NCBI GenBank assembly: GCA_050950765.1
Contig: JBMNIF010000003.1
Coordinates: 644,980-708,979, forward strand
Direction: 5' to 3'
DNA from: Bdellovibrionota bacterium
GTDB taxonomy: Bacteria > Bdellovibrionota_C > UBA2361 > JAAYZI01
DNA: 64,000 bases
Below are positions 1-64,000 of the stretch, piece by piece. The notes below the pieces were generated by a model that worked only from the letters and a program-made list of their open reading frames with translations, made no database searches and was not told where the DNA came from. Positions within the stretch are counted from its first letter, which is position 1. Each line of letters starts with the position of its first letter. Position numbers and translations under genes: made by a program.

Positions 1-670
1 TTTCCAGATACTCCATAACGGTTTCACCGCGATACCAAGGCATATTTTTACTCGGTTCCACCACATTATCACCGAGTAGCGCCGACACAGGGATAAAGCG
101 AATCTCTTTAAAGCCGAGCTTGGCAGAAAAATTTGTAAAATCGTCCTTAATCTTTTCAAAAACTTCCTCTGAAAAGTCTTTAAGATCCATCTTATTCACA
201 GTAACTACGATACGCGGAATGCCCAATAAAGAAGCGATAAAGGCGTGTCTTTTAGATTGAGTTACAACGCCGTTTCTAGCATCAATTAACAAAATAGCGA
301 GATTAGCAGTGGAAGCACCCGTTGCCATATTACGCGTATACTGCTCATGACCTGGTGTATCTGCTAAAATAAAATGACGCTTCGGTGTTGAAAAATAACG
401 ATACGCTACATCAATAGTGATTCCCTGTTCACGCTCCGCCCGCAAGCCGTCTGTCAACAGTGCTAAATCTTTAGCGTGGTTCCCTGAAGCTTCTTCAGGT
501 AAAGCTTGAAATTGATCTTCATAGATATTTTTTGAATCATGCAGCAAGCGTCCGATCAAAGTTGACTTGCCATCATCAACGCTGCCGCATGTAGAAAAGC
601 GTAACAATGATGTTTCTGCTGTCCTCTTCAAAAACTCCTCAATCGTTTCGGTTTTTGCTATCTGATTCAT
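1..670 (-). CDS. cysN: Sulfate adenylyltransferase subunit 1 (GTPase), 5' part; runs off window edge
   Basis: Manual translation from ATG at 670: [47 protein letters not shown]..., later [19 protein letters not shown]; directly downstream of cysD. Confidence 0.95.
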
Positions 671-685
671 ACCTAATACCTTAAA

Positions 686-1597
686 TTAGAAATACCCTTC
701 CCGTTTTTTCGTTTCCATCGATCCCTCCGCATCGTGATCGATAATCCTAGTGGCACGTTCTGAGGTACGTACTAAAAGCATCTCTTCAATAATCTTCGGG
801 ATGGTATCAGCTTCTGATCTGATAGCGCCTGTGCAAGGTGAGCACCCCAACGTTCTAAAACGACACATCACTTCACTTGCTTTTTCACCCTCAAGCAACG
901 CTTTTTTATCTTCGACCGGGATAAGTAAACCTTCACGCTCAACCATTAAACGTTTTTTAGCGAAGTAAAGTGGCACAATCGGTATATTTTCAAGATAGAT
1001 GTAGTGCCAAACATCAGTTTCCGTCCAATTTGAAAGTGGGAAAACTCGAATGGATTCACCTTTACTAATCTTACCGTTATAGATATTCCACAACTCCGGA
1101 CGTTGATTTTTCGGATCCCACTGTCCGAAACGATCGCGAAATGAAAAAACTCTCTCTTTTGCTCTGGATTTCTCCTCATCTCGTCTGGCACCACCGATAG
1201 CAGCATCATACTCACCTTCTCGCAAAGCATTAAGGAGTCCTTCCGTTTTTAAAAGTGCGCAGCACCGTTGTGTGCCTAGTTCAAACGGATTGGTATTTTG
1301 TTTAATGGCCTCTTCATGCTTTTTTACGATTAAATCAGCTCCGATCTCTTTAGTGTATGAATCTCTAAACTCATACATCTCACGAAATTTAAAACCTGTA
1401 TCAACGTGCAAAAGGGGAAAAGGGATCTTAGCGGGGAAGAAAGCTTTCTGTGCCAAGCGCAACAAAACGGAGGAGTCCTTACCAACTGAATATAATAAGA
1501 CAGGACGCTCAAATTGCGCAGCAACTTCCCTAAAAATATGAATACTTTCAGCCTCAAGTTGTTGTAGATAAGTGAGGTTATATTTAGTCGCAGACAT
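686..1597 (-). CDS. cysD: Sulfate adenylyltransferase subunit 2 (likely start ATG 1597; ORF track extends to 1645)
   Basis: [47 protein letters not shown]-terminal KREGYF. Confidence 0.97.
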
Positions 1598-1724
1598 TAA
1601 CACCTTCTCCAATGGACATACTTTTTTCAGCTCTGTTCCTTTCACCTTACAACATAAGTGTTGCAGGTGCGTTAACTTTGCCTGTCCTAAGAAGAAAATG
1701 CAAGTTTTACGGGGAAAATAGAGT

Positions 1725-1841
1725 TTAAATCAAAAGGAAAAAAATCCACCCTATGGGAGGCTTCAACTCTTAATGAGGTCGGGATAGACAGTACAGAACT
1801 TAGTTTAAATTAAGAGGAAAAAAATCCCCCACGGGAGGCTT
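1725..1841. repeat. Degenerate direct repeat pair (~40 bp) downstream of the flagellin pseudogene
   Basis: tttaaatcaaaaggaaaaaatccaccctatgggaggcttc vs tttaaattaagaggaaaaaaatcccccacgggaggcttc. Confidence 0.55.
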
Positions 1842-2468
1842 CTTTTTAACACTTTTTCTTGGGCGTTAAGAAGTATTAAAAAAGAAGCCTTTTTCGGTTA
1901 AATTGAGAGAATGCTTTTTACCAATTCTGGCTGAGCATTAGCTTGACCAAGTACTGCTACATTGGCTTCTTGCAAGACCTGCAACCTAACCATTTCCGCT
2001 GCTTCTTGGGCTATATCACTATCTCTGATGCGACTTTCCGCTTCAGCATAGTTAGTTTGAGAACTTGATAAATATGATATCGCTGTTGACAACCTGTTCT
2101 GCACAGCTCCTAACGAACCACGTTGAGTGCTGATACTATTTATAGCAAGGCTAACATCTTCTAAGGCTGATCTAGCACCATCTTGTGATCCGACGGAGCT
2201 GCTAGCGATACCGAGCGTTGTTGTTGTTAAAGCACCTATAAAAAGGCTTAGCTCCGAATCTTTTGTGCCGTCAATTCCGATCTGAAAAGAGGTGGTTTCG
2301 TCAACGAAAAGGGTAGTTCCATTAAACTTTCCTAAATTCCCGTTTTTTATGTAGTCCATATCAATAATTTAATTTCATATTTAGATTTTCTAATATTATA
2401 TTTCCTCCAACATACTTATTTAATTAAGTTTTTTTATAAAAGTTTTTTTAATTTTTTTAAAAAAACTA

Positions 2469-2497
2469 TTGACATCTTTTGCTTTGTAGACTATACT
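2469..2497 (+). promoter_or_regulatory. Sigma70-type promoter of the transposase
   Basis: TTGACA-17 bp-TATACT upstream of RBS AGGAG and ATG 2536; overlapped by inverted repeat GTAGACTA..TAGTCTAC. Confidence 0.7.
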
Positions 2498-2535
2498 TCC
2501 GTAGTCTACGAGACAGTAAAAAAATAGGAGACAAA

Positions 2536-4152
2536 ATGGCTTTAATAAATATTTCAATTCCAATTCCAGAAAAAAAGATTTCGTATAAAAAAGATAGCAA
2601 AGGAAACGTAAAATATGTGTATCACGTACTTGGTCATCGTCGTAATAAAAACGGCACACCTACTTGTGATGAAGTGATTGTGGGAAAGATAGACCCTGAT
2701 AGACAAGGAAGAATGATTCCTAATGAGAACTTTAGAAAATATTATCCAATGCCATCTGACGTTATTGATCTAGCTTCTTCTCGCTTTGTTTGGGACGCAG
2801 GTCACGTAGTCGCATTAAAGATGAGAGCTGAGGCTATAGGGTTATTAAAATGCTTAAAAACAATCTTCCCCGATAAATACGAAGATATCTTTTATACTGC
2901 GTTATACATGGCTTACGAAGGCAATGTAATGATGAATATAGATAATTTTTCGCAAAATACTCTTACCCCTAAAAACATATCTCTATCTTCGCAAAAGACA
3001 AGTGAGCTTTTTTCATCGATTACCAAACAAGATCAAATGAAGTTTTTTTCTGTGTGGAAAAACTATGCTATGAAAAACAATGAGACTGTAGCTTATGATG
3101 TTACGAGCCTTTCTACTTATGCAGACTTGCCACTTGCCGAGAATGGATACAATAGAGACAAAGAATATTTACCACAACTAAATGTCGGACTTTTATACGC
3201 TACCGACAGCAATTTACCAATAAGTTTTTTTCTTTACAGTGGAAGTGTTGTTGATAAAGTTTTTCTTACAACAATGATGGAATACTCTAAAAGCTTAGGT
3301 ATTGATGATATATTTTATGTTCTGGATAGAGGTTTTATTACAAAAGAAAATTTAGAATATATAAAAAAAGAGCAAATAGAATTTCTCGTAGCTGTTCCTA
3401 AATCTCAGAAAAATTACAACGATACTATGAGGGAAGCATCTGTTACTCTTCGCTCTTCTAGGAATCACATATCTGGGACAAATTGTTATGGGGTAAGAAA
3501 AGATATTGTGATAAATGGAGAAAAATTTTCTCTCTACGTTTACTTAAATACAAAAAGTGCATCTGAGGAAGAGAGCACTCTTTACTCTCATATTGACAGA
3601 TTAGAAGATGAACTAAAAGAAATGAAAAAGCCTATGAGTATGAGTCGCTACTCTAAATACTACAAAATAAAAACTAAGAAAGAAGTGCAGTTAGAAAGTT
3701 TTGAAAGGGATCATGAAAAAATTACCGATATCTTATCTATGCTAGGAGTTTTTGCTTTTTTGAGTAACCACTCAACAATGACACCACAAGAAGCACTTCA
3801 TATCTATTCACGACGAGACTTTATTGAGAAAGCTTTCGATAATTTAAAAAATGAATTGGATAATGACCGTATGCTAACACATAATGAAAAAACTACTGAC
3901 GGCAAAAGCTTCGTCTCCTTTCTTAGCTTAATTATGTGGTCAGACTTACAAAGAACTATAAATAATAATAACAAAAAAGTAGAAAAAACCATTCAGAGAG
4001 TTTTAGAAGCGCTTAAAATGATAAGACGCATAGATAATGAAAATCTGAGCATGCTACTACAGCCATTAACAAAAAAACAAAAAGATATTTTAGAAGCATT
4101 AGAAATTGACCAGAAGATTTTTGTCGATAAAATATTAAATACTAAGGTGTAG
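2536..4152 (+). CDS. IS1634-family DDE transposase
   Basis: YDVTSLSTY, GYNRDKEYLPQLN, VLDRGF, Y..R..IEKAFDNLKN motifs; RBS before ATG 2536. Confidence 0.9.
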   Translation: MALINISIPIPEKKISYKKDSKGNVKYVYHVLGHRRNKNGTPTCDEVIVGKIDPDRQGRMIPNENFRKYYPMPSDVIDLASSRFVWDAGHVVALKMRAEAIGLLKCLKTIFPDKYEDIFYTALYMAYEGNVMMNIDNFSQNTLTPKNISLSSQKTSELFSSITKQDQMKFFSVWKNYAMKNNETVAYDVTSLSTYADLPLAENGYNRDKEYLPQLNVGLLYATDSNLPISFFLYSGSVVDKVFLTTMMEYSKSLGIDDIFYVLDRGFITKENLEYIKKEQIEFLVAVPKSQKNYNDTMREASVTLRSSRNHISGTNCYGVRKDIVINGEKFSLYVYLNTKSASEEESTLYSHIDRLEDELKEMKKPMSMSRYSKYYKIKTKKEVQLESFERDHEKITDILSMLGVFAFLSNHSTMTPQEALHIYSRRDFIEKAFDNLKNELDNDRMLTHNEKTTDGKSFVSFLSLIMWSDLQRTINNNNKKVEKTIQRVLEALKMIRRIDNENLSMLLQPLTKKQKDILEALEIDQKIFVDKILNTKV

Positions 4153-4785
4153 ACTATAAAAAAAACGGGAATTTAGGAAACTTTGTAGTGTCAATCACTC
4201 TAGTCACTTCAGATCTTAACGTATCAAACTCAATCTGTAATACTGACCTTTGCGATAAAGAATAAACGCCGTTTGCGCTCTGTTCTGCTAGCTCTGCCAT
4301 CCGTTCACAGATAACACCCAAAGTCTCTAAACTGCTATCTGCGATTGAGGTAATAGAGATAGCGTCATTTGCATTTCTGATAGCGATAGTAGCTAAGCGC
4401 GTGTCAGATTTTAAAGCATCTGCGATAGATATCTCTGCAGCACCGTCTGAAGCAGAATTAAGTCTGGAACCTGAAGAAAGCCTCTCATACGTTGTTGAAA
4501 GAGAGCTTGTAATACGGCTTAGTTTTGTTTGAGCCTTAAGCGATGGGATATTAGAATTAAACGACACCGACGTCATGTCATAAACTCCTTTTTATTTTAT
4601 TACTCGATACCCTCATCAAGTAATAACAACTAACTCTCCATTCCTACGCTTGATATTTATTAACGACACTATTTAAAAAATCATTACAAACTGACGCTAA
4701 AAAATTATTTGATGCGATTTTTTTAGTAGATCTCACCCTATCAATTTTTAAATAAAAACTACTTAATCTGCATTAAAAAGATCAA

Positions 4786-5934
4786 TTATTTACAGGTGTT
4801 ATCTTGAGGTGGTGACAGTTTTGGAAGCACTACCAAGAGTCTAGCGGGTCTATAAAGGTGCCCTGCGATTAACTCACTCTCTTCTCCGTATCCGATAAAG
4901 TAATCTGCTCTTTTTTCGCCTTTAATGGCGATGCCGGAATCTTGATTTAAAACAAAGCGAGTAAACGGTTTCCAACCACTAAAATCGCCCGCTTCATTGA
5001 AGGTGGGCTCTTCCGACTTTAAAAGAAGCAGGGCTCCTTTCGGGAAGATCTTTTGATCAAGCGCCACACTCCGTTTAGGTGTTAATGTCTCTCCCAAACT
5101 TCCGATAGGTCCGTTCTGCACACGTTGAAAAAAGATATAGCGGGGATTATAAGAAAAAACCGATCTCATACGTTGCGGATTCTCTTTTAAGTATTGTGTG
5201 ATCGCCTGCATTGAGATCTTCCCAGATTTAATAGACTTCTCTTGCATCAATTTTTTTGCGATAGCTTTATAAGCGTGTCCGTTATTATCACCGTATTGAA
5301 TATCTATAATTTCGCCATCAGGCATCTGAAGTTTTCCCGAGCCTTGAATATGCAAAAAAAAGAGCTTGATCGGATCATCTGTCCAAGCCAATTCAAGATC
5401 TTTACCCGCCAGAACTTTCTCAAAATCGATCGCTTCACGCGAATAATACCTCCCATTTTTAAGTTTTTTTTCTTTCAGATCAGGCGGCACCTTGTAGATC
5501 GGATATTTAAAACGTTCATCTTTTGTGAATGAACCGTTTAATTCAGCTTCAAAATATCCCGTTAAGCGGAGATCTCCCGAGACATCATGCAGATCATAAT
5601 TATCTTTGATATGTTGATAAAAAGAGGGCGTTAAACCGAACTCAACTAGCTTCTCATGAATATCAGCGAGGCTCTGCTTCAGATCTCTTCTTCTGACATT
5701 ACGTTTATCAAAAACAACGGCATTTTTAGGCTCTTTCTCAAAAAATGCTAAACTGCTTTGGATGGCTGTTGCTAATGACTCTTTAGAAAGATCATCCTCA
5801 ACACAGTAGTTGTTGACTATCTCTGCCGAAAGATCTGCAGGGAGTGCAGATAATATCAGAAGAGAAAAAAGAAGGGAGAGAAACCTCCTATTTTGTGTGC
5901 GCTTACAAACCTTCACCGTTTTGATCATTATCAT
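4786..5934 (-). CDS. mltA: Membrane-bound lytic murein transglycosylase A (MltA and 3D domains)
   Basis: LTGYFE, FFLHIQGSG, NPRYIFF, QDSGIAIKG..RADYFIG. Confidence 0.9.
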   Translation of the reverse strand: MIMIKTVKVCKRTQNRRFLSLLFSLLILSALPADLSAEIVNNYCVEDDLSKESLATAIQSSLAFFEKEPKNAVVFDKRNVRRRDLKQSLADIHEKLVEFGLTPSFYQHIKDNYDLHDVSGDLRLTGYFEAELNGSFTKDERFKYPIYKVPPDLKEKKLKNGRYYSREAIDFEKVLAGKDLELAWTDDPIKLFFLHIQGSGKLQMPDGEIIDIQYGDNNGHAYKAIAKKLMQEKSIKSGKISMQAITQYLKENPQRMRSVFSYNPRYIFFQRVQNGPIGSLGETLTPKRSVALDQKIFPKGALLLLKSEEPTFNEAGDFSGWKPFTRFVLNQDSGIAIKGEKRADYFIGYGEESELIAGHLYRPARLLVVLPKLSPPQDNTCK

Positions 5935-6682
5935 TATTTAGATTTCGTTCCTTATAGGTAAATTTTACTATCACGATACTCAAAGCATACAATAGCAGAA
6001 GTGGACCCGCCATTAAAAGTTGTGTCAGAACATCCGGCGGAGTTAAGATAGCGGCTACAATAAAAATAACTACACACGACACACGAAACCAACGCAACAA
6101 CATTAAATGATTTAAAAGCCCTGCACGTGCCAATAAGAACGCTAATACAGGCACTTCAAAAATAAAACCGAAGGCAAGTAAGATCATAATAACGAAAGAG
6201 AGTAGCTCGCTGATCCTAATCTGTGGAACGATATCGAGGGATCGATACTGTTCGTAAAAAAAATCAAAGGCAAATGGCAAAACAGAGTAGTAGCAGAAAA
6301 AAGCTCCGACTAAAAAAAGCACGGTACTACTTAGCACGAAAGGGATAAGTAATTTTTTTTCAGAAGCGTATAAGCCTGGGGTAATAAACAACCACAAATG
6401 ATAAAAGATAATCGGCAAACTTAATAAAATACCGGAAAAAATAGCCGTTTTTAATTTTAAAATAAACGCCTCCGCTGGCCCCGTTCCGATAATACTTTGC
6501 GGTGGAAAAACGGAGATAAAAGGTTTGGTCAAAATTGTCAGTAAAAGATCTGCAAAGCAAAACCCAACTATCGTAAATAGTGCCACCGTTACAACACAAT
6601 AGATAAGCCGTCTTCTGAGCTCTCCTAAATGTTGCAAAAGCGGCATATCGCTGCGACTATTTGATAACATCGCCTGATTCAT
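5903..6682 (-). CDS. tatC: Twin-arginine translocase subunit TatC
   Basis: HLGELRRRL, FITPGLY..EK, FEVPV, AAILTPPD. Confidence 0.96.
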   Translation of the reverse strand: MNQAMLSNSRSDMPLLQHLGELRRRLIYCVVTVALFTIVGFCFADLLLTILTKPFISVFPPQSIIGTGPAEAFILKLKTAIFSGILLSLPIIFYHLWLFITPGLYASEKKLLIPFVLSSTVLFLVGAFFCYYSVLPFAFDFFYEQYRSLDIVPQIRISELLSFVIMILLAFGFIFEVPVLAFLLARAGLLNHLMLLRWFRVSCVVIFIVAAILTPPDVLTQLLMAGPLLLLYALSIVIVKFTYKERNLNNDNDQNGEGL

Positions 6683-6905
6683 CCTTATCCACTGTAATCA
6701 ATTCCTGATCGTCGAAGGTGTTTTTTAGAGGCGCTTCAATTTCGATAGCTTTTTTTAATTCGTCTTTAATTTCGTTTGTTTTACGATTAAATTCCCTTAA
6801 AGCTTTCCCCATAGAGTTTGCTATCTGCGGCAACTTATCAGGACCGAATACGATCAAAATGATCAAAAAGATAACTATTAATTCAGAAAAGCTGATCCCA
6901 AACAT
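6657..6905 (-). CDS. TatA/TatB-family translocase subunit
   Basis: MFGISFSELIVIFLIILIVFGPDKLP; adjacent to tatC. Confidence 0.9.
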   Translation of the reverse strand: MFGISFSELIVIFLIILIVFGPDKLPQIANSMGKALREFNRKTNEIKDELKKAIEIEAPLKNTFDDQELITVDKDESGDVIK

Positions 6906-6969
6906 CTGATAACGATCTTAAATTTGACAAGAATTAGACCCGTTACAAACCGACCTTAGAAGAAAGGTG

Positions 6970-7046
6970 TGGTCGGGGTGAGAAGATTTGAACTTCCGAC
7001 CTCACGGTCCCGAACCGTGCGCTCTACCAGACTGAGCTACACCCCG
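6970..7046 (-). tRNA. tRNA-Pro(CGG)
   Basis: Reverse complement CGGGGTGTAGCTCAG...CACGGTTCGGGACCGTG...GTTCAAAT...CCCCGACCA, 77 nt. Confidence 0.95.
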
Positions 7047-7238
7047 CACTGCGAGGTTGTTTTTTACGCTGTGCCTGTCATAAAGTCAAATTATTCTTAA
7101 TAGTAATGGCTCGATAAGCGAGAAAAGGTACAAAAATAGAGATTAACTTGCGATGATGCTAATATCGTCGCTAAAGCATCTTCTAAGCTAACTATAATAA
7201 CAATAGTTACAAATAGTTATTACAAAGGAATTAGTCCC

Positions 7239-7985
7239 ATGTCGGAAATTATAGTTTTTGATTTTGATGGAGTATTACTCGATTCACGTAGAGAGATAAT
7301 AGTAACGGGGTTTAATCTAAACAGTGATAAGCCCGTAAAAAAATTGTCAGATGTAGAACCGTCTTTTCGATCTTTTATGGAGAAGAAGATAAGCTTTGCA
7401 AGAAACGGCGGTGAAACTTCTGCGCTAGCAAGTTTAGCGCATCAAAACCCTTTTTCAGAGATAACACGGAGTGAATTTGATCAATACGTTATTTCTCTAC
7501 AAGAAAAGGGGGAATTACTAAAAATTCAAAAAGATTTCTTTGAAGCAAGACGTCGTTTTCTCAATTCTGATAAAGGTGCTTGGCTTGCATTAAATGAACC
7601 GCACCACCCCCTTTGGAAGGTTCTCTGCACAAAGATGCAGGGAGAGATTATTATTTTAACTTATAAAAATCACGATGCCGTCACTGAACTGTGCAACTAT
7701 TTCGGTTTAAACGTTGGTAAAGTTTATTCTATACAAAGCGGAACTAGCAAAGCCAAAGCCCTAGCAGAGATCGGAGTAGAAAAAAACGCCTCTCGTATTC
7801 ACTTTGTTGACGATGCCTATCGTAACCTTTCTGAAATCAAAGCGGAGCTGAACAAAGAAGATCTCAACCTGCTTTGGGCCGATTGGGGCTACGGCTTTGA
7901 AGAAAAGATGTTCAATCCGAAGGTAGCTGGCATCTTGCGAACCTCGCAAGATGAATTGATAAAACTAATATTATCAATATATTAG
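7239..7985 (+). CDS. HAD-superfamily hydrolase
   Basis: N-terminal FDFDGVLLDS motif I; FVDD motif; WADWGY. Confidence 0.8.
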   Translation: MSEIIVFDFDGVLLDSRREIIVTGFNLNSDKPVKKLSDVEPSFRSFMEKKISFARNGGETSALASLAHQNPFSEITRSEFDQYVISLQEKGELLKIQKDFFEARRRFLNSDKGAWLALNEPHHPLWKVLCTKMQGEIIILTYKNHDAVTELCNYFGLNVGKVYSIQSGTSKAKALAEIGVEKNASRIHFVDDAYRNLSEIKAELNKEDLNLLWADWGYGFEEKMFNPKVAGILRTSQDELIKLILSIY

Positions 7986-8515
7986 AAAATAGTACTTTTT
8001 AAAGTTTTTCCACGAAAAGTAGAATTTAGGCAACAAAAAAACCGCAATAAAAGCGGCTACTTAACGGATAACTAGGCGTGACCTTATCTGAATCATCAAC
8101 GTATACAATATATATAACCAAAAAATAACTATTTGTCAATAGGTTTTTTAAGTAGCTGTTTTTTCATAAAAATATCAGGCTAATTTTAAAGTTACTTTTT
8201 TAATATTGCTAAGGTAGAGCTACCTTTCGTGACCTCCGAATTTTTTGAAGTTTTAGCTCTGAAATATAAGAAGTTTTTTTAAAAGCGTTGGTTAGAAGGT
8301 GAAAGGTTTTTTACTTAAATGCTAAGGTAGAGCTACCTTTATCTTTACAAAAAATTCCATATTTCTAGCGCAATATGTTATACTCGACCCGTTCTTTAAT
8401 TTTATTAATTTTTGTTTGTAATTAAAATATAAATTAAAATCTATTTTTCCTCTTCTAAAGGGTTCTCCTAAAAGGGGTAAAGAACAGGTCTCGTAGTTTT
8501 TAGTAGTAAAAAGAT

Positions 8516-9985
8516 ATGCTTTCAAACGGAAACGGACTCCCTACACGGCAGTCGTTTGTATCAGCTGCAGATTGTCAGATCTGTCCCAACAATTTTACAC
8601 CTGAAACGGTACTTGTAACTATTGCACAATCAGACTTAAAGGATTGGCTAAAAAAGAGTGGAATTAATCTTAGTAATGAAGGAATTAATATCATCTTAAG
8701 ATCGCTCGTTCATAACGAACGTATTGAAGAAGATCAGATACGGCAATTGAAGGAATTTCAAACCGCTTTTAATTTCGGAGAGAATCGTATTTTTACCTTG
8801 AACTTAGGAGCCACTCGTGTTTCGGGAAAAGAGAACCGCTCTTTCTTTTTAACATCTCCTTCTAATGCTCCTATGATTTTTCTCTCACGAAGTGAAGATC
8901 ACCGTGATAATGATAATAATATAACTCTCAAGCTCTCTTTAAACTCCATAAACTCTACTGAAACATCGTGGAAGATGGCATCAAATTTAGCCTTCTTGAG
9001 TGGCATCTGGCACTTGGAGGCAGCCCTTGAATCTGATTACACTGTGCGCATTACGCAGTTAAGTAGGAACGGAGTGGAAGATATATATCGTGCTGATTTT
9101 GGAGATGAGTTATTTATAGATTTTAAAAGCAACTCCCCTTCACTTCCCGATAGATCACACTTTTCTCTAAGCCCCCGAGCGCAAAAACTTATCTGGGTTC
9201 CGAGTAGTATTCAACTTAGAGGACTCTCCCCAGAGGAAGAGACCCGTATATTTTCTCTTTTTAAATCTGAAGATCTAAGCGCCATTACACGATCAGGACT
9301 TTTTGATCTTATGAAAGAAAAAGTTCTAGGACTAGGTGATATTAGATCATCCGATTTTGAGAACTTACGATCTCTAAAAGAGGATTACCTTATGAAGGTG
9401 GCGTGGGATAGAACAATTAAGTTTAAACCATCTGATCTATTTAAGAGACCAGATCGTGAGTATGGTGGTTTTTTTGAAGAACCTGATAATGAATTCGGTG
9501 AAGAGTCTCAATTTAATTTATCGAAAAAAGATTTCTTGCAACTCTACGGAGCATGGGGCAGAAAGGAGCTTGATGAAGAGTCCTTTTTTAATCACCCCGA
9601 GACTGGGAGGGGTTCTCCACAAAGCAGGGTAGAGATTATTAACAATGGCTCTTCTCACTGTTTGGATGTAGAGTTTGGAGAGGTCGAATTGTTTGTTAGT
9701 AATAGCCATAAGGAGGGAGCTTCTCACGTTATCTATTTAAGTGGAGAATATGATCCCTCAGAAAAACCTATCTGGGGGCTCTCTTTCAATAGTGGTGTTA
9801 ATCCAGAAAGTCTTTGGGATCGTACTAATAGAATTGCAGACCTGCTTGGCTCTAACGATTTTCGTTCTGAGATCAACTTAATTGCAGAAGCACCTACCTA
9901 TCTTGGAGGAGAGGTTGATGTACATATTGGTAGAGGAGAAGACTCCGCTGTGATTACTTGCAAAGCAACCTTCGAAAGCTGTTAG
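8516..9985 (+). CDS. Hypothetical protein (orphan, 489 aa)
   Basis: Long ORF, no recognised motif. Confidence 0.65.
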   Translation: MLSNGNGLPTRQSFVSAADCQICPNNFTPETVLVTIAQSDLKDWLKKSGINLSNEGINIILRSLVHNERIEEDQIRQLKEFQTAFNFGENRIFTLNLGATRVSGKENRSFFLTSPSNAPMIFLSRSEDHRDNDNNITLKLSLNSINSTETSWKMASNLAFLSGIWHLEAALESDYTVRITQLSRNGVEDIYRADFGDELFIDFKSNSPSLPDRSHFSLSPRAQKLIWVPSSIQLRGLSPEEETRIFSLFKSEDLSAITRSGLFDLMKEKVLGLGDIRSSDFENLRSLKEDYLMKVAWDRTIKFKPSDLFKRPDREYGGFFEEPDNEFGEESQFNLSKKDFLQLYGAWGRKELDEESFFNHPETGRGSPQSRVEIINNGSSHCLDVEFGEVELFVSNSHKEGASHVIYLSGEYDPSEKPIWGLSFNSGVNPESLWDRTNRIADLLGSNDFRSEINLIAEAPTYLGGEVDVHIGRGEDSAVITCKATFESC

Positions 9986-10163
9986 CACCCCTTTTAAAAG
10001 CGCTACACAACTTTAACCTCACTACAACAGAGATGAAGACGGCGTAGGTCACCGTTTGATCCACTCTGCTCTATTCTTATTAAATCGTTAATTCCTGTTG
10101 GAGCGGAGAAGATTTAGACGCATACCTCTTAATTAAAACATACCTCTTAATTAAAATAGTAGA

Positions 10164-12863
10164 CTAATCCAGCCCTGCTTTAAATTCCAACAACTTTTGT
10201 TGTGCTGCTGCATACTCTGCACCTTTTTTACGTGTCTCTTCAACGACACTCTCTGGCGCTGAAGAGATAAAAGCTTCATTACTTAGCTGTTTAGCAGTTC
10301 CAGCGATAGCTTTATCCAGTTCTGCCAATTTTTTATTGATCTTCTCTCTTAAAGCTTCCAGATTTAGATCTTCCGGCAATTTAAAATAAGCGATACCGCC
10401 ACTAAAACGAGCCGGTACATGGTGTGTTGGGATCTTGCCCTGCTCAGCCGTTGTAATAGGATCCAAAACCCCTATGGTTTGCGTGGCACCTTTACAAAGT
10501 TCAAAACGTGCGGCGGCAGCACTATCCGTATAATTAATCTTCACAGCTAAAGGTTGCTTCGGAGGAAGTTGCAAGTAATGACGCAACTCTCGCGCCTCTT
10601 TTACTATTGAAAAGAGCATATCTAACGTCGCTTCCGCCTCTTCATTACGCGGAAACTCTGAAGCTTGCGGCCACGTTGCTAAAGCTAAACACTCCGCTTT
10701 ACCCTCAGGCTCAATCGCTCCCATAGACCTAAGGATCTGCCACAACTCTTCAGTTACAAACGGCACATAGAGGTGCAGAAGTTTTAAAAGATTAACTTGA
10801 CAATAGAGCGCAACACGTAGAGCTTTTTCAGCCTCTGCCCCCTCTTGACGCAACCTCGCTTTAATCAACTCCAGATACCAGTCGCAATATTCATTTCTAA
10901 AGAAATTTACAACCACCTCAAAAGCATGGGTGTAATCGCTCTGATTTAACAACTCATCATGCGTTGTTACGGCATAGCCAAACCTTGAGATAATCCAAGC
11001 ATCTTCAATAGAACAATCTGTCATCTGCGGTTTTTCAAACTTAATAGGAGTCTTTTGAAGTTGCAGCATGATTAAACGGTAGGCGTTCCAAATTTTCGTT
11101 ACAAAGGCGCGCCCTTCCTGAAAAATACGATCAGTTAATTTAATATCCTGTCGTCCCATCGGGTAGTGTTGCGCTATTGAAGCACGAATGGCATCTGTGC
11201 CGTACTCATCAAAAAGAGTTAACGGATCTGGTGAGTTCCCCAACGACTTCGAAAGTTTGCGATTATGCTCATCTCTAGCAATCCCGTGCAGTGATAAAGA
11301 CCTGAAAGGAACATCTCCCGTCAACTCTAACCCTGCCATGATCATGCGAGCATCCCAGAAGAAGATAATATCACGTCCTGACATCAACCAAGTGTTAGGA
11401 TACCAAAACTTAAATTCAGGCGTTTCATCAGGCCAACCCAAAGTCGAAAACGGCCAAAGTTGTGATGAAAACCACGTATCAAGCACGTCTTCATCTTGAT
11501 GGATCTGCGTAGATCCGCATTTTGAACACTTTTGGGGCGCTTCCGCAGCCACCATAACCTCTTCACACTCATCACAATAATAAACCGGAATACGGTGTCC
11601 CCACCACAACTGCCGCGAGATACACCAATCTTGAATATTATCCATCCAATTAAAATAATCGTGTTTCTCTGAATCAGGTGTGATCGTAATTCTACCATCC
11701 AAAACAGCCTGTTTTGCCTTCTCAGCCAGTGATTTCATTTTAACAAACCACTGCTTACTGACGCGCGGCTCTATCGCCGTATTACACCGATAACAGGTAC
11801 CAACGGAGTGAGAATACGGCTCGATCTTCTCTAAAAATCCGAGAGCCTCTAAGTCGGCAACGATCTTCTTTCTCGCTTCAAAACGATCCAGCCCAGCATA
11901 AACTCCCGTCTCCGCAGACATCTTTCCATCATCATCAATAACGGAGATAAGCTCTAAGTTATGCGTCAGCCCCATCTGATAATCGTTAGGATCATGCGCT
12001 GGTGTAACCTTAACAAGCCCTGTTCCGAAAGCAGGATCAACAAATTCATCAGCAAAGATCGGGATCTCTCGATTCACCAACGGCAAAAGCACCTTCTTGC
12101 CGATAAGATCTTGATAGCGCTTGTCATCAGGATTAACCGCCACACCACTATCACCCAACATCGTTTCAGGACGAGTGGTTGCAATTATAATGTAATCATT
12201 GCCTGCCGCATCCGTAGCATCTATCAACGGATACCTTAAGTGCCACAAGTTGCTCTTCTGATCTTGATGTTCAACTTCGTCATTCGCCAACGCCGTACCA
12301 CAACGTGGACACCAATTGATCATTCGCTTACCACGATAGATCAACCCTCTTTCATAATAAGTTATAAACGCTTTTCGTACCGCACGACTTAACTGTTCAT
12401 CCATCGTGAAGCGTTCTCGAGACCAATCGCACGAGCAACCCAAGCGCTTTAATTGATTAATGATAATGCTGCCGTGATCCTCACGCCACTTCCAAACACG
12501 CTTAACGAACTCTTCTCTCCCCAAGTCATACTTGGTTAAACCCTCTTTTTTCAACTCTCTTTCAACAACATTCTGCGTGGCGATCCCAGCGTGATCCGTA
12601 CCTGGAATCCAGACCGCAGCAAAACCACGCATCCTGTGCCAACGCGTCATAACATCTTGCGGCAAGTTATCGAGAACATGCCCCATGTGCAAAATACCTG
12701 TCACATTCGGCGGCGGAATAACTACACAAAACGGTTTTTTTGAACTATCGGGAGTAGCACTAAAGACTTTTTTCTCTTCCCACATAGCATAGATTCGTTT
12801 TTCTGCTTCTGTATGCTCAAATTGTTTTGCCAATTCTGATTGGCTTGGAAGTTCTGTTGTCAT
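10164..12863 (-). CDS. valS: Valyl-tRNA synthetase
   Basis: PPPNVTGILHMGH, GTDHAGIATQ, DWCISRQLWWGH, KLSKS, C-terminal coiled coil. Confidence 0.98.
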   Translation of the reverse strand: MTTELPSQSELAKQFEHTEAEKRIYAMWEEKKVFSATPDSSKKPFCVVIPPPNVTGILHMGHVLDNLPQDVMTRWHRMRGFAAVWIPGTDHAGIATQNVVERELKKEGLTKYDLGREEFVKRVWKWREDHGSIIINQLKRLGCSCDWSRERFTMDEQLSRAVRKAFITYYERGLIYRGKRMINWCPRCGTALANDEVEHQDQKSNLWHLRYPLIDATDAAGNDYIIIATTRPETMLGDSGVAVNPDDKRYQDLIGKKVLLPLVNREIPIFADEFVDPAFGTGLVKVTPAHDPNDYQMGLTHNLELISVIDDDGKMSAETGVYAGLDRFEARKKIVADLEALGFLEKIEPYSHSVGTCYRCNTAIEPRVSKQWFVKMKSLAEKAKQAVLDGRITITPDSEKHDYFNWMDNIQDWCISRQLWWGHRIPVYYCDECEEVMVAAEAPQKCSKCGSTQIHQDEDVLDTWFSSQLWPFSTLGWPDETPEFKFWYPNTWLMSGRDIIFFWDARMIMAGLELTGDVPFRSLSLHGIARDEHNRKLSKSLGNSPDPLTLFDEYGTDAIRASIAQHYPMGRQDIKLTDRIFQEGRAFVTKIWNAYRLIMLQLQKTPIKFEKPQMTDCSIEDAWIISRFGYAVTTHDELLNQSDYTHAFEVVVNFFRNEYCDWYLELIKARLRQEGAEAEKALRVALYCQVNLLKLLHLYVPFVTEELWQILRSMGAIEPEGKAECLALATWPQASEFPRNEEAEATLDMLFSIVKEARELRHYLQLPPKQPLAVKINYTDSAAAARFELCKGATQTIGVLDPITTAEQGKIPTHHVPARFSGGIAYFKLPEDLNLEALREKINKKLAELDKAIAGTAKQLSNEAFISSAPESVVEETRKKGAEYAAAQQKLLEFKAGLD

Positions 12864-12970
12864 TATTTATTACCTAATATTTTATATGAAAAGGATCCCT
12901 CTTCTAACCTAAGATTGCGGCAGTTATAACACAAAATAGCGTTGTGTCACATTATGGGATCTCCCCCGCA

Positions 12971-13927
12971 TCACCCCAGTTCAAGCATCCTCTTAAGTGG
13001 GATTAACGCCTGTTTACGTAACTCCTCAGGGATAGTTACCTCAAAGACCTCTTCTTGCAAGGAGGTTAAAATTTTATCTAAAGAGCACTTGCGCATCTCA
13101 GCACAAACAGCACCGTCCGTCTCCCCTCCTGCAGGTAGGGCGATAAAAGTTTTTTCAGGTGAGCTCTTTCTCATCTGATGCAAAACACCTGCTTCAGTTA
13201 CAACGATAAAAGACTCGCCACGCTCTTTAGTAAATTTCAACATATCAGTAGTTGAACCAACAAAATCCGCCAGATCTAAAACACTCTTTTTACACTCCGG
13301 ATGAACTAAGACTAAAGCTTGCGGATGTTGCTCTTTCAACTTCAATATGTGTGCACCATCAAAGCTATCGTGTAGATCACAACAACCATCCCAAAGCACC
13401 ATTTTACGCCCTGTTTTTGCCATTAAATATGCGCCTAAGTTTTTATCAGGTCCAAACAAGATCGGCTGTTCAGAGGGGATTGAATTTATAACTTTTAACG
13501 CATTGGCTGAGGTGCATAAGATATCACTAAGCGCTTTAACCTCCACGCTGCAATTAACATAAGTAACTTTTACATGGTCTGGGTACCGCACTATAAAATC
13601 ACTATAACGGTGCGCACTACAACTATCTGCTAAAGAGCATCCAGCATCTAGATCAGGAATTAAAACTTTCTTCTGAGGGTTAAGGATCTTCGCCGTTTCC
13701 GCCATAAAACGCACACCGGCTAAAACTATGATCTCCGCCTCTGACCTCTCTCCACTCTGCGCTAACCCTAAACTATCACCAATATAATCAGCAACGTCCT
13801 GCACAACTCCATCTTGGTAATAATGCGCCATTATAATACCGTTTTTTTGACGTTTTAATTTAAAAATTGCGTCACTTATCTCAAGAACATCAGATGCGGT
13901 ATTTATACGGGATTTCATGGCGCGCAA
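12971..13927 (-). CDS. nadA: Quinolinate synthase
   Basis: AHYYQ, GVRFMAETAKIL, AGCSLA, HPEC. Confidence 0.96.
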   Translation of the reverse strand: MRAMKSRINTASDVLEISDAIFKLKRQKNGIIMAHYYQDGVVQDVADYIGDSLGLAQSGERSEAEIIVLAGVRFMAETAKILNPQKKVLIPDLDAGCSLADSCSAHRYSDFIVRYPDHVKVTYVNCSVEVKALSDILCTSANALKVINSIPSEQPILFGPDKNLGAYLMAKTGRKMVLWDGCCDLHDSFDGAHILKLKEQHPQALVLVHPECKKSVLDLADFVGSTTDMLKFTKERGESFIVVTEAGVLHQMRKSSPEKTFIALPAGGETDGAVCAEMRKCSLDKILTSLQEEVFEVTIPEELRKQALIPLKRMLELG

Positions 13928-14064
13928 TATACTACGGGTTATTTAATTTAGCCAATTTCAATTTACCTTCACCACTATTACATTATTACAAGCCTCTTAA
14001 AACCATCTTGTAATAACCCCCACTTAAAAACCTCGACATTACACCCACTAACGGTATTTTTTCG

Positions 14065-14177
14065 CCCCAAAAAAGGTTTTTACGATCCCTTGTTATTACC
14101 CTTTTCCCAGATTGAGAAGAATTCAACAATCAATCCACCTTCACCCCAAAAAAAGGTTTTTACGATCCCTTGTTATT
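14065..14177. repeat. 33-34 bp direct repeat in the nadA/murA divergent intergenic region
   Basis: CCCCA(6-7)GGTTTTTACGATCCCTTGTTATT at 14065-14097 and 14144-14177. Confidence 0.85.
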
Positions 14178-14260
14178 GTCTTATCTACTTAAATGTATTA
14201 AGGATTACTTTCTACCTGCGCAATAGTTTTTGTGCAGCCTGAGGGGGAAGAAAAATTACG

Positions 14261-15556
14261 ATGTCTAAATTTCTTGAAATAACAGGAGGAACTCCACTTG
14301 CCGGACGTGTCAAAGTAAGTGGCGCTAAAAACGCCATCCTACCGATGTTGATAGCCTCACTCCTTACCTCAGAAGAGTGCGAATACACTAATGTGCCACG
14401 TTTGCAAGATATCAACTTTACGATAGGGCTTTTGGAACACTTCGGCGCTGATGTGCAGTATTTTAACGGTCGAATCACCTCAAAAACTCCAAAGCTAATC
14501 GCAACGGAGGCGAGTTACAGTTTAGTAAAAGCGATGCGAGCTTCCTTTTGGGTTTTAGGTCCCCTACTTGCTCGAGGCGGTGCCGCCAGAGTTGCCATGC
14601 CTGGAGGTGATGTCATCGGAGCCAGACCTGTCGATATGCACCTTACCGGATTAATGCAGATGGGTGCTGATATTAAAATAAAGCACGGCGTTGTTTACGC
14701 CACAGCAGAACACGGCTTAAAAGCGGCCGAAATCAATCTGCGCTTCCCATCAGTCGGTGCCACTCATCAACTATTAATGGCTGCTGCTTTAACAAAAGGC
14801 ACAACCGTTTTGCGTGGTGTTGCACGCGAACCTGAGGTCGTAGCATTAGCTGACTTTATCAACTCAATGGGGGGTGACGTTGAAGGAGCAGGTACTTCAG
14901 AGCTTATCATTAGAGGTAAAGACGAACTGCACGGTGCAAAAGCAGATACTATCGGAGACCGTATCGAAGCAGGAACTTTTTTACTAGCAGCTGCTATCAC
15001 CGGCGGCGAAGTTGAAGTGTGCGGCTTTAATTCGAAAGATCTCGGTGATTTTTTAACTATCCTTACAGATTTAGGGTTACAGATCGAAACTACACAAGAT
15101 ACCGTTAAGCTTCTACGTAGAGAACGCCCCCTCAAAGCCTCTCTAAGGCTCGCAACTGGTCCTTTTCCGGAGTTTGCTACGGATTTACAAGCTCCCCTAA
15201 TGGCACTTCTAACGCAGGTAGAAGGAGAAAACAGACTTGAAGAGAACGTTTTTGAAGGTCGTTTCGGACACGTTTCTGAACTGTGCCGCATGGGTGCTAA
15301 GATCTTTGTTGAAGATAGGATCGCTAAGATCTCCGGCGCTACTAAGTTAACGGGTGCGCCCGTTGAAGCATTCGATATTAGAGGTGCCGCTTGTCTCGTA
15401 ATAGCAGCACTGGCAGCACACGGCACCTCCCAGATTCAAGGCGCTTATCACCTTGAAAGAGGATACTCCGATTTAGAACAGAAATTACGATCACTTGGCG
15501 CAAAAGTCGGAATAAAGGTAGCCGATCCTGACGATTTCCTATTCACAGGCTGCTAA
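14261..15556 (+). CDS. murA: UDP-N-acetylglucosamine 1-carboxyvinyltransferase
   Basis: SGAKNA, MRAS..VLGPLL, PGGD.IG.RP, ATDLQ, HLERGY. Confidence 0.97.
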   Translation: MSKFLEITGGTPLAGRVKVSGAKNAILPMLIASLLTSEECEYTNVPRLQDINFTIGLLEHFGADVQYFNGRITSKTPKLIATEASYSLVKAMRASFWVLGPLLARGGAARVAMPGGDVIGARPVDMHLTGLMQMGADIKIKHGVVYATAEHGLKAAEINLRFPSVGATHQLLMAAALTKGTTVLRGVAREPEVVALADFINSMGGDVEGAGTSELIIRGKDELHGAKADTIGDRIEAGTFLLAAAITGGEVEVCGFNSKDLGDFLTILTDLGLQIETTQDTVKLLRRERPLKASLRLATGPFPEFATDLQAPLMALLTQVEGENRLEENVFEGRFGHVSELCRMGAKIFVEDRIAKISGATKLTGAPVEAFDIRGAACLVIAALAAHGTSQIQGAYHLERGYSDLEQKLRSLGAKVGIKVADPDDFLFTGC

Positions 15557-15675
15557 ACCCTTTTTTCCCTTACATTGCTAGTCTTAATTCCATACCTAAT
15601 ACTCACAAAATATAAAAAAATCTTTTTTCCCATCCCCTGCATCCAATACCGTGTGAAGTTAAGGAACCTCTAAAA

Positions 15676-16902
15676 ATGAAAACTCAAGGCTACGCAAAAA
15701 GTGATATCGGTTTAGTTCGCCCTCATAATGAAGATTACTACATCTGTAACGATAAATTGGGGCTTTATATCGTATGTGACGGAGTCGGAGGAAATGCCGC
15801 AGGTGAGGTAGCTTCAAAAACTGCCGCAGAAACCACACAAAGTTACATCTCACAACACATTAAAGACTTAGACGATATAAAAGAAAACAGAGAAGCCGCA
15901 CTTATAAAACTGGTAGAAGACGGTATTCAGGAAGCGTGCGCCACAGTTTATAAATTAGCTCAAGAAAATAAAACATTCTCCGGCATGGCGACGACCTTAA
16001 CTCTACTCCTTATTAGAGACAGTAAGGCCGTTATGGGTCATGTTGGAGATAGTAGACTTTATCTAAAAAGAGGCGAGAGTGTTAACCAACTTAGTAATGA
16101 CCACACCTTCGTCAATGAACTTTTTCAACAAGGTTGTATCTCTGAAGAAGCTTTGGAATCTAGTCCTTATGCCAACGTTATTACACGCTCTATCGGACAC
16201 GAACCGTGTGTTCAGGTTGATACACTACTCTTCGACACCCTACCACAAGACCTCTTTTTACTTTGTAGTGATGGCTTTACAAAAGAGCTCTCTCCAAAAA
16301 CGGAGCTACCATCACTTTTAACTACGGAATCCCTTAAAGACCTCCCTGATAAATTAATCACGGTGGCAACAGAAAGAGGAGGACACGACAACTGCACCAT
16401 CGTGATCATTGAAAACACTATTATTGATGATTCGACAGAAAACAGATCTAAAGTTGAAGAACATACTAAAGAAGTTATGTTACGTTTGGGCACCCTCAAG
16501 CAACTTAACCTCTTCCAGAGCTTAACACTACGCGAACTCTTAACCGTAATGGAGATAATCTCCGTAGAACAGTGTCCAAAAGGAACAAAACTCATTACAG
16601 AAGGGGCAGAAGGAAGCTATCTTTACATTATCCTTGAGGGAGAGTTCTCAGTCAGTAAGTGCGGTCAACACCTTTCAACATTAGGTAGCGGAAAACATTT
16701 CGGCGAGATGGCACTCCTTAACAACAATCCACGCACAGCGACCGTTACTGCCGAAACAGACGGACGTATGCTAGTTATTGAACACCAAAGTTTTCAACGG
16801 CTACTCACACAACACAGTGATATCGGCGTGAAACTTCTGTTCCGTTTAGCAAATGAACTTTGTAAGAGACTGGATGATGCTAACCTACACGCCATCAGTT
16901 AA
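15676..16902 (+). CDS. PP2C/Stp1-type Ser/Thr phosphatase fused to C-terminal cyclic-nucleotide-binding domain
   Basis: NED, VCDGVGG, HVGDSR, CSDG, GGHDN; C-terminal FGEMALL...PRTATV. Confidence 0.9.
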   Translation: MKTQGYAKSDIGLVRPHNEDYYICNDKLGLYIVCDGVGGNAAGEVASKTAAETTQSYISQHIKDLDDIKENREAALIKLVEDGIQEACATVYKLAQENKTFSGMATTLTLLLIRDSKAVMGHVGDSRLYLKRGESVNQLSNDHTFVNELFQQGCISEEALESSPYANVITRSIGHEPCVQVDTLLFDTLPQDLFLLCSDGFTKELSPKTELPSLLTTESLKDLPDKLITVATERGGHDNCTIVIIENTIIDDSTENRSKVEEHTKEVMLRLGTLKQLNLFQSLTLRELLTVMEIISVEQCPKGTKLITEGAEGSYLYIILEGEFSVSKCGQHLSTLGSGKHFGEMALLNNNPRTATVTAETDGRMLVIEHQSFQRLLTQHSDIGVKLLFRLANELCKRLDDANLHAIS

Positions 16903-17073
16903 TATAACAAAAAACCTTTAAAAATCGTTATAGAATTTTAATCGTCATCAAAACGCTTACGACCGTTTTTCTCGGAGGGATTAAAAACCTATCTCTATCT
17001 GATCATCTTTAATAAAGAAAAAAACACCTTTCATAAAGATAATTTTGTAACCGTCCATACCTTTAAATAAAAT

Positions 17074-17877
17074 TTATTTATGCTCGTGTGTTTGTAAATG
17101 TTCCAGACAGTAACAAGCTTGCCCTTTACACTTACTACAATAACGGAATTCCTTTTCCGGATTACTCTTTTCAGTAGCACCGCACACTAAACAACAATGT
17201 ACTGCACGCTCATCAACTACTTTATTCTGCAATTTACGGGCGATTTGTCTCTTCCCGTAACGGAGATCTTGATAGTGCGATTTCCCAAAAAATAGGGTAT
17301 AATTAAAGATCGCCGCCACAGTCAGTAAACGGCTATTCCAATCTCCTAAAATTAACAGATAGAAGTAACCGACCCAAGTAAGCCAAGCCAGCCACTTAAC
17401 TTTAATGGGCAAGATAAAGAAAAGCATGATCTGCAGATCTGGATTAAGTCGTGCAAACGCCAAGAAAACAGTTGTAGCAATAAAACCGTTAGAGATCGGT
17501 AGCATGGCATAAAACGGCGAAAAAAGAAGCGGGATTAGAAGAGCTGCCACAAGGGTAGCTAACCAGCCGACTAATAAAAATAGTGTGTACTTAAAATCAC
17601 CCCAATAGTTCTCTAAACTTTTCCCGAAAACGTAAAATATATACCAAGCAAAAAACATCAAAATCGGATGAGAGAGTGGCGGAAAAAATAAAAATGTAAG
17701 TGCTCTCCAATACTCTCCTTGATACAACGCTGCCGGAACAAGCACGATATTCTCTGCTAAAGATGCGTTTTGCTGCATCAAAAAATACACCACAACCTGC
17801 ACAAGAATTAAGAGCGAAGTTAAATTCGGAATCGCTAAAAATCCGATCTTCTTTTCAAGTTTATCAACAAATCCCAT
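17074..17877 (-). CDS. Rhomboid-like membrane protein with C-terminal Cys/His-rich Zn-binding motif
   Basis: GEYWRALTFLF; several hydrophobic helices; HCCLVCG...FRYCSKC...YCLEH; probable start at 17877. Confidence 0.7.
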   Translation of the reverse strand: MGFVDKLEKKIGFLAIPNLTSLLILVQVVVYFLMQQNASLAENIVLVPAALYQGEYWRALTFLFFPPLSHPILMFFAWYIFYVFGKSLENYWGDFKYTLFLLVGWLATLVAALLIPLLFSPFYAMLPISNGFIATTVFLAFARLNPDLQIMLFFILPIKVKWLAWLTWVGYFYLLILGDWNSRLLTVAAIFNYTLFFGKSHYQDLRYGKRQIARKLQNKVVDERAVHCCLVCGATEKSNPEKEFRYCSKCKGQACYCLEHLQTHEHK

Positions 17878-18036
17878 ACGTCCTTTATGCTTTAACTCTC
17901 TAATAAAATAATCTAAAATATCTACGTCTTTTTGATCAAAACATATCTTTAAATAATACCCTTTCAGTATATGCAAAGCTTAGCTTACAATCAAAGAAAT
18001 GCAGCATAAACCCTATAATTAAAGAGGCTCTTACAG

Positions 18037-19020
18037 GTGAAATATTTAATAACAGGCGCAAACGGTTTTATCGGAAATTGTCTAACAAAAACACTACTCG
18101 AAAAGGGACACTCCGTGCGATGTCTTATCAGAAAGGAGAGCGACTTAACCCAATTAAAAGATCTACCTCTCGAATACTATACAGGCTCTCTCCTTGAACC
18201 TTCTTCACTCTTACCTGCTTTAGACGGTGTAGATTACATCTTTAATTTTGCAGGTAAAACACGCGCCCTAAAAAACTCGGAATACTTTCAAACAAACGCA
18301 CTCGGGGCAAAAAATCTCTTCCAAGCAGCACAAGAAGCCTGCCCTAAAATAAAACGTATCCTGCACGTCAGTAGCCTCGCTGCAGCAGGACCATCACAAA
18401 CTACAAACCCGTTAACGGAAGAAGATCCGCCACACCCCGTTACGCCTTACGGAGAGAGTAAATTAGAGAGTGAAAAGATAGCGCACTCTTTTAGCGATCT
18501 CCTTCCTATCACCATCATTCGTCCCCCTGTTGTATATGGACCCTCTGATAAGAGCGGCTTCGCTCTCTTTAAAAGCGCAGCGAAAGGTTTAAATATCTCT
18601 ATCGGAAACCGTAACCCACTCCTTATGCCCATCTATGTGCAAGATCTGGTAAACGCCGCCTACCACTTAGCGCACGCCCCCGCTGCCGTTGGAGAGACTT
18701 TCTTTGTTTGCGGTGCTGAAATCACCTCACCTGCAGAGCTTTTTAAGATCTTAAGCTCCGCTGTAAACTTAAACTCTCCACCACGCACTATTCAGATCCC
18801 CCCTCTTTTAGCTGCATCGGCAGTTTTTTGTTTAGAGCTACGAGCGCAACTTGTGCGTCGTCCGAATCGATTAAACTCGGCGAAACTAACAGAATTAAAA
18901 TACCCAGCTTGGCTAGCTAGTAGCAAAAAAGCCACGTCGCTAGGGGTTGAACATAAAACAACGCTCTCTCAAGGGCTGCTTCAGACACTTACTTGGTATC
19001 AAAATGCAGGTTGGTTATAA
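18037..19020 (+). CDS. NAD-dependent epimerase/dehydratase (extended SDR)
   Basis: ITGANGFIG, YGESK, RPPVVYGP. Confidence 0.9.
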   Translation: MKYLITGANGFIGNCLTKTLLEKGHSVRCLIRKESDLTQLKDLPLEYYTGSLLEPSSLLPALDGVDYIFNFAGKTRALKNSEYFQTNALGAKNLFQAAQEACPKIKRILHVSSLAAAGPSQTTNPLTEEDPPHPVTPYGESKLESEKIAHSFSDLLPITIIRPPVVYGPSDKSGFALFKSAAKGLNISIGNRNPLLMPIYVQDLVNAAYHLAHAPAAVGETFFVCGAEITSPAELFKILSSAVNLNSPPRTIQIPPLLAASAVFCLELRAQLVRRPNRLNSAKLTELKYPAWLASSKKATSLGVEHKTTLSQGLLQTLTWYQNAGWL

Positions 19021-19155
19021 AAAGTGTTTTCACACGGTTTACAGAAACACCTAACAAGACTTACTCTCTAAGTCACAGGAAGTCTTAGACCTTGTCAAAG
19101 TGCCTGATCTTTTATAGAAGCCAAATATAAGAAAGAGACCCTTTTGGAGGAAGAT

Positions 19156-19626
19156 ATGTTCACACGCTCGTCACTTATCTGCTTGATTATGTTTTTAGTA
19201 TCGTGCTCTTCTACTAAGCCCCTCCCCGAGCCGCAAACTATGACTCGCACTGAGTACATCGAGATCAATTACAAGATGCAGCCACATATCAAGAAAGCTA
19301 AAGAGTCCCTACCTTACGCTAAGGATAAGTATTTACGTGGTTTAAAGGACGGCGAAAAGATGTTTCTCACAGTTAAATTATACGACCACGACAAGAGTTT
19401 TGAACAACTTGAGGTCGCTGTGGTGGATTGGTATGAAAACAGTATACTCGGAAGGATCTCCAGTCAGGTCTTCGTTTTGCAAAATTATCATCAAGGTGAC
19501 TTGATAAACTTTACAGATGATAACGTTGTTGATTGGACGATAGTCAGATCCGATGGCACCTTTGAAGGCGGATATGTCAGAAAGTTCTTAAAAAGTTGTG
19601 GATCTAAAAAATTAGGGCACAGATAA
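19156..19626 (+). CDS. Putative lipoprotein, DUF2314/YegJ-like
   Basis: Lipobox LVSC; KAKESLP and DNVVDW....DG..EGG resemble DUF2314. Confidence 0.6.
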   Translation: MFTRSSLICLIMFLVSCSSTKPLPEPQTMTRTEYIEINYKMQPHIKKAKESLPYAKDKYLRGLKDGEKMFLTVKLYDHDKSFEQLEVAVVDWYENSILGRISSQVFVLQNYHQGDLINFTDDNVVDWTIVRSDGTFEGGYVRKFLKSCGSKKLGHR

Positions 19627-19727
19627 CTCTTACCTTTAAAAAAGCACCCCCTTTAAGGTTATTACTTGTTGATAAAGTTAACGGGTTAAGAAAAAGAAAA
19701 GTTTTTAAGGAAGACTCTTTGGAGGTC

Positions 19728-19804
19728 TGGTCGGGTTGAGCAGATTTGAACTGCCGACCTCTCGCACCCCAAGCGAACGCGCTACCAGTCTGCGCCACAA
19801 CCCG
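19728..19804 (-). tRNA. tRNA-Pro(GGG)
   Basis: Reverse complement CGGGTTGTGGCGCAG...TTCGC-TTGGGGT-GCGAG...GTTCAAAT...CCCGACCA. Confidence 0.92.
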
Positions 19805-19980
19805 ACGACACATCGCAATTCTATAAAACAATACCCTTTAAAATACAAGCTACACCAAGTTTTTTACGTAGTTCTTTCAATAAGATCTCGATGAGTGTAT
19901 CTTTTTTTGTTCAAGAAGATTCCGAATCTTTACTTTTCAAATAATTCTTCTTAGAATCCCCTTCACTTCGGTACTGATGT

Positions 19981-20056
19981 GGGCCTATAGCTCAGCTGGG
20001 AGAGCGCTTGACTGGCAGTCAAGAGGTCAGCGGTTCGATCCCGCTTAGGTCCACCA
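19981..20056 (+). tRNA. tRNA-Ala(GGC)
   Basis: GGGCCTATAGCTCAG...CTTGA-CTGGCAG-TCAAG...GTTCGATC...CCA; G3:U70 pair. Confidence 0.95.
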
Positions 20057-20486
20057 ATTTTTTTTGCCACTTTTCCCCTCCCCGAGCCCCTTCCTTTCTA
20101 CAATAAAATCATAATAAAAAGATTAGGTTAGATATATTAAGGAGCATTTGATCAAGCTCCGTTGATTATATTAAAATACATCTAATAAAAGATATTTTTA
20201 CTTGCGTTCTTTAAAAAAATTGCTGTGGTAGATCTGCGTTTAGAGGTCACTCCTCAACGATTACTGCTAAAAACTATCGTTAAATATATCACTATCAGAA
20301 ACTTCCTATCACCCTCCTCTCTATAATATCACCTTAACAACTCTCGTTTTCCGTTAAACACAGTGATGGTTGGGAAGAAACAGCTCATACTAAGTATAAA
20401 GGTTGTTTTACAATGTTTTATAAGAGTTTGTTTCTTATTCCCCCCCCTGCACACACGTAAGTAGTAAAGAAAGGAACGTACGCACC

Positions 20487-20810
20487 ATGTTACTACAACT
20501 TATCTGTGACTTTGCCATCAAGGTCATCCACCAGAGCCAAGCTAGAGTTGATGCACTTTGTCGTTTTTGCGGCGGTGAAGATGATATTCTACTTGGATTT
20601 AACGAACTGTACATTCAGACCGTTATGTTTTTCGCCTTAATTCAAGCAGTTGTGCTGACATCTGCTATTAGAAGCGAAAAGGGGATTTTCCGCACTGTGA
20701 TGTTTACGATCTTTATCGCGTTGTTCGCGTTTTTTCCAAGCATCATAATTTACAGCATTCCCGTCACGGTAATATTCATCATTCTCACACGAAAAAGAAT
20801 TGATGCTTAA
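20487..20810 (+). CDS. Small hypothetical membrane protein
   Basis: RBS-like AAGGAA upstream; hydrophobic C-terminal half. Confidence 0.5.
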   Translation: MLLQLICDFAIKVIHQSQARVDALCRFCGGEDDILLGFNELYIQTVMFFALIQAVVLTSAIRSEKGIFRTVMFTIFIALFAFFPSIIIYSIPVTVIFIILTRKRIDA

Positions 20811-20902
20811 CCGTCCTAAGGGAATGCTCGATTCGTCCTCATAATGAATACTGAATGCAAAAAAGGAGGGAGTACAAAAAGGCTTTTTTACTACGGTATG
20901 AT

Positions 20903-21300
20903 GCTGTTACTCCCTACCATTTTTTCCCTTACATATAAAATTTAAAAACTATAACTATCGCTAAACCCTCTTCCGCTTCTTCTTTTTCCTTACATACAAA
21001 ATTCTAAAAACAATACTTGCCGCTAAACTCCCTTCCGCTTCTTTTTCCTTACATACAAAATTTAAAAACTATAACTATCGCCAAACCCTCTTCCACTTCT
21101 TCTTTTTCCTTACATACAAAATTCTAAAAACAATACTTGCCGCTAAACTCTCTACCGCTTCTTTTTCCTTACATACGAAATTTAAAAACTATAACTATCG
21201 CCAAACCCTCTTCCACTTCTTTTTTCCTTACATACAAAATTCTAAAAACAATACTTGCTACTAAACTCCCTACCGCTTCTTCTTTTTCCTTACATAAAAA
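20903..21300. repeat. Tandem array of ~7 x 60 bp with alternating A/B units
   Basis: TTTTCCTTACATA recurs every ~60 bp; units alternate ACTATAACTATCGC and ACAATACTTGC. Confidence 0.92.
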
Positions 21301-21317
21301 ATAAAGAGGATGCTTTT

Positions 21318-22127
21318 TTAAAAAGAGATAACTTGCGCTTTTCCACCATTAAAGACGGTGTAGCCTTTAAAACCCACCGCCTTAAGTTGTTCAAAGATTA
21401 TCTCAAAAAAAGCTGCGATATCTGCAGCACGGTGTGCATCGGATCCTACTGTAATCAACTCTCCACCCAACTCTTTATACCGTTTAATAATATCAAAATT
21501 AGGATGCGGAGTGTTTAAGCCGTAAAGAAAACCAGAAGTATTAATTTCAATCCCTTTACCACGCTCAATAAGAGCCGTTAAAACTTGATCTATCAGAGTA
21601 GCATACTTTGCGTATGAATATCCCTCATTTTTATGCGGCGCATAACGCACAATGTAATCAAGGTGCCCGTAGACATTAAATCCGGAAAAGGCTTTAATAT
21701 TTTCAACGATAGATTGAAAATAACGCGTAATGACCTCTTCTTCACTTCTATCTCTCCAGAAAGATCTCTCATACGGATCCCGCATATCCAAAAGGTGTGA
21801 AGAGCCGATAATAAAATCAAAGTGATATGCGTTGATTAAATTGCTATACCGTTCTGCAAGGTGCGGCACTAACCCCAACTCAATTCCACGTAATATCTCG
21901 ATCTTTGCACCATAGATACCCCTTAACCTATCAACTTCTGCAAAATACGCTTCTAGATCAGTTTCAAATATTACACCCTCATCTAACGGATAATCGTAAT
22001 CAATATGCTCTGTAAAACAGATCTGTTCTAAGCGTAGTTCAATAGCACGCTTAACCATATTTTCCATCGGTTCCGTACTATCCGCAGAAAAGTTGGTGTG
22101 CAGATGATAATCAACCTTTATCGACAT
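21318..22127 (-). CDS. PHP-family (HisJ/HisK-type) histidinol-phosphatase
   Basis: DYHLHT, FTEH, GHLD, IEINTSG, GSDAH; start MSIKVD at 22127. Confidence 0.85.
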   Translation of the reverse strand: MSIKVDYHLHTNFSADSTEPMENMVKRAIELRLEQICFTEHIDYDYPLDEGVIFETDLEAYFAEVDRLRGIYGAKIEILRGIELGLVPHLAERYSNLINAYHFDFIIGSSHLLDMRDPYERSFWRDRSEEEVITRYFQSIVENIKAFSGFNVYGHLDYIVRYAPHKNEGYSYAKYATLIDQVLTALIERGKGIEINTSGFLYGLNTPHPNFDIIKRYKELGGELITVGSDAHRAADIAAFFEIIFEQLKAVGFKGYTVFNGGKAQVISF

Positions 22128-22165
22128 CTCGTTGTCTCTCCCCTTTACACATACCCACAAGGCAT

Positions 22166-22191
22166 AAAAAAACGCGGACTATGCCGCGTTT
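22166..22191 (-). terminator. Rho-independent terminator after the RRM-S18 gene
   Basis: AAACGCGG-actatg-CCGCGTTT hairpin with A-run (U-tract on minus strand). Confidence 0.65.
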
Positions 22192-22232
22192 CTCCTACTT
22201 TCAAAATTAAAGAGCTTTATAGCTGCTCGCTA

Positions 22233-22781
22233 CTACGATCTAAAAGGCATCAGACCTACATTCTGCGCACGTTTAATCGCCTTAGCGATCTTCCTCTGAT
22301 TATAAGCTGTTAATCCTGTTAAACGACGCGATAGAATCCTGCCTCTTTCACTAACGAAACGTGAAAGCACTGCTACATCTCTGTAATCTATGGTTTTGCT
22401 CTGATCCATTAAAAACGGATCCACCTTGCGATGACGTTTAAAAAGCTGCATCCTCTGAATAGGCGGCAGTGATTCTCTCTGACGACGCTCACCACCACTA
22501 CCCGAAGAGGCTTTATTATCTTCCCAACTACTCGGCTTACCACGATCGAAGCAGACCTTCATCGGGCGACCGTTAATGACCTTACCATCTAACTCATCGA
22601 TAGCCTTCTGAGCAGCTTCCTCGTTTGTCATCTCAACAAAAGCAAACCCCTTGGAGCGCTGGCTCTCTCTATCAGTCGCAATAACAACATTTACACAAGA
22701 ACCAACCTTATCAAACATCTCTTTAAGAGTGTCATTGGTGACATCAAAATCTATATTACTAACAAATAATTTACTCTTCAT
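22233..22781 (-). CDS. rpsR: Fusion: N-terminal RRM RNA-binding domain plus C-terminal 30S ribosomal protein bS18
   Basis: RNP2 LFVSNI, RNP1 KGFAFVEM; S18 motifs [37 protein letters not shown]. Confidence 0.9.
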
Positions 22782-23149
22782 CGTGTTACTTAATAATAAA
22801 CAAAAAATAGCGACAAAACGCCTACATAGAGCGTAATCATATATAAGAGTATTAAAATAAAGTCAAGACAGGGCAGCCATCAAAAGCGATGCTAAGAGGT
22901 TGATTTCTATTAAAACCCCCCTACTTTTTCAAAACACGATTTTGCAACATAGAACACGGCGAATAAAAAAAGTAATTTAAAGAGAAAAGTTTGTGTTTTT
23001 CAACACTTAATCACCAATTCGTGCAGATTCTATCTTGACCTTTCTTAGTTTAAACAGCTAAAAGCTGTCTTGTGCCGAAATTGTAGAGATTTCTTGCACC
23101 TATCGATTAACTTCCCGTCTTTACGTTTTTCAATAGAGAGAAGAAAAGT

Positions 23150-23476
23150 ATGAGTAATTCTTCAGCAGTTAATAGGTTTTCATCTGATCGTGAAGAAGAT
23201 ATTGATGCATCATCGCCCGTTAAACCAGAACGCAACCTCCTTGCCGCTGTATTAGCAAGAGCAATTTGCGATGCTTTCGGGACGGCGCATTGTGAGCGTC
23301 ACGTCGTTCGCGGTGCCAGACAGTGGTTGTTCGGCAAGCTTACCCCAAAAGAGCCCTTTAGTTTCGCTTGGGTCGCCTTGCATTTAGATTTAGATCCGAT
23401 CTCATTGCAACAGAATTTACACGGCTACGAAGCAAATCCTGAAGAGATTCAAGATCGCTTATCCCTCTTACGATAA
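23150..23476 (+). CDS. Hypothetical protein (108 aa)
   Basis: ORF with purine-rich RBS region, followed by hairpin at ~23528-23560. Confidence 0.7.
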   Translation: MSNSSAVNRFSSDREEDIDASSPVKPERNLLAAVLARAICDAFGTAHCERHVVRGARQWLFGKLTPKEPFSFAWVALHLDLDPISLQQNLHGYEANPEEIQDRLSLLR

Positions 23477-23560
23477 CTGTTAGCGAAAGTCACGTATTAT
23501 CGTTAACTCTTTTAGGATTTAGAAGATCCCTTCTCTCTCCTGTAAAAAAGGAGAAGAAGG

Positions 23561-23724
23561 ACTTTTTTCCTTTAGGCAAACCGTGCGGAAAAAGAAAGCT
23601 GGGATTTTTTTCCTTCGTGTAAGCCGTATAAGGTAAAAAACTTTTGTCCCTCCATGCAAACTATGCGGAGAAAAAGAAAGCTAGAGCTGTTTTCCTTAAT
23701 GCAAGCCGTATAAGGTAAAAAACT
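23561..23724. repeat. Degenerate tandem duplication (2 x ~82 bp)
   Basis: AAGCCGTATAAGGTAAAAAACT and GCAAAC..TGCGGA..AAAAAGAAAGCT each twice; abuts stop codon of the nucleotidyltransferase gene. Confidence 0.8.
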
Positions 23725-24430
23725 AACGCAACTTTTTACGTAACCTTTCAAGGTCTTCAGGTGTACCGATATCTATAAAACACGCCTCTCCTTGATGCGC
23801 CGTTATAATACTTTGTGAATCTTTTAACGCCTCTTCATAAACTGGAAAGATTGAAAAATTGCCCTCAAAGTTTTGCATATATCGAAAAATTTTACTTGAG
23901 ACACACTGCACACCCGTATAAGTTAACGGCTCTAACCCTGCTACAATAGGCGCACCTTCGCTCCACAGCCCTTTAAATTTATTATCACGATCTCTAAGAA
24001 CACAACTCTTAGTCTGCTTATCAATAACCGCTAAAGTAGCAATGGCGGAGCTCTCTTGATGATCTTTTATCAACTTTACGAGGTCGAACTCTTCATAGGT
24101 ATCACCATTATGCACTATAAAATCTCCGTCACCCTCAGATAAAAACTTCGCTGCGTTTTTTATCCCTCCGCCCGTTCCTAAGATCTCTTCTTCATAAAAA
24201 ATCTGCACCTTTAATCCGTTAAAGACACCGTCGTTTTTAACGAAATCAGAAACCTGTTCAGCCAGATAGTGCGTATTAATGGCGAGATCGGTTACTCCCG
24301 CCTCTTTTAAGCGCTTAACAACACGTCCTAAGATCGGCACACCCGCCACATCAATCAAACACTTCGGGGTATGCGCCGTTAACGCACCGAGACGAGTTCC
24401 AAAACCTGCCGCTAAGATCATACCTTTCAT
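23723..24430 (-). CDS. Nucleotidyltransferase, MurU/NTP_transferase family
   Basis: MILAAGFGTRL, PKCL, INTHYL, LGTGGG, DIGTPE. Confidence 0.88.
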   Translation of the reverse strand: MKGMILAAGFGTRLGALTAHTPKCLIDVAGVPILGRVVKRLKEAGVTDLAINTHYLAEQVSDFVKNDGVFNGLKVQIFYEEEILGTGGGIKNAAKFLSEGDGDFIVHNGDTYEEFDLVKLIKDHQESSAIATLAVIDKQTKSCVLRDRDNKFKGLWSEGAPIVAGLEPLTYTGVQCVSSKIFRYMQNFEGNFSIFPVYEEALKDSQSIITAHQGEACFIDIGTPEDLERLRKKLR

Positions 24431-24463
24431 AATAACACCTGAATATCTACAAAAACGTACTCA

Positions 24464-25129
24464 CTACTGATCTTTCTGCCAGATCCAAGAAATCGCTAAA
24501 GCATTGGCGTACTCGTTCCATAACCAGCCGCTATGCGCTTTAATCCATTCCAACTTTACCTTAGGGTGTTGTTTCATCAACGTATAAGCCTCTTTAACCA
24601 GATCAAGGTTCTCTATTGCACCTGTCTTCCTCTTCCAACCAAGTTTTTCCCACCCTTGCGCCCACTGCGTTAATGTATTCACACACAGATTACTATCTGA
24701 ATATATCGTTTCTTCACTATCCTCCGGCAACAACTTAAAAGCCTCTATTAACGCCGTCAACTCCATCCTGTTATTCGTTGTTTCTAAATCGTTACCACTT
24801 TTTTCAGCAACGATCTCACCCCCCTGCACCCAAACTACCCCCCAGCCACCTCGCCCTGGATTCGGACGTGCACTTCCATCTGTAAAAATCCCACTACCAG
24901 GCCCAGCAGGAGCGATCTTTTGCAAAACCTCCTCAGGTTTCAGATCAATAGAAGATGTTATTGAAGTCGATGGATATTTTTTCTGAGTAGTAACGCCACC
25001 TGTTTTTACACCCTTTTTAGGTGAATGCTCTCTACAATATTTGGGTGTCCAATTAGGATACTTTGCTAAAACTTCATCAGGAATATTAAATGTTTTAGAA
25101 CATACTGAACAAACAAAGTGTGCCATCAA
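24464..25129 (-). CDS. rnhA: Ribonuclease HI with N-terminal Zn-ribbon-like extension
   Basis: FTDGSARPNPG.GGWG, TTNNRMEL, SDS, WIKAHSG; N-terminal CxxC...CxxH. Confidence 0.9.
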   Translation of the reverse strand: MMAHFVCSVCSKTFNIPDEVLAKYPNWTPKYCREHSPKKGVKTGGVTTQKKYPSTSITSSIDLKPEEVLQKIAPAGPGSGIFTDGSARPNPGRGGWGVVWVQGGEIVAEKSGNDLETTNNRMELTALIEAFKLLPEDSEETIYSDSNLCVNTLTQWAQGWEKLGWKRKTGAIENLDLVKEAYTLMKQHPKVKLEWIKAHSGWLWNEYANALAISWIWQKDQ

Positions 25130-25242
25130 AACCTCACCTAAAAAAATCGCACGCTTTTTTCCTTTACATTAGATCTTCAATATTATCTCAATAAGGGTAA
25201 AAAACTTGCTACTTCTTTTTTCCTTTACCTTTTTTCTCTCCA

Positions 25243-26010
25243 TCATTTCAACGAGAGGTCAAGACGTGAAACGATAAACGGATCATTAAACAAAGATTCT
25301 TTATTATACGTTAAAGGTTTAAACGTTACAGCAGAGACGACCTTTCCTCCTCCTTCATTAACGATACAGTGCCCCGCTGCTACATCCCACTCCATCGTCG
25401 GCGCAAAACGGGGATAAACATCAACCTCACCCTCTGCAACTTTACATATTTTTAAGGCGGAACCGTAACTCCGTGTTTGCGTAATCTTGTTACGCTCACA
25501 AAACTGCACCGTTTCTTGAGAGGAGTGAAACCTACTTACAGCACAACGTAACGTAGTCTGCCCTAAAGCTGCCCTAATCGAAACCTCTCCCTCTGCCGAT
25601 CTTTTATAAGCACCACCACCCTTTTCTGCAAAGTAAACAACCTTCTGCGGTGGGATAGCGATCACCCCTAGAACGGGCTCACCCGCTGCAATAAGCGCAA
25701 TATTAACGGTAAAATCACCCGTCCGTTTAATAAAATCTTTTGTCCCATCGAGCGGATCAACTAACCAAAAATGTGACCAGTGACGACGCTCTTCATAATC
25801 AACGGGATCTTCTTCTGAAAGAACGGGGTAAGCACTGATTTTGCGTAAACGCTCCGTAATTAAGGAATGCGAAGCTAAGTCTGCTGCCGTTACGGGAGAG
25901 GAGTCCGCCTTTAATTTGACATCAAAAGATCCACTCTCGTAATACTCCATAATCAGAGCGGCTGCTTCTGTCGCAATATGAACTACTTCTCTAACTTCAA
26001 GCGCACTCAT
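25243..26010 (-). CDS. cysQ: 3'(2'),5'-bisphosphate nucleotidase
   Basis: SPVTAADL, LSEE, WLVDPLDGTKDF, TMEWDVAAG. Confidence 0.93.
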   Translation of the reverse strand: MSALEVREVVHIATEAAALIMEYYESGSFDVKLKADSSPVTAADLASHSLITERLRKISAYPVLSEEDPVDYEERRHWSHFWLVDPLDGTKDFIKRTGDFTVNIALIAAGEPVLGVIAIPPQKVVYFAEKGGGAYKRSAEGEVSIRAALGQTTLRCAVSRFHSSQETVQFCERNKITQTRSYGSALKICKVAEGEVDVYPRFAPTMEWDVAAGHCIVNEGGGKVVSAVTFKPLTYNKESLFNDPFIVSRLDLSLK

Positions 26011-27464
26011 AACGCCTCTTGTAGACGTTTTAAGGTATCCTCTTTCCCTAAGGCTACGATCGATTCAAAAAGGGGTGGAGTAACAGTTTTACCAGTTACT
26101 GCAATACGGATCACACCGAAAGCGGAGCCAAGATTCCACCCCTTCTCTTCAACAAGTTTTCTTAAACACGTTTCTACCGCCTCTACGGAAAAATCATCTA
26201 ACTTACTTAACGCTTCAGCAACATCGTGCAGAATTACCTTAGCCGTTGCCTCATCCATCCCTTTCTTGAACATAGCTTTTGTATCACGCTCAATAACATC
26301 CTTAAAAAGAAAGTCCACCCGCTCTACTACATCCGGCAACACTTTAGCACGCTCCTGAACGTGTGGCGCAATCATCTCCCACCGTTTCAGATCTACCTTT
26401 AAGCCACTTTTTTCAATATACGGCAGAGCTCTCTTGGCGAACTCCTGCGGCGGCAAGGCACGGATATACATCCCGTTCATCCACAACAATTTTTCAACAT
26501 CAAAAACACCACTAGCGGGATTTAAACGTTCTAAGGAGAACGCTTCAATCAATTCATCCCGATTAAAGATCTCCCTCTCATCTCCTGGATTCCAACCTAT
26601 TAGGGTAACGAAATTAAGCACGGCCTCCGGCAAAAAACCTTTATCTCGAATAACATCGAGTGGCTCTGCACCGTGTCTCTTTGATAGCTTTTTACCATCA
26701 GGACCTAAAATTAAAGGAAGGTGACAAAAGTGCGGCGGATCCCAACCGCACGCTTTATAAAGTAAGAGGTGTAACGGCGTTGTTGAGATCCACTCCTGTC
26801 CACGCATAACGTGTGTAATCTCCATAGCGTGGTCATCCACAACAGAAGCCAAGTGATAGGTCGGCATGCCATCACTCTTTAACAACACAGGGTCTGCTAG
26901 TGGTGGTTCATCCCATGAAATCTCACCTAATGCCAAGTCTTGCAACTTAATATGCAGGCTATCAGGAATTTTAAAGCGCACCACATGTTTACTCTCAGCA
27001 GAAACGTGCCGCTCTCTGCAATAACCGCTATATCCTAAGTGCGATTCCTTGCGAGCCTCCTGCTCTGCCCTCTCTGCAGCGAGACGTTCAGCAGTACAAT
27101 CACACCGATAGGCGTAACCGGCTGCGATTAACTCCTCCGCCACTGCTTTATACCGATCAACTCTTAAACTCTGCACGTAAGGCGCACTAGCACCACCAAG
27201 TTGCGGTGCCTCATCCCAATACTCTCCGATCTTTTTCAACTCTTCAACGGAGGGTCCTTCATCGATATTCAACCCCAACCACTGCAAAGATTCAATGATA
27301 TATCTTACAGCTCCTGACACTAACCTCTCACGATCAGTGTCTTCAATCCGCAACAGAAATTGTCCACCATGTTTACGCGCAAAAAGCCAAGCAAAGATAG
27401 CGGTTCTAAAATTACCGATGTGCGCGAACCCTGTCGGACTCGGCGCAAAACGCACTCTGACCAT
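26007..27464 (-). CDS. gltX: Glutamyl-tRNA synthetase
   Basis: RFAPSPTG, HIGN, LRIEDTD, KLSKR. Confidence 0.97.
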   Translation of the reverse strand: MVRVRFAPSPTGFAHIGNFRTAIFAWLFARKHGGQFLLRIEDTDRERLVSGAVRYIIESLQWLGLNIDEGPSVEELKKIGEYWDEAPQLGGASAPYVQSLRVDRYKAVAEELIAAGYAYRCDCTAERLAAERAEQEARKESHLGYSGYCRERHVSAESKHVVRFKIPDSLHIKLQDLALGEISWDEPPLADPVLLKSDGMPTYHLASVVDDHAMEITHVMRGQEWISTTPLHLLLYKACGWDPPHFCHLPLILGPDGKKLSKRHGAEPLDVIRDKGFLPEAVLNFVTLIGWNPGDEREIFNRDELIEAFSLERLNPASGVFDVEKLLWMNGMYIRALPPQEFAKRALPYIEKSGLKVDLKRWEMIAPHVQERAKVLPDVVERVDFLFKDVIERDTKAMFKKGMDEATAKVILHDVAEALSKLDDFSVEAVETCLRKLVEEKGWNLGSAFGVIRIAVTGKTVTPPLFESIVALGKEDTLKRLQEAL

Positions 27465-27580
27465 ATTTTATTCCAAAAAAAATAGTAAAACTGAGATGCA
27501 AGGATAGTTTAAAGGGCTCTAACTGTCGAGTGGGAACCCTCCTCACCTAAAAAGTCTCCTAAAAAAAGAGCACTACCTTC

Positions 27581-28936
27581 TTACTCTGCCAACTCACGAG
27601 AAAAATCAGGTAAGGTTTCATCTCTCGACCCTAAAACACCGATAATATCGCCACTTTTACGAAGAGATGAGAGGTAAGGCGGAATATCGCTACGCTTTTC
27701 AAAATAACGTGCCTGCGGAATTTTTAAAACTATTTCATCAACTAAATCTTTGGATGAGATATCTTTAGGTAGCGGCACCACCTTGCCATCGACAAGATTA
27801 GCTGTGCCTCCAACGTAATATATTTCAGGCATAAGTAAGATATCATCCTTATCGAGTAGGTGCGAAAAAACTTCAACGTACCCTTCACGCATCATCTTTG
27901 TCGGTTGAAAACCGTGAGGTTGAAAGATAATTATCAAACGCCTACCAAAACTTTTTAACGTTTCCAAAGTAGCTCGGATCTTAGCAGGGTTGGAGGCGAA
28001 GTCATCAAAAACCATAATTCCGTTCTTATCACTAACGAGCTCTAAACGTCGCTTAATCCCTTTAAATCCCGTCAAGGCTTGCGCCGCCTCTTCTGCAGCA
28101 ATCCCTAATAGTGAACACGCCGCAACTGCAGCCAGTGCATTAGCGAGGTTGTGTTTCCCTAAAACTTGCAGATTTAACGTCACACTTTTAGGTGTAATAT
28201 CTCCTTTATCTTCAAGTCCGAAAGTACGCACGTTACGAGCTAACGGCAAGAGAGCGAGAGAGTTAACGCAGTCAGCATTTAGCACAACGCCTTCTTTGGC
28301 ATGACTGATAAAGTGTCCGAAGATCTCCTTTAATTCGTCCAATTCAAAGTGATCAAGTGAAATATTAGTTAATACACCTATGGAAGCAGGACAAAGCGCT
28401 ATCACATCGTTCATGCCGTCACTTTCATCCGCCTCAAAAACCATTAAATCTGCGGCACCATTCCTGATATTACTATTATTGTTGAGCATAATAGCGCCGT
28501 TAATAATAGTAGGGTCTCTTCCCAACTCTGTTAGAATATGCCCAATCATAGCGGTAGTTGTTGATTTTCCACCCGTACCACCGACAGCGATATTACATTT
28601 ACCCTCTCCCTGACAGATCTCAGCCATTAAAGCGGGACGTTTCTGAATAGGGATCCCTAGCTCTCTTGCTTTTTTTATATCAGGGATTGAATCTTCAACG
28701 GCACGTGTCACAACGACTTTTTCAAAAGAGGGATCTAAAGCGCTACCATCTTGTGGTACTAACGAGATCCCCTCCTGTTTAAGCACCTTGAAGAACTCTC
28801 CGTTTCGTCCCTGATCGTAAGAGCGATCCGAACCGTAAACGTCCTCTCCCCTTGCTGCTAAAAGCCTCGCCAAGGGACTCATCCCGTTACCGCCCACACC
28901 GCAAAAATAGATCTTTTTCTTAGGAGAAGGTGTCAT
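27581..28936 (-). CDS. Mur ligase family protein (MurC/Mpl-like, divergent)
   Basis: GVGGNGMS.LA, GGTGGKSTTT, FEADESD, FKGIKRR, FQPH. Confidence 0.85.
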   Translation of the reverse strand: MTPSPKKKIYFCGVGGNGMSPLARLLAARGEDVYGSDRSYDQGRNGEFFKVLKQEGISLVPQDGSALDPSFEKVVVTRAVEDSIPDIKKARELGIPIQKRPALMAEICQGEGKCNIAVGGTGGKSTTTAMIGHILTELGRDPTIINGAIMLNNNSNIRNGAADLMVFEADESDGMNDVIALCPASIGVLTNISLDHFELDELKEIFGHFISHAKEGVVLNADCVNSLALLPLARNVRTFGLEDKGDITPKSVTLNLQVLGKHNLANALAAVAACSLLGIAAEEAAQALTGFKGIKRRLELVSDKNGIMVFDDFASNPAKIRATLETLKSFGRRLIIIFQPHGFQPTKMMREGYVEVFSHLLDKDDILLMPEIYYVGGTANLVDGKVVPLPKDISSKDLVDEIVLKIPQARYFEKRSDIPPYLSSLRKSGDIIGVLGSRDETLPDFSRELAE

Positions 28937-29054
28937 ATCTGTACCTTAAATATCATATAAAAAACCCTCATACTTAACATATAGCATGCTTAGCGACTTA
29001 ACAAACGGAAAGGTTGGGGTGTACGAAAAAAAATTTTACGCTATGCTTAAGCAT

Positions 29055-29241
29055 ATGGATAGGACAAATAGTTTTTAGATCGACCCATACGTTTAACCCT
29101 ATGGATAGGATAAAAAACTTTTAGATCGATTTTATGCGTTTAACTTTATGGATAGGATAAAAAATTTTTTAGATTAATTCATACGTTTAACTTTATGGAT
29201 AGGACAAAAAATTTTCAGATCAATACACACGTGGTAAAAAC
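29055..29241 (+). repeat. 4 x 46-47 bp tandem repeat whose last unit is the 5' end of the downstream gene
   Basis: ATGGATAGGA at 29055, 29101, 29148, 29195. Confidence 0.92.
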
Positions 29242-30247
29242 CTATCTTTCAGGAAGTAGTGCCACCCTTCAATCTCTCTATCTTTTTATGCAGGAGAGTC
29301 AATTTGAACTCCTTCCCGATCCAGACCTTAAAGACTTCGCCCTCTCTTTTACGATTCCATCATCTGCATCAGACGGTACCATCACACACCTTGTGCCGTG
29401 TTTATCTCTTATCGGAGAGGGGGATTACAATTACTGTGTAACCCTTGAAGGGAGAAAAGGGGAAAGTATCTCACGCGCAACACTAACGGTGATCGGGAGA
29501 GGCGCTACCGAACTCTATACTCCGCCCGATATAGGAACCGGGATTGTAGCGGAGATTGATACCTTTATTCTTTCGACAAAGTTTGATTCTCTCGTTCTTA
29601 CATTTCATGTAGATACCTCTATTTTAATGGCAGCACAGTATTGGCTCTCCTCTATCACCTGCAAGTATGAGCATCTCAAGAGAGAGCCTCTTCAAGTTAT
29701 AGACGATCACTTTCAGATAACGTTCCCGCTCTTTAGTCAAAGAGATGTTCCCGAGATCGGGCTACGCATCTGCTCTCCGACCTCCACCGCCATGGTCTTG
29801 AACTACTACAAAAAACAGTGCACACCAAAAGAGGTGGCAGACCTCGCTTATTGTTGCGATCTTTACGGTGTCTGGCCAGCTAATATCTATGCCGCCTCTC
29901 GTTACGGTATCTTGGGGATGTTGCTATTTTTTGACACTTGGCAAGGTGCCTTGACTATCCTTCAGCAAGGCATCCCTTTAATCTTATCGATTCGATACGG
30001 CAAGGGGGAGCTCACAAATTGTGCTATTGAAAGAGAGGATAAAAATCCACTCGGACACCTCGTTGTTTTATGCGGCTACGAAGGTGAATACCTACTAGTA
30101 GCAGACCCCGCCGCACAAAACGTTACTAGCGTAGTGCGACGCTATCACACCTCAGAGCTGCTAAAGATCTGGCTAGAGAGAGCAGCCCTCGCCTATCTTC
30201 TCTGGAACCCTGCAGAAAAAGTTCCAGATCTAAAAAAACAGTTGTAA
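29195..30247 (+). CDS. Peptidase C39-like family protein
   Basis: FSQ...ICSPTSTAMVL (Cys), GHLVVL.G (His), VADPAA. Confidence 0.8.
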   Translation: MDRTKNFQINTHVVKTYLSGSSATLQSLYLFMQESQFELLPDPDLKDFALSFTIPSSASDGTITHLVPCLSLIGEGDYNYCVTLEGRKGESISRATLTVIGRGATELYTPPDIGTGIVAEIDTFILSTKFDSLVLTFHVDTSILMAAQYWLSSITCKYEHLKREPLQVIDDHFQITFPLFSQRDVPEIGLRICSPTSTAMVLNYYKKQCTPKEVADLAYCCDLYGVWPANIYAASRYGILGMLLFFDTWQGALTILQQGIPLILSIRYGKGELTNCAIEREDKNPLGHLVVLCGYEGEYLLVADPAAQNVTSVVRRYHTSELLKIWLERAALAYLLWNPAEKVPDLKKQL

Positions 30248-30353
30248 AAACGGATTGTTAGCACAGAAGTTTTATTTGCTTAATTATTTTTAGCTACTAA
30301 AATGCTACTTATGTCGATATTACATATATAAAATTGTAGTTGTAGGATTTTTT

Positions 30354-31844
30354 ATGTGTGCAGATGTTGTAAAAGACCGTCGTAAAGGAGGAGACCCTCA
30401 TCAAACTGCTGGACTTAACACCACTCCTAGTCCTGATCCCGCTAAGGAATCATTCTCCCCTAAAACCATCGCTCGTATTTCAGAAAACGGTCAAGAGATA
30501 AAGATCCATATAGGCTCCTCTTCCGTGTCATTTAAAAGAGCTAGCGGCACCCCTCCTACGGAACAAGAATTAAAAAAGATAAACGATCGACTCGCCTCCG
30601 TAGCAGACCCTAAAAAAATTCTTGCTGATGGTACTTTTCAAGCCATAATAAGAGAAGGTTCTTTCGCTATCTCGCGTCTTGAGGGCTCAAAAGAGGTGTC
30701 TTTAAAATTATCGGGGACTATTGATAAATCCGTATACGGTGGAATCCCTCTTGCCGATTCCCTTTACATCTCAAATGCAACTATGGAAGGGCCAGGCAGT
30801 ATGATTTTTAGTGGCAAAGATATCACTTTTGAAAAAGTGATTTTTAAAGGCCCCTTTGGGCTAGCTCTTAATAACGCAGAGAAAGTCCATTTAAAACATT
30901 GCGGCTTACCTAGAGCACTTAGACATGGAGATTCTGAAGAAACTAGGATTCAGAAACGTAAAAATGCACTCACATTTGCAGGTAAAACAGAAGCCCTTGT
31001 TGTTGAAGATTGTCGCGGGATGCTCAATCAATCGATGCTCACCACCCAAAAGATCTCTTTTATAGAAAACAGCCCAAATGGTGTGATACTCCTTTCTCCA
31101 GAAGCTATCATTGAACGTTTTGGAGGGACTGCTTTTAAAGGTAAAAACGCCCCTGAAATGGGGGAACATATACTTGAACAAGGACGCGCTAAAGATAGAG
31201 AACTCTCTGAAGCTTTAAATAATAGCGAAGAGAGGAGGGCAGGAGAAAAGCTCTTAGTTAAATTAAGCCGTACCCTTGAAAGAAGAAGGAGGGTGATCGA
31301 AAAACTGACGGAGTTTCAAAGGATCAATAAATATAGAAATGTATTTGGTATGCCCGTAGAGAGATTATCATCTAAAGTTGCGCAGTTCGTTATAGACAAC
31401 ATTGAAAAAAGGATTAAAGAGGCTCAAGCAACTTTTGCCAAAACATCAAAAGAGCTGGTTGAGATAGAGAATAAACGGAGGGGATTTCTTGCTCGGTCAC
31501 AAGGCGAAGAATCGTGTCAAATATGTAAAAACGCATTCGTCAACCCAGAGGGAGGGGTCACTTATATATCTTCCGACGAAGTCCGTAAACTTTCGAAAAG
31601 AGAACAACTCACTCCAAAAGAATACACTATAAAGTGGCTGAGTGATTATTTTGCTGCCAAGTCTCTTCAAGAAAAAGAGCCACTTCTTGCTGAAAAGATA
31701 ATAGATGATCTCTTTCGTAAAATACACTCGAGGGGCCGCCAGATGGAACCGTATCTAAACCTCTACTTAACTAAAGAACAAAAAGCTACCTTAATAGATG
31801 ATTATAAGAAATACTTGGCAAACCGTAGAAATAGAAATAAATAA
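30354..31844 (+). CDS. Hypothetical protein (orphan, 496 aa)
   Basis: Long ORF, disordered N-terminus, coiled-coil-like C-terminal half. Confidence 0.65.
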   Translation: MCADVVKDRRKGGDPHQTAGLNTTPSPDPAKESFSPKTIARISENGQEIKIHIGSSSVSFKRASGTPPTEQELKKINDRLASVADPKKILADGTFQAIIREGSFAISRLEGSKEVSLKLSGTIDKSVYGGIPLADSLYISNATMEGPGSMIFSGKDITFEKVIFKGPFGLALNNAEKVHLKHCGLPRALRHGDSEETRIQKRKNALTFAGKTEALVVEDCRGMLNQSMLTTQKISFIENSPNGVILLSPEAIIERFGGTAFKGKNAPEMGEHILEQGRAKDRELSEALNNSEERRAGEKLLVKLSRTLERRRRVIEKLTEFQRINKYRNVFGMPVERLSSKVAQFVIDNIEKRIKEAQATFAKTSKELVEIENKRRGFLARSQGEESCQICKNAFVNPEGGVTYISSDEVRKLSKREQLTPKEYTIKWLSDYFAAKSLQEKEPLLAEKIIDDLFRKIHSRGRQMEPYLNLYLTKEQKATLIDDYKKYLANRRNRNK

Positions 31845-32202
31845 TTTTTAATACTCTTTAATATCTTTTTGCTAAGAAAGAGATAAAGTGCTTCTTGCAA
31901 AGGTTCTGCAATAATCTTACGTATAGCTTTACACAAAAATTATTACACCCTCGATAAAGTTAAAAACCTTTTTCCACCCCCCCGTCTTTAAGTTTTAACA
32001 CCGTAAATTTTTACTCTTCAAAACATCTACAACAAGAAATAACCTAATAGACACAATCAAATTTTAATGTTCCTAATATTTTGCAGAATTTGTTTTTCAC
32101 CGATTGCATCTGAAAAGTTACGTATTCTTCACTCCCCCTGCCCTCTTTTCTATGAACCTTAATTTATAAAGGTTTCAACTTCAAAATTATTTACAGCACC
32201 AC

Positions 32203-32841
32203 TTACTTTAAAACTTCTGCAGCACAAGCTTTATTCCAATAATTTAAAGTGTAAGAGTGATCCGTTTCATTAAATGATAAACTACAAAGGTGTCCTGTTT
32301 TAACCTTACCGTGATTTAAAGCAATCTCTTCAGGAATTACATCCAAAAGCTCTAAGAAAAATCTGATACAGCCGTTACTACTTACAATTAAAACTTTATC
32401 ATCAACTCCATAAGTCATAGTAAGCTCTTTTGCAAAGCTATGTATCGCTGCTCTAATCTCTTCTTTTAAACTGCCCCACACACCGACTTCAGGCCAGGTG
32501 CCCTCTTCTTTCCACCCCTTCAAAGCACCTTCACCACCTGCAGCGATAATTTCACCATCACTCTTACCGCCCCAAACGCCGTAATCGATCTCCGTTAGAC
32601 GTTTTTCCGTAATAGGAGCGGGAATGCCTAGTAAGTTTGTAATGATCTCTGCAAAACGTCGCGTGCGGTGTAACGGCGCACAATAAACCGCTGCTAACGA
32701 AATACCCTGCAACTCCTGCGCTACCCCTGCAGCTTGCGCCTCCCCTTCCAAAGTTAAAGGTAGGTCTTCATTTCTTCCAACCCAAACGATCTTATCCCCT
32801 TTTGAAAAAGTATTACCGTGTCGTGCTATAATTAATTCCAT
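32203..32841 (-). CDS. Histidine phosphatase (phosphoglycerate mutase-like) family
   Basis: IARHGNT, EIDYG.W.G. Confidence 0.85.
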   Translation of the reverse strand: MELIIARHGNTFSKGDKIVWVGRNEDLPLTLEGEAQAAGVAQELQGISLAAVYCAPLHRTRRFAEIITNLLGIPAPITEKRLTEIDYGVWGGKSDGEIIAAGGEGALKGWKEEGTWPEVGVWGSLKEEIRAAIHSFAKELTMTYGVDDKVLIVSSNGCIRFFLELLDVIPEEIALNHGKVKTGHLCSLSFNETDHSYTLNYWNKACAAEVLK

Positions 32842-32884
32842 ACAACCATCAAGTATAATTTATGATCTTTTTAGCGGCGGTGTC

Positions 32885-33661
32885 TTAACACAATTCGCCC
32901 TCTCTTAAGATAATCTCTTCCGCTTTTTTAGCATCCTGCGGAGTATCAACAGCACAGTGCGTGCGTCCACAATAATCAACCTCAACAACTTTTAGTGAGA
33001 TTCCAGCTTCTATCCACCGTAACTGCTCCAACTTTTCAAGCTCTTCCAAGCGCCCGACAGGTAAAGTCATATACTCCTCCAGAGCCTCCAAAGTATAAGC
33101 ATACAATCCGATATGCCTAAAGACAGGCGAAGTTTCAGCATCATCAATTGAACGTTCAAACGGTATCACAGAACGCGAAAAATAGAGCGCACAGTGCTTC
33201 CTATCAAATACCACTAAGGTGCCGCTACTATTTCCCGCTGCTTTTGCCTCTTGTAAATCCGTAAGTTGTTGTCGCGATAGCCTAACCGCTGGAGTGGCTA
33301 CGGAAGTCCCTGTTTGCATCTCATCAATCAACGCATCCAAGATCCATGGTGGCGTAAGAACGGCATCACCTTGCAGATTAATCACTGCATCAGGCTTAAT
33401 AACTAACTTCTTAGCCGCTTCTAAGACCCGCTCCGTTCCGTTACTGCAAGCGGGATCTGTCATCACAACTTCAACACCGATCTTTGCAACAAACTGAAAG
33501 ATCCTTTCATCGTCCGTTGCTACACAAACCTCATCCGCCTTCGCCCTATTTGCGATATTTATAACACGCTCCAATAACGGCACCCCACAGATCGGCACTA
33601 AAGGTTTGCCTGGAAAACGTTTGGAGCCGTACCTCGCTGGAATAATTATCGCTGTTCGCAT
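32885..33661 (-). CDS. kdsB: 3-deoxy-manno-octulosonate cytidylyltransferase
   Basis: IIPARYGSKRFPGKPL, ATDD, NLQGD, ALYFSRS.IP, HIGLYAY, EKLEQLR. Confidence 0.95.
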   Translation of the reverse strand: MRTAIIIPARYGSKRFPGKPLVPICGVPLLERVINIANRAKADEVCVATDDERIFQFVAKIGVEVVMTDPACSNGTERVLEAAKKLVIKPDAVINLQGDAVLTPPWILDALIDEMQTGTSVATPAVRLSRQQLTDLQEAKAAGNSSGTLVVFDRKHCALYFSRSVIPFERSIDDAETSPVFRHIGLYAYTLEALEEYMTLPVGRLEELEKLEQLRWIEAGISLKVVEVDYCGRTHCAVDTPQDAKKAEEIILREGELC

Positions 33662-33666
33662 TAAGT

Positions 33667-34091
33667 TTTTACCTCCCTAGCTGCCTTTTTACCTTTCGAA
33701 AACGTGGAGCATTGATCCCTTACACAACTTTTTTCCTCTCCGAGATCTTTACCTACTTTTAGCTGCCTTTTTTACCTCTCGGAAACATGGAGCATCGATC
33801 ACTCACACACCCTTTTTTCCTCTCCGAGATCTTAACCTCCCTAGCTGCCTTTTTACCTCTCGGAAATGTGGAGCATTGATCACTTACACCTTTTTCCTCT
33901 CCGAAATTTTAACCTCCTTTAACGGCTTTTTACCTCTCGGAAACATGGGGCATTGTTCACTTACACTCCCTTTTTTCCTCTCCGAAATTTTAACCTACTT
34001 TAACAGCCTTTTTTTCTCTCGAAAACGTGGAGCATTGATCACTTACACCTTTTTCCTCTCCGAAATTTTAGCCTCCTTTAACAGCCTTTTC
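33667..34091. repeat. Tandem array of ~5.3 x 75-85 bp overlapping the 3' end of the TerB-like gene
   Basis: Recurring GGAGCATTGATC.CTTACAC...TTTTCCTCTCCGA unit; last partial unit is the gene's final codons. Confidence 0.92.
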
Positions 34092-34565
34092 TGCCATCTC
34101 TCTAGCGCGTATACCCTGCTCGTCAGTAAGTCTCAGTTGACACTTGATGCGTTTTGCTAAACGCTCTTCATACTTACTAACATTATTATCCGTTATTATC
34201 ACTTGCCAGACCATTGATAAAACAAGGACTCGTTGTTCTTCCGTAAAGTATTGATTGAGACACTCTATAAACTCTCCGATCTTACTGCCATCACCATCAC
34301 TAGCGGCCGCAACAGCCGTTTCAACCAGTTCAGGAACATCTTTCTCATCAATGCCGAACGATCTAGTTAATGCCTGCACCACGGCAACCCCTTCACTTTT
34401 ATCTATTACTTTATCGGAAGCTGCTATCTCAACAAGTAAAACTGTGGCAGCGATATGTAGGTCTGAAGAGGTCGGTGCTCCGTGTTGATCTACAAACAAA
34501 TTCACCTCTACCTTTTTGTCACTCGGTGCTTTAAAAAAATCCTTAATTTTATTAAACATAATCAA
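34068..34565 (-). CDS. TerB-family protein
   Basis: AATVLLVEIAASD..ID.SE, MVWQVIITD..VSKYE. Confidence 0.8.
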   Translation of the reverse strand: MIMFNKIKDFFKAPSDKKVEVNLFVDQHGAPTSSDLHIAATVLLVEIAASDKVIDKSEGVAVVQALTRSFGIDEKDVPELVETAVAAASDGDGSKIGEFIECLNQYFTEEQRVLVLSMVWQVIITDNNVSKYEERLAKRIKCQLRLTDEQGIRAREMAEKAVKGG

Positions 34566-34844
34566 TCTCTCCAGAAGATAAACTTATTATAAAAGTAGCT
34601 CTTTTTTTTAAACATCCATTAAACCACCTCATATAACAATGCCACAAGCTTTAAGATGGAGCCAAGCCCCCACTTTTATCCTTAAAAGAGGAAGTATGCC
34701 ACTAACTCCCGCTATTTCTAGGCATTTCAAGCAACAAGGTCTAAAGAAAGGGTCAGGGGATTTACTTTTATAACCTATTTTTTATCTGAACCTCTTAACT
34801 TGGGGCGTTTCCCTCGCGTGATTGTCGTTGTAAGATGGTGCAAT

Positions 34845-36359
34845 ATGACTACATCTCGACCACTAACAGATTTAACGAATAATGTCTCAAAAATAAAGGC
34901 AACACTTGAGTCATCTATTGAGGCGTGTCTTGCGTCGACTGTTCAGATTCGTGGTAGTTTCCCCTCTTCTTTGGATGTTATTAATAAGATTAGTCGGCTA
35001 TCGGGAGAGTCTGATTTAAATGCACTGGTTGATCTGATTTCATCGGATCAGATCTTGGCTCTACGCACCTTAGCCATCTCAAATTACAGCTATTACCGTC
35101 CTCCAACACCGATCTTAACAGTTAGTGCGGCTGCTAATCATTTCGGAGTGCAAAAGTTACTGGAGCTGGTCTCAAACTTAGCAGAAAACAAGAACTTTAA
35201 CTCTTTTTATCTGGGGCGAGCCGTTGCCTCCACCATGATGCAGCAAGCGCTTATCGCTGGGAATGTTGCAAAAAAAGTTATCTCTATCCTTGCGCCACAA
35301 TATAACGTTGCTGCTGAAACATACCTCTTTAGTTCGTTAATTAACGCTTATCCGTTGATGTTGGCATCCTTTCAACCTTTGGCATACAGTGCGCTCTGCT
35401 TGGATTGTTTGGATGATCACAACCTCTTTGCTATGCAATTTAAAGAGTTAACGGGCAAATCTCTCGGAGCGAATGCCGCCATAGTTGCAGGACAACTCGG
35501 ACTACCCAAACTATATCACGACTTAGCGATTCAATATGACTTAGCATCAACGCGTAGCTTCGATATGTCGGCAAAAACTCTTGCGCCGGAACAGGCTATT
35601 GCAACCTCCGCACTAATAGCAGATCTAATCTCTCATGAGCTGTGTTACTTCACGGGCATTCAAGGTATTCAATCACTCTTACGTTACCTTGAAAAAGAAC
35701 TTGGACTGAACTTATCACAACTGGAAGATATCCTTGCAACGGTGCCTGATGCCTATATAGAACACACCGATTTTCTCGGGATAAAACCGTTACGACTTCC
35801 GGAATACCTGATCTGGTTTTCTCCGATAGAAGAAACTGTTGTCGGATTATGGCAAAAAAAGTTGCCGAGTATCAATGAAAGGATCGGACCATTCCTTTAT
35901 GAATTGCGTCAAACTATGGCGAACTCTCCTAGCAATCAAGGCACCTTTGCACACGCTGTGCACTGCACCCTTAACGCTTTGGTGCGCGGACTAAACTTTG
36001 ACCGTGCCGTGTTTTTCGCAGCAGATAGCACTAAAAGTGTCCTTTCTATAAATATGGCGTTCGGAATAAAATTATTTGAACCGTCAAAGATAAAGCGCTT
36101 CATTACGGATTCAGATAATACCACCATGCCCGACATCCAAGCTTTTAAACAACGCAAACCTGTTTTTATGGGAGAGCCCGTTTTCGCTGATAGTTGGCCC
36201 TTCGTAGCCTTCCCTGTTGTTTGGAAAAACGAAGTTATCGGTGTCTTCTATGCCGATAAGATTAGAAGACCAAACGGAGATGCTTTATTACCGCAAGAAG
36301 AGATCGCTTGTATCGCCATCTCGGAAGAGTGGCAGGATATACCAGCTAAAATAACTTAA
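34845..36359 (+). CDS. HDOD-domain signalling protein with C-terminal GAF-like domain
   Basis: LISSDQILALRTL.ISN.SYY..TVSAA...G (HDOD-like); LNFDRAVFF...VIGVFYAD (GAF-like); ORF track begins at 34800. Confidence 0.75.
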   Translation: MTTSRPLTDLTNNVSKIKATLESSIEACLASTVQIRGSFPSSLDVINKISRLSGESDLNALVDLISSDQILALRTLAISNYSYYRPPTPILTVSAAANHFGVQKLLELVSNLAENKNFNSFYLGRAVASTMMQQALIAGNVAKKVISILAPQYNVAAETYLFSSLINAYPLMLASFQPLAYSALCLDCLDDHNLFAMQFKELTGKSLGANAAIVAGQLGLPKLYHDLAIQYDLASTRSFDMSAKTLAPEQAIATSALIADLISHELCYFTGIQGIQSLLRYLEKELGLNLSQLEDILATVPDAYIEHTDFLGIKPLRLPEYLIWFSPIEETVVGLWQKKLPSINERIGPFLYELRQTMANSPSNQGTFAHAVHCTLNALVRGLNFDRAVFFAADSTKSVLSINMAFGIKLFEPSKIKRFITDSDNTTMPDIQAFKQRKPVFMGEPVFADSWPFVAFPVVWKNEVIGVFYADKIRRPNGDALLPQEEIACIAISEEWQDIPAKIT

Positions 36360-36642
36360 TAGCGAGATCTGCTACATCATTTAACTCTTCAAAATAACTT
36401 TTAATATCACCGTGCAATGACGGTAAAACTCCTTCTAAAAGATCCTTCTGTTCGATAAAAAGAGTTTGCAGACGTGAGTTTAGCGATCCATCTAAATTAA
36501 GCATGGTTATAATATAACTTCCAAGCTGACTTTCCAGTTGTGTTAAATCAATACCATTAAACTTTTTACCCCTTACCCCTAAAGGGAACTTACGGTTTTC
36601 ATGCGCTTCCCAACCTTTTTTTAACTCCGCTATCCCCGTCAT
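36346..36642 (-). CDS. Small hypothetical protein
   Basis: ORF, probable start MTGIAEL. Confidence 0.5.
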   Translation of the reverse strand: MTGIAELKKGWEAHENRKFPLGVRGKKFNGIDLTQLESQLGSYIITMLNLDGSLNSRLQTLFIEQKDLLEGVLPSLHGDIKSYFEELNDVADLAIKLF

Positions 36643-36827
36643 ATCTATCTCACGACAATTCAAGACAATTTTAAATAAACACTTCCCTCTGATATTTTGC
36701 ATTACTGAGCTAAATCAACACAATATAGAAAAATATATAGCACGCTACATCACTCCCCTACTTTTTCTTGTAGTAAAATTTCTTATCTCCAACAAATAGA
36801 TATTAACCTACCAAGAGATATTCACTA

Positions 36828-37547
36828 CCTACGCCATAACCGCCTAAATTTAAACTTTTTTCGTAGGAATAGGCAGGGGCGGGAACGGGAATTTAGGAAA
36901 ACAACTGAAGCATAAGCCGTATAATCTTTGATTTTATTCAACAAGGGGATGTTTTTGTACAAAACCTCCTCTTTATTATGCTCTTTAAAAGTTGTGAACC
37001 TTCTTTAAAAGTTGGTTCCTTTATGATGGGTATCAGCAATACAATAAAGGGTTTTGTAGTATTTGACTAAAACTCGAATGCTATGAATTTTTTATACCTA
37101 ACACTTTTTAGAACTTCAGATGTTTACGTGTTGCATAGGGATAGATAATCTTAAACTATGCAATCTGGAGATGTCGATTTAAACGAGCGTAGCAAGTGAG
37201 TAATGATGCAGGTAGTGGTGTAGATAAAAACACGCTAGATCTTACACAACGATTAGGAAGTATCACTAAAAAGTTTAGGGCGTTGCCTAAGGTTGTTCTA
37301 CTTCTGATAAAGACTTAAGCAAAACTTAAGCAAAATCTGATCAAGAAATCATTAGGGAATTATTATAAGAAATAATATCAAAACTTACTCTAAGAAGAGA
37401 GGAGAAAGTGGATATACCTATTACAACTACGGCTAAAATATCCAGTTAAAATATTAAACTAAAATACCAAATAAAAATGCAAATCAGTAGTCAGACACTT
37501 TAGGCAACGCTCTTACTTTTTACTTTTGTTTCTTCCTGAAACGGGTA
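36828..37547. repeat. ~720-bp near-identical direct repeat, copy 1
   Basis: Matches 40321-41034 with only a few substitutions/indels. Confidence 0.95.
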
Positions 37548-37585
37548 GGAGTGGCAAGTTCCTAAATGAAAATGAAAGGAATAAA

Positions 37586-38515
37586 ATGATGAAAAAGAAA
37601 ATCATCACTATTGTGGCAGGCATCGCTGTTATTCTTGCTTTCGTTGGCAACGCCTTCGGACAAGGGGGTCGCCTCCTCCAACGATTCGTGGGAGAGGCGG
37701 CACCCTATGTGGCAAACTATGTGCCATCCTATGCGTACAGCTGTCCGACTGGGAATTGTCAAACGGCAACCTATTCGGTAGGACAACCCATCGGGTACGT
37801 ACAGCAGCCAGCACCCGCTACGCCGCAACGAGCAGGTGTGGCAATCGCCGCGCAGCAGGCACCACCATCGAAAGGAGCTAAAGCACTTAATACGTCAGAA
37901 GCGCCGTCAACTAAAGCACCTAATACGTCGAAAGCGGCGTCAAAGGGCGCAAGAACCCCTGCCGATCATATGGCAACTCCCCCTTCTCCCACTGAAGGGA
38001 CTTGGGGAGGAAACCCTGTCATCTTCAATGGAGGAGCTTCTGCTGAAGATGGGGGTACCGTTCCCATTGCAGAAGACGAGGAGAGAGTGGGCAATTGCGT
38101 TATCGCTGTCAAGTCTTTCACGGATGGGGATGGGAAAGGAGGAAAGTACCTCTTCCTCTCCACCGGAGTTGTCGTCATTATCGGCGACGAAGGGGTCTCG
38201 AAAAAAGACCTCCGCAGCAGCATTTCGGAGAATTGGGAGGCTATCTGGACAGAACAAGGCACCGCGGAAGATCTCTCTCTTCCTTGGAACTTTTCTGCAC
38301 GGAATATCCGCGGAACAGAGACGTTGACCATCGGGGACGACGGATCTTTCGTCATTTCCAAAGTACAACCTTCTGAACCGACATCCGAGACGGAGACGCT
38401 TGAGCTACCCTTTGATCCGAATGGACACAGGGTAGTCATCATTCTCTCTCCTGGAGAGGAGGCTAAAGGAGAACCCACGACAGTTCTCTTTTCTGGTTAC
38501 GCCATCCCCTTCTAA
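37586..38515 (+). CDS. Putative secreted protein, paralog of 41074-41859
   Basis: Signal peptide MMKKKIITIVAGIAVILAFVGNAFG; C-terminal domain shared with paralog; GC-richer than host. Confidence 0.75.
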   Translation: MMKKKIITIVAGIAVILAFVGNAFGQGGRLLQRFVGEAAPYVANYVPSYAYSCPTGNCQTATYSVGQPIGYVQQPAPATPQRAGVAIAAQQAPPSKGAKALNTSEAPSTKAPNTSKAASKGARTPADHMATPPSPTEGTWGGNPVIFNGGASAEDGGTVPIAEDEERVGNCVIAVKSFTDGDGKGGKYLFLSTGVVVIIGDEGVSKKDLRSSISENWEAIWTEQGTAEDLSLPWNFSARNIRGTETLTIGDDGSFVISKVQPSEPTSETETLELPFDPNGHRVVIILSPGEEAKGEPTTVLFSGYAIPF

Positions 38516-38660
38516 GGTCGATTCCAGAAAGAACCACCACTCCGTAATACGCGCGTGACGGTTCTTCCATACCTTTGAACGACTAAGAAAGATAGGTATC
38601 CCCAAGTCTTGACGAAGGTTACACTTCTCAATGCTTTTGCTGATACCTGTCTTCCTTTTT
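38513..38660 (+). other. Conserved 3' element with stem-loop, copy 1
   Basis: Similar to 41822-41971; stem 38589-38600/38642-38653. Confidence 0.7.
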
Positions 38661-38712
38661 AGGAGGTTTTTTAACTAGATAATATTTATTTTATTTTTTT
38701 AGGGTTTTAATT

Positions 38713-40302
38713 ATGGCAGGTGCAGGTTTATTTCAAGGCATGGCAGCACGAAGAGCAGCGCGAGCAAACTTCTCAGTAACAGCAGAATATCCAACAAGAC
38801 AAAGACAATATTCCGTCACACCGCAACAAATAGGTGCGGCAACATTACATACAACAAATGGAGAAAGCCTTCGTGCTGATGCTCAAAGAGAGCTGTCTTC
38901 TCAAAATTCTTTTACGGCTAACACAACTTTAGCGCAAACTCGTCCAACAGTTACTGTAAATTCAGTAAATACACCTAATACAGGTGCTACTTCAACGACT
39001 CCTCAAAATGCGACTCCTCAACATGAAAATAAACTTACTCCTACTCCAATAAATGTTCAGATCCCAGGTCAGACTGGCACCTACCCACTTACTGCCTTTA
39101 AAAATTCAACGGGTGAAATCGTGTGTTACGGTCCAAATAGCCAAGGAACAAATGCACACATTGCAGATCAGTTAAATAGCAAGCTATATACAGAAAGTGT
39201 GCGAACACAAGCAGGAGACGACATATTAAGATATGACACAAAAAAAGTTGTTAATATAAGACCCTCTGATAATCCAAAGGCTGATTATACACTTCCTGTT
39301 ACACAATACACCAGAACACTATCTGACAGATCTGTATTAACATTTTATGGAGCTGCACCAGGTGGCGTAAATCAACATATCGCAGATAAATTAAATACAG
39401 CATTACTATTTAAGCAAATTGAACAGGATGCAGCAAAGCAGACAAATACAGGTCAACAAACTCAAGCGCCAAGTGAGAGAGAGCAGATAAGTACAAGCCA
39501 ACAACCTCAAGCGGAAGCAGCAACTCCTAATCCAACAACGAAAGATAAAACAGAGCAGACAAATACAGATCAAGCGGAAAAACTTAATACGGAAAACGTA
39601 ACGTCAACGAAAAAGGCTGATCCGAGCAAGCAAATGGCAAGTAAGCCAACTTGGCCCCATGAGGATACAGCAGATACCGCCGGTCCTAAAGAGCAACCTA
39701 AACCCACTGCAGCAACGCAAAATGAAGATCAAAAACCTCAAACGGAATTAGCAAATTCCACTACAGCAACGCAAGATAAAGCTCAACAACCTCAAGCGGG
39801 AGCAGCAACTCCTAATCCAACAACGAAAGATGAACCTCAACAAACTCAAACGGAATTAGCAAATTCCAACACAGCAACGCAAGATGAACCTCAACAAACT
39901 CAAGCGCTAAGTGAAGCAACGCAGGCAAGTACAAGCCAAAAACCTCAAACGGGAGCAGCAACTCCTGATCCAGCAACGAAAAAAAGTGCGGCTTCAGAAA
40001 AACAAGCTCCTAAAGAGAACAACTCCACAGCAACTAGAAAAAAGAGTGATGGGATATCTCAGAACAAAGCAAGAAGCACCGAACGACCCAGTGTGATGGA
40101 TCGGGCTAGAAATATGGTACAAAAGGGCATGGAAACTACAAAACAGATCGCAGAGGCTGGGGGAGAAGTCATAAGTACTCTAAAAACGGGCATAGATACT
40201 GTAGGAAGCCTCATAAATCACGAGCCATGGGCAGGAAGGATTCTGAAAAGAATCGGAAATACTGCTAGGTCTAACATCTCCCGTTTTAAAATACCCTTCT
40301 AG
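38713..40302 (+). CDS. Hypothetical Gln/Thr/Ala-rich repeat protein
   Basis: 529-aa ORF; internal repeats PQAxAATPNPTTKD, QTELANS, and twice YG....G.NxHIADxLN. Confidence 0.75.
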   Translation: MAGAGLFQGMAARRAARANFSVTAEYPTRQRQYSVTPQQIGAATLHTTNGESLRADAQRELSSQNSFTANTTLAQTRPTVTVNSVNTPNTGATSTTPQNATPQHENKLTPTPINVQIPGQTGTYPLTAFKNSTGEIVCYGPNSQGTNAHIADQLNSKLYTESVRTQAGDDILRYDTKKVVNIRPSDNPKADYTLPVTQYTRTLSDRSVLTFYGAAPGGVNQHIADKLNTALLFKQIEQDAAKQTNTGQQTQAPSEREQISTSQQPQAEAATPNPTTKDKTEQTNTDQAEKLNTENVTSTKKADPSKQMASKPTWPHEDTADTAGPKEQPKPTAATQNEDQKPQTELANSTTATQDKAQQPQAGAATPNPTTKDEPQQTQTELANSNTATQDEPQQTQALSEATQASTSQKPQTGAATPDPATKKSAASEKQAPKENNSTATRKKSDGISQNKARSTERPSVMDRARNMVQKGMETTKQIAEAGGEVISTLKTGIDTVGSLINHEPWAGRILKRIGNTARSNISRFKIPF

Positions 40303-40320
40303 GTGAAGGGGAACACTAAA

Positions 40321-41034
40321 CCTACGCCATAACCGCCTAAATTTAAACTTTTTTCGTAGGAATAGGCAGGGGCGGGAACGGGAATTTAGGAAAACAACTG
40401 AAGCATAAGCCGTATAATCTTTGATTTTATTCAACAAGGGGATGTTTTTGTACAAAACCTCCTCTTTATTATGCTCTTTAAAAGTTGTGAACCTTCTTTA
40501 AAAGTTGGTTCCTTTATGATGGGTATCAGCAATACAATAAAGGGTTTTGTAGTATTTGATTAAAACTCGAATGCTATGAATTTTTTATACCTAACACTTT
40601 TTAGAACTTCAGATGTTTACGTGTTGCATAGGGATAGATAATCTTAAACTATGCAATCTGAGATGTCGATTCAAACGAGCGTAGCAAGTGAGTAATGATG
40701 CAGGTAGTGGTGTAGATAAAAACACGCTAGATCTTACACAACGATTAGGAAGTATCACTAAAAAGTTTAGGGCGTTGCCTAAGGTTGTTCTACTTCTGAT
40801 AAAGACTTAAGCAAAACTTAAGCAAAATCTGATCAAGAAATCATTAGGGAATTATTATAAGAAATAATATCAAAACTTACTCTAAGAAGAGAGGAGAAAG
40901 TGGATATACCTATTACAACTACGGCTAAAATATCCAGTTAAAATATTAAACTAAAATACCAAATAAAAATGCAAATCAGTAGTCAGACACTTTAGGCAAC
41001 GCTCTTACTTTTCAGTTTCTTCCTGAAACGGGTA
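40321..41034. repeat. ~715-bp near-identical direct repeat, copy 2
   Basis: Matches 36828-37547. Confidence 0.95.
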
Positions 41035-41073
41035 AGTGGCGTACTAGGCATTTTTCATGAGGAGAAATATACC

Positions 41074-41859
41074 ATGAAAAAGACCAAAAAAAAGTGCTTT
41101 GCTCTTTTGGCAAGGCTGGCGTTTACCATCGTGTTTATCATCGTATTTGTCGGTGCGGCGCAATACTATCTGAAGGACCACTATCTGAAGGACTACCCCT
41201 TCATGAGAGAGTTCACTCCGTCGCGGTCTAATATGGCTAGCACCCCTAAATCAGCGGAAGCGCCTTGGAACTACAACTTCTGTTTCACTTACAATCCTGT
41301 CGTGGGGAAAAAGAACGACGTCAATCGTCGAAAATCTTCCCTGCGTGATGAGGATTCTTCTTCTAACTCGATCCCTATCGTTTTAGACAAAGAAGTGCCT
41401 GGTCACATCTTTATCGCCGTTAGAAGCGTTGATGGATTGAACTATTTCTTCCACGGTCTCTCCTATCTCGTTATCATCGGCGACGAAGGGGTCGATTCAA
41501 AGACTCTTCGTCACAAAGTTTCCTCCAACTGGAAACAGATCTGGACCGAAGATGGATTGCCAAAAGATTTTTCTCTTCCGAGAAATTTCTCTGCGCGGAG
41601 CATTGATGGGACGGAGGAATTCGTACTCAAAGAGCAGGAATCGCCTGAAGAGTGCCTCAAATTCGTCATTTGCGACTTGCCACCTTCGGATCCTACATCC
41701 GAAACGGCAACGCCTGAGCTCCCCTTTGATTGGCACGGGAAAAGGGGACTTCTCATTTACTCATTGGGAAAGAAGGGCGAAGCTGAGACGCTAGAGGTCT
41801 TTCGTGGTTTTTTCCCGACCGCTAACGGATCGATCCCAGAACAAACCACCACCCCGTAA
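41074..41859 (+). CDS. Putative membrane-anchored/secreted protein, paralog of 37586-38515
   Basis: RBS GAGGAG; N-terminal hydrophobic helix; shared VIIGDEGV, NW..IWTE, SLP.NFSAR, PTSET.T.ELPFD motifs. Confidence 0.75.
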   Translation: MKKTKKKCFALLARLAFTIVFIIVFVGAAQYYLKDHYLKDYPFMREFTPSRSNMASTPKSAEAPWNYNFCFTYNPVVGKKNDVNRRKSSLRDEDSSSNSIPIVLDKEVPGHIFIAVRSVDGLNYFFHGLSYLVIIGDEGVDSKTLRHKVSSNWKQIWTEDGLPKDFSLPRNFSARSIDGTEEFVLKEQESPEECLKFVICDLPPSDPTSETATPELPFDWHGKRGLLIYSLGKKGEAETLEVFRGFFPTANGSIPEQTTTP

Positions 41860-41971
41860 TACGCGCGTGACGCTTCTTGCGTGCCTTTGAACGACTAAGA
41901 AAGGTAGGTATCCCAAGATTTGATGAAGGTTACTCTTCTCAATGCTTTTGCTGATACCTATCTTCCTTTTT
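41822..41971 (+). other. Conserved 3' element with stem-loop, copy 2
   Basis: Stem 41901-41912/41953-41964. Confidence 0.7.
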
Positions 41972-42315
41972 ATAAGATATTTTTAAACTAAGTAATTTCT
42001 ATTCTTACCCTTTGGGGGGTATCGATTATTATCTCCTAAAAAAAGAACTTTCATCTTATAGGCAAAACTTTTTTGTGATTTACGTAACTATAACGTAGCA
42101 ATATTGTTATAACCAATTGGATTTTTTAAAAAATTAACGATAAAGCAGATCAACTCTACACCACCTTAGCATACGTATATGAGCAGGCTGGGATCAATAC
42201 CACCATTCAAGGACAAGTCCTCACCCTTTAGGGACAACTGAGCGGGCTGCAACTGAAAAAGCGAATCAGTTAGGTTTATACGAAGGTTAAAAGCACACCG
42301 TTACGGCTTTACGGT

Positions 42316-43188
42316 TTAGGAGTTCTTTTTGGAGCGTAAAAATGAGTCCTCTACTAACTTTATAATAAACAGCACTCCGTTAAAGGCAGATACATCTTCT
42401 TTTGCTGACAAGAGGTCGAGTTGAGAAATTAGATCGCTTTTTAAGGTATAAACCCCCTCCTCAAGATCCTTTTGTGATGCACCGTAAGTAGCTTTTTTAT
42501 TCCGTTTATCACTACTTAAGGGACGACCCTTTAACTCTCCATTACTATCAATAAAATCGTCAACTACCTGAAAATATTGACCAAGTTTATATCCAAAACT
42601 CTTACAAAGAAGAATTGTTTCAGAAGATTTCCCTGCAAAAATAGCTGCAAGCGCTGCCGCCGCCGCAAACAAACCGCCCGTCTTGCCTTTATACATTTCA
42701 AGGTAGTTCTCGCTACCGTTCATATCGAGTTGTTGACCGTTACACAGATCCATAAAAGCAGAGGCAAGTGTTTCTACCATTAATAAACGGCGTTCCTGCG
42801 GGAGATCGACCCTCGCAAGGTGCGTGAAGGGAAAAACCGATAAGACATCGCCGCAAAGTATCGCCGTAGCTTCATCAAAAGCACGGTGACAAGCAGGTCG
42901 CCCCCGTCTGACATCGTCATCATCCATAGCAGGTAAATCATCATGCACCAAAGACCCCGCATGAATATATTCAACAGAAACAGCAGCCGGAATAAACTTT
43001 TCCACATCCGAACCAAAATCATCGCATAAAAAAGCAGAAAAAAGGGGTCTAATCCTCTTTCCCCCTGGAAACATTACATATTTTATAGCATCAAGAAGTG
43101 GAGAAACAAAAAAAGTGCTCTCTATCTGTAACGCCAACTCACGTTCAATCATCTGAAGATACTTTTGAGCACTATCCTGTAACACCAC
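42316..43188 (-). CDS. ispA: Polyprenyl (geranyl/farnesyl) diphosphate synthase
   Basis: GGKRIRP, SLVHDDLPAMDDDDVRRGRP, GQQLD, FQVVDD. Confidence 0.9.
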   Translation of the reverse strand: MVLQDSAQKYLQMIERELALQIESTFFVSPLLDAIKYVMFPGGKRIRPLFSAFLCDDFGSDVEKFIPAAVSVEYIHAGSLVHDDLPAMDDDDVRRGRPACHRAFDEATAILCGDVLSVFPFTHLARVDLPQERRLLMVETLASAFMDLCNGQQLDMNGSENYLEMYKGKTGGLFAAAAALAAIFAGKSSETILLCKSFGYKLGQYFQVVDDFIDSNGELKGRPLSSDKRNKKATYGASQKDLEEGVYTLKSDLISQLDLLSAKEDVSAFNGVLFIIKLVEDSFLRSKKNS

Positions 43189-43242
43189 TCCCCCCTAATA
43201 ACCAACACAACAAAGAATAAAAATAAGGATTAAACACGTCGC

Positions 43243-44559
43243 CTAATACACCCCTCCATAAGAGGCACCCTCAGGCACACCTCCAAACATCAAAAGCGAC
43301 TCCCGCGCCTTCCCAACTAACGCCATGGAGCCAGCAACCACCAAATTTCCCCCCGCACTTAGCCCATCAAGTAGAGCTTCTTCATAACTTTCAAACACGC
43401 AATACTCTAAAACATCGTTTGTTTTTAAGTAGTCAGCTATACACTCCCCCTTTAAACTACGCTCTGAATTCACTTCGACTATATTCCATTTCACGATATA
43501 CGGCATAAGTAGATCAAGCATGGCTTGCCAGTTTTTATCTGCAAAAACACCGAAAACGATATTGGCTTTATCAATATATTCAGATTCGAGAAATGAAATA
43601 AGTGTTTTTACTCCAGCAGGATTATGCGCCGAATCCAGAATCGCTAAAGAATCCCCCATAACGATTTTTTCCAATCTACACGGTACCTTACACGATTCAA
43701 TAGCAAAAGAACACTCATCTACATTGGCACCTAAAGAAAGCGCCACAGCAGCCGCAACAGACATATTATGCGCTTGATGTTCCCCTTTTAAGGAAGGATT
43801 AAAGGTCATTTCACGATTAGAAGAATCAAAAAAGTGCACCTGACCAGTTGCACCACGCTCATAATTAAAATCCACACCTAAACAAGCAACACTAGCATTC
43901 CGCTTATCTGCAACAGCAAGAATGGCATCTCTAGCCTCCTGATCCATAGCACCTAAAACCACACGTTGCCCATTTTTAATAATAGCAGCCTTTTCTTTAG
44001 CGATTTTCTCTAAAGAATCGCCAAGAATCGCTTCATGGTCATAATCAATCGTCACGATTACTGACGCTTTCGGAGCTTTTAGAGTATTTGAAGCATCTAA
44101 ACGCCCTCCTAAGCCAACTTCAACGACGATCCATTCCAAATTCTTACAAGCAACAAATGATGCCGCTGTTATCACCTCATGCTTTGAAAGGTTTACTCCA
44201 AGCGCATCAGCCCCATCTCTTACCTTTAAGATACACTCGGAAAGGTAGATATCGCCGATATCATGTCCATTTATTTTTATTCTTTCGTTAACTCTATTAA
44301 GGTGCGGAGAGGTTAATAAACCAACGGTGAAGCCAGAAAAATGTAGAATTTGGGCGACTGCTGTTGCAACCGACCCTTTTCCATTAGTACCTGCAATATG
44401 CACAGAGTATGGAATATCTTGAGGATTCCCCAAATACGCTAACACCCTTGAAATATTATCTAGATCAAAGCGCCCTACTCCGCTCCAATTCGGCAATCCT
44501 TCTAAATATGCCACCCCATCCAGATCCTCTAACGGGGATTCAGATAAATTTTCCATCAA
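43243..44559 (-). CDS. folC: Folylpolyglutamate/dihydrofolate synthase
   Basis: HIAGTNGKGS, TSPHL, EVGLGGRLD.SN, DSAHNP. Confidence 0.95.
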   Translation of the reverse strand: MMENLSESPLEDLDGVAYLEGLPNWSGVGRFDLDNISRVLAYLGNPQDIPYSVHIAGTNGKGSVATAVAQILHFSGFTVGLLTSPHLNRVNERIKINGHDIGDIYLSECILKVRDGADALGVNLSKHEVITAASFVACKNLEWIVVEVGLGGRLDASNTLKAPKASVIVTIDYDHEAILGDSLEKIAKEKAAIIKNGQRVVLGAMDQEARDAILAVADKRNASVACLGVDFNYERGATGQVHFFDSSNREMTFNPSLKGEHQAHNMSVAAAVALSLGANVDECSFAIESCKVPCRLEKIVMGDSLAILDSAHNPAGVKTLISFLESEYIDKANIVFGVFADKNWQAMLDLLMPYIVKWNIVEVNSERSLKGECIADYLKTNDVLEYCVFESYEEALLDGLSAGGNLVVAGSMALVGKARESLLMFGGVPEGASYGGVY

Positions 44560-44595
44560 AATTTACTCCCAATTCACGAGAGTGATTACTTCAGG

Positions 44596-44616
44596 GGTGT
44601 CCCACGGTGGGACACC
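44596..44616. promoter_or_regulatory. Putative parS-like centromere site 1
   Basis: GGTGTCCCAC-G-GTGGGACACC perfect inverted repeat just downstream of parB. Confidence 0.75.
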
Positions 44617-44649
44617 AACGTACCATCACAGCAATTTCAACAAAAAACA

Positions 44650-45516
44650 CTAAGAAACAAGCTTTCTAAACAGCTCTTGCAGATCTTCCTCAGAATAGAA
44701 GTCAATCACCAACTTTCCAGACTCGGAATTATTTGACGGACGAGATAACTTTACCTTTAAACCAAGAGATCGTTGTATCTCATCAGCGATTCGCGCATCT
44801 TCAGGATTACAAACCACCTCTTTTTTAACTTTTTTCAACGATTGCGGCTTTCTTCCCACAATCTGCTTCGCAATATCAGCCCTCGTCAGTTGATCTAACG
44901 ATTCTAAATACTCCGCCCGCTCCTCTTCATCCTCAATTTTAGCTAAAAGCAGAATTTTTGATTCAGATGCACCGTTTCTCAAGGCATTTAAGAGGTCATC
45001 CGGCAGCTCTAACAGGTCTAAGCTCCTCTGAACCATACTTTTTGAGATACCGAGACTATCCGCCACTTCACGAATACTCATGGCGTGCGCTTCCTTAAGC
45101 ACACTGATAGCATTGGCACGTTCAAGAGGCGTTAGATCGCTACGTTGTAAATTTTCGACCAACTGAATACTTAAGATCCTCGCATCATCGGAATCTTCCT
45201 CTTGGTCAATAATAGCCGGTATCGTAACCAATCCAGCTAATTTTGCTGCCCGCACCCGTCGTTCTCCAGCAACTAAGAGATAACGACCAGCTATTTTGGC
45301 AGGTTTTACCAAAATAGGGCTTAAAACCCCGTATTTTTCAATCGATGCAGCCAACTCTTGTAGCTTTTCATCATCAAAAATAACTCGCGGCTGATTAACA
45401 TCTCTTTCTATCGCTGCAAGCGGAATCTCTCGATACGGAATACCGCTTTTTTCTCTCTCCGCTAAGGCTGGACCACCTAATAATGGATTATTTTGGAAAA
45501 CAAATTTTTTAGCCAT
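44650..45516 (-). CDS. parB: ParB/Spo0J partition protein
   Basis: QPR..FD...LQELA.SI..YGVLSPILV, VAGERRVRAA (GxxRxxA), ENLQR.DL, HTH. Confidence 0.95.
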   Translation of the reverse strand: MAKKFVFQNNPLLGGPALAEREKSGIPYREIPLAAIERDVNQPRVIFDDEKLQELAASIEKYGVLSPILVKPAKIAGRYLLVAGERRVRAAKLAGLVTIPAIIDQEEDSDDARILSIQLVENLQRSDLTPLERANAISVLKEAHAMSIREVADSLGISKSMVQRSLDLLELPDDLLNALRNGASESKILLLAKIEDEEERAEYLESLDQLTRADIAKQIVGRKPQSLKKVKKEVVCNPEDARIADEIQRSLGLKVKLSRPSNNSESGKLVIDFYSEEDLQELFRKLVS

Positions 45517-45667
45517 TCTACCTCACAATAAAAAACAGAGCAGCTTATTATAACACCCCTTACAAACCTCTGCGCTACATATCTTAAACCTTAAAAGAAA
45601 GCCACATTTGAAAAGCAACAAACTAACGTGAATTGTTATAAATTTCAGAACTCCAAGCTCTCTCTTA

Positions 45668-45691
45668 TATACTATTATATATAATAGTATA
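45668..45691. promoter_or_regulatory. Perfect 24-bp AT-rich palindrome between parA and parB
   Basis: TATACTATTATA|TATAATAGTATA. Confidence 0.5.
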
Positions 45692-45709
45692 AAATTGCCC
45701 CTACTTGGA

Positions 45710-45730
45710 GGTGTCCCACCGTGGGACACC
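45710..45730. promoter_or_regulatory. Putative parS-like centromere site 2
   Basis: GGTGTCCCAC-C-GTGGGACACC immediately after the parA stop; reverse complement of site 1. Confidence 0.75.
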
Positions 45731-45731
45731 C

Positions 45732-46541
45732 CTACTCCTCATCACCTGCATTAGCGCTTGTGCCAAGAATTTCACTTACTAAAGCACGATAGTCTTCAGC
45801 ACCTGAAGATTTCGGAGCGTATTCAAAAACGGTCTGTCCCGAAGCAGGGGCTTCCGCTAAAGAGACATTACTTCTAATTACAGTATCATAGACCAACTCC
45901 CCAAAGTAAGCTCTGATAGTATCTGCCACAGCACGCGCCAAACGTCTCCTATTATCGTGAAGGCAGATAAGTACACCACCAACAGCCAAAGAGGGATTAT
46001 AAATACTGCGCACTTGGTCGATAGTATCGAGAAGCTGCCTAACGCCGTGCAGCGCTAAGTACTCACTTTGCACGGGAATAATTACATTATCCACCGCTGC
46101 CAGAACATTTAAAGTTAAAAGTCCGAGAGCAGGTGGGCAATCTACAACCACGTAATCAAAATCGTCTTTAATCGGTGCTAAAGCCCTTTTTAAGATCAAT
46201 TCACGACCTACCACACCACCAAATTCAAGATCTGAAGCGCTCAATAAGAGACTAGCAGGTGCCACAAAAAGATTTTCGGAACGGGGAATAATAATGTCTT
46301 TAATCTCTTTTGTACCTTTAAAGACATCATAGATAGTTTGTTGCGGTTCCGGAATGTCTGTAACGCTTTCATCATCTTCTCTTCCAGCTAAACCGAGATG
46401 CGTAGTAAGGTTACTTTGAGCATCAACATCAATCAGTAAAACTTTTTTTCCTCGTTCAGCAAGACCCGCACCTATATTAACTGAGGTTGTTGTTTTACCA
46501 ACACCTCCCTTTTGATTTAAAACACCAATGAGCTTTTCCAC
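45732..46541 (-). CDS. parA: ParA/Soj ATPase
   Basis: NQKGGVGKTT, DVDAQSN, DCPPALG, PVQSEY.AL.G. Confidence 0.96.
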   Translation of the reverse strand: MEKLIGVLNQKGGVGKTTTSVNIGAGLAERGKKVLLIDVDAQSNLTTHLGLAGREDDESVTDIPEPQQTIYDVFKGTKEIKDIIIPRSENLFVAPASLLLSASDLEFGGVVGRELILKRALAPIKDDFDYVVVDCPPALGLLTLNVLAAVDNVIIPVQSEYLALHGVRQLLDTIDQVRSIYNPSLAVGGVLICLHDNRRRLARAVADTIRAYFGELVYDTVIRSNVSLAEAPASGQTVFEYAPKSSGAEDYRALVSEILGTSANAGDEE

Positions 46542-46926
46542 TGCAATTCCTCAAAATATATCTAAATAATACAGCTTTTCGAAGCAAAACTCCCGTTCCA
46601 TACTAGCCGAGAGCTCTTAAAATAACCACAAAAAAACGCCAAAACAGTATAAAATATCGTGCTTTGATGTAACATAATTTATCAAAATAAGCATTCAAAA
46701 AACGGAGCTTTTTTAATTTTCAAAATACTTAAAAAAAGAGAAGTTAACATCTAATATGCTAATATTATTAAGCATAATAAACAGCACACTAAGACACCTC
46801 TCGTGTATTGAAATAAAAAAGATCTGATTTTTACTCAAAAGCAACTTAAAAAAACTTATTTCACTGCACGATTCTAAATTTAATTCAGATCACTATATAA
46901 TATTTTAATAAAAAGCTACCCTTTTT

Positions 46927-47094
46927 ATCGTGTACTGAAGTAAGATCGTGTCTTGAGATAACCTTTAATCGTGTTTCAGGTTAAGAACGATCGTGCATTC
47001 AACCTAAAACATATGTGCTTTGAGATAAGAACTCTCGTGCATCCATTAAAGGACTATCGTGTTTCTGATTAAAATTTATCGTGTTTTAAAATAA
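46927..47094 (+). repeat. Iteron array (8 copies, consensus ATCGTGY-N7-TAA, mostly 22-bp period)
   Basis: Units at 46927, 46945, 46968, 46990, 47012, 47034, 47056, 47078; outlying copies near 46656 and 46800; an inverted copy near 46856-46872. Confidence 0.85.
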
Positions 47095-47233
47095 ATATTG
47101 GTGGCTAACTCATTTTAATTAAAGTTAAAATTTGTCGCTCACTTAATACAAGTAACTTAAATAAACATTGTATAACTAACTTAAAGTAAGTATGTTTCTA
47201 TCTTGTAAAGAAAAAGATAATCGGTTTTAGCTT

Positions 47234-48739
47234 ATGAAAGACCAAACAAATCAAATTTCAATCGTTCCAACTAAGAAAACCATTTCGCGTGATGAAATGA
47301 ACTTAGCAGAGTTTCCTCTAACGGTTCTTTCTACACGTTCAAATCCTAATGCTAAAACGTTAGAGTTTCAGGATACCTTATTCGATCAAAATAAACATCC
47401 GATTCACAGAAAATGGGTTATAACTGGTGCAGATAAGTTCGGACTTCCAACGGCATCAGATGATGAAGTTCTTTTAGGGTTAATGAAGTTAACGGTTGAT
47501 GATACTTTTAACGATCGCAAAGTCTTTTTCACACGGTATGAACTTTTAAAAACTCTTAGATGGACGACGGAGGGGCGTAGTTATACGCGATTACAAAACG
47601 CTTTGGATCGCTTAAGTGGTGTCAGAATAAAAGCTACAAACGCTTTTTATGATAACGAATCCAAAGCGTACAGTACAAAGAACTTCGGTATCATAGATAG
47701 TTACGAAATTAACGACGGCAGAGGAGCAGGGATTAAACCTAGTTTCTTCATATGGAGTGAAGAGATCTTTAAATCGTTTCAAGTTGGTTTTATCAAAAAA
47801 CTTGATCTTGATTTCTACCTTGATCTGCAAAGTGCCGTTTCAAAGAGGCTCTATCGGTATCTTGATAAGCACTTTTGGTATAAGTCTATGATACGCAGCA
47901 ACCTTTTCACATTAGCGCATGAGAAGATCGGAGTCTCTAGGAATTACAAATACGCCAGTCTAATCAGACAACAGTTAGATCCTGCCATAGAAGAGTTAAT
48001 CAATTGCGGTTTCTTATCGCACTGCGAATATGAAGGGAAAGGAAAAAATACAGAGGTTGTATTATACTCGGCGAAAGGGGCACGTCGTACATTAGGGCAA
48101 GATCGAGAGAGCGCCTCGGAAAAAGATTCTACTTCAGATCTTAACACCTCTTCAGAGTCTTTAAGTGTTGCTGAAAATGGGGTGAATTGTGGTGCATCGA
48201 TCGATGAATTAGTAGAGAAGTTGGTAAGGCGTGGTTTAAAAACGCGACAAGCTGAGACTTTATTATCAAAAAAGAGCGCAGAAGATAGAGATCATATCGG
48301 AAAAATCATCGATTATTTTGATAAGTTAGTTTCGGAACAGAGTCGCTTAGTTAGTAAAAGTCCTGTCGGATTCCTCTATAAAGCCATCGAAAACAGCGAT
48401 ATCTTTGTGCTTCCTTCTGATGAAAAAACAAAGAAAAAAATTATTGAAAAGAAAAAAAAGAAACAGGCTAAACTTGCCGCTGATAATTTAGCAGCACGGC
48501 AACTTTTAGAAAAAAAATATCAGGAGAATCGTACTGCTGAATTGCGCAGAATTAAAAAGGAGATCGAACCTGCTATTTTAAACAACATAAAAGAGACGAT
48601 AGAGAGTAGCCTCGCTCGTATTAAAGGAATGATTTCAGATAAGCATTTCAGTGAAGCGGTAGAACACGGAGTAGAGCAGAAGTTGGCTGAAACTTTTGCC
48701 TTCCCAAGTTTTGAAGAGTGGCTAGCAGAACAGAAATAG
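47234..48739 (+). CDS. Plasmid-type replication initiator protein (RepA/RPA-like)
   Basis: N-terminal DEMNLAEFP, GLPTA.D.EV, FTRYELL..L.W...G..Y.RL..AL.RL, RLYRYLDK motifs recalled from RPA-family initiators; divergent from parAB across the iterons. Confidence 0.82.
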   Translation: MKDQTNQISIVPTKKTISRDEMNLAEFPLTVLSTRSNPNAKTLEFQDTLFDQNKHPIHRKWVITGADKFGLPTASDDEVLLGLMKLTVDDTFNDRKVFFTRYELLKTLRWTTEGRSYTRLQNALDRLSGVRIKATNAFYDNESKAYSTKNFGIIDSYEINDGRGAGIKPSFFIWSEEIFKSFQVGFIKKLDLDFYLDLQSAVSKRLYRYLDKHFWYKSMIRSNLFTLAHEKIGVSRNYKYASLIRQQLDPAIEELINCGFLSHCEYEGKGKNTEVVLYSAKGARRTLGQDRESASEKDSTSDLNTSSESLSVAENGVNCGASIDELVEKLVRRGLKTRQAETLLSKKSAEDRDHIGKIIDYFDKLVSEQSRLVSKSPVGFLYKAIENSDIFVLPSDEKTKKKIIEKKKKKQAKLAADNLAARQLLEKKYQENRTAELRRIKKEIEPAILNNIKETIESSLARIKGMISDKHFSEAVEHGVEQKLAETFAFPSFEEWLAEQK

Positions 48740-48742
48740 AAT

Positions 48743-48870
48743 TTTTTACCTTCGTAGAGACCTAGCTAATTCGGTTTGTAGTATTACCCCGTTCCACCGT
48801 CCTTAGTGGGTGCAGCACTTTTTACCTCCGTAAACATCTAGCTAATTCGTTCTGTAATTATACCCCGTCC
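48743..48870. repeat. Degenerate direct repeat pair immediately after rep
   Basis: TTTTTACCT.CGTA.A.A.CTAGCTAATTCG.T.TGTA.T twice, ~76 bp apart. Confidence 0.7.
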
Positions 48871-49002
48871 AATCATCCCCAAAAGTGTCAGAAAAGCAAC
48901 AGTAAAACTTTTATCTGTTGTTGTAACATCTTGATAATAATAGATAAATATCTGCAACTACTGGCATGGTGTGTGCAAAAACAATCTACATGGAGAAAGT
49001 CT

Positions 49003-49929
49003 ATGAAGATTGATTTTGATGCATCATATAAAGAGCTTGCTCGGCTGGTTAGTGTATCTGCTAGGGGGGATGCCATACATGAAAAAGGGGATTCTCCTTT
49101 TGGAAAATTGTTGAGTAGTATCTCTCCTGACGCTCCAAAAACCGTTGAAAAAACAACGGTTTCTACTGATTTACCTGTTGATTTACAGGAAGATATCCTC
49201 AATACCCTTTTAATGGAAGAAGATACTTCTGAGCCTTTAGCTAGCCTAAAATTACCGACACCGGAACAACTTTTTTCAACACCTGAACCTGTCTCGGTTC
49301 CGTTTGATCCTGCGGAAGAGAACGCCAAAAAATTGTCAGTAGTAGAGGTGCGTCGAATTAGGTCAAACGAGCAACTGGCTCGGATGCGGACACAGGATAG
49401 GATGACGGCTTTACAACCTATGATCGAGCACGCTGGAACCAGTCAAGGAGTAGATCCAGCTTTAGGGATGTCTATCGCTTCAATTGAGTCCGCTTTTAAT
49501 CCGTTAGCTGTTAGTAGAGATGGTCACAATAGTAAGGGTGTATTCCAGCTCCTTGATGAAACGGGGCTCGATATGAAAAAACGGTTAGCTGTAAAAGAAG
49601 CTTATGATCCCTTTAATGCAGAGCAGAACGTTAAGTTCGGCATAGCTTATCTCCGTTATCTACACGATATCTTCAGTACATCAACCCCCCTGTCTAATAA
49701 CCTTGTAACAGTACCAGCTGCAAATTCTGCCTCATTGGAAAAACTTGCCGTAGCTGCATTTAATGCAGGAGAGGGTAGGGTGGCGGCAGCCCAGAAACGT
49801 GCCACGCGTGCCGGATATGACCCTGCCGAATATCTCCAAGTCGAAGGATATCTACCTGAAAGCACTCAAGAATATGTAAGGCGTGTGATGGCTTCAAAGT
49901 TCAATTTCGGAAGTATTTTTGAAGGCTAA
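49003..49929 (+). CDS. Soluble lytic transglycosylase (SLT-domain) protein
   Basis: SIESAFNPLAVS, KGVFQL, N.KFGIAYL, AAFNAGEG, TQEYV.RV; ORF track begins at 48931. Confidence 0.85.
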   Translation: MKIDFDASYKELARLVSVSARGDAIHEKGDSPFGKLLSSISPDAPKTVEKTTVSTDLPVDLQEDILNTLLMEEDTSEPLASLKLPTPEQLFSTPEPVSVPFDPAEENAKKLSVVEVRRIRSNEQLARMRTQDRMTALQPMIEHAGTSQGVDPALGMSIASIESAFNPLAVSRDGHNSKGVFQLLDETGLDMKKRLAVKEAYDPFNAEQNVKFGIAYLRYLHDIFSTSTPLSNNLVTVPAANSASLEKLAVAAFNAGEGRVAAAQKRATRAGYDPAEYLQVEGYLPESTQEYVRRVMASKFNFGSIFEG

Positions 49930-50094
49930 AAAAATAAAAAAAATGTAAAAAAAAGCTAAAGTTTTTTTAGGCACGCCCTTTGCAGTAGGTGATTCAGAGA
50001 GTGGATTTGCGGATCTTCTTAGTAGTTGGGTAGCTAAGTGAAGTCGTCCGCATGAAAAAGTAAGGATTTATTTTGACGCCATGGAGAGAGGGCA

Positions 50095-50955
50095 ATGAGT
50101 ATTAATATCAGAACAAACGTAGCATCATTATCGGCACAGAGAAATCTTTCTAGCAGCACCGGCGACTTAACAACTGCTTATGAGCGGTTGTCTTCCGGTC
50201 TTCGTATTAATAGAGCTTGTGATGATGCGGCAGGATTGGCTATCGCAGAAAACCTTAAAGCAGATGCTAAGATCGCTACTGTTGCTATACGAAATGCAAA
50301 TGACGGTATTTCAGTCATATCTATTGCAGACTTAGCTGTCGAACAGATTACAAATGTACTTAGTAGACTGGCAGAGCTATCAGAGCAGTCCGCTAACGGT
50401 GTGTTTGATAATGTTCAACGTTCTGCATTACAGAATGAGTTCTCAGCGCTCACATCTGAAATTGAGCGTATCGCGGTAACTACGGAGTTCAATGGTTTAA
50501 AACTTCTTTCCGGTAGTTCAGAGGTTATCTTCCAAGTCGGTTTTGACGGCTCTTCAACTTCTCAAGTTGCTTATCGTGGTGTTGAAGCGACCCTAGCTGC
50601 TCTGGGATTGGCTGAAACGGGCTCATCTAAAGTTACTTATTCCATTATCGGTGAATCAACGGAGCACTCTCAATCGGCAGCACGTATCGCTTTGGATGCC
50701 GTTCAGAGAGCTATTAACTCTGTCACCGCAGCGCGAGGTACGTTAGGCGCAGCGGAAAGTCGTCTTGAAGTAACGATCTCTAATCTGGAAGTTGCTAAAG
50801 AAAACTTCTTAGCAGCTGAAAGCCGTATCCGTGATGTGGATGTAGCTAGTGAGGCTGCTGAACTGAGTAGGTTGAACATATTGCAGCAAGCTGGTGCAGC
50901 AGTCTTGGCACAAGCTAACCAGCAACCGCAATTAGCACTACAACTTCTCGGATAA
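50095..50955 (+). CDS. fliC: Flagellin (short, 286 aa)
   Basis: ERLSSGLRINRA.DDAAGLAI, LGAAESRL, ESRIRDVDVA, LAQANQ. Confidence 0.95.
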   Translation: MSINIRTNVASLSAQRNLSSSTGDLTTAYERLSSGLRINRACDDAAGLAIAENLKADAKIATVAIRNANDGISVISIADLAVEQITNVLSRLAELSEQSANGVFDNVQRSALQNEFSALTSEIERIAVTTEFNGLKLLSGSSEVIFQVGFDGSSTSQVAYRGVEATLAALGLAETGSSKVTYSIIGESTEHSQSAARIALDAVQRAINSVTAARGTLGAAESRLEVTISNLEVAKENFLAAESRIRDVDVASEAAELSRLNILQQAGAAVLAQANQQPQLALQLLG

Positions 50956-51017
50956 GGGAAAACTAAGGAACGCTAAAAGGGAATATTGGGCGGGATGTTT
51001 TAGAGTAGGAGTCTAGG

Positions 51018-51878
51018 ATGTCATTAAACATAAGAACAAATATCGCATCGGTTAATGCACAACGTAATCTCGGATTGACAGAGAGCAAACTAACCGGCAC
51101 TTATGAACGTCTCTCTTCAGGTATGCGTATTAACAGCGCATCTGACGATGCCGCAGGCTTGGCTATCGCAGAAAGCTTAAAGGCGGATTCTAAAGTTGCA
51201 ACTGTTGCTATTCGCAATGCCAACGACGGTATCTCAATTATCAATATTGCAGATAGTGCAGTTGAAGAGATGACGGGGGTGTTAAGTCGATTGGCTGAAT
51301 TGGCAGAGCAATCGGCAAACGGCGTTTACAGTAATGATCAACGTTCCGCTCTTGCCCTTGAGTTTGCAGCCTTAACCAGTGAAGTGGAGCGTATCGCGCA
51401 CATCACCCAGTTTAACGGATTAGATCTATTAAGTGGCGGCGCAAATGTCACTTTCCAAGTCGGATTTGACGGCTCTTCACTATCACAAGTTAATTACACA
51501 GGTGTTGAGGTAACTTTACAAGCTTTAGGGTTGGCTGCCCCGAATAGCTCCGTTCCAACTTATTCGATCTTAGCGGATACAGTTGCAAACTCGCAATCGG
51601 CATCACGTTTAGCGCTCGATGCTGTTAACGCAGCTATTACCTCTATCACAAGGATGAGAGGTACCTTAGGCGCAGCGCAAAGTCGTCTTGAAACGACTAT
51701 CGAAAATATGTCGAGTGCACGTGAAAACTTCCAAGCTGCTGAAAGCCGCATCCGTGATGCTGATATCGCATTTGAAGCAGCTGAGTTGATGCGTCTTAAT
51801 ATCCTTGAACAGGCTGGCACAGCAGTATTGGCACAAGCTAATCAGCAACCACAACTGGTCTTGCAATTGCTCGGTTAA
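51018..51878 (+). CDS. fliC: Flagellin (short, 286 aa), tandem paralog
   Basis: ERLSSGMRINSASDDAAGLAI, ESRIRDADIA, LAQANQ. Confidence 0.95.
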   Translation: MSLNIRTNIASVNAQRNLGLTESKLTGTYERLSSGMRINSASDDAAGLAIAESLKADSKVATVAIRNANDGISIINIADSAVEEMTGVLSRLAELAEQSANGVYSNDQRSALALEFAALTSEVERIAHITQFNGLDLLSGGANVTFQVGFDGSSLSQVNYTGVEVTLQALGLAAPNSSVPTYSILADTVANSQSASRLALDAVNAAITSITRMRGTLGAAQSRLETTIENMSSARENFQAAESRIRDADIAFEAAELMRLNILEQAGTAVLAQANQQPQLVLQLLG

Positions 51879-52171
51879 GGCGCTTTTTAGACGTTTTCTT
51901 AACTTGGTTAAGCCCTGCTATATTTTGGAAGGTACTTGTATAAGGTTTCTGCGAGTAAAAATTATTACTGAAATACTTAAAGTTAAGTACGTTCGAAATC
52001 TGCAATTACTAAGAGGGAAAGAGAAAGCGTGCACAGAGTGGTAAAGGTGCAGAATATTCATCGAAAAAATTGAAAAATAAGTAGGTTGTCCGGAACCTTA
52101 TTTAACTGTATCGTAGCTGAACGATATCTGTCTCAAATAGGTCGGATACATCTTAAATAAATTGAGGAATA

Positions 52172-52573
52172 ATGGAAAAACAGAATAAAAACACGAAAAG
52201 TTTTTTAACAAGATCGGCTTTGGCTTTCGCCTTGTGTATAACATTAACGGGGTGTTTTAATTACAACAAAGCCGCCTATAAAGAGACTTCTGCTCCGCCG
52301 AAACCGGAGTATTGTGAGTATGAAGTCTTAATAAATGTTAAGGGTGAGGATGCAACTAAAGCGTATTTAGAAGCACGACCACATCAAGTTCTTCTTACTA
52401 CATCACTTTCAAAGTGGTGGATCTGGCCGTGGCCGCCAACGATCCCGTATTTCCACCCTGATTTAAGAGCAGATATTTGTAGAACAGGTGCAGATGCGGT
52501 TGAAGTCTATCAAGGTTTTGGTATGCCGAATTTCAGGTTCGCTCATATCAGACTTCTTAAATATGACAGATAG
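52172..52573 (+). CDS. Putative lipoprotein
   Basis: RBS GAGG; lipobox LTGC. Confidence 0.65.
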   Translation: MEKQNKNTKSFLTRSALAFALCITLTGCFNYNKAAYKETSAPPKPEYCEYEVLINVKGEDATKAYLEARPHQVLLTTSLSKWWIWPWPPTIPYFHPDLRADICRTGADAVEVYQGFGMPNFRFAHIRLLKYDR

Positions 52574-52594
52574 CACCACGATTACTTAATCAAT

Positions 52595-52653
52595 AACTCC
52601 GCCTCCTCTTCACCTTAATCTTGATAAGGTAATGCAGAAGGCGGAGTTTTTTT
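52595..52653 (+). terminator. Rho-independent terminator
   Basis: AACTCCGCCT...AGGCGGAGTT stem followed by T-run. Confidence 0.7.
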
Positions 52654-52867
52654 ATCTTTCATCCAACCCGTTCGTGTTACTCTCCTAACCGTGACAGTTT
52701 TTAAAGCCTTTCTACTTGAAGGGTGGCACCAAGATGTCTTTTTCCTTGTAATTACGAAGATAGATAGTGTTGATCGGTATTGAAAATGTTATAAAGTTAC
52801 GTATATCAGTAAAATGACCGCAAATTTTGTTAAATAGCAGGGTCTTATAGCGATCTAGAGGGATAAT

Positions 52868-53956
52868 ATGCAGTTAATATTAGATTTTTGTCCTGAAAAA
52901 ATAAAAACATATCCGTTCACATTTATTGATTTATTCGCAGGGATAGGTGGTATTAGACTCGGTATGGAGTCTGTTGGTGGAAGGTGCGTTTTTTCTTCTG
53001 AATGGGATAAATTTGCGCAACAAACTTATAAGGAAAATTTTGGAGAGATCCCAAAAGGAGATATTACTGAAATAGCTGCGGATGAGATTCCAAGCTTTGA
53101 TATGTTATGTGCGGGTTTTCCGTGTCAGCCGTTTTCGATGGCGGGATTAAAAAAAGGTTTTCAAGATACGCGAGGAACACTATTTTTCGATATTGCGAGG
53201 ATTATTGATTTTCATCATCCACGAGTTGTTTTTTTAGAAAATGTAAAAAATCTTAAAAATCATGATGGCGGTAAAACCTTTAAGACAATAAAAAAAGTAT
53301 TAGAAGATCTCGGGTATACCGTTTATTTCAAGATATTAAATGCAAAAGATTTTGGTCTACCACAAAATAGGGAAAGAATTTTTATTGTTGCCTTTCTTGA
53401 AGAAGTTGCTTTTTCTTTTCCTGAAAAAACAGGTATTAAAACGAACGTGGGTCAGATCTTAGATGATAACGTTTCCGAAGTGTACACTATTTCCGATAAA
53501 TTATGGGCTGGACACCAACGACGTAAAAAAGAACATTTAGCTAAGGGAAACGGCTTCGGATATAGCATTTTTAATAAAGAATCTGTTTATACAAGCACAA
53601 TCTCTGCCAGATATTATAAAGACGGGTCTGAGATACTGATAGCGCAGGAAGGGAAAAATCCGAGAAAATTAACACCACGAGAAGGATTAAGGCTGCAGGG
53701 GTTTCCGGAAAGTTATGTTCTTCCTGTCAGCGATAATCAAGCATATAAGCAAATCGGGAATAGTGTTGCTATCAATGTTATTAAAGCCGTTGCTCTCAAG
53801 ATAATAAATGCCTTGAATGCTTTTGATGAAAAAAACGAAACAACCTTGCTGACGATAAAAAAAGGTGCCACGCACCAGCCAACACTCCCTTCTTTAGGAT
53901 TGAAAGGTGAAGGTGGAGTCCATTCTATGGACATTTTTTTAGGTGGTATATGTTAA
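52868..53956 (+). CDS. DNA cytosine-5 methyltransferase (Dcm/SsoII-like TRD), no adjacent endonuclease
   Basis: FAGIGG, GFPCQPFS, ENV, Q.R.R, GNGFGY, TISARYYKDGSEILI, QIGNSV. Confidence 0.93.
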   Translation: MQLILDFCPEKIKTYPFTFIDLFAGIGGIRLGMESVGGRCVFSSEWDKFAQQTYKENFGEIPKGDITEIAADEIPSFDMLCAGFPCQPFSMAGLKKGFQDTRGTLFFDIARIIDFHHPRVVFLENVKNLKNHDGGKTFKTIKKVLEDLGYTVYFKILNAKDFGLPQNRERIFIVAFLEEVAFSFPEKTGIKTNVGQILDDNVSEVYTISDKLWAGHQRRKKEHLAKGNGFGYSIFNKESVYTSTISARYYKDGSEILIAQEGKNPRKLTPREGLRLQGFPESYVLPVSDNQAYKQIGNSVAINVIKAVALKIINALNAFDEKNETTLLTIKKGATHQPTLPSLGLKGEGGVHSMDIFLGGIC

Positions 53957-53981
53957 CACTTTAGCGAACCGCTCTCTGTCT

Positions 53982-54653
53982 TTAAGGTGCTGGTTCATCA
54001 GAGAGTAAATTCTCTGCTAAGCACCGTGTTAGATCGTCTTTTAAGGTGGTTGTATTTAGTTGATCTAAGCGTCTGTCTCCGAAAAGCCTCCAAGGATCGC
54101 CGTGGCGTGTTGGGAAATTAATCTCTCCTACTTCACTCTTACCGTACCAGATCGTAATGCCGGAATCTGTATCAATGACCTTCCCTAAGGCAGTAAGTTT
54201 ATCACTACTACGTAAATTTTCGAGGAAACCGACAAAAACAAGGTCATAACCGGCCTCTCTAGCTAAAGAGAGCGCTGTGAAGCTACCTGTAAAAAACTCT
54301 TCCCTTTTACCTGGCCACTCCCTTGGGTTAAAAACTTCAAGCATCGGAATCTTGCCGCTTTCTAAAAGTTTTGCATGTAGCAGCCACGCCAATTCATTGC
54401 CCCAGCCTAGATAGTTGCTGCCTGTACGGGCAAGATTTGCCTGCACCGAAAAGGGGATAATCGCCATTCGAACCTGATTATTCATGTGATATCGCTTAGT
54501 TATGAACTCCTCGAGGGGCATCCTAATGTAAGCATGATTATTGCAAGGTTCTTCTGTGTGATGTTGCCATGAAAAAACCTTCATGGAGCAACCGCTTAAG
54601 AAGGTTGTTAGTAACGTCAAAATTATGACAAAAGGACGAAGTGATCGTCTCAT
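53982..54653 (-). CDS. Putative lipoprotein
   Basis: Lipobox LSGC after MRRSLRPF; alpha/beta domain. Confidence 0.65.
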   Translation of the reverse strand: MRRSLRPFVIILTLLTTFLSGCSMKVFSWQHHTEEPCNNHAYIRMPLEEFITKRYHMNNQVRMAIIPFSVQANLARTGSNYLGWGNELAWLLHAKLLESGKIPMLEVFNPREWPGKREEFFTGSFTALSLAREAGYDLVFVGFLENLRSSDKLTALGKVIDTDSGITIWYGKSEVGEINFPTRHGDPWRLFGDRRLDQLNTTTLKDDLTRCLAENLLSDEPAP

Positions 54654-54681
54654 ATAAATGCCTGAAAAAAGGAGATCCGCC

Positions 54682-55485
54682 ATGCAGTCAGCGTATCGCA
54701 GTTTAATATTTATAAAGCTATTTCAAAGAACGTGCCAGCTGTTATTAGCGCTTAGCATCGTTGTAATATGTTTTACAGGTTGCAGTCGTCGTTATGACGA
54801 TTATGCAGTTTATACCCCATTTTACATGAAAGAGTATAGTAATTATGGTGTTGGCAGATTTAAAAGCTCATACCTCGTCTCTCAGATTGATAATTATTAC
54901 AGAGGGGTAAATCCTGGACCGATCGGAGTCGCTACATTCGTTAACATCGATGATCTTTATAATACCTCGACTTTCGGACGTGTTTACTCTGAACAAGTTA
55001 TGAGTGAGTTGGCTATGCGCGGTTTCGATGTGGTGGAGTTGCGCCATTCCGATGCTATGCAGTTGATGGCAGCTGAAGGTGAATTCGCTCTTTCCAGAGA
55101 TGTAGCGGTCTTAAGACGAGCACGCGATTTAGGCGGCATCGTCGTCGGAACGTACGCTGTTTCGCCGCAACGAGTTTACGTTAACGCAAGATTGATAGAT
55201 CCTGGCACATCATTAGTTCACGCCGCCGCTTCCGTTGAGATGCCAAAAACGCAAGAGATCGCCAGATTATTGAGAGGTGGCGCTTTCCACCCGACTTTAG
55301 AGAGGATCCCAGTCAGACATCTTAACAACAACGCCTATCCGTTGGCGTGGAATCCTGCCATGTTAGCGCAAAGGTGGGAGATGGAAGAGCTCTCTCAAAC
55401 GGCGCTTCCACCGCAGCCGCTAATTGGGGCAGACTCTACTAAAACAGCTGTAATACCGAACATAACGAAAAACACCATTAAGTAG
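54682..55485 (+). CDS. FlgO-family outer-membrane lipoprotein
   Basis: Lipobox FTGC; IGVATFVNIDDL..TSTFGR..SEQ, GF.VVELR, VVGTY, VNARLID. Confidence 0.75.
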   Translation: MQSAYRSLIFIKLFQRTCQLLLALSIVVICFTGCSRRYDDYAVYTPFYMKEYSNYGVGRFKSSYLVSQIDNYYRGVNPGPIGVATFVNIDDLYNTSTFGRVYSEQVMSELAMRGFDVVELRHSDAMQLMAAEGEFALSRDVAVLRRARDLGGIVVGTYAVSPQRVYVNARLIDPGTSLVHAAASVEMPKTQEIARLLRGGAFHPTLERIPVRHLNNNAYPLAWNPAMLAQRWEMEELSQTALPPQPLIGADSTKTAVIPNITKNTIK

Positions 55486-55648
55486 CGCTTTTTAGAGGGA
55501 TTTTATGTAGTTGCGATAGATTTCTGATGAATTTTAAAGCAAATCCTTAAGTACTCCTTAAAAAATGTCGATTTCACGGGAGTAAGCGCTATGTTTAAGA
55601 TACAGGTGTGTTTTCTACGTGAAGCTGTTTTTTAAATGGGGGTGAGCT

Positions 55649-56587
55649 ATGGCAGCAGAGCCTGTTGCAATTCTTAGAGTAAAAACACCGGGGATGGTAG
55701 AAAAAGAGATCCCGTTAGTGGATGGTCAGACCATAGCTGTCGGAAGAGATGCAAAAAATGAGTTGCCTCTTGAAGATTCTGCTGTTTCGCGTATTCATGC
55801 CTGTTTTACTGCCACCACCCACGGCGTAATCTTGGCAGACCTTTCAAGTAGAAACGGAACGTTTCTTAACGGCGAAAGGATAGCTTCGTTTAGAGACCTG
55901 ATGTCGGGAGATATTATTGATATCGGATCTACAAAAATAGTTATCAATTTAAATAATAGTGATGTGATGACAGCGGTTACTCCAACGTGTTCCGCGCGTT
56001 CCATGACGACGGAGCTGCGACCTGTTTCCGTGACCGTACTGGTAGTAAGTATTGTAGACTATCCGAAAGTATGGAAGACACTTCCAACCGAAAAAGCGGA
56101 AGAGATGGTAAAGTCGTGGAGAGAGAACGTAAAAGATATCGTCGAGGCGTTGGGCGGTTCAGTTGATAAGGCTATCGACCGGAGTGTGGTAGCGATGTGG
56201 ATCGGCTATGAGGCGAAGCAACAAGCAAATAGCGCCGCTACTGCTGGAATGCAGATCAGAAAAATGACTGCCACCTTTGCGAAAAGAGCGGAATGGGGGA
56301 CACACAATCTGGATGAATTGGATTGCACAGTTGTGCTCGCTTCAGGGGCTGCCTTAGAAAATAGTGCTAACGCTCAAAATAAAGGCTCCCTGCGTGGTAT
56401 CACCTTACTGGGAGATCCGATCAATATCGCTTTTAGATTAGAGGAGTCCATAGCGAAATTAGGGCAACGCATGATTATTCATAAAGCCACAGCTGATCTG
56501 ATAGGCTCACAGATGCCGTTACGTCGTATCATCGGGATGCGCCTTAGAGAAGGAGAAGCGCCCGTCGATATCTTTGTACCGGCGTAA
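55649..56587 (+). CDS. FHA domain plus degenerate class III nucleotide cyclase-like domain
   Basis: FHA: VGR, VSRIHA, DL.S.NGTFLNG; cyclase-like GG.VDK and LGDPINIAFRLE. Confidence 0.8.
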   Translation: MAAEPVAILRVKTPGMVEKEIPLVDGQTIAVGRDAKNELPLEDSAVSRIHACFTATTHGVILADLSSRNGTFLNGERIASFRDLMSGDIIDIGSTKIVINLNNSDVMTAVTPTCSARSMTTELRPVSVTVLVVSIVDYPKVWKTLPTEKAEEMVKSWRENVKDIVEALGGSVDKAIDRSVVAMWIGYEAKQQANSAATAGMQIRKMTATFAKRAEWGTHNLDELDCTVVLASGAALENSANAQNKGSLRGITLLGDPINIAFRLEESIAKLGQRMIIHKATADLIGSQMPLRRIIGMRLREGEAPVDIFVPA

Positions 56588-56891
56588 AAACAAGCTTTTT
56601 TTACCTTCCCGCCCGTACCCTCCAAGAGTTTCTCTGAAATTTACACTCACAAGGTCTTCCTAGCTACTCAAGCCACTAACCACCCCTTTAAGCTATCTTT
56701 CAGGATGACTAATTTTTACAGAGCATTAGAAAAAATTGGAGTAGATAAAAGTCAAAGAGATTAAATAATTAAATCTTTTTAGAAGCAATAAATAATTTTT
56801 GGTAAAAATCTTTCTTAGGTTTTAAAAAACCGTTATAATCTCAAAGCTGCCTTTAATTAAAAAGACCTTATTATATTTATGAGGTAATATT

Positions 56892-57706
56892 ATGACATCA
56901 CCTGGTCTTAAAGATGGTTCTAAGCCCGATCCTGATCGAAATCAAAGTCCTGACCCCAAATCGGGGGGGGGACCCCACTAGCTGCTAATCAACCTCCTGC
57001 TGATTTCAGGTCTCAATCACTAGCTGAACCTTCTTCCGTTCTTAATCCTGCAAAAGATATCGTAAAAGATGCTCGTATTACTGCCAAAATAGAAGAATTG
57101 CGTAAGGCAGGCTACTCGGAGGAGCAGATTGCTATAATTCAAGAAGAAGTTCCGGATCTCGATGTGGTGATTATGAAGGAAAGTGGTCTGTCGGACTCCC
57201 GCACAGAGCTGCTGGAAGGGTTAACTTTACGTAATGAAACAGGTTCTGCGGTTGTGTTTAAATTTAACGGCTTTCTTGTGACAATTTCTAAAACAGATAC
57301 TGGGGATGATGTGGTAGAAAAACCTACTGAGATTGAAGCGTTAATAGAAGACAGCGCGAGGGAAAGTAGGGAGAAAGACCGTAGCCCTGCAGCTAGTTAT
57401 GATGTAGAGAAAAAGATAAACGATACTTATAACCAATTACCCGATTTTTTTAAAGAGTGGGTTAAACACGAATCAAACAGAGGTGACTTCTGCTCCAGCA
57501 GGAGGTTTTTTACTAAGATAGCGATAGATGCTAACCAGCTAGTGGAAGAATTAAAGAGCGTTGAAGAGCTTGAAAGGTGGAAGAAACTTAGCTTAGAGAA
57601 GCAAGAGGAGGCTGTACCAGGGCTTGTAGCTGACCACTCTATACCATTCATTCATAACAAAGTGCTTGAGCTTGCTAAGGAGTATTTAAGCACTATAAAT
57701 AATTAA
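56892..57706 (+). pseudogene. Orphan gene frameshifted at a G9 tract (56963-56971)
   Basis: RBS GAGGT plus ATG 56892; frame stops soon after G9, while another frame is open 56972-57706; one extra G would join them. Confidence 0.7.
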
Positions 57707-57793
57707 ATAATATTCCTATTTCAGAACATTGCTAACAACTAAATTATATTTCTAAGTTAGCGATGTAGTTGAATTAGTTATTCACTAATATCC

Positions 57794-57816
57794 ACCTTCC
57801 CCCTTAGGGGGAAGGT
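57794..57816. terminator. GC-rich hairpin between convergent genes
   Basis: ACCTTCCCCC-TTA-GGGGGAAGGT. Confidence 0.55.
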
Positions 57817-57839
57817 AACTCAAGCCACTAACCACCCCT

Positions 57840-58694
57840 TTAATCTGACACAGACGGCATAGCAGGGGCGTTTAATTCGGGAGAATCTGTTTTTATAGCC
57901 GCTAAAGTGTGGCTGGCGAAGTCTGAAGGGGTGATATGGGAGTAACGTATTTTAAAGCAGAAGATGTCTTTAAACATCTTAATTGAATCAGTGATAAGGT
58001 TTACCTTCGATCCGCTAGCATTTTTCCAGTTGACGGGGATCTCTTGAATCTTCAGTCCAGCACGTCTAGCAATAAAAAGAAGCTCAAGATCGAAACTGAA
58101 TTGATTAGATCTCTGCATCTTAAAGAGAAAATCAGCAGCTTCTGCGGTAAATAACTTAAAGCCGCACTGCGTATCTGCGATATTCGGCAGCAAAAATTGA
58201 TTTACGAAAAAGTTAAAGATGCGACCCATGATTTTACGGTGCAGGTGAGTTTTGACCGAAGTGTCTATGGAGGGCATAGCACGAGAACCGATCGCGATCT
58301 GCGCTCCGTCCGCAATGGCTTTCTCCAACTTTTCAAACTCAGTTATCGGAGTAGAGCCGTCCGCATCTGCAAAAAGTAAGATCTGACCGTGCGCATTTAA
58401 CATCCCCGTCTTGACGGCGTGACCTTTGCCGTAGTTTTTAGGTAGCTTAATCAACTTAACTTGGGAACGAACCTTGTTAATCTTATTAACGATACCGGAA
58501 GTACCATCCTTACTACCATCATCTACCACTATTATTTCATAATTTATCCCACGGCTTTCACAATAATCGATAGTATCGACGAGGGTAGGGGCAAGTCGTT
58601 TTTCTTCATTGTAAGCCGGTATTATAATGCTCAACTGCGGAGAATCCGGCTCAACATGTTGATGTTCTATCCATTCATCAAGACTCTGGGTCAT
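57840..58694 (-). CDS. GT2 glycosyltransferase (polyprenol-phosphate glucosyl/mannosyltransferase-like)
   Basis: IIIPAYNEE, VVDDGS.D, NYGKG.AV, DADGS, DTQCGFK. Confidence 0.9.
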   Translation of the reverse strand: MTQSLDEWIEHQHVEPDSPQLSIIIPAYNEEKRLAPTLVDTIDYCESRGINYEIIVVDDGSKDGTSGIVNKINKVRSQVKLIKLPKNYGKGHAVKTGMLNAHGQILLFADADGSTPITEFEKLEKAIADGAQIAIGSRAMPSIDTSVKTHLHRKIMGRIFNFFVNQFLLPNIADTQCGFKLFTAEAADFLFKMQRSNQFSFDLELLFIARRAGLKIQEIPVNWKNASGSKVNLITDSIKMFKDIFCFKIRYSHITPSDFASHTLAAIKTDSPELNAPAMPSVSD

Positions 58695-59688
58695 CTTTCA
58701 AGCTCCGTAAGGTTCCGATCTGCTTACGTAATAAGAGTAGAGATCCTAGCCCAAAGATTCCAACAACGAAAAATTGGATCATATGTTGGGATAAAACCAT
58801 GCTTAAAGCCGTAGCGTGTTTTACGTCAGCCGGCATTTCAGGGTAAAACTGTAACGACATCAAGACCGCCACAGCAGCAACCTCTATCACTCCGAATCCA
58901 GCAGGTGCAGCCGGGATTAAGGAGCTGAAATTAACAGCAACCATAAAAAGCACACACTGTGCAGGACTGAGAATTACCCCAAACGCTTTTGAAATAACGA
59001 TATAAACAGAGAGCTCCAAGCTCCAGATAGCCAAAGACCAGATAATGACGGGGATAAGTGTTTGACGTTTGCAAAGGGGTGTTAAGCCGTTTATAAAAAC
59101 TTGCAACCTATTTTGTGCATAATCCGAGATATTGTTGTGAAAATGGCGCGCTATACATTCAGCAAAGAAAAAGATACGTTCTCTAAGTGTTAGCGTTGCG
59201 ACTACGCTCAGTGCTACCAGAGCAAAAGCCACAGCAACATAAAAGAGCTTTGAGGAGATCTCATCGGATGCTAATTTAAATCCGCAGCAGAGAAAAAATG
59301 CGCTGATAGTTAGACCGTCAACAAGCCGTTCAGATGCGATAGTCGCCAAAACGAGGGTGCGCTTTGTTCCGGCAACACGTGCTCCAGCATGAGCACGAAC
59401 TAACTCCCCAGCACGTGCTGGTAGGATATTGTTCATAAAGAAACCTAGAAAAAGAACTTTTAAAGATGAAAAGTAGCTTAAAACCCCTTTCTCTTCGAAA
59501 AAAAACTGCCACCTATAAGCACGCACAATGTAGGATAAAAAGGTTAAAAGGACTCCTAAACTAAGCCATAAGCCATCCGCTTTACTGATACTCGCCTGAA
59601 ACTCACTCCAGTTAATGTCTTTTAATAAAAAATAAAGAGCAGTAACGGTGATAAGCCACGGAATTGTATTTATAATAATTTTCTTCAT
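58678..59688 (-). CDS. LPG_synthase_TM/UPF0104 flippase-like membrane protein
   Basis: RAYRW, NNILPARAGELVR, ER..D, P.APAGFG..E. Confidence 0.85.
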   Translation of the reverse strand: MKKIIINTIPWLITVTALYFLLKDINWSEFQASISKADGLWLSLGVLLTFLSYIVRAYRWQFFFEEKGVLSYFSSLKVLFLGFFMNNILPARAGELVRAHAGARVAGTKRTLVLATIASERLVDGLTISAFFLCCGFKLASDEISSKLFYVAVAFALVALSVVATLTLRERIFFFAECIARHFHNNISDYAQNRLQVFINGLTPLCKRQTLIPVIIWSLAIWSLELSVYIVISKAFGVILSPAQCVLFMVAVNFSSLIPAAPAGFGVIEVAAVAVLMSLQFYPEMPADVKHATALSMVLSQHMIQFFVVGIFGLGSLLLLRKQIGTLRSLKDDPES

Positions 59689-59878
59689 AACAAACTGTAT
59701 TTACATAACTTTTTATAGGATTTTTTCCATTATTGGTCGTTACTGTCAACAAGGTAAAATGTTTTTATTATTTAAGGTTTGCTGGAACAAAAAAGGACAA
59801 CTTTATGCTTTATCGATACGTACATGCGAAAATAACCGCTCTCTAATAAATGAAGCTCTATAACACAAGGCATCTTAT

Positions 59879-60067
59879 GATCATAAATAAGTTCTTAAAA
59901 GGGTAAAAAAAGTTAAAATAAAGTAGAGCTCAATTTTAGGACTTTTGGCATTAAGATCATAAACGCTTTCTTAATAGGGTAAATTTACCAAAGTTAAAAT
60001 AAAGTAGAGCTCAATTTTAGGACATTCAGCATTAAGATCATAAACGCTTTCTTAGGAGGGTAAATTT
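59879..60067. repeat. Tandem duplication (~2.3 x 76-81 bp) including the last codons of the U32 gene
   Basis: AAAGTTAAAATAAAGTAGAGCTCAATTTTAGGAC twice; GATCATAAA at 59879, 59955, 60036. Confidence 0.9.
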
Positions 60068-61396
60068 GTCTGCATTAACGGGAGATTTGATGCGAACGTA
60101 GCACCCACCTGAAGCAGCTGAGAGGGGCTTACCGTTCTTATCTATTATTTCAGTTAGAACTGCTGCAACGCTCTCTTGTGGTGTAATCCATTCGAGGGTA
60201 TCTCCAAGTGAGATCTTATTTCTTACATCTAATAACGCCATTTCTGTATTCGGATCATATTCCAAAACTCGTGCGGCAAACTTATGAGTTAACGGTAGTG
60301 ATTCACCATCACAAAAGTTTTCGCCGTAGCCGCGAGGATTTCTCGCTAAAAATCCTGTTGTAAAAGTTCTGCTTGATGTTGCAAAAAGTTCAAGTAAATT
60401 ATCTTTATCGAACGGTTTATTTTGTAATAGGTCATCGATAGCGCGCCGATAAGCACGAGTTGTGATAGCGAGGTAGTAGATAGATTTAGTGCGTCCTTCT
60501 ACTTTAAAAGAGCAGACCCCCGCTCGTTGCAGCTCTTGCAAAAATTCAATAGCACAGAGGTCTTTTGAGTTCATCAGATAAGTACCGTACTCATCTTCGT
60601 CGATCGGAAAAGGTTCGTCCTCCCGTTTCTGTTCTTTCAAATAGTAGCTCCCTGCTAAAGGGGTGTACGCCGTCGGGCTACTAGCAGCTAATTCATCTTC
60701 AACACTACGAATACTTGCGCGTTCTAGCCCGAGTTTATAATGCCAGCGGCATGAATTGGTACAGGTGCCTTGATTAGAATCACGGTGATTGAGGTAGTTT
60801 GAAATTAGACACCGCCCTGAGTATGAGATGCAGATAGCACCGTGAACAAAAGCTTCCAATTCGATCTGCGCTACCTTTTCTCTAATCTCCCTAATCTCCG
60901 TGAGAGAGAGCTCCCTTGAGAGGATAATACGTTTTACACCGAGCTCTTTCCAAAACTCTACATCAGTCCAGTTGACGGCATTAGCTTGTGTTGAGAGGTG
61001 GATCGTAACATCAGGTCTTAAAGAGAGCGCTTTTTTTATCAACCCGACATCACTCATAATAAAAGCATCAGGCTTTAACTCGTACATCTCTAAAAAAGAA
61101 TCTAAAAATCCCGCTACTTTGTTGTTGTGTGCAAAGATATTCATCGTTATGTAGATCTTCTTACCGAGAGCGTGCGCATACGAGATCCCTTCTTTAAGAG
61201 TTTCTTTATTAAAACCGTTTTCTCTAGCACGTAGTGAAAAAAAAGGAGCTCCCGCATAAACAGCATCCGCACCATAAGCAAAAGCAAATTGCAGCTTTTC
61301 TAAACTACCTGCTGGCATCAGTAACTCTAGCGAGTCGCTTTCAAAAGATGAAACACCCTTTTCCCCCTGTAACTTTACTGCACTTTTATCTTCCAA
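60038..61396 (-). CDS. U32-family protein, tRNA hydroxylation TrhP (YegQ)-like
   Basis: ELLMPAG, YGADAVY.G, HLSTQ, FVHGAICISYSGRC, CTNSCRW, KVEGRTK. Confidence 0.9.
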   Translation of the reverse strand: MEDKSAVKLQGEKGVSSFESDSLELLMPAGSLEKLQFAFAYGADAVYAGAPFFSLRARENGFNKETLKEGISYAHALGKKIYITMNIFAHNNKVAGFLDSFLEMYELKPDAFIMSDVGLIKKALSLRPDVTIHLSTQANAVNWTDVEFWKELGVKRIILSRELSLTEIREIREKVAQIELEAFVHGAICISYSGRCLISNYLNHRDSNQGTCTNSCRWHYKLGLERASIRSVEDELAASSPTAYTPLAGSYYLKEQKREDEPFPIDEDEYGTYLMNSKDLCAIEFLQELQRAGVCSFKVEGRTKSIYYLAITTRAYRRAIDDLLQNKPFDKDNLLELFATSSRTFTTGFLARNPRGYGENFCDGESLPLTHKFAARVLEYDPNTEMALLDVRNKISLGDTLEWITPQESVAAVLTEIIDKNGKPLSAASGGCYVRIKSPVNADKFTLLRKRL

Positions 61397-61480
61397 TGTT
61401 CCTTTTCCTTCTGTGACTTTATTTTACTTTTATCTCCCAATGTTCCTTTTTCCCCTTCTCTAACTTTATCGCTTTTTTAT
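61370..61480. repeat. Degenerate tandem copies of the U32 gene RBS/start region
   Basis: ACTTTA....ACTTTTATCT.CCAATGTTCCTTTT twice plus a third partial copy. Confidence 0.65.
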
Positions 61481-61764
61481 CAGTCACCGTCTTTTCCCAT
61501 AACATTTACAACTTAGCATTTTTTAAAAAAAATTTCTCCTAGAACCGTACCTGCCTTTTAACTACTTTCGCTTAGGTGATTATTGTAGCTATTAAAAAGA
61601 AAAGATAGTGCTACTTTTATTTGAGTAAGTTTTTTAAGTAGTACGGTTTATACAAGCTACTCAACGGTAAAAAATTACAGATAAGCCACCTTGAAACGAA
61701 AAAAGGGATCAATCTCTTATAATGCTCTTCTGTATTTATCTATCAGCAAAAGGTATTGTCGCAC

Positions 61765-63588
61765 TTATTCCGCCTCATACTGATCGCGCCAATCCTCTTT
61801 TTCCTGCCATTTTGGCTGGTCTTCCTTCATTAAGATAAAGTTATTAATTACAAGACAATCCATATCACCCCGCATAAAACAACGATACGCATCCGCTGCT
61901 GAGCATACGATCGGTTCACCCCTAACATTAAAGCTAGTATTTACTAAGACAGGACACCCCGTTTGTTTGTAAAACGATGAAAGGAGTTTATAAAAGCGGC
62001 TATTCTGTTTCTCTGAAACTGTTTGAATACGTGCTGAATAATCAACGTGAGTTACAGCGGGGATATCAGAACGTGCTACATTTAATTTAGCAACTCCGAA
62101 AAGTTTTTTCTGAGCGTCCGTCATCTGAATGCGACGACTCTCCTTAACGCCCGCTACTAGCAACATATATGGAGAATCTTGATCCATTTCAAAATATTCT
62201 GAAGCGTGTTCACGCATAACTGACGGCGCAAACGGCCTGAAAGATTCTCTGAACTTCACCCTTAAGTTCATCTTGGATTGCATCTGTGCAGAACGTGGAT
62301 CCCCTAAGATGCTGCGATTACCCAACGCTCTCGGACCAAACTCCATCCTGCCCTGCATCCAACCAACGATCTTTCCTTCAGAGAGTAATTTAGCAACTTT
62401 GTCGAATAGTTCATCATCATCATTGACTTGATTATAAACACCATTAAATTGCGCTAAATCTTTCAGCACTTCCTGATTACTGTATTCAGGACCTAATAGG
62501 GATGATTGTTGTGCATCAAACTCTTGCGGATTTACAGATCGGGCATTCCCTAAGTAGCCGTAATAAACGCACAGTGCAGCCCCTAAAGCGCCTCCAGCAT
62601 CACCTGCAACGGGTTGAATCCTGATGTTTTTAAAGGGGCTATCCTTGATTAAACGCCCATTTCCGAGGCAGTTTAAGATCACACCTCCCGCCATGCACAG
62701 ATTATCAAGTTTCGTTTCTTTGTATAAGGCACGCGCTTGTCGCAATAAACACTCCTCCGTTACATCTTGAATAGAGCGTGCTAAGTCCATTTCACGTTGT
62801 GTAATAGGTGCTTCAGGCTTACGACGTGGCCCGTTGAAGAGGTCTGCAAAGGAGTCGCCCGTAATAGTTAGCCCTGAAGTATAATTAAAGTAGTTTAAGT
62901 TAAGGGAGAAGGTGCCATCCTCTTTTAAATCGATCAGATTATCATAGATCTGCTGCACATAACGGGGCTCGCCGTAGGGGGCTAACGCCATAATTTTGTA
63001 CTCACCCGAGTTCACTTTAAAACCAGCAAAATAAGTAAATGCCGAATAGAGCAACCCTAAAGAGTGCGGGAAAGAGATCTCTTTTAAGATAGAAAATTTA
63101 TTATCTCTCCCCACTCCGAGAGTGTTGGTACTCCACTCTCCGATACCGTCAGCCGTTAAAATAGCAGCCTCTTGAAAGGGCGAGGGATAAAAAGCGCTAC
63201 CGGCGTGGCTTTGATGGTGTTCAGTGAAGAGGATCTCGCCTTCAAAGCCGAGTTCGTGTCTGATGGTGTCAGGCATCCAGAGCTTGTGCTTTAACCAGAG
63301 CGGCAGTGCCTTAGCATAAGGGGTGTTTTCAGAGGAAGCTGCCGTCAGATAATTTCCAAACGCCTGTTCAACTTTTAGTAGAGGCTTATCGTAAAAAACA
63401 ACGAAGTTAATATCATCGATCTGTAATCCTTGAGATTCAATGCAGTATTGAACACTGTTTTTCGGAAACTCGCAGTCGTGTTTTTTTCTGGTAAAACGCT
63501 CCTCTTGAGCCGCTGCCACAATCCTACCATCACAAATAAGGACAGCTGCGCTATCGTGATAAAATGCTGAAATTCCAAGGATATTCAT
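61765..63588 (-). CDS. Carbamoyltransferase (NodU/CmcH family)
   Basis: LGIS..YHDSAA, EERFTR.KH, HH.SHA, GEYK.M, GRMEFGPRALGNRSI, NTSFN.RGEP. Confidence 0.93.
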   Translation of the reverse strand: MNILGISAFYHDSAAVLICDGRIVAAAQEERFTRKKHDCEFPKNSVQYCIESQGLQIDDINFVVFYDKPLLKVEQAFGNYLTAASSENTPYAKALPLWLKHKLWMPDTIRHELGFEGEILFTEHHQSHAGSAFYPSPFQEAAILTADGIGEWSTNTLGVGRDNKFSILKEISFPHSLGLLYSAFTYFAGFKVNSGEYKIMALAPYGEPRYVQQIYDNLIDLKEDGTFSLNLNYFNYTSGLTITGDSFADLFNGPRRKPEAPITQREMDLARSIQDVTEECLLRQARALYKETKLDNLCMAGGVILNCLGNGRLIKDSPFKNIRIQPVAGDAGGALGAALCVYYGYLGNARSVNPQEFDAQQSSLLGPEYSNQEVLKDLAQFNGVYNQVNDDDELFDKVAKLLSEGKIVGWMQGRMEFGPRALGNRSILGDPRSAQMQSKMNLRVKFRESFRPFAPSVMREHASEYFEMDQDSPYMLLVAGVKESRRIQMTDAQKKLFGVAKLNVARSDIPAVTHVDYSARIQTVSEKQNSRFYKLLSSFYKQTGCPVLVNTSFNVRGEPIVCSAADAYRCFMRGDMDCLVINNFILMKEDQPKWQEKEDWRDQYEAE

Positions 63589-64000
63589 AAGATAACCTAT
63601 TTTTGAATAATAAACTTGAGTGACTTCTACAGAAGTAACCTCTTTTAATTACAACACATTCTTACCAAGATGGGTAGATTATCTTTGTGCTGGATAAGAT
63701 TCTAAGAAGGTAAAAAGAGGACGCCAATTTATTAAGGATTAGGGAAAAATATCCGAGAGTAAAGATAGTTCGTCGCTTAACTGTGCTGAAAAATTGCTAA
63801 GCCAGAGATAGCAGAAAGATAGAGGTTCAATTTGTAAGAGGAGAGAGGCTTAATGGAGTTTTGTGATGTGCACCAAAAGAGTGTCGCAGTAGCTTGTTCC
63901 GATCCTTTTTTTGGTCAGAATGTTTATATAACTAGAGTTGGAGCTTTCTGAAAATTTATCTATCACTCTGTTAATCATAAACTTAAGACGTCTAAGTATC

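Follow-up and report, generated by a model that had tools for sequence, protein, structure and literature searches.

In the bacterial ribosome the core of bS18 forms a pair with bS6 at the platform of the 30S subunit, near the site of bS1, with its N-terminus facing the platform cavity and the mRNA exit, and the S6:S18 pair autoregulates the rpsF operon. In one account the N-terminus of E. coli bS18 is described as becoming ordered on, and contacting, mRNA at initiation, and density is reported that is consistent with the extension of chloroplast bS18 (bS18c), an addition made of 7-residue motif repeats and proposed to raise mRNA contact, projecting into the platform cavity (10.64898/2026.07.03.736309); a further source counts bS18 among the exit-site proteins (PMC6133939). 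Other lineage-specific arrangements have been described: in Bacteroidia the anti-Shine-Dalgarno (anti-SD) sequence is sequestered by bS21, bS18 and bS6 (PMC7797042, PMC13000457), with bS18 contacting the 3' tail of the 16S rRNA (PMC7797042), and the chloroplast protein cS22 (PSRP2) carries two RRMs on a polypeptide of its own that is bound to 16S rRNA at the foot of the 30S subunit near h6/h10 (PMC5737520). Free single-RRM proteins, namely Bacteroides RbpA/B/C and cyanobacterial Rbp (model NF058537), form the remaining point of comparison; one study has free bacterial RRM proteins repressing their own genes and reports for those of Bacteroides no effect on ribosome assembly (PMC13370968).

The protein described here joins an RRM to the N-terminus of bS18. 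Like canonical bS18 (rpsR; PF01084, TIGR00165) of the C- form it has a full core scoring over the curated cut-offs, a sole gene copy and a basic N-terminal run, but it differs in having about 100 extra N-terminal residues with the RRM and in being encoded outside rpsF-rpsR-rplI. It shares the fold and the RNP1/RNP2 aromatics of the free Rbp proteins, whereas it scores below the cut-off of their model, falls on a separate branch and has bS18 in place of their Gly-rich tail. It resembles cS22 in placing an RRM within a bacterial-type small subunit and bS18c in its N-terminal addition, which here is a folded domain; as in Bacteroidia, platform proteins have been remodelled in one lineage, but the Bacteroidia system has no RRM and SD sequences are in use in the fusion-bearing source genome. 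It is rare, to our knowledge, for a core ribosomal protein to acquire a complete folded domain and to retain it throughout a phylum. A literature search that covered titles and abstract openings in a collection with few subscription papers found no description of an RRM-bS18 fusion, in agreement with the initial annotation, which knew of none. That annotation had allowed that the architecture might prove common and already characterised; it is common within one phylum, yet uncharacterised, and is apparently an undescribed phylum-wide variant of a core ribosomal protein.

Reading frame and domain architecture

Within the window, by which we mean the whole stretch of 64,000 nucleotides analysed, the fusion gene occupies positions 22233-22781 of the minus strand and encodes 182 amino acids in a frame without internal stop, comprising an RRM, a disordered linker, a conserved extension and a Cys-free bS18 (from the ORF, Pfam, TIGRFAM and a genome search). 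The RRM, delimited by Pfam, AlphaFold2, Foldseek and conservation, spans residues 3-79 (22545-22775, minus strand, as are all parts of the gene), bears RNP2 F6 and RNP1 K44/F46/F48, and matches Pfam RRM_1 over residues 5-74 with 79.8 bits (cut-off 20.7); against NF058537 the fusion scores 85.5 bits, below the cut-off of 100. Residues 83-99 (22485-22535) form a variable Gly/Ser-rich linker, recognised by pLDDT below 50 and low identity, and residues 100-116 (22434-22484), which hold Met111, form a lineage-specific N-terminal extension of bS18, conserved by both identity and dN/dS. The bS18 core at residues 117-182 (22236-22433) contains a match to Pfam Ribosomal_S18 (PF01084) at residues 129-178 with 83.7 bits (cut-off 21), the fusion protein matches TIGR00165 with 73.9 bits (cut-off 38.75), and the best PDB bS18 matches of this part are 5myj and 7nhk. 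Both Cys of the protein fall inside the RRM; residues 83-182 hold none, and the CxxC...C zinc ligands of the C+ form were not found in them, as expected of the C- form. The protein therefore passes both as a bS18, with an S18 domain over cut-off, and as an RRM protein, with an RRM fold carrying the RNP aromatic and basic residues.

These results bear out the initial annotation, which had read here one uninterrupted frame with a complete RRM (RNP1 and RNP2) and a full S18 without Cys. The stop or frameshift in the linker that it had named as a possible flaw is absent: two of the four public sequencing runs compared (X12 and X17) have contigs that run through the entire ORF gap-free and in frame, differing from the window by nine and seven substitutions, every one synonymous, while contigs of a third run (X6) cover it only in pieces. 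The RRM-bS18 fusion is genuine and no assembly artefact. The sole RNA evidence for the gene is a single 176-nt contig of RNA run X19, lying over the RRM part.

An AlphaFold2 prediction built on 149 sequences gave the RRM a beta-alpha-beta-beta-alpha-beta order at pLDDT 84-88, residues 83-97 as disordered (pLDDT below 50), residues 100-120 as extended and the bS18 core with confidence; the pTM of 0.42 suggests that the domains have no fixed mutual arrangement. In Foldseek the predicted RRM superposes on that of hnRNP A18 with an rmsd of 0.9 over 78 columns, and canonical RNA-binding RRMs lie at ~0.9 Å. F6, F46 and F48 are present in all 126 first-type rows, and the 23 rows of the other type have an aromatic residue at position 6 and F46 throughout, with F48 in 96%; judged by these conserved residues, the RRM may bind single-stranded RNA. 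The mean pairwise identity of the linker is 0.18-0.28; in a set of 48 diverse rows it stands at 0.18, compared with 0.53 in the RRM and 0.64 in S18. The spacing from the end of the RRM to the DPF motif ranges from 33 to 70 residues in 71 sequences. In the order to which the window belongs the extension has the motif LPPIQRMQ, replaced by PMGYFRAQP in most of the others, and its residues 103-114 reach an identity of 0.87 within the first type. In 14 disjoint pairs, mostly of one genus, drawn from 73 coding sequences, dN/dS was 0.032 for the RRM, 0.011 for the extension, 0.028 for S18 and 0.048 for the aligned linker; judged by these ratios the RRM is under purifying selection as strong as that on the S18 core. 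Codon bias relative to six reference genes was mixed, with the RRM part at the 99.8th percentile and the S18 part at the 62nd.

Phyletic distribution and genomic setting

The searches by class and by phylum covered the same 124 genomes, and the fusion-bearing lineage is an uncultured one that we take to be the GTDB class UBA2361. An S18 match was found in 116 genomes of the phylum, one apiece, and the RRM is fused to it in 113 of them, comprising 108 full-length matches and five that are broken into two segments, in frames of equal length, and were counted as fused (G018, G025, G026, G032 and G121). The three exceptions are a gene cut by a contig end (G006), a frameshift on a contig with a coverage of 2.9 (G076) and one true loss of the RRM with retention of the conserved extension (L117 = G009:C117, ~2420-2745); the one RRM gene of this last genome groups with free paralogues, and no split-off copy was found in it. 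Database searches returned 391 homologues, and all 120 of those listed carry both domains; the titles of named relatives read Bdellovibrionota, Oligoflexia, Deltaproteobacteria, Proteobacteria or SAR324 MAGs, and one cluster of the ESM Atlas, with 50 members and an automatically assigned bS18 name, combines both domains.

The survey took in the phylum itself and a single outgroup phylum, the one to which a Binatus genome belongs. There S18 was found in 200 of 201 genomes, with two frames of at least 165 aa among the 150 matches listed, and no RRM was present at the 24 rpsR loci inspected, these two included; all 24 have rpsF and/or rplI close by, and most are of the CxxC kind. A profile search of representatives was swamped by multi-RRM proteins (four full-length fusions among the 150 matches listed) and so leaves room for fusions elsewhere. 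The source genome has a second RRM gene, free, with a Gly-rich tail and located away from the fusion. In a tree of 48 RRMs, thinned from 88 and with L074, L116 and L268 excluded, the 31 fused domains are split from 17 free ones, seven of them from the same phylum, on a branch supported at 97/95. An Asp after beta-4 marks 66 of 67 fused RRMs as a type of their own. The picture fits a single origin of the fused RRMs, in an unrooted tree of 82 columns whose bootstrap is unsettled.

A search of the source genome, which is 94% complete, returned the fusion as its single S18 match, which answers the question raised by the initial annotation whether this is the only rpsR; a second rpsR, such as a C- paralogue beside a C+ copy, was found neither there nor in the 116 S18-bearing genomes. 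With no other bS18 to draw on, almost all small subunits should have the RRM. The gene had been described as lying outside an rpsF-ssb-rpsR operon: it does stand alone, but that gene order does not hold here, as rplI begins 85 nt behind rpsF and the gap contains no ssb or rpsR. Among the 31 of 118 rpsF loci of the phylum that were examined, rplI lies 1-167 nt after rpsF in 30, and the remaining locus ends at a contig edge. The source genome also encodes bS6, bS21 and a 569-aa bS1 with six S1 domains, so that both rpsA and rpsU, whose integrity had been in question, are accounted for; six-domain bS1 was found in all five relatives checked and bS21 in 118 of the 124 genomes. As separate observations, bS6 has variable, often acidic C-terminal tails (L112, L136-L165), and bS21 shows, by predicted starts, an apparent charged N-terminal extension in the window's order and in G001/G002 (L113, L198, L204, L205, L212, L214, L217, L219), being short in other orders.

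Signals around the gene and a conserved neighbour

The claim of a stand-alone gene with its own terminator also stands, for the upstream neighbour is divergent, a PHP/HisJ-type gene lies downstream, and an intrinsic-terminator-like hairpin with a U-run occurs at 22166-22191 (minus strand; fold z -2.19, with 4 of 200 shuffles as good), though the hairpin is missing from the output of the consensus scanner. Of 73 fused genes, 42 are followed by an element of this kind, where shuffling predicts 0.6. A pattern search gave a sigma-70-like promoter candidate at 22836-22866 (minus strand), absent from the consensus scan listing for the fusion gene and only a loose match because of its 19-nt spacer; such patterns stand before 39 out of 72 fused genes where 1.0 would be expected, many of the genes in both counts coming from one genus. 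The distance from promoter pattern to start varies from 23 to 166 nt among fused genes, no shared leader was evident by eye, and an Rfam scan of nine loci, including the rpsF locus, gave no match above the gathering score. Immediately behind the terminator the PHP/HisJ-family phosphatase occupies 21318-22160 (minus strand); in relatives it does not feature among the 25 most frequent neighbours. Further away in the window, an ORF at 15676-16902 (plus strand) resembles, by eye, a PP2C phosphatase with a C-terminal cyclic-nucleotide-binding domain.

The divergent neighbour at 23150-23476 (plus strand) encodes an all-helical protein of 108 aa that belongs to no named family. Its gene lies upstream of the fusion in 58 of 67 non-redundant loci, divergently in 42 and co-directionally in 16, with at least one of the 58 (L120) being a paralogue; the next commonest neighbours occur in 27 and 22 of the 67, flank lengths being unequal. 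The family is present in all 124 genomes with one to six matches each, the source genome holding four weaker paralogues, and the protein is 62-85% identical in 32 of 33 aligned relatives. No match at threshold was found in Pfam, NCBIfam or PHROG; the best Z among 48,161 chains in a fold search was 5.0, the top viral look-alikes are uncharacterised phage proteins and the Atlas clusters are unnamed. The 108-aa protein may belong to the same module as RRM-bS18; a complex prediction of the two scored 0.00, which has no bearing either way, and the gene is missing at some fusion loci and also flanks the RRM-less gene of G009. The locus of that genome, which keeps the extension and this neighbour, offers a natural control for RRM loss. 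Contigs of X6, X12 and X17 depart from the window at ~23640 with the same loose end, so the strains differ just past the 108-aa gene.

Possible roles of the tethered RRM

On sequence grounds the fusion is probably incorporated into the 30S subunit with bS6, and the housekeeping-type promoter and terminator patterns at the fused genes support its being a constitutive bS18. The position of bS18 at the exit site, the contact of its N-terminus with mRNA and the tether of 33-70 residues together favour an auxiliary mRNA binder. With roughly even confidence we thus read the fusion as a constitutive 30S protein that tethers, at the mRNA exit, an auxiliary RNA binder for which we infer single-stranded RNA as the ligand. 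The RRM would have been added once to an ordinary bS18 in the ancestor of the phylum, when rpsR left the rpsF-rplI operon; the conserved extension would anchor the tether in the platform cavity, and the tether would let the RRM sweep the platform and the mRNA exit region. There its target could be single-stranded mRNA, either ahead of the start codon or on its way out of the ribosome. With one copy per ribosome, and with bS1 intact, the RRM would work as an RNA chaperone or a standby site, to the greatest benefit of the many genes whose SD is weak or missing. The suggestion in the initial annotation of an RRM tethered at the platform and mRNA exit is thus plausible, given the position of bS18 and the flexible tether; of its S1-like mRNA recruiter, the part that stands as the best inference is an auxiliary role on mRNA beside bS1, and substitution for S1 falls.

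The use of SD sequences bears on this reading and on its competitors. Both 16S genes of the source genome end in the canonical anti-SD, and our own crude ORF calls place an SD motif before a fraction of 0.41 of the 881 confident starts, compared with 0.10 for internal ATGs, so that a genome of the Bacteroidia type, devoid of SD signals despite a canonical anti-SD, is not what is seen. By the same crude calls and in small samples of 27-86 starts, the motif precedes 0.16-0.52 of starts in six relatives, a Bacteroidia control giving 0.06 against 0.10. This moderate to low usage leaves room for help by the RRM in initiation. One small genome with a divergent fusion (G001; L255-L259) shows no SD enrichment (0.16 against 0.14, 45 starts). 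SD-poor initiation can do without the RRM, since G009 lacks it and yet has the motif before 0.20 of 86 starts; nor is there an obvious gap for it to fill, bS1 and a cold-shock protein being present. Two simple reasons for its presence were ruled out: cold-shock proteins are not lacking, being found in 116 of the 124 genomes, and no rRNA deletion occurs near the platform in the 16S region at Rfam positions 511-991, which aligns without insertion or deletion. Long frames with a cold-shock domain are common across the phylum, and the lone cold-shock protein at G000:C4:13291-13476 has an acidic, Ser-rich C-terminal tail.

In a bolder form of the mRNA-binding reading, which we hold tentatively and on the doubtful side, the RRM of every small subunit would serve at the exit channel as an arm that recruits mRNA with sequence selectivity, selecting start sites apart from SD pairing and bS1; if true, such an arm would be loosely like the RRM-bearing initiation factors of eukaryotes.

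It is unlikely that the tethered RRM instead binds rRNA, either the pyrimidine-rich 3' tail of 16S or the pre-16S trailer, as a built-in assembly chaperone or a shield of the idle anti-SD. The contact of bS18 with the 16S tail in Bacteroidia, the seating of the RRM protein cS22 on 16S rRNA and the moderate to low SD use across the phylum speak for it, but SD sequences are clearly used in the source genome, unlike in the Bacteroidia control, and the intact alignment at Rfam 511-991 means that nothing there needs compensating.

Quite improbable is a function off the ribosome, in which surplus RRM-bS18, alone or with bS6, would bind mRNA leaders and balance the rpsR unit against the rpsF-rplI unit. 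Fusion and relocation of rpsR coincide across the phylum, the free RRM proteins of bacteria act as repressors of their own genes and S6:S18 autoregulates the rpsF operon, all of which would suit it; the variable promoter-to-start distances, the lack of a common leader by eye and the empty Rfam scan of the nine loci argue the other way. Very unlikely, too, is that co-expression alone matters, the RRM being a general RNA chaperone made at ribosomal abundance, its position irrelevant or its linker cut: the linker is indeed disordered and variable and the RRM was lost in G009, but apart from this loss and the one low-coverage frameshift no fission was found in 116 genomes, free RRM paralogues already exist, and the fused RRMs have their own Asp signature.

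The strong forms proposed in the initial annotation, in which the RRM takes over from bS1 or identifies a specialised class of ribosomes, are most improbable despite the proximity of the bS1 site: with six-domain bS1 here and in the five relatives the RRM does not replace S1, and with bS21 widespread and one rpsR per genome, here as in all 116, no specialised sub-population is defined through a paralogue. The NCBI call for the gene comprises the last 72 aa only (P0391), starting at Met111, and database entries of 72-75 aa begin at the same Met, which is kept in 89% of first-type rows, whereas JGI/Logan/ENA call the full 182-aa form on 12 contigs. That plain bS18 is made from this internal start, the RRM part being minor or separate, is nonetheless exceedingly improbable, as an SD-like site precedes the Met in none of 46 first-type genes, 15 of 73 genes have no Met in either extension motif and selection on the RRM is as strong as on the core.

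The fusion exposes an annotation blind spot, in that databases label it plain S18 or trim it to 72 aa. For the biology of this phylum, it points to an undescribed handling of mRNA or rRNA at the 30S platform.
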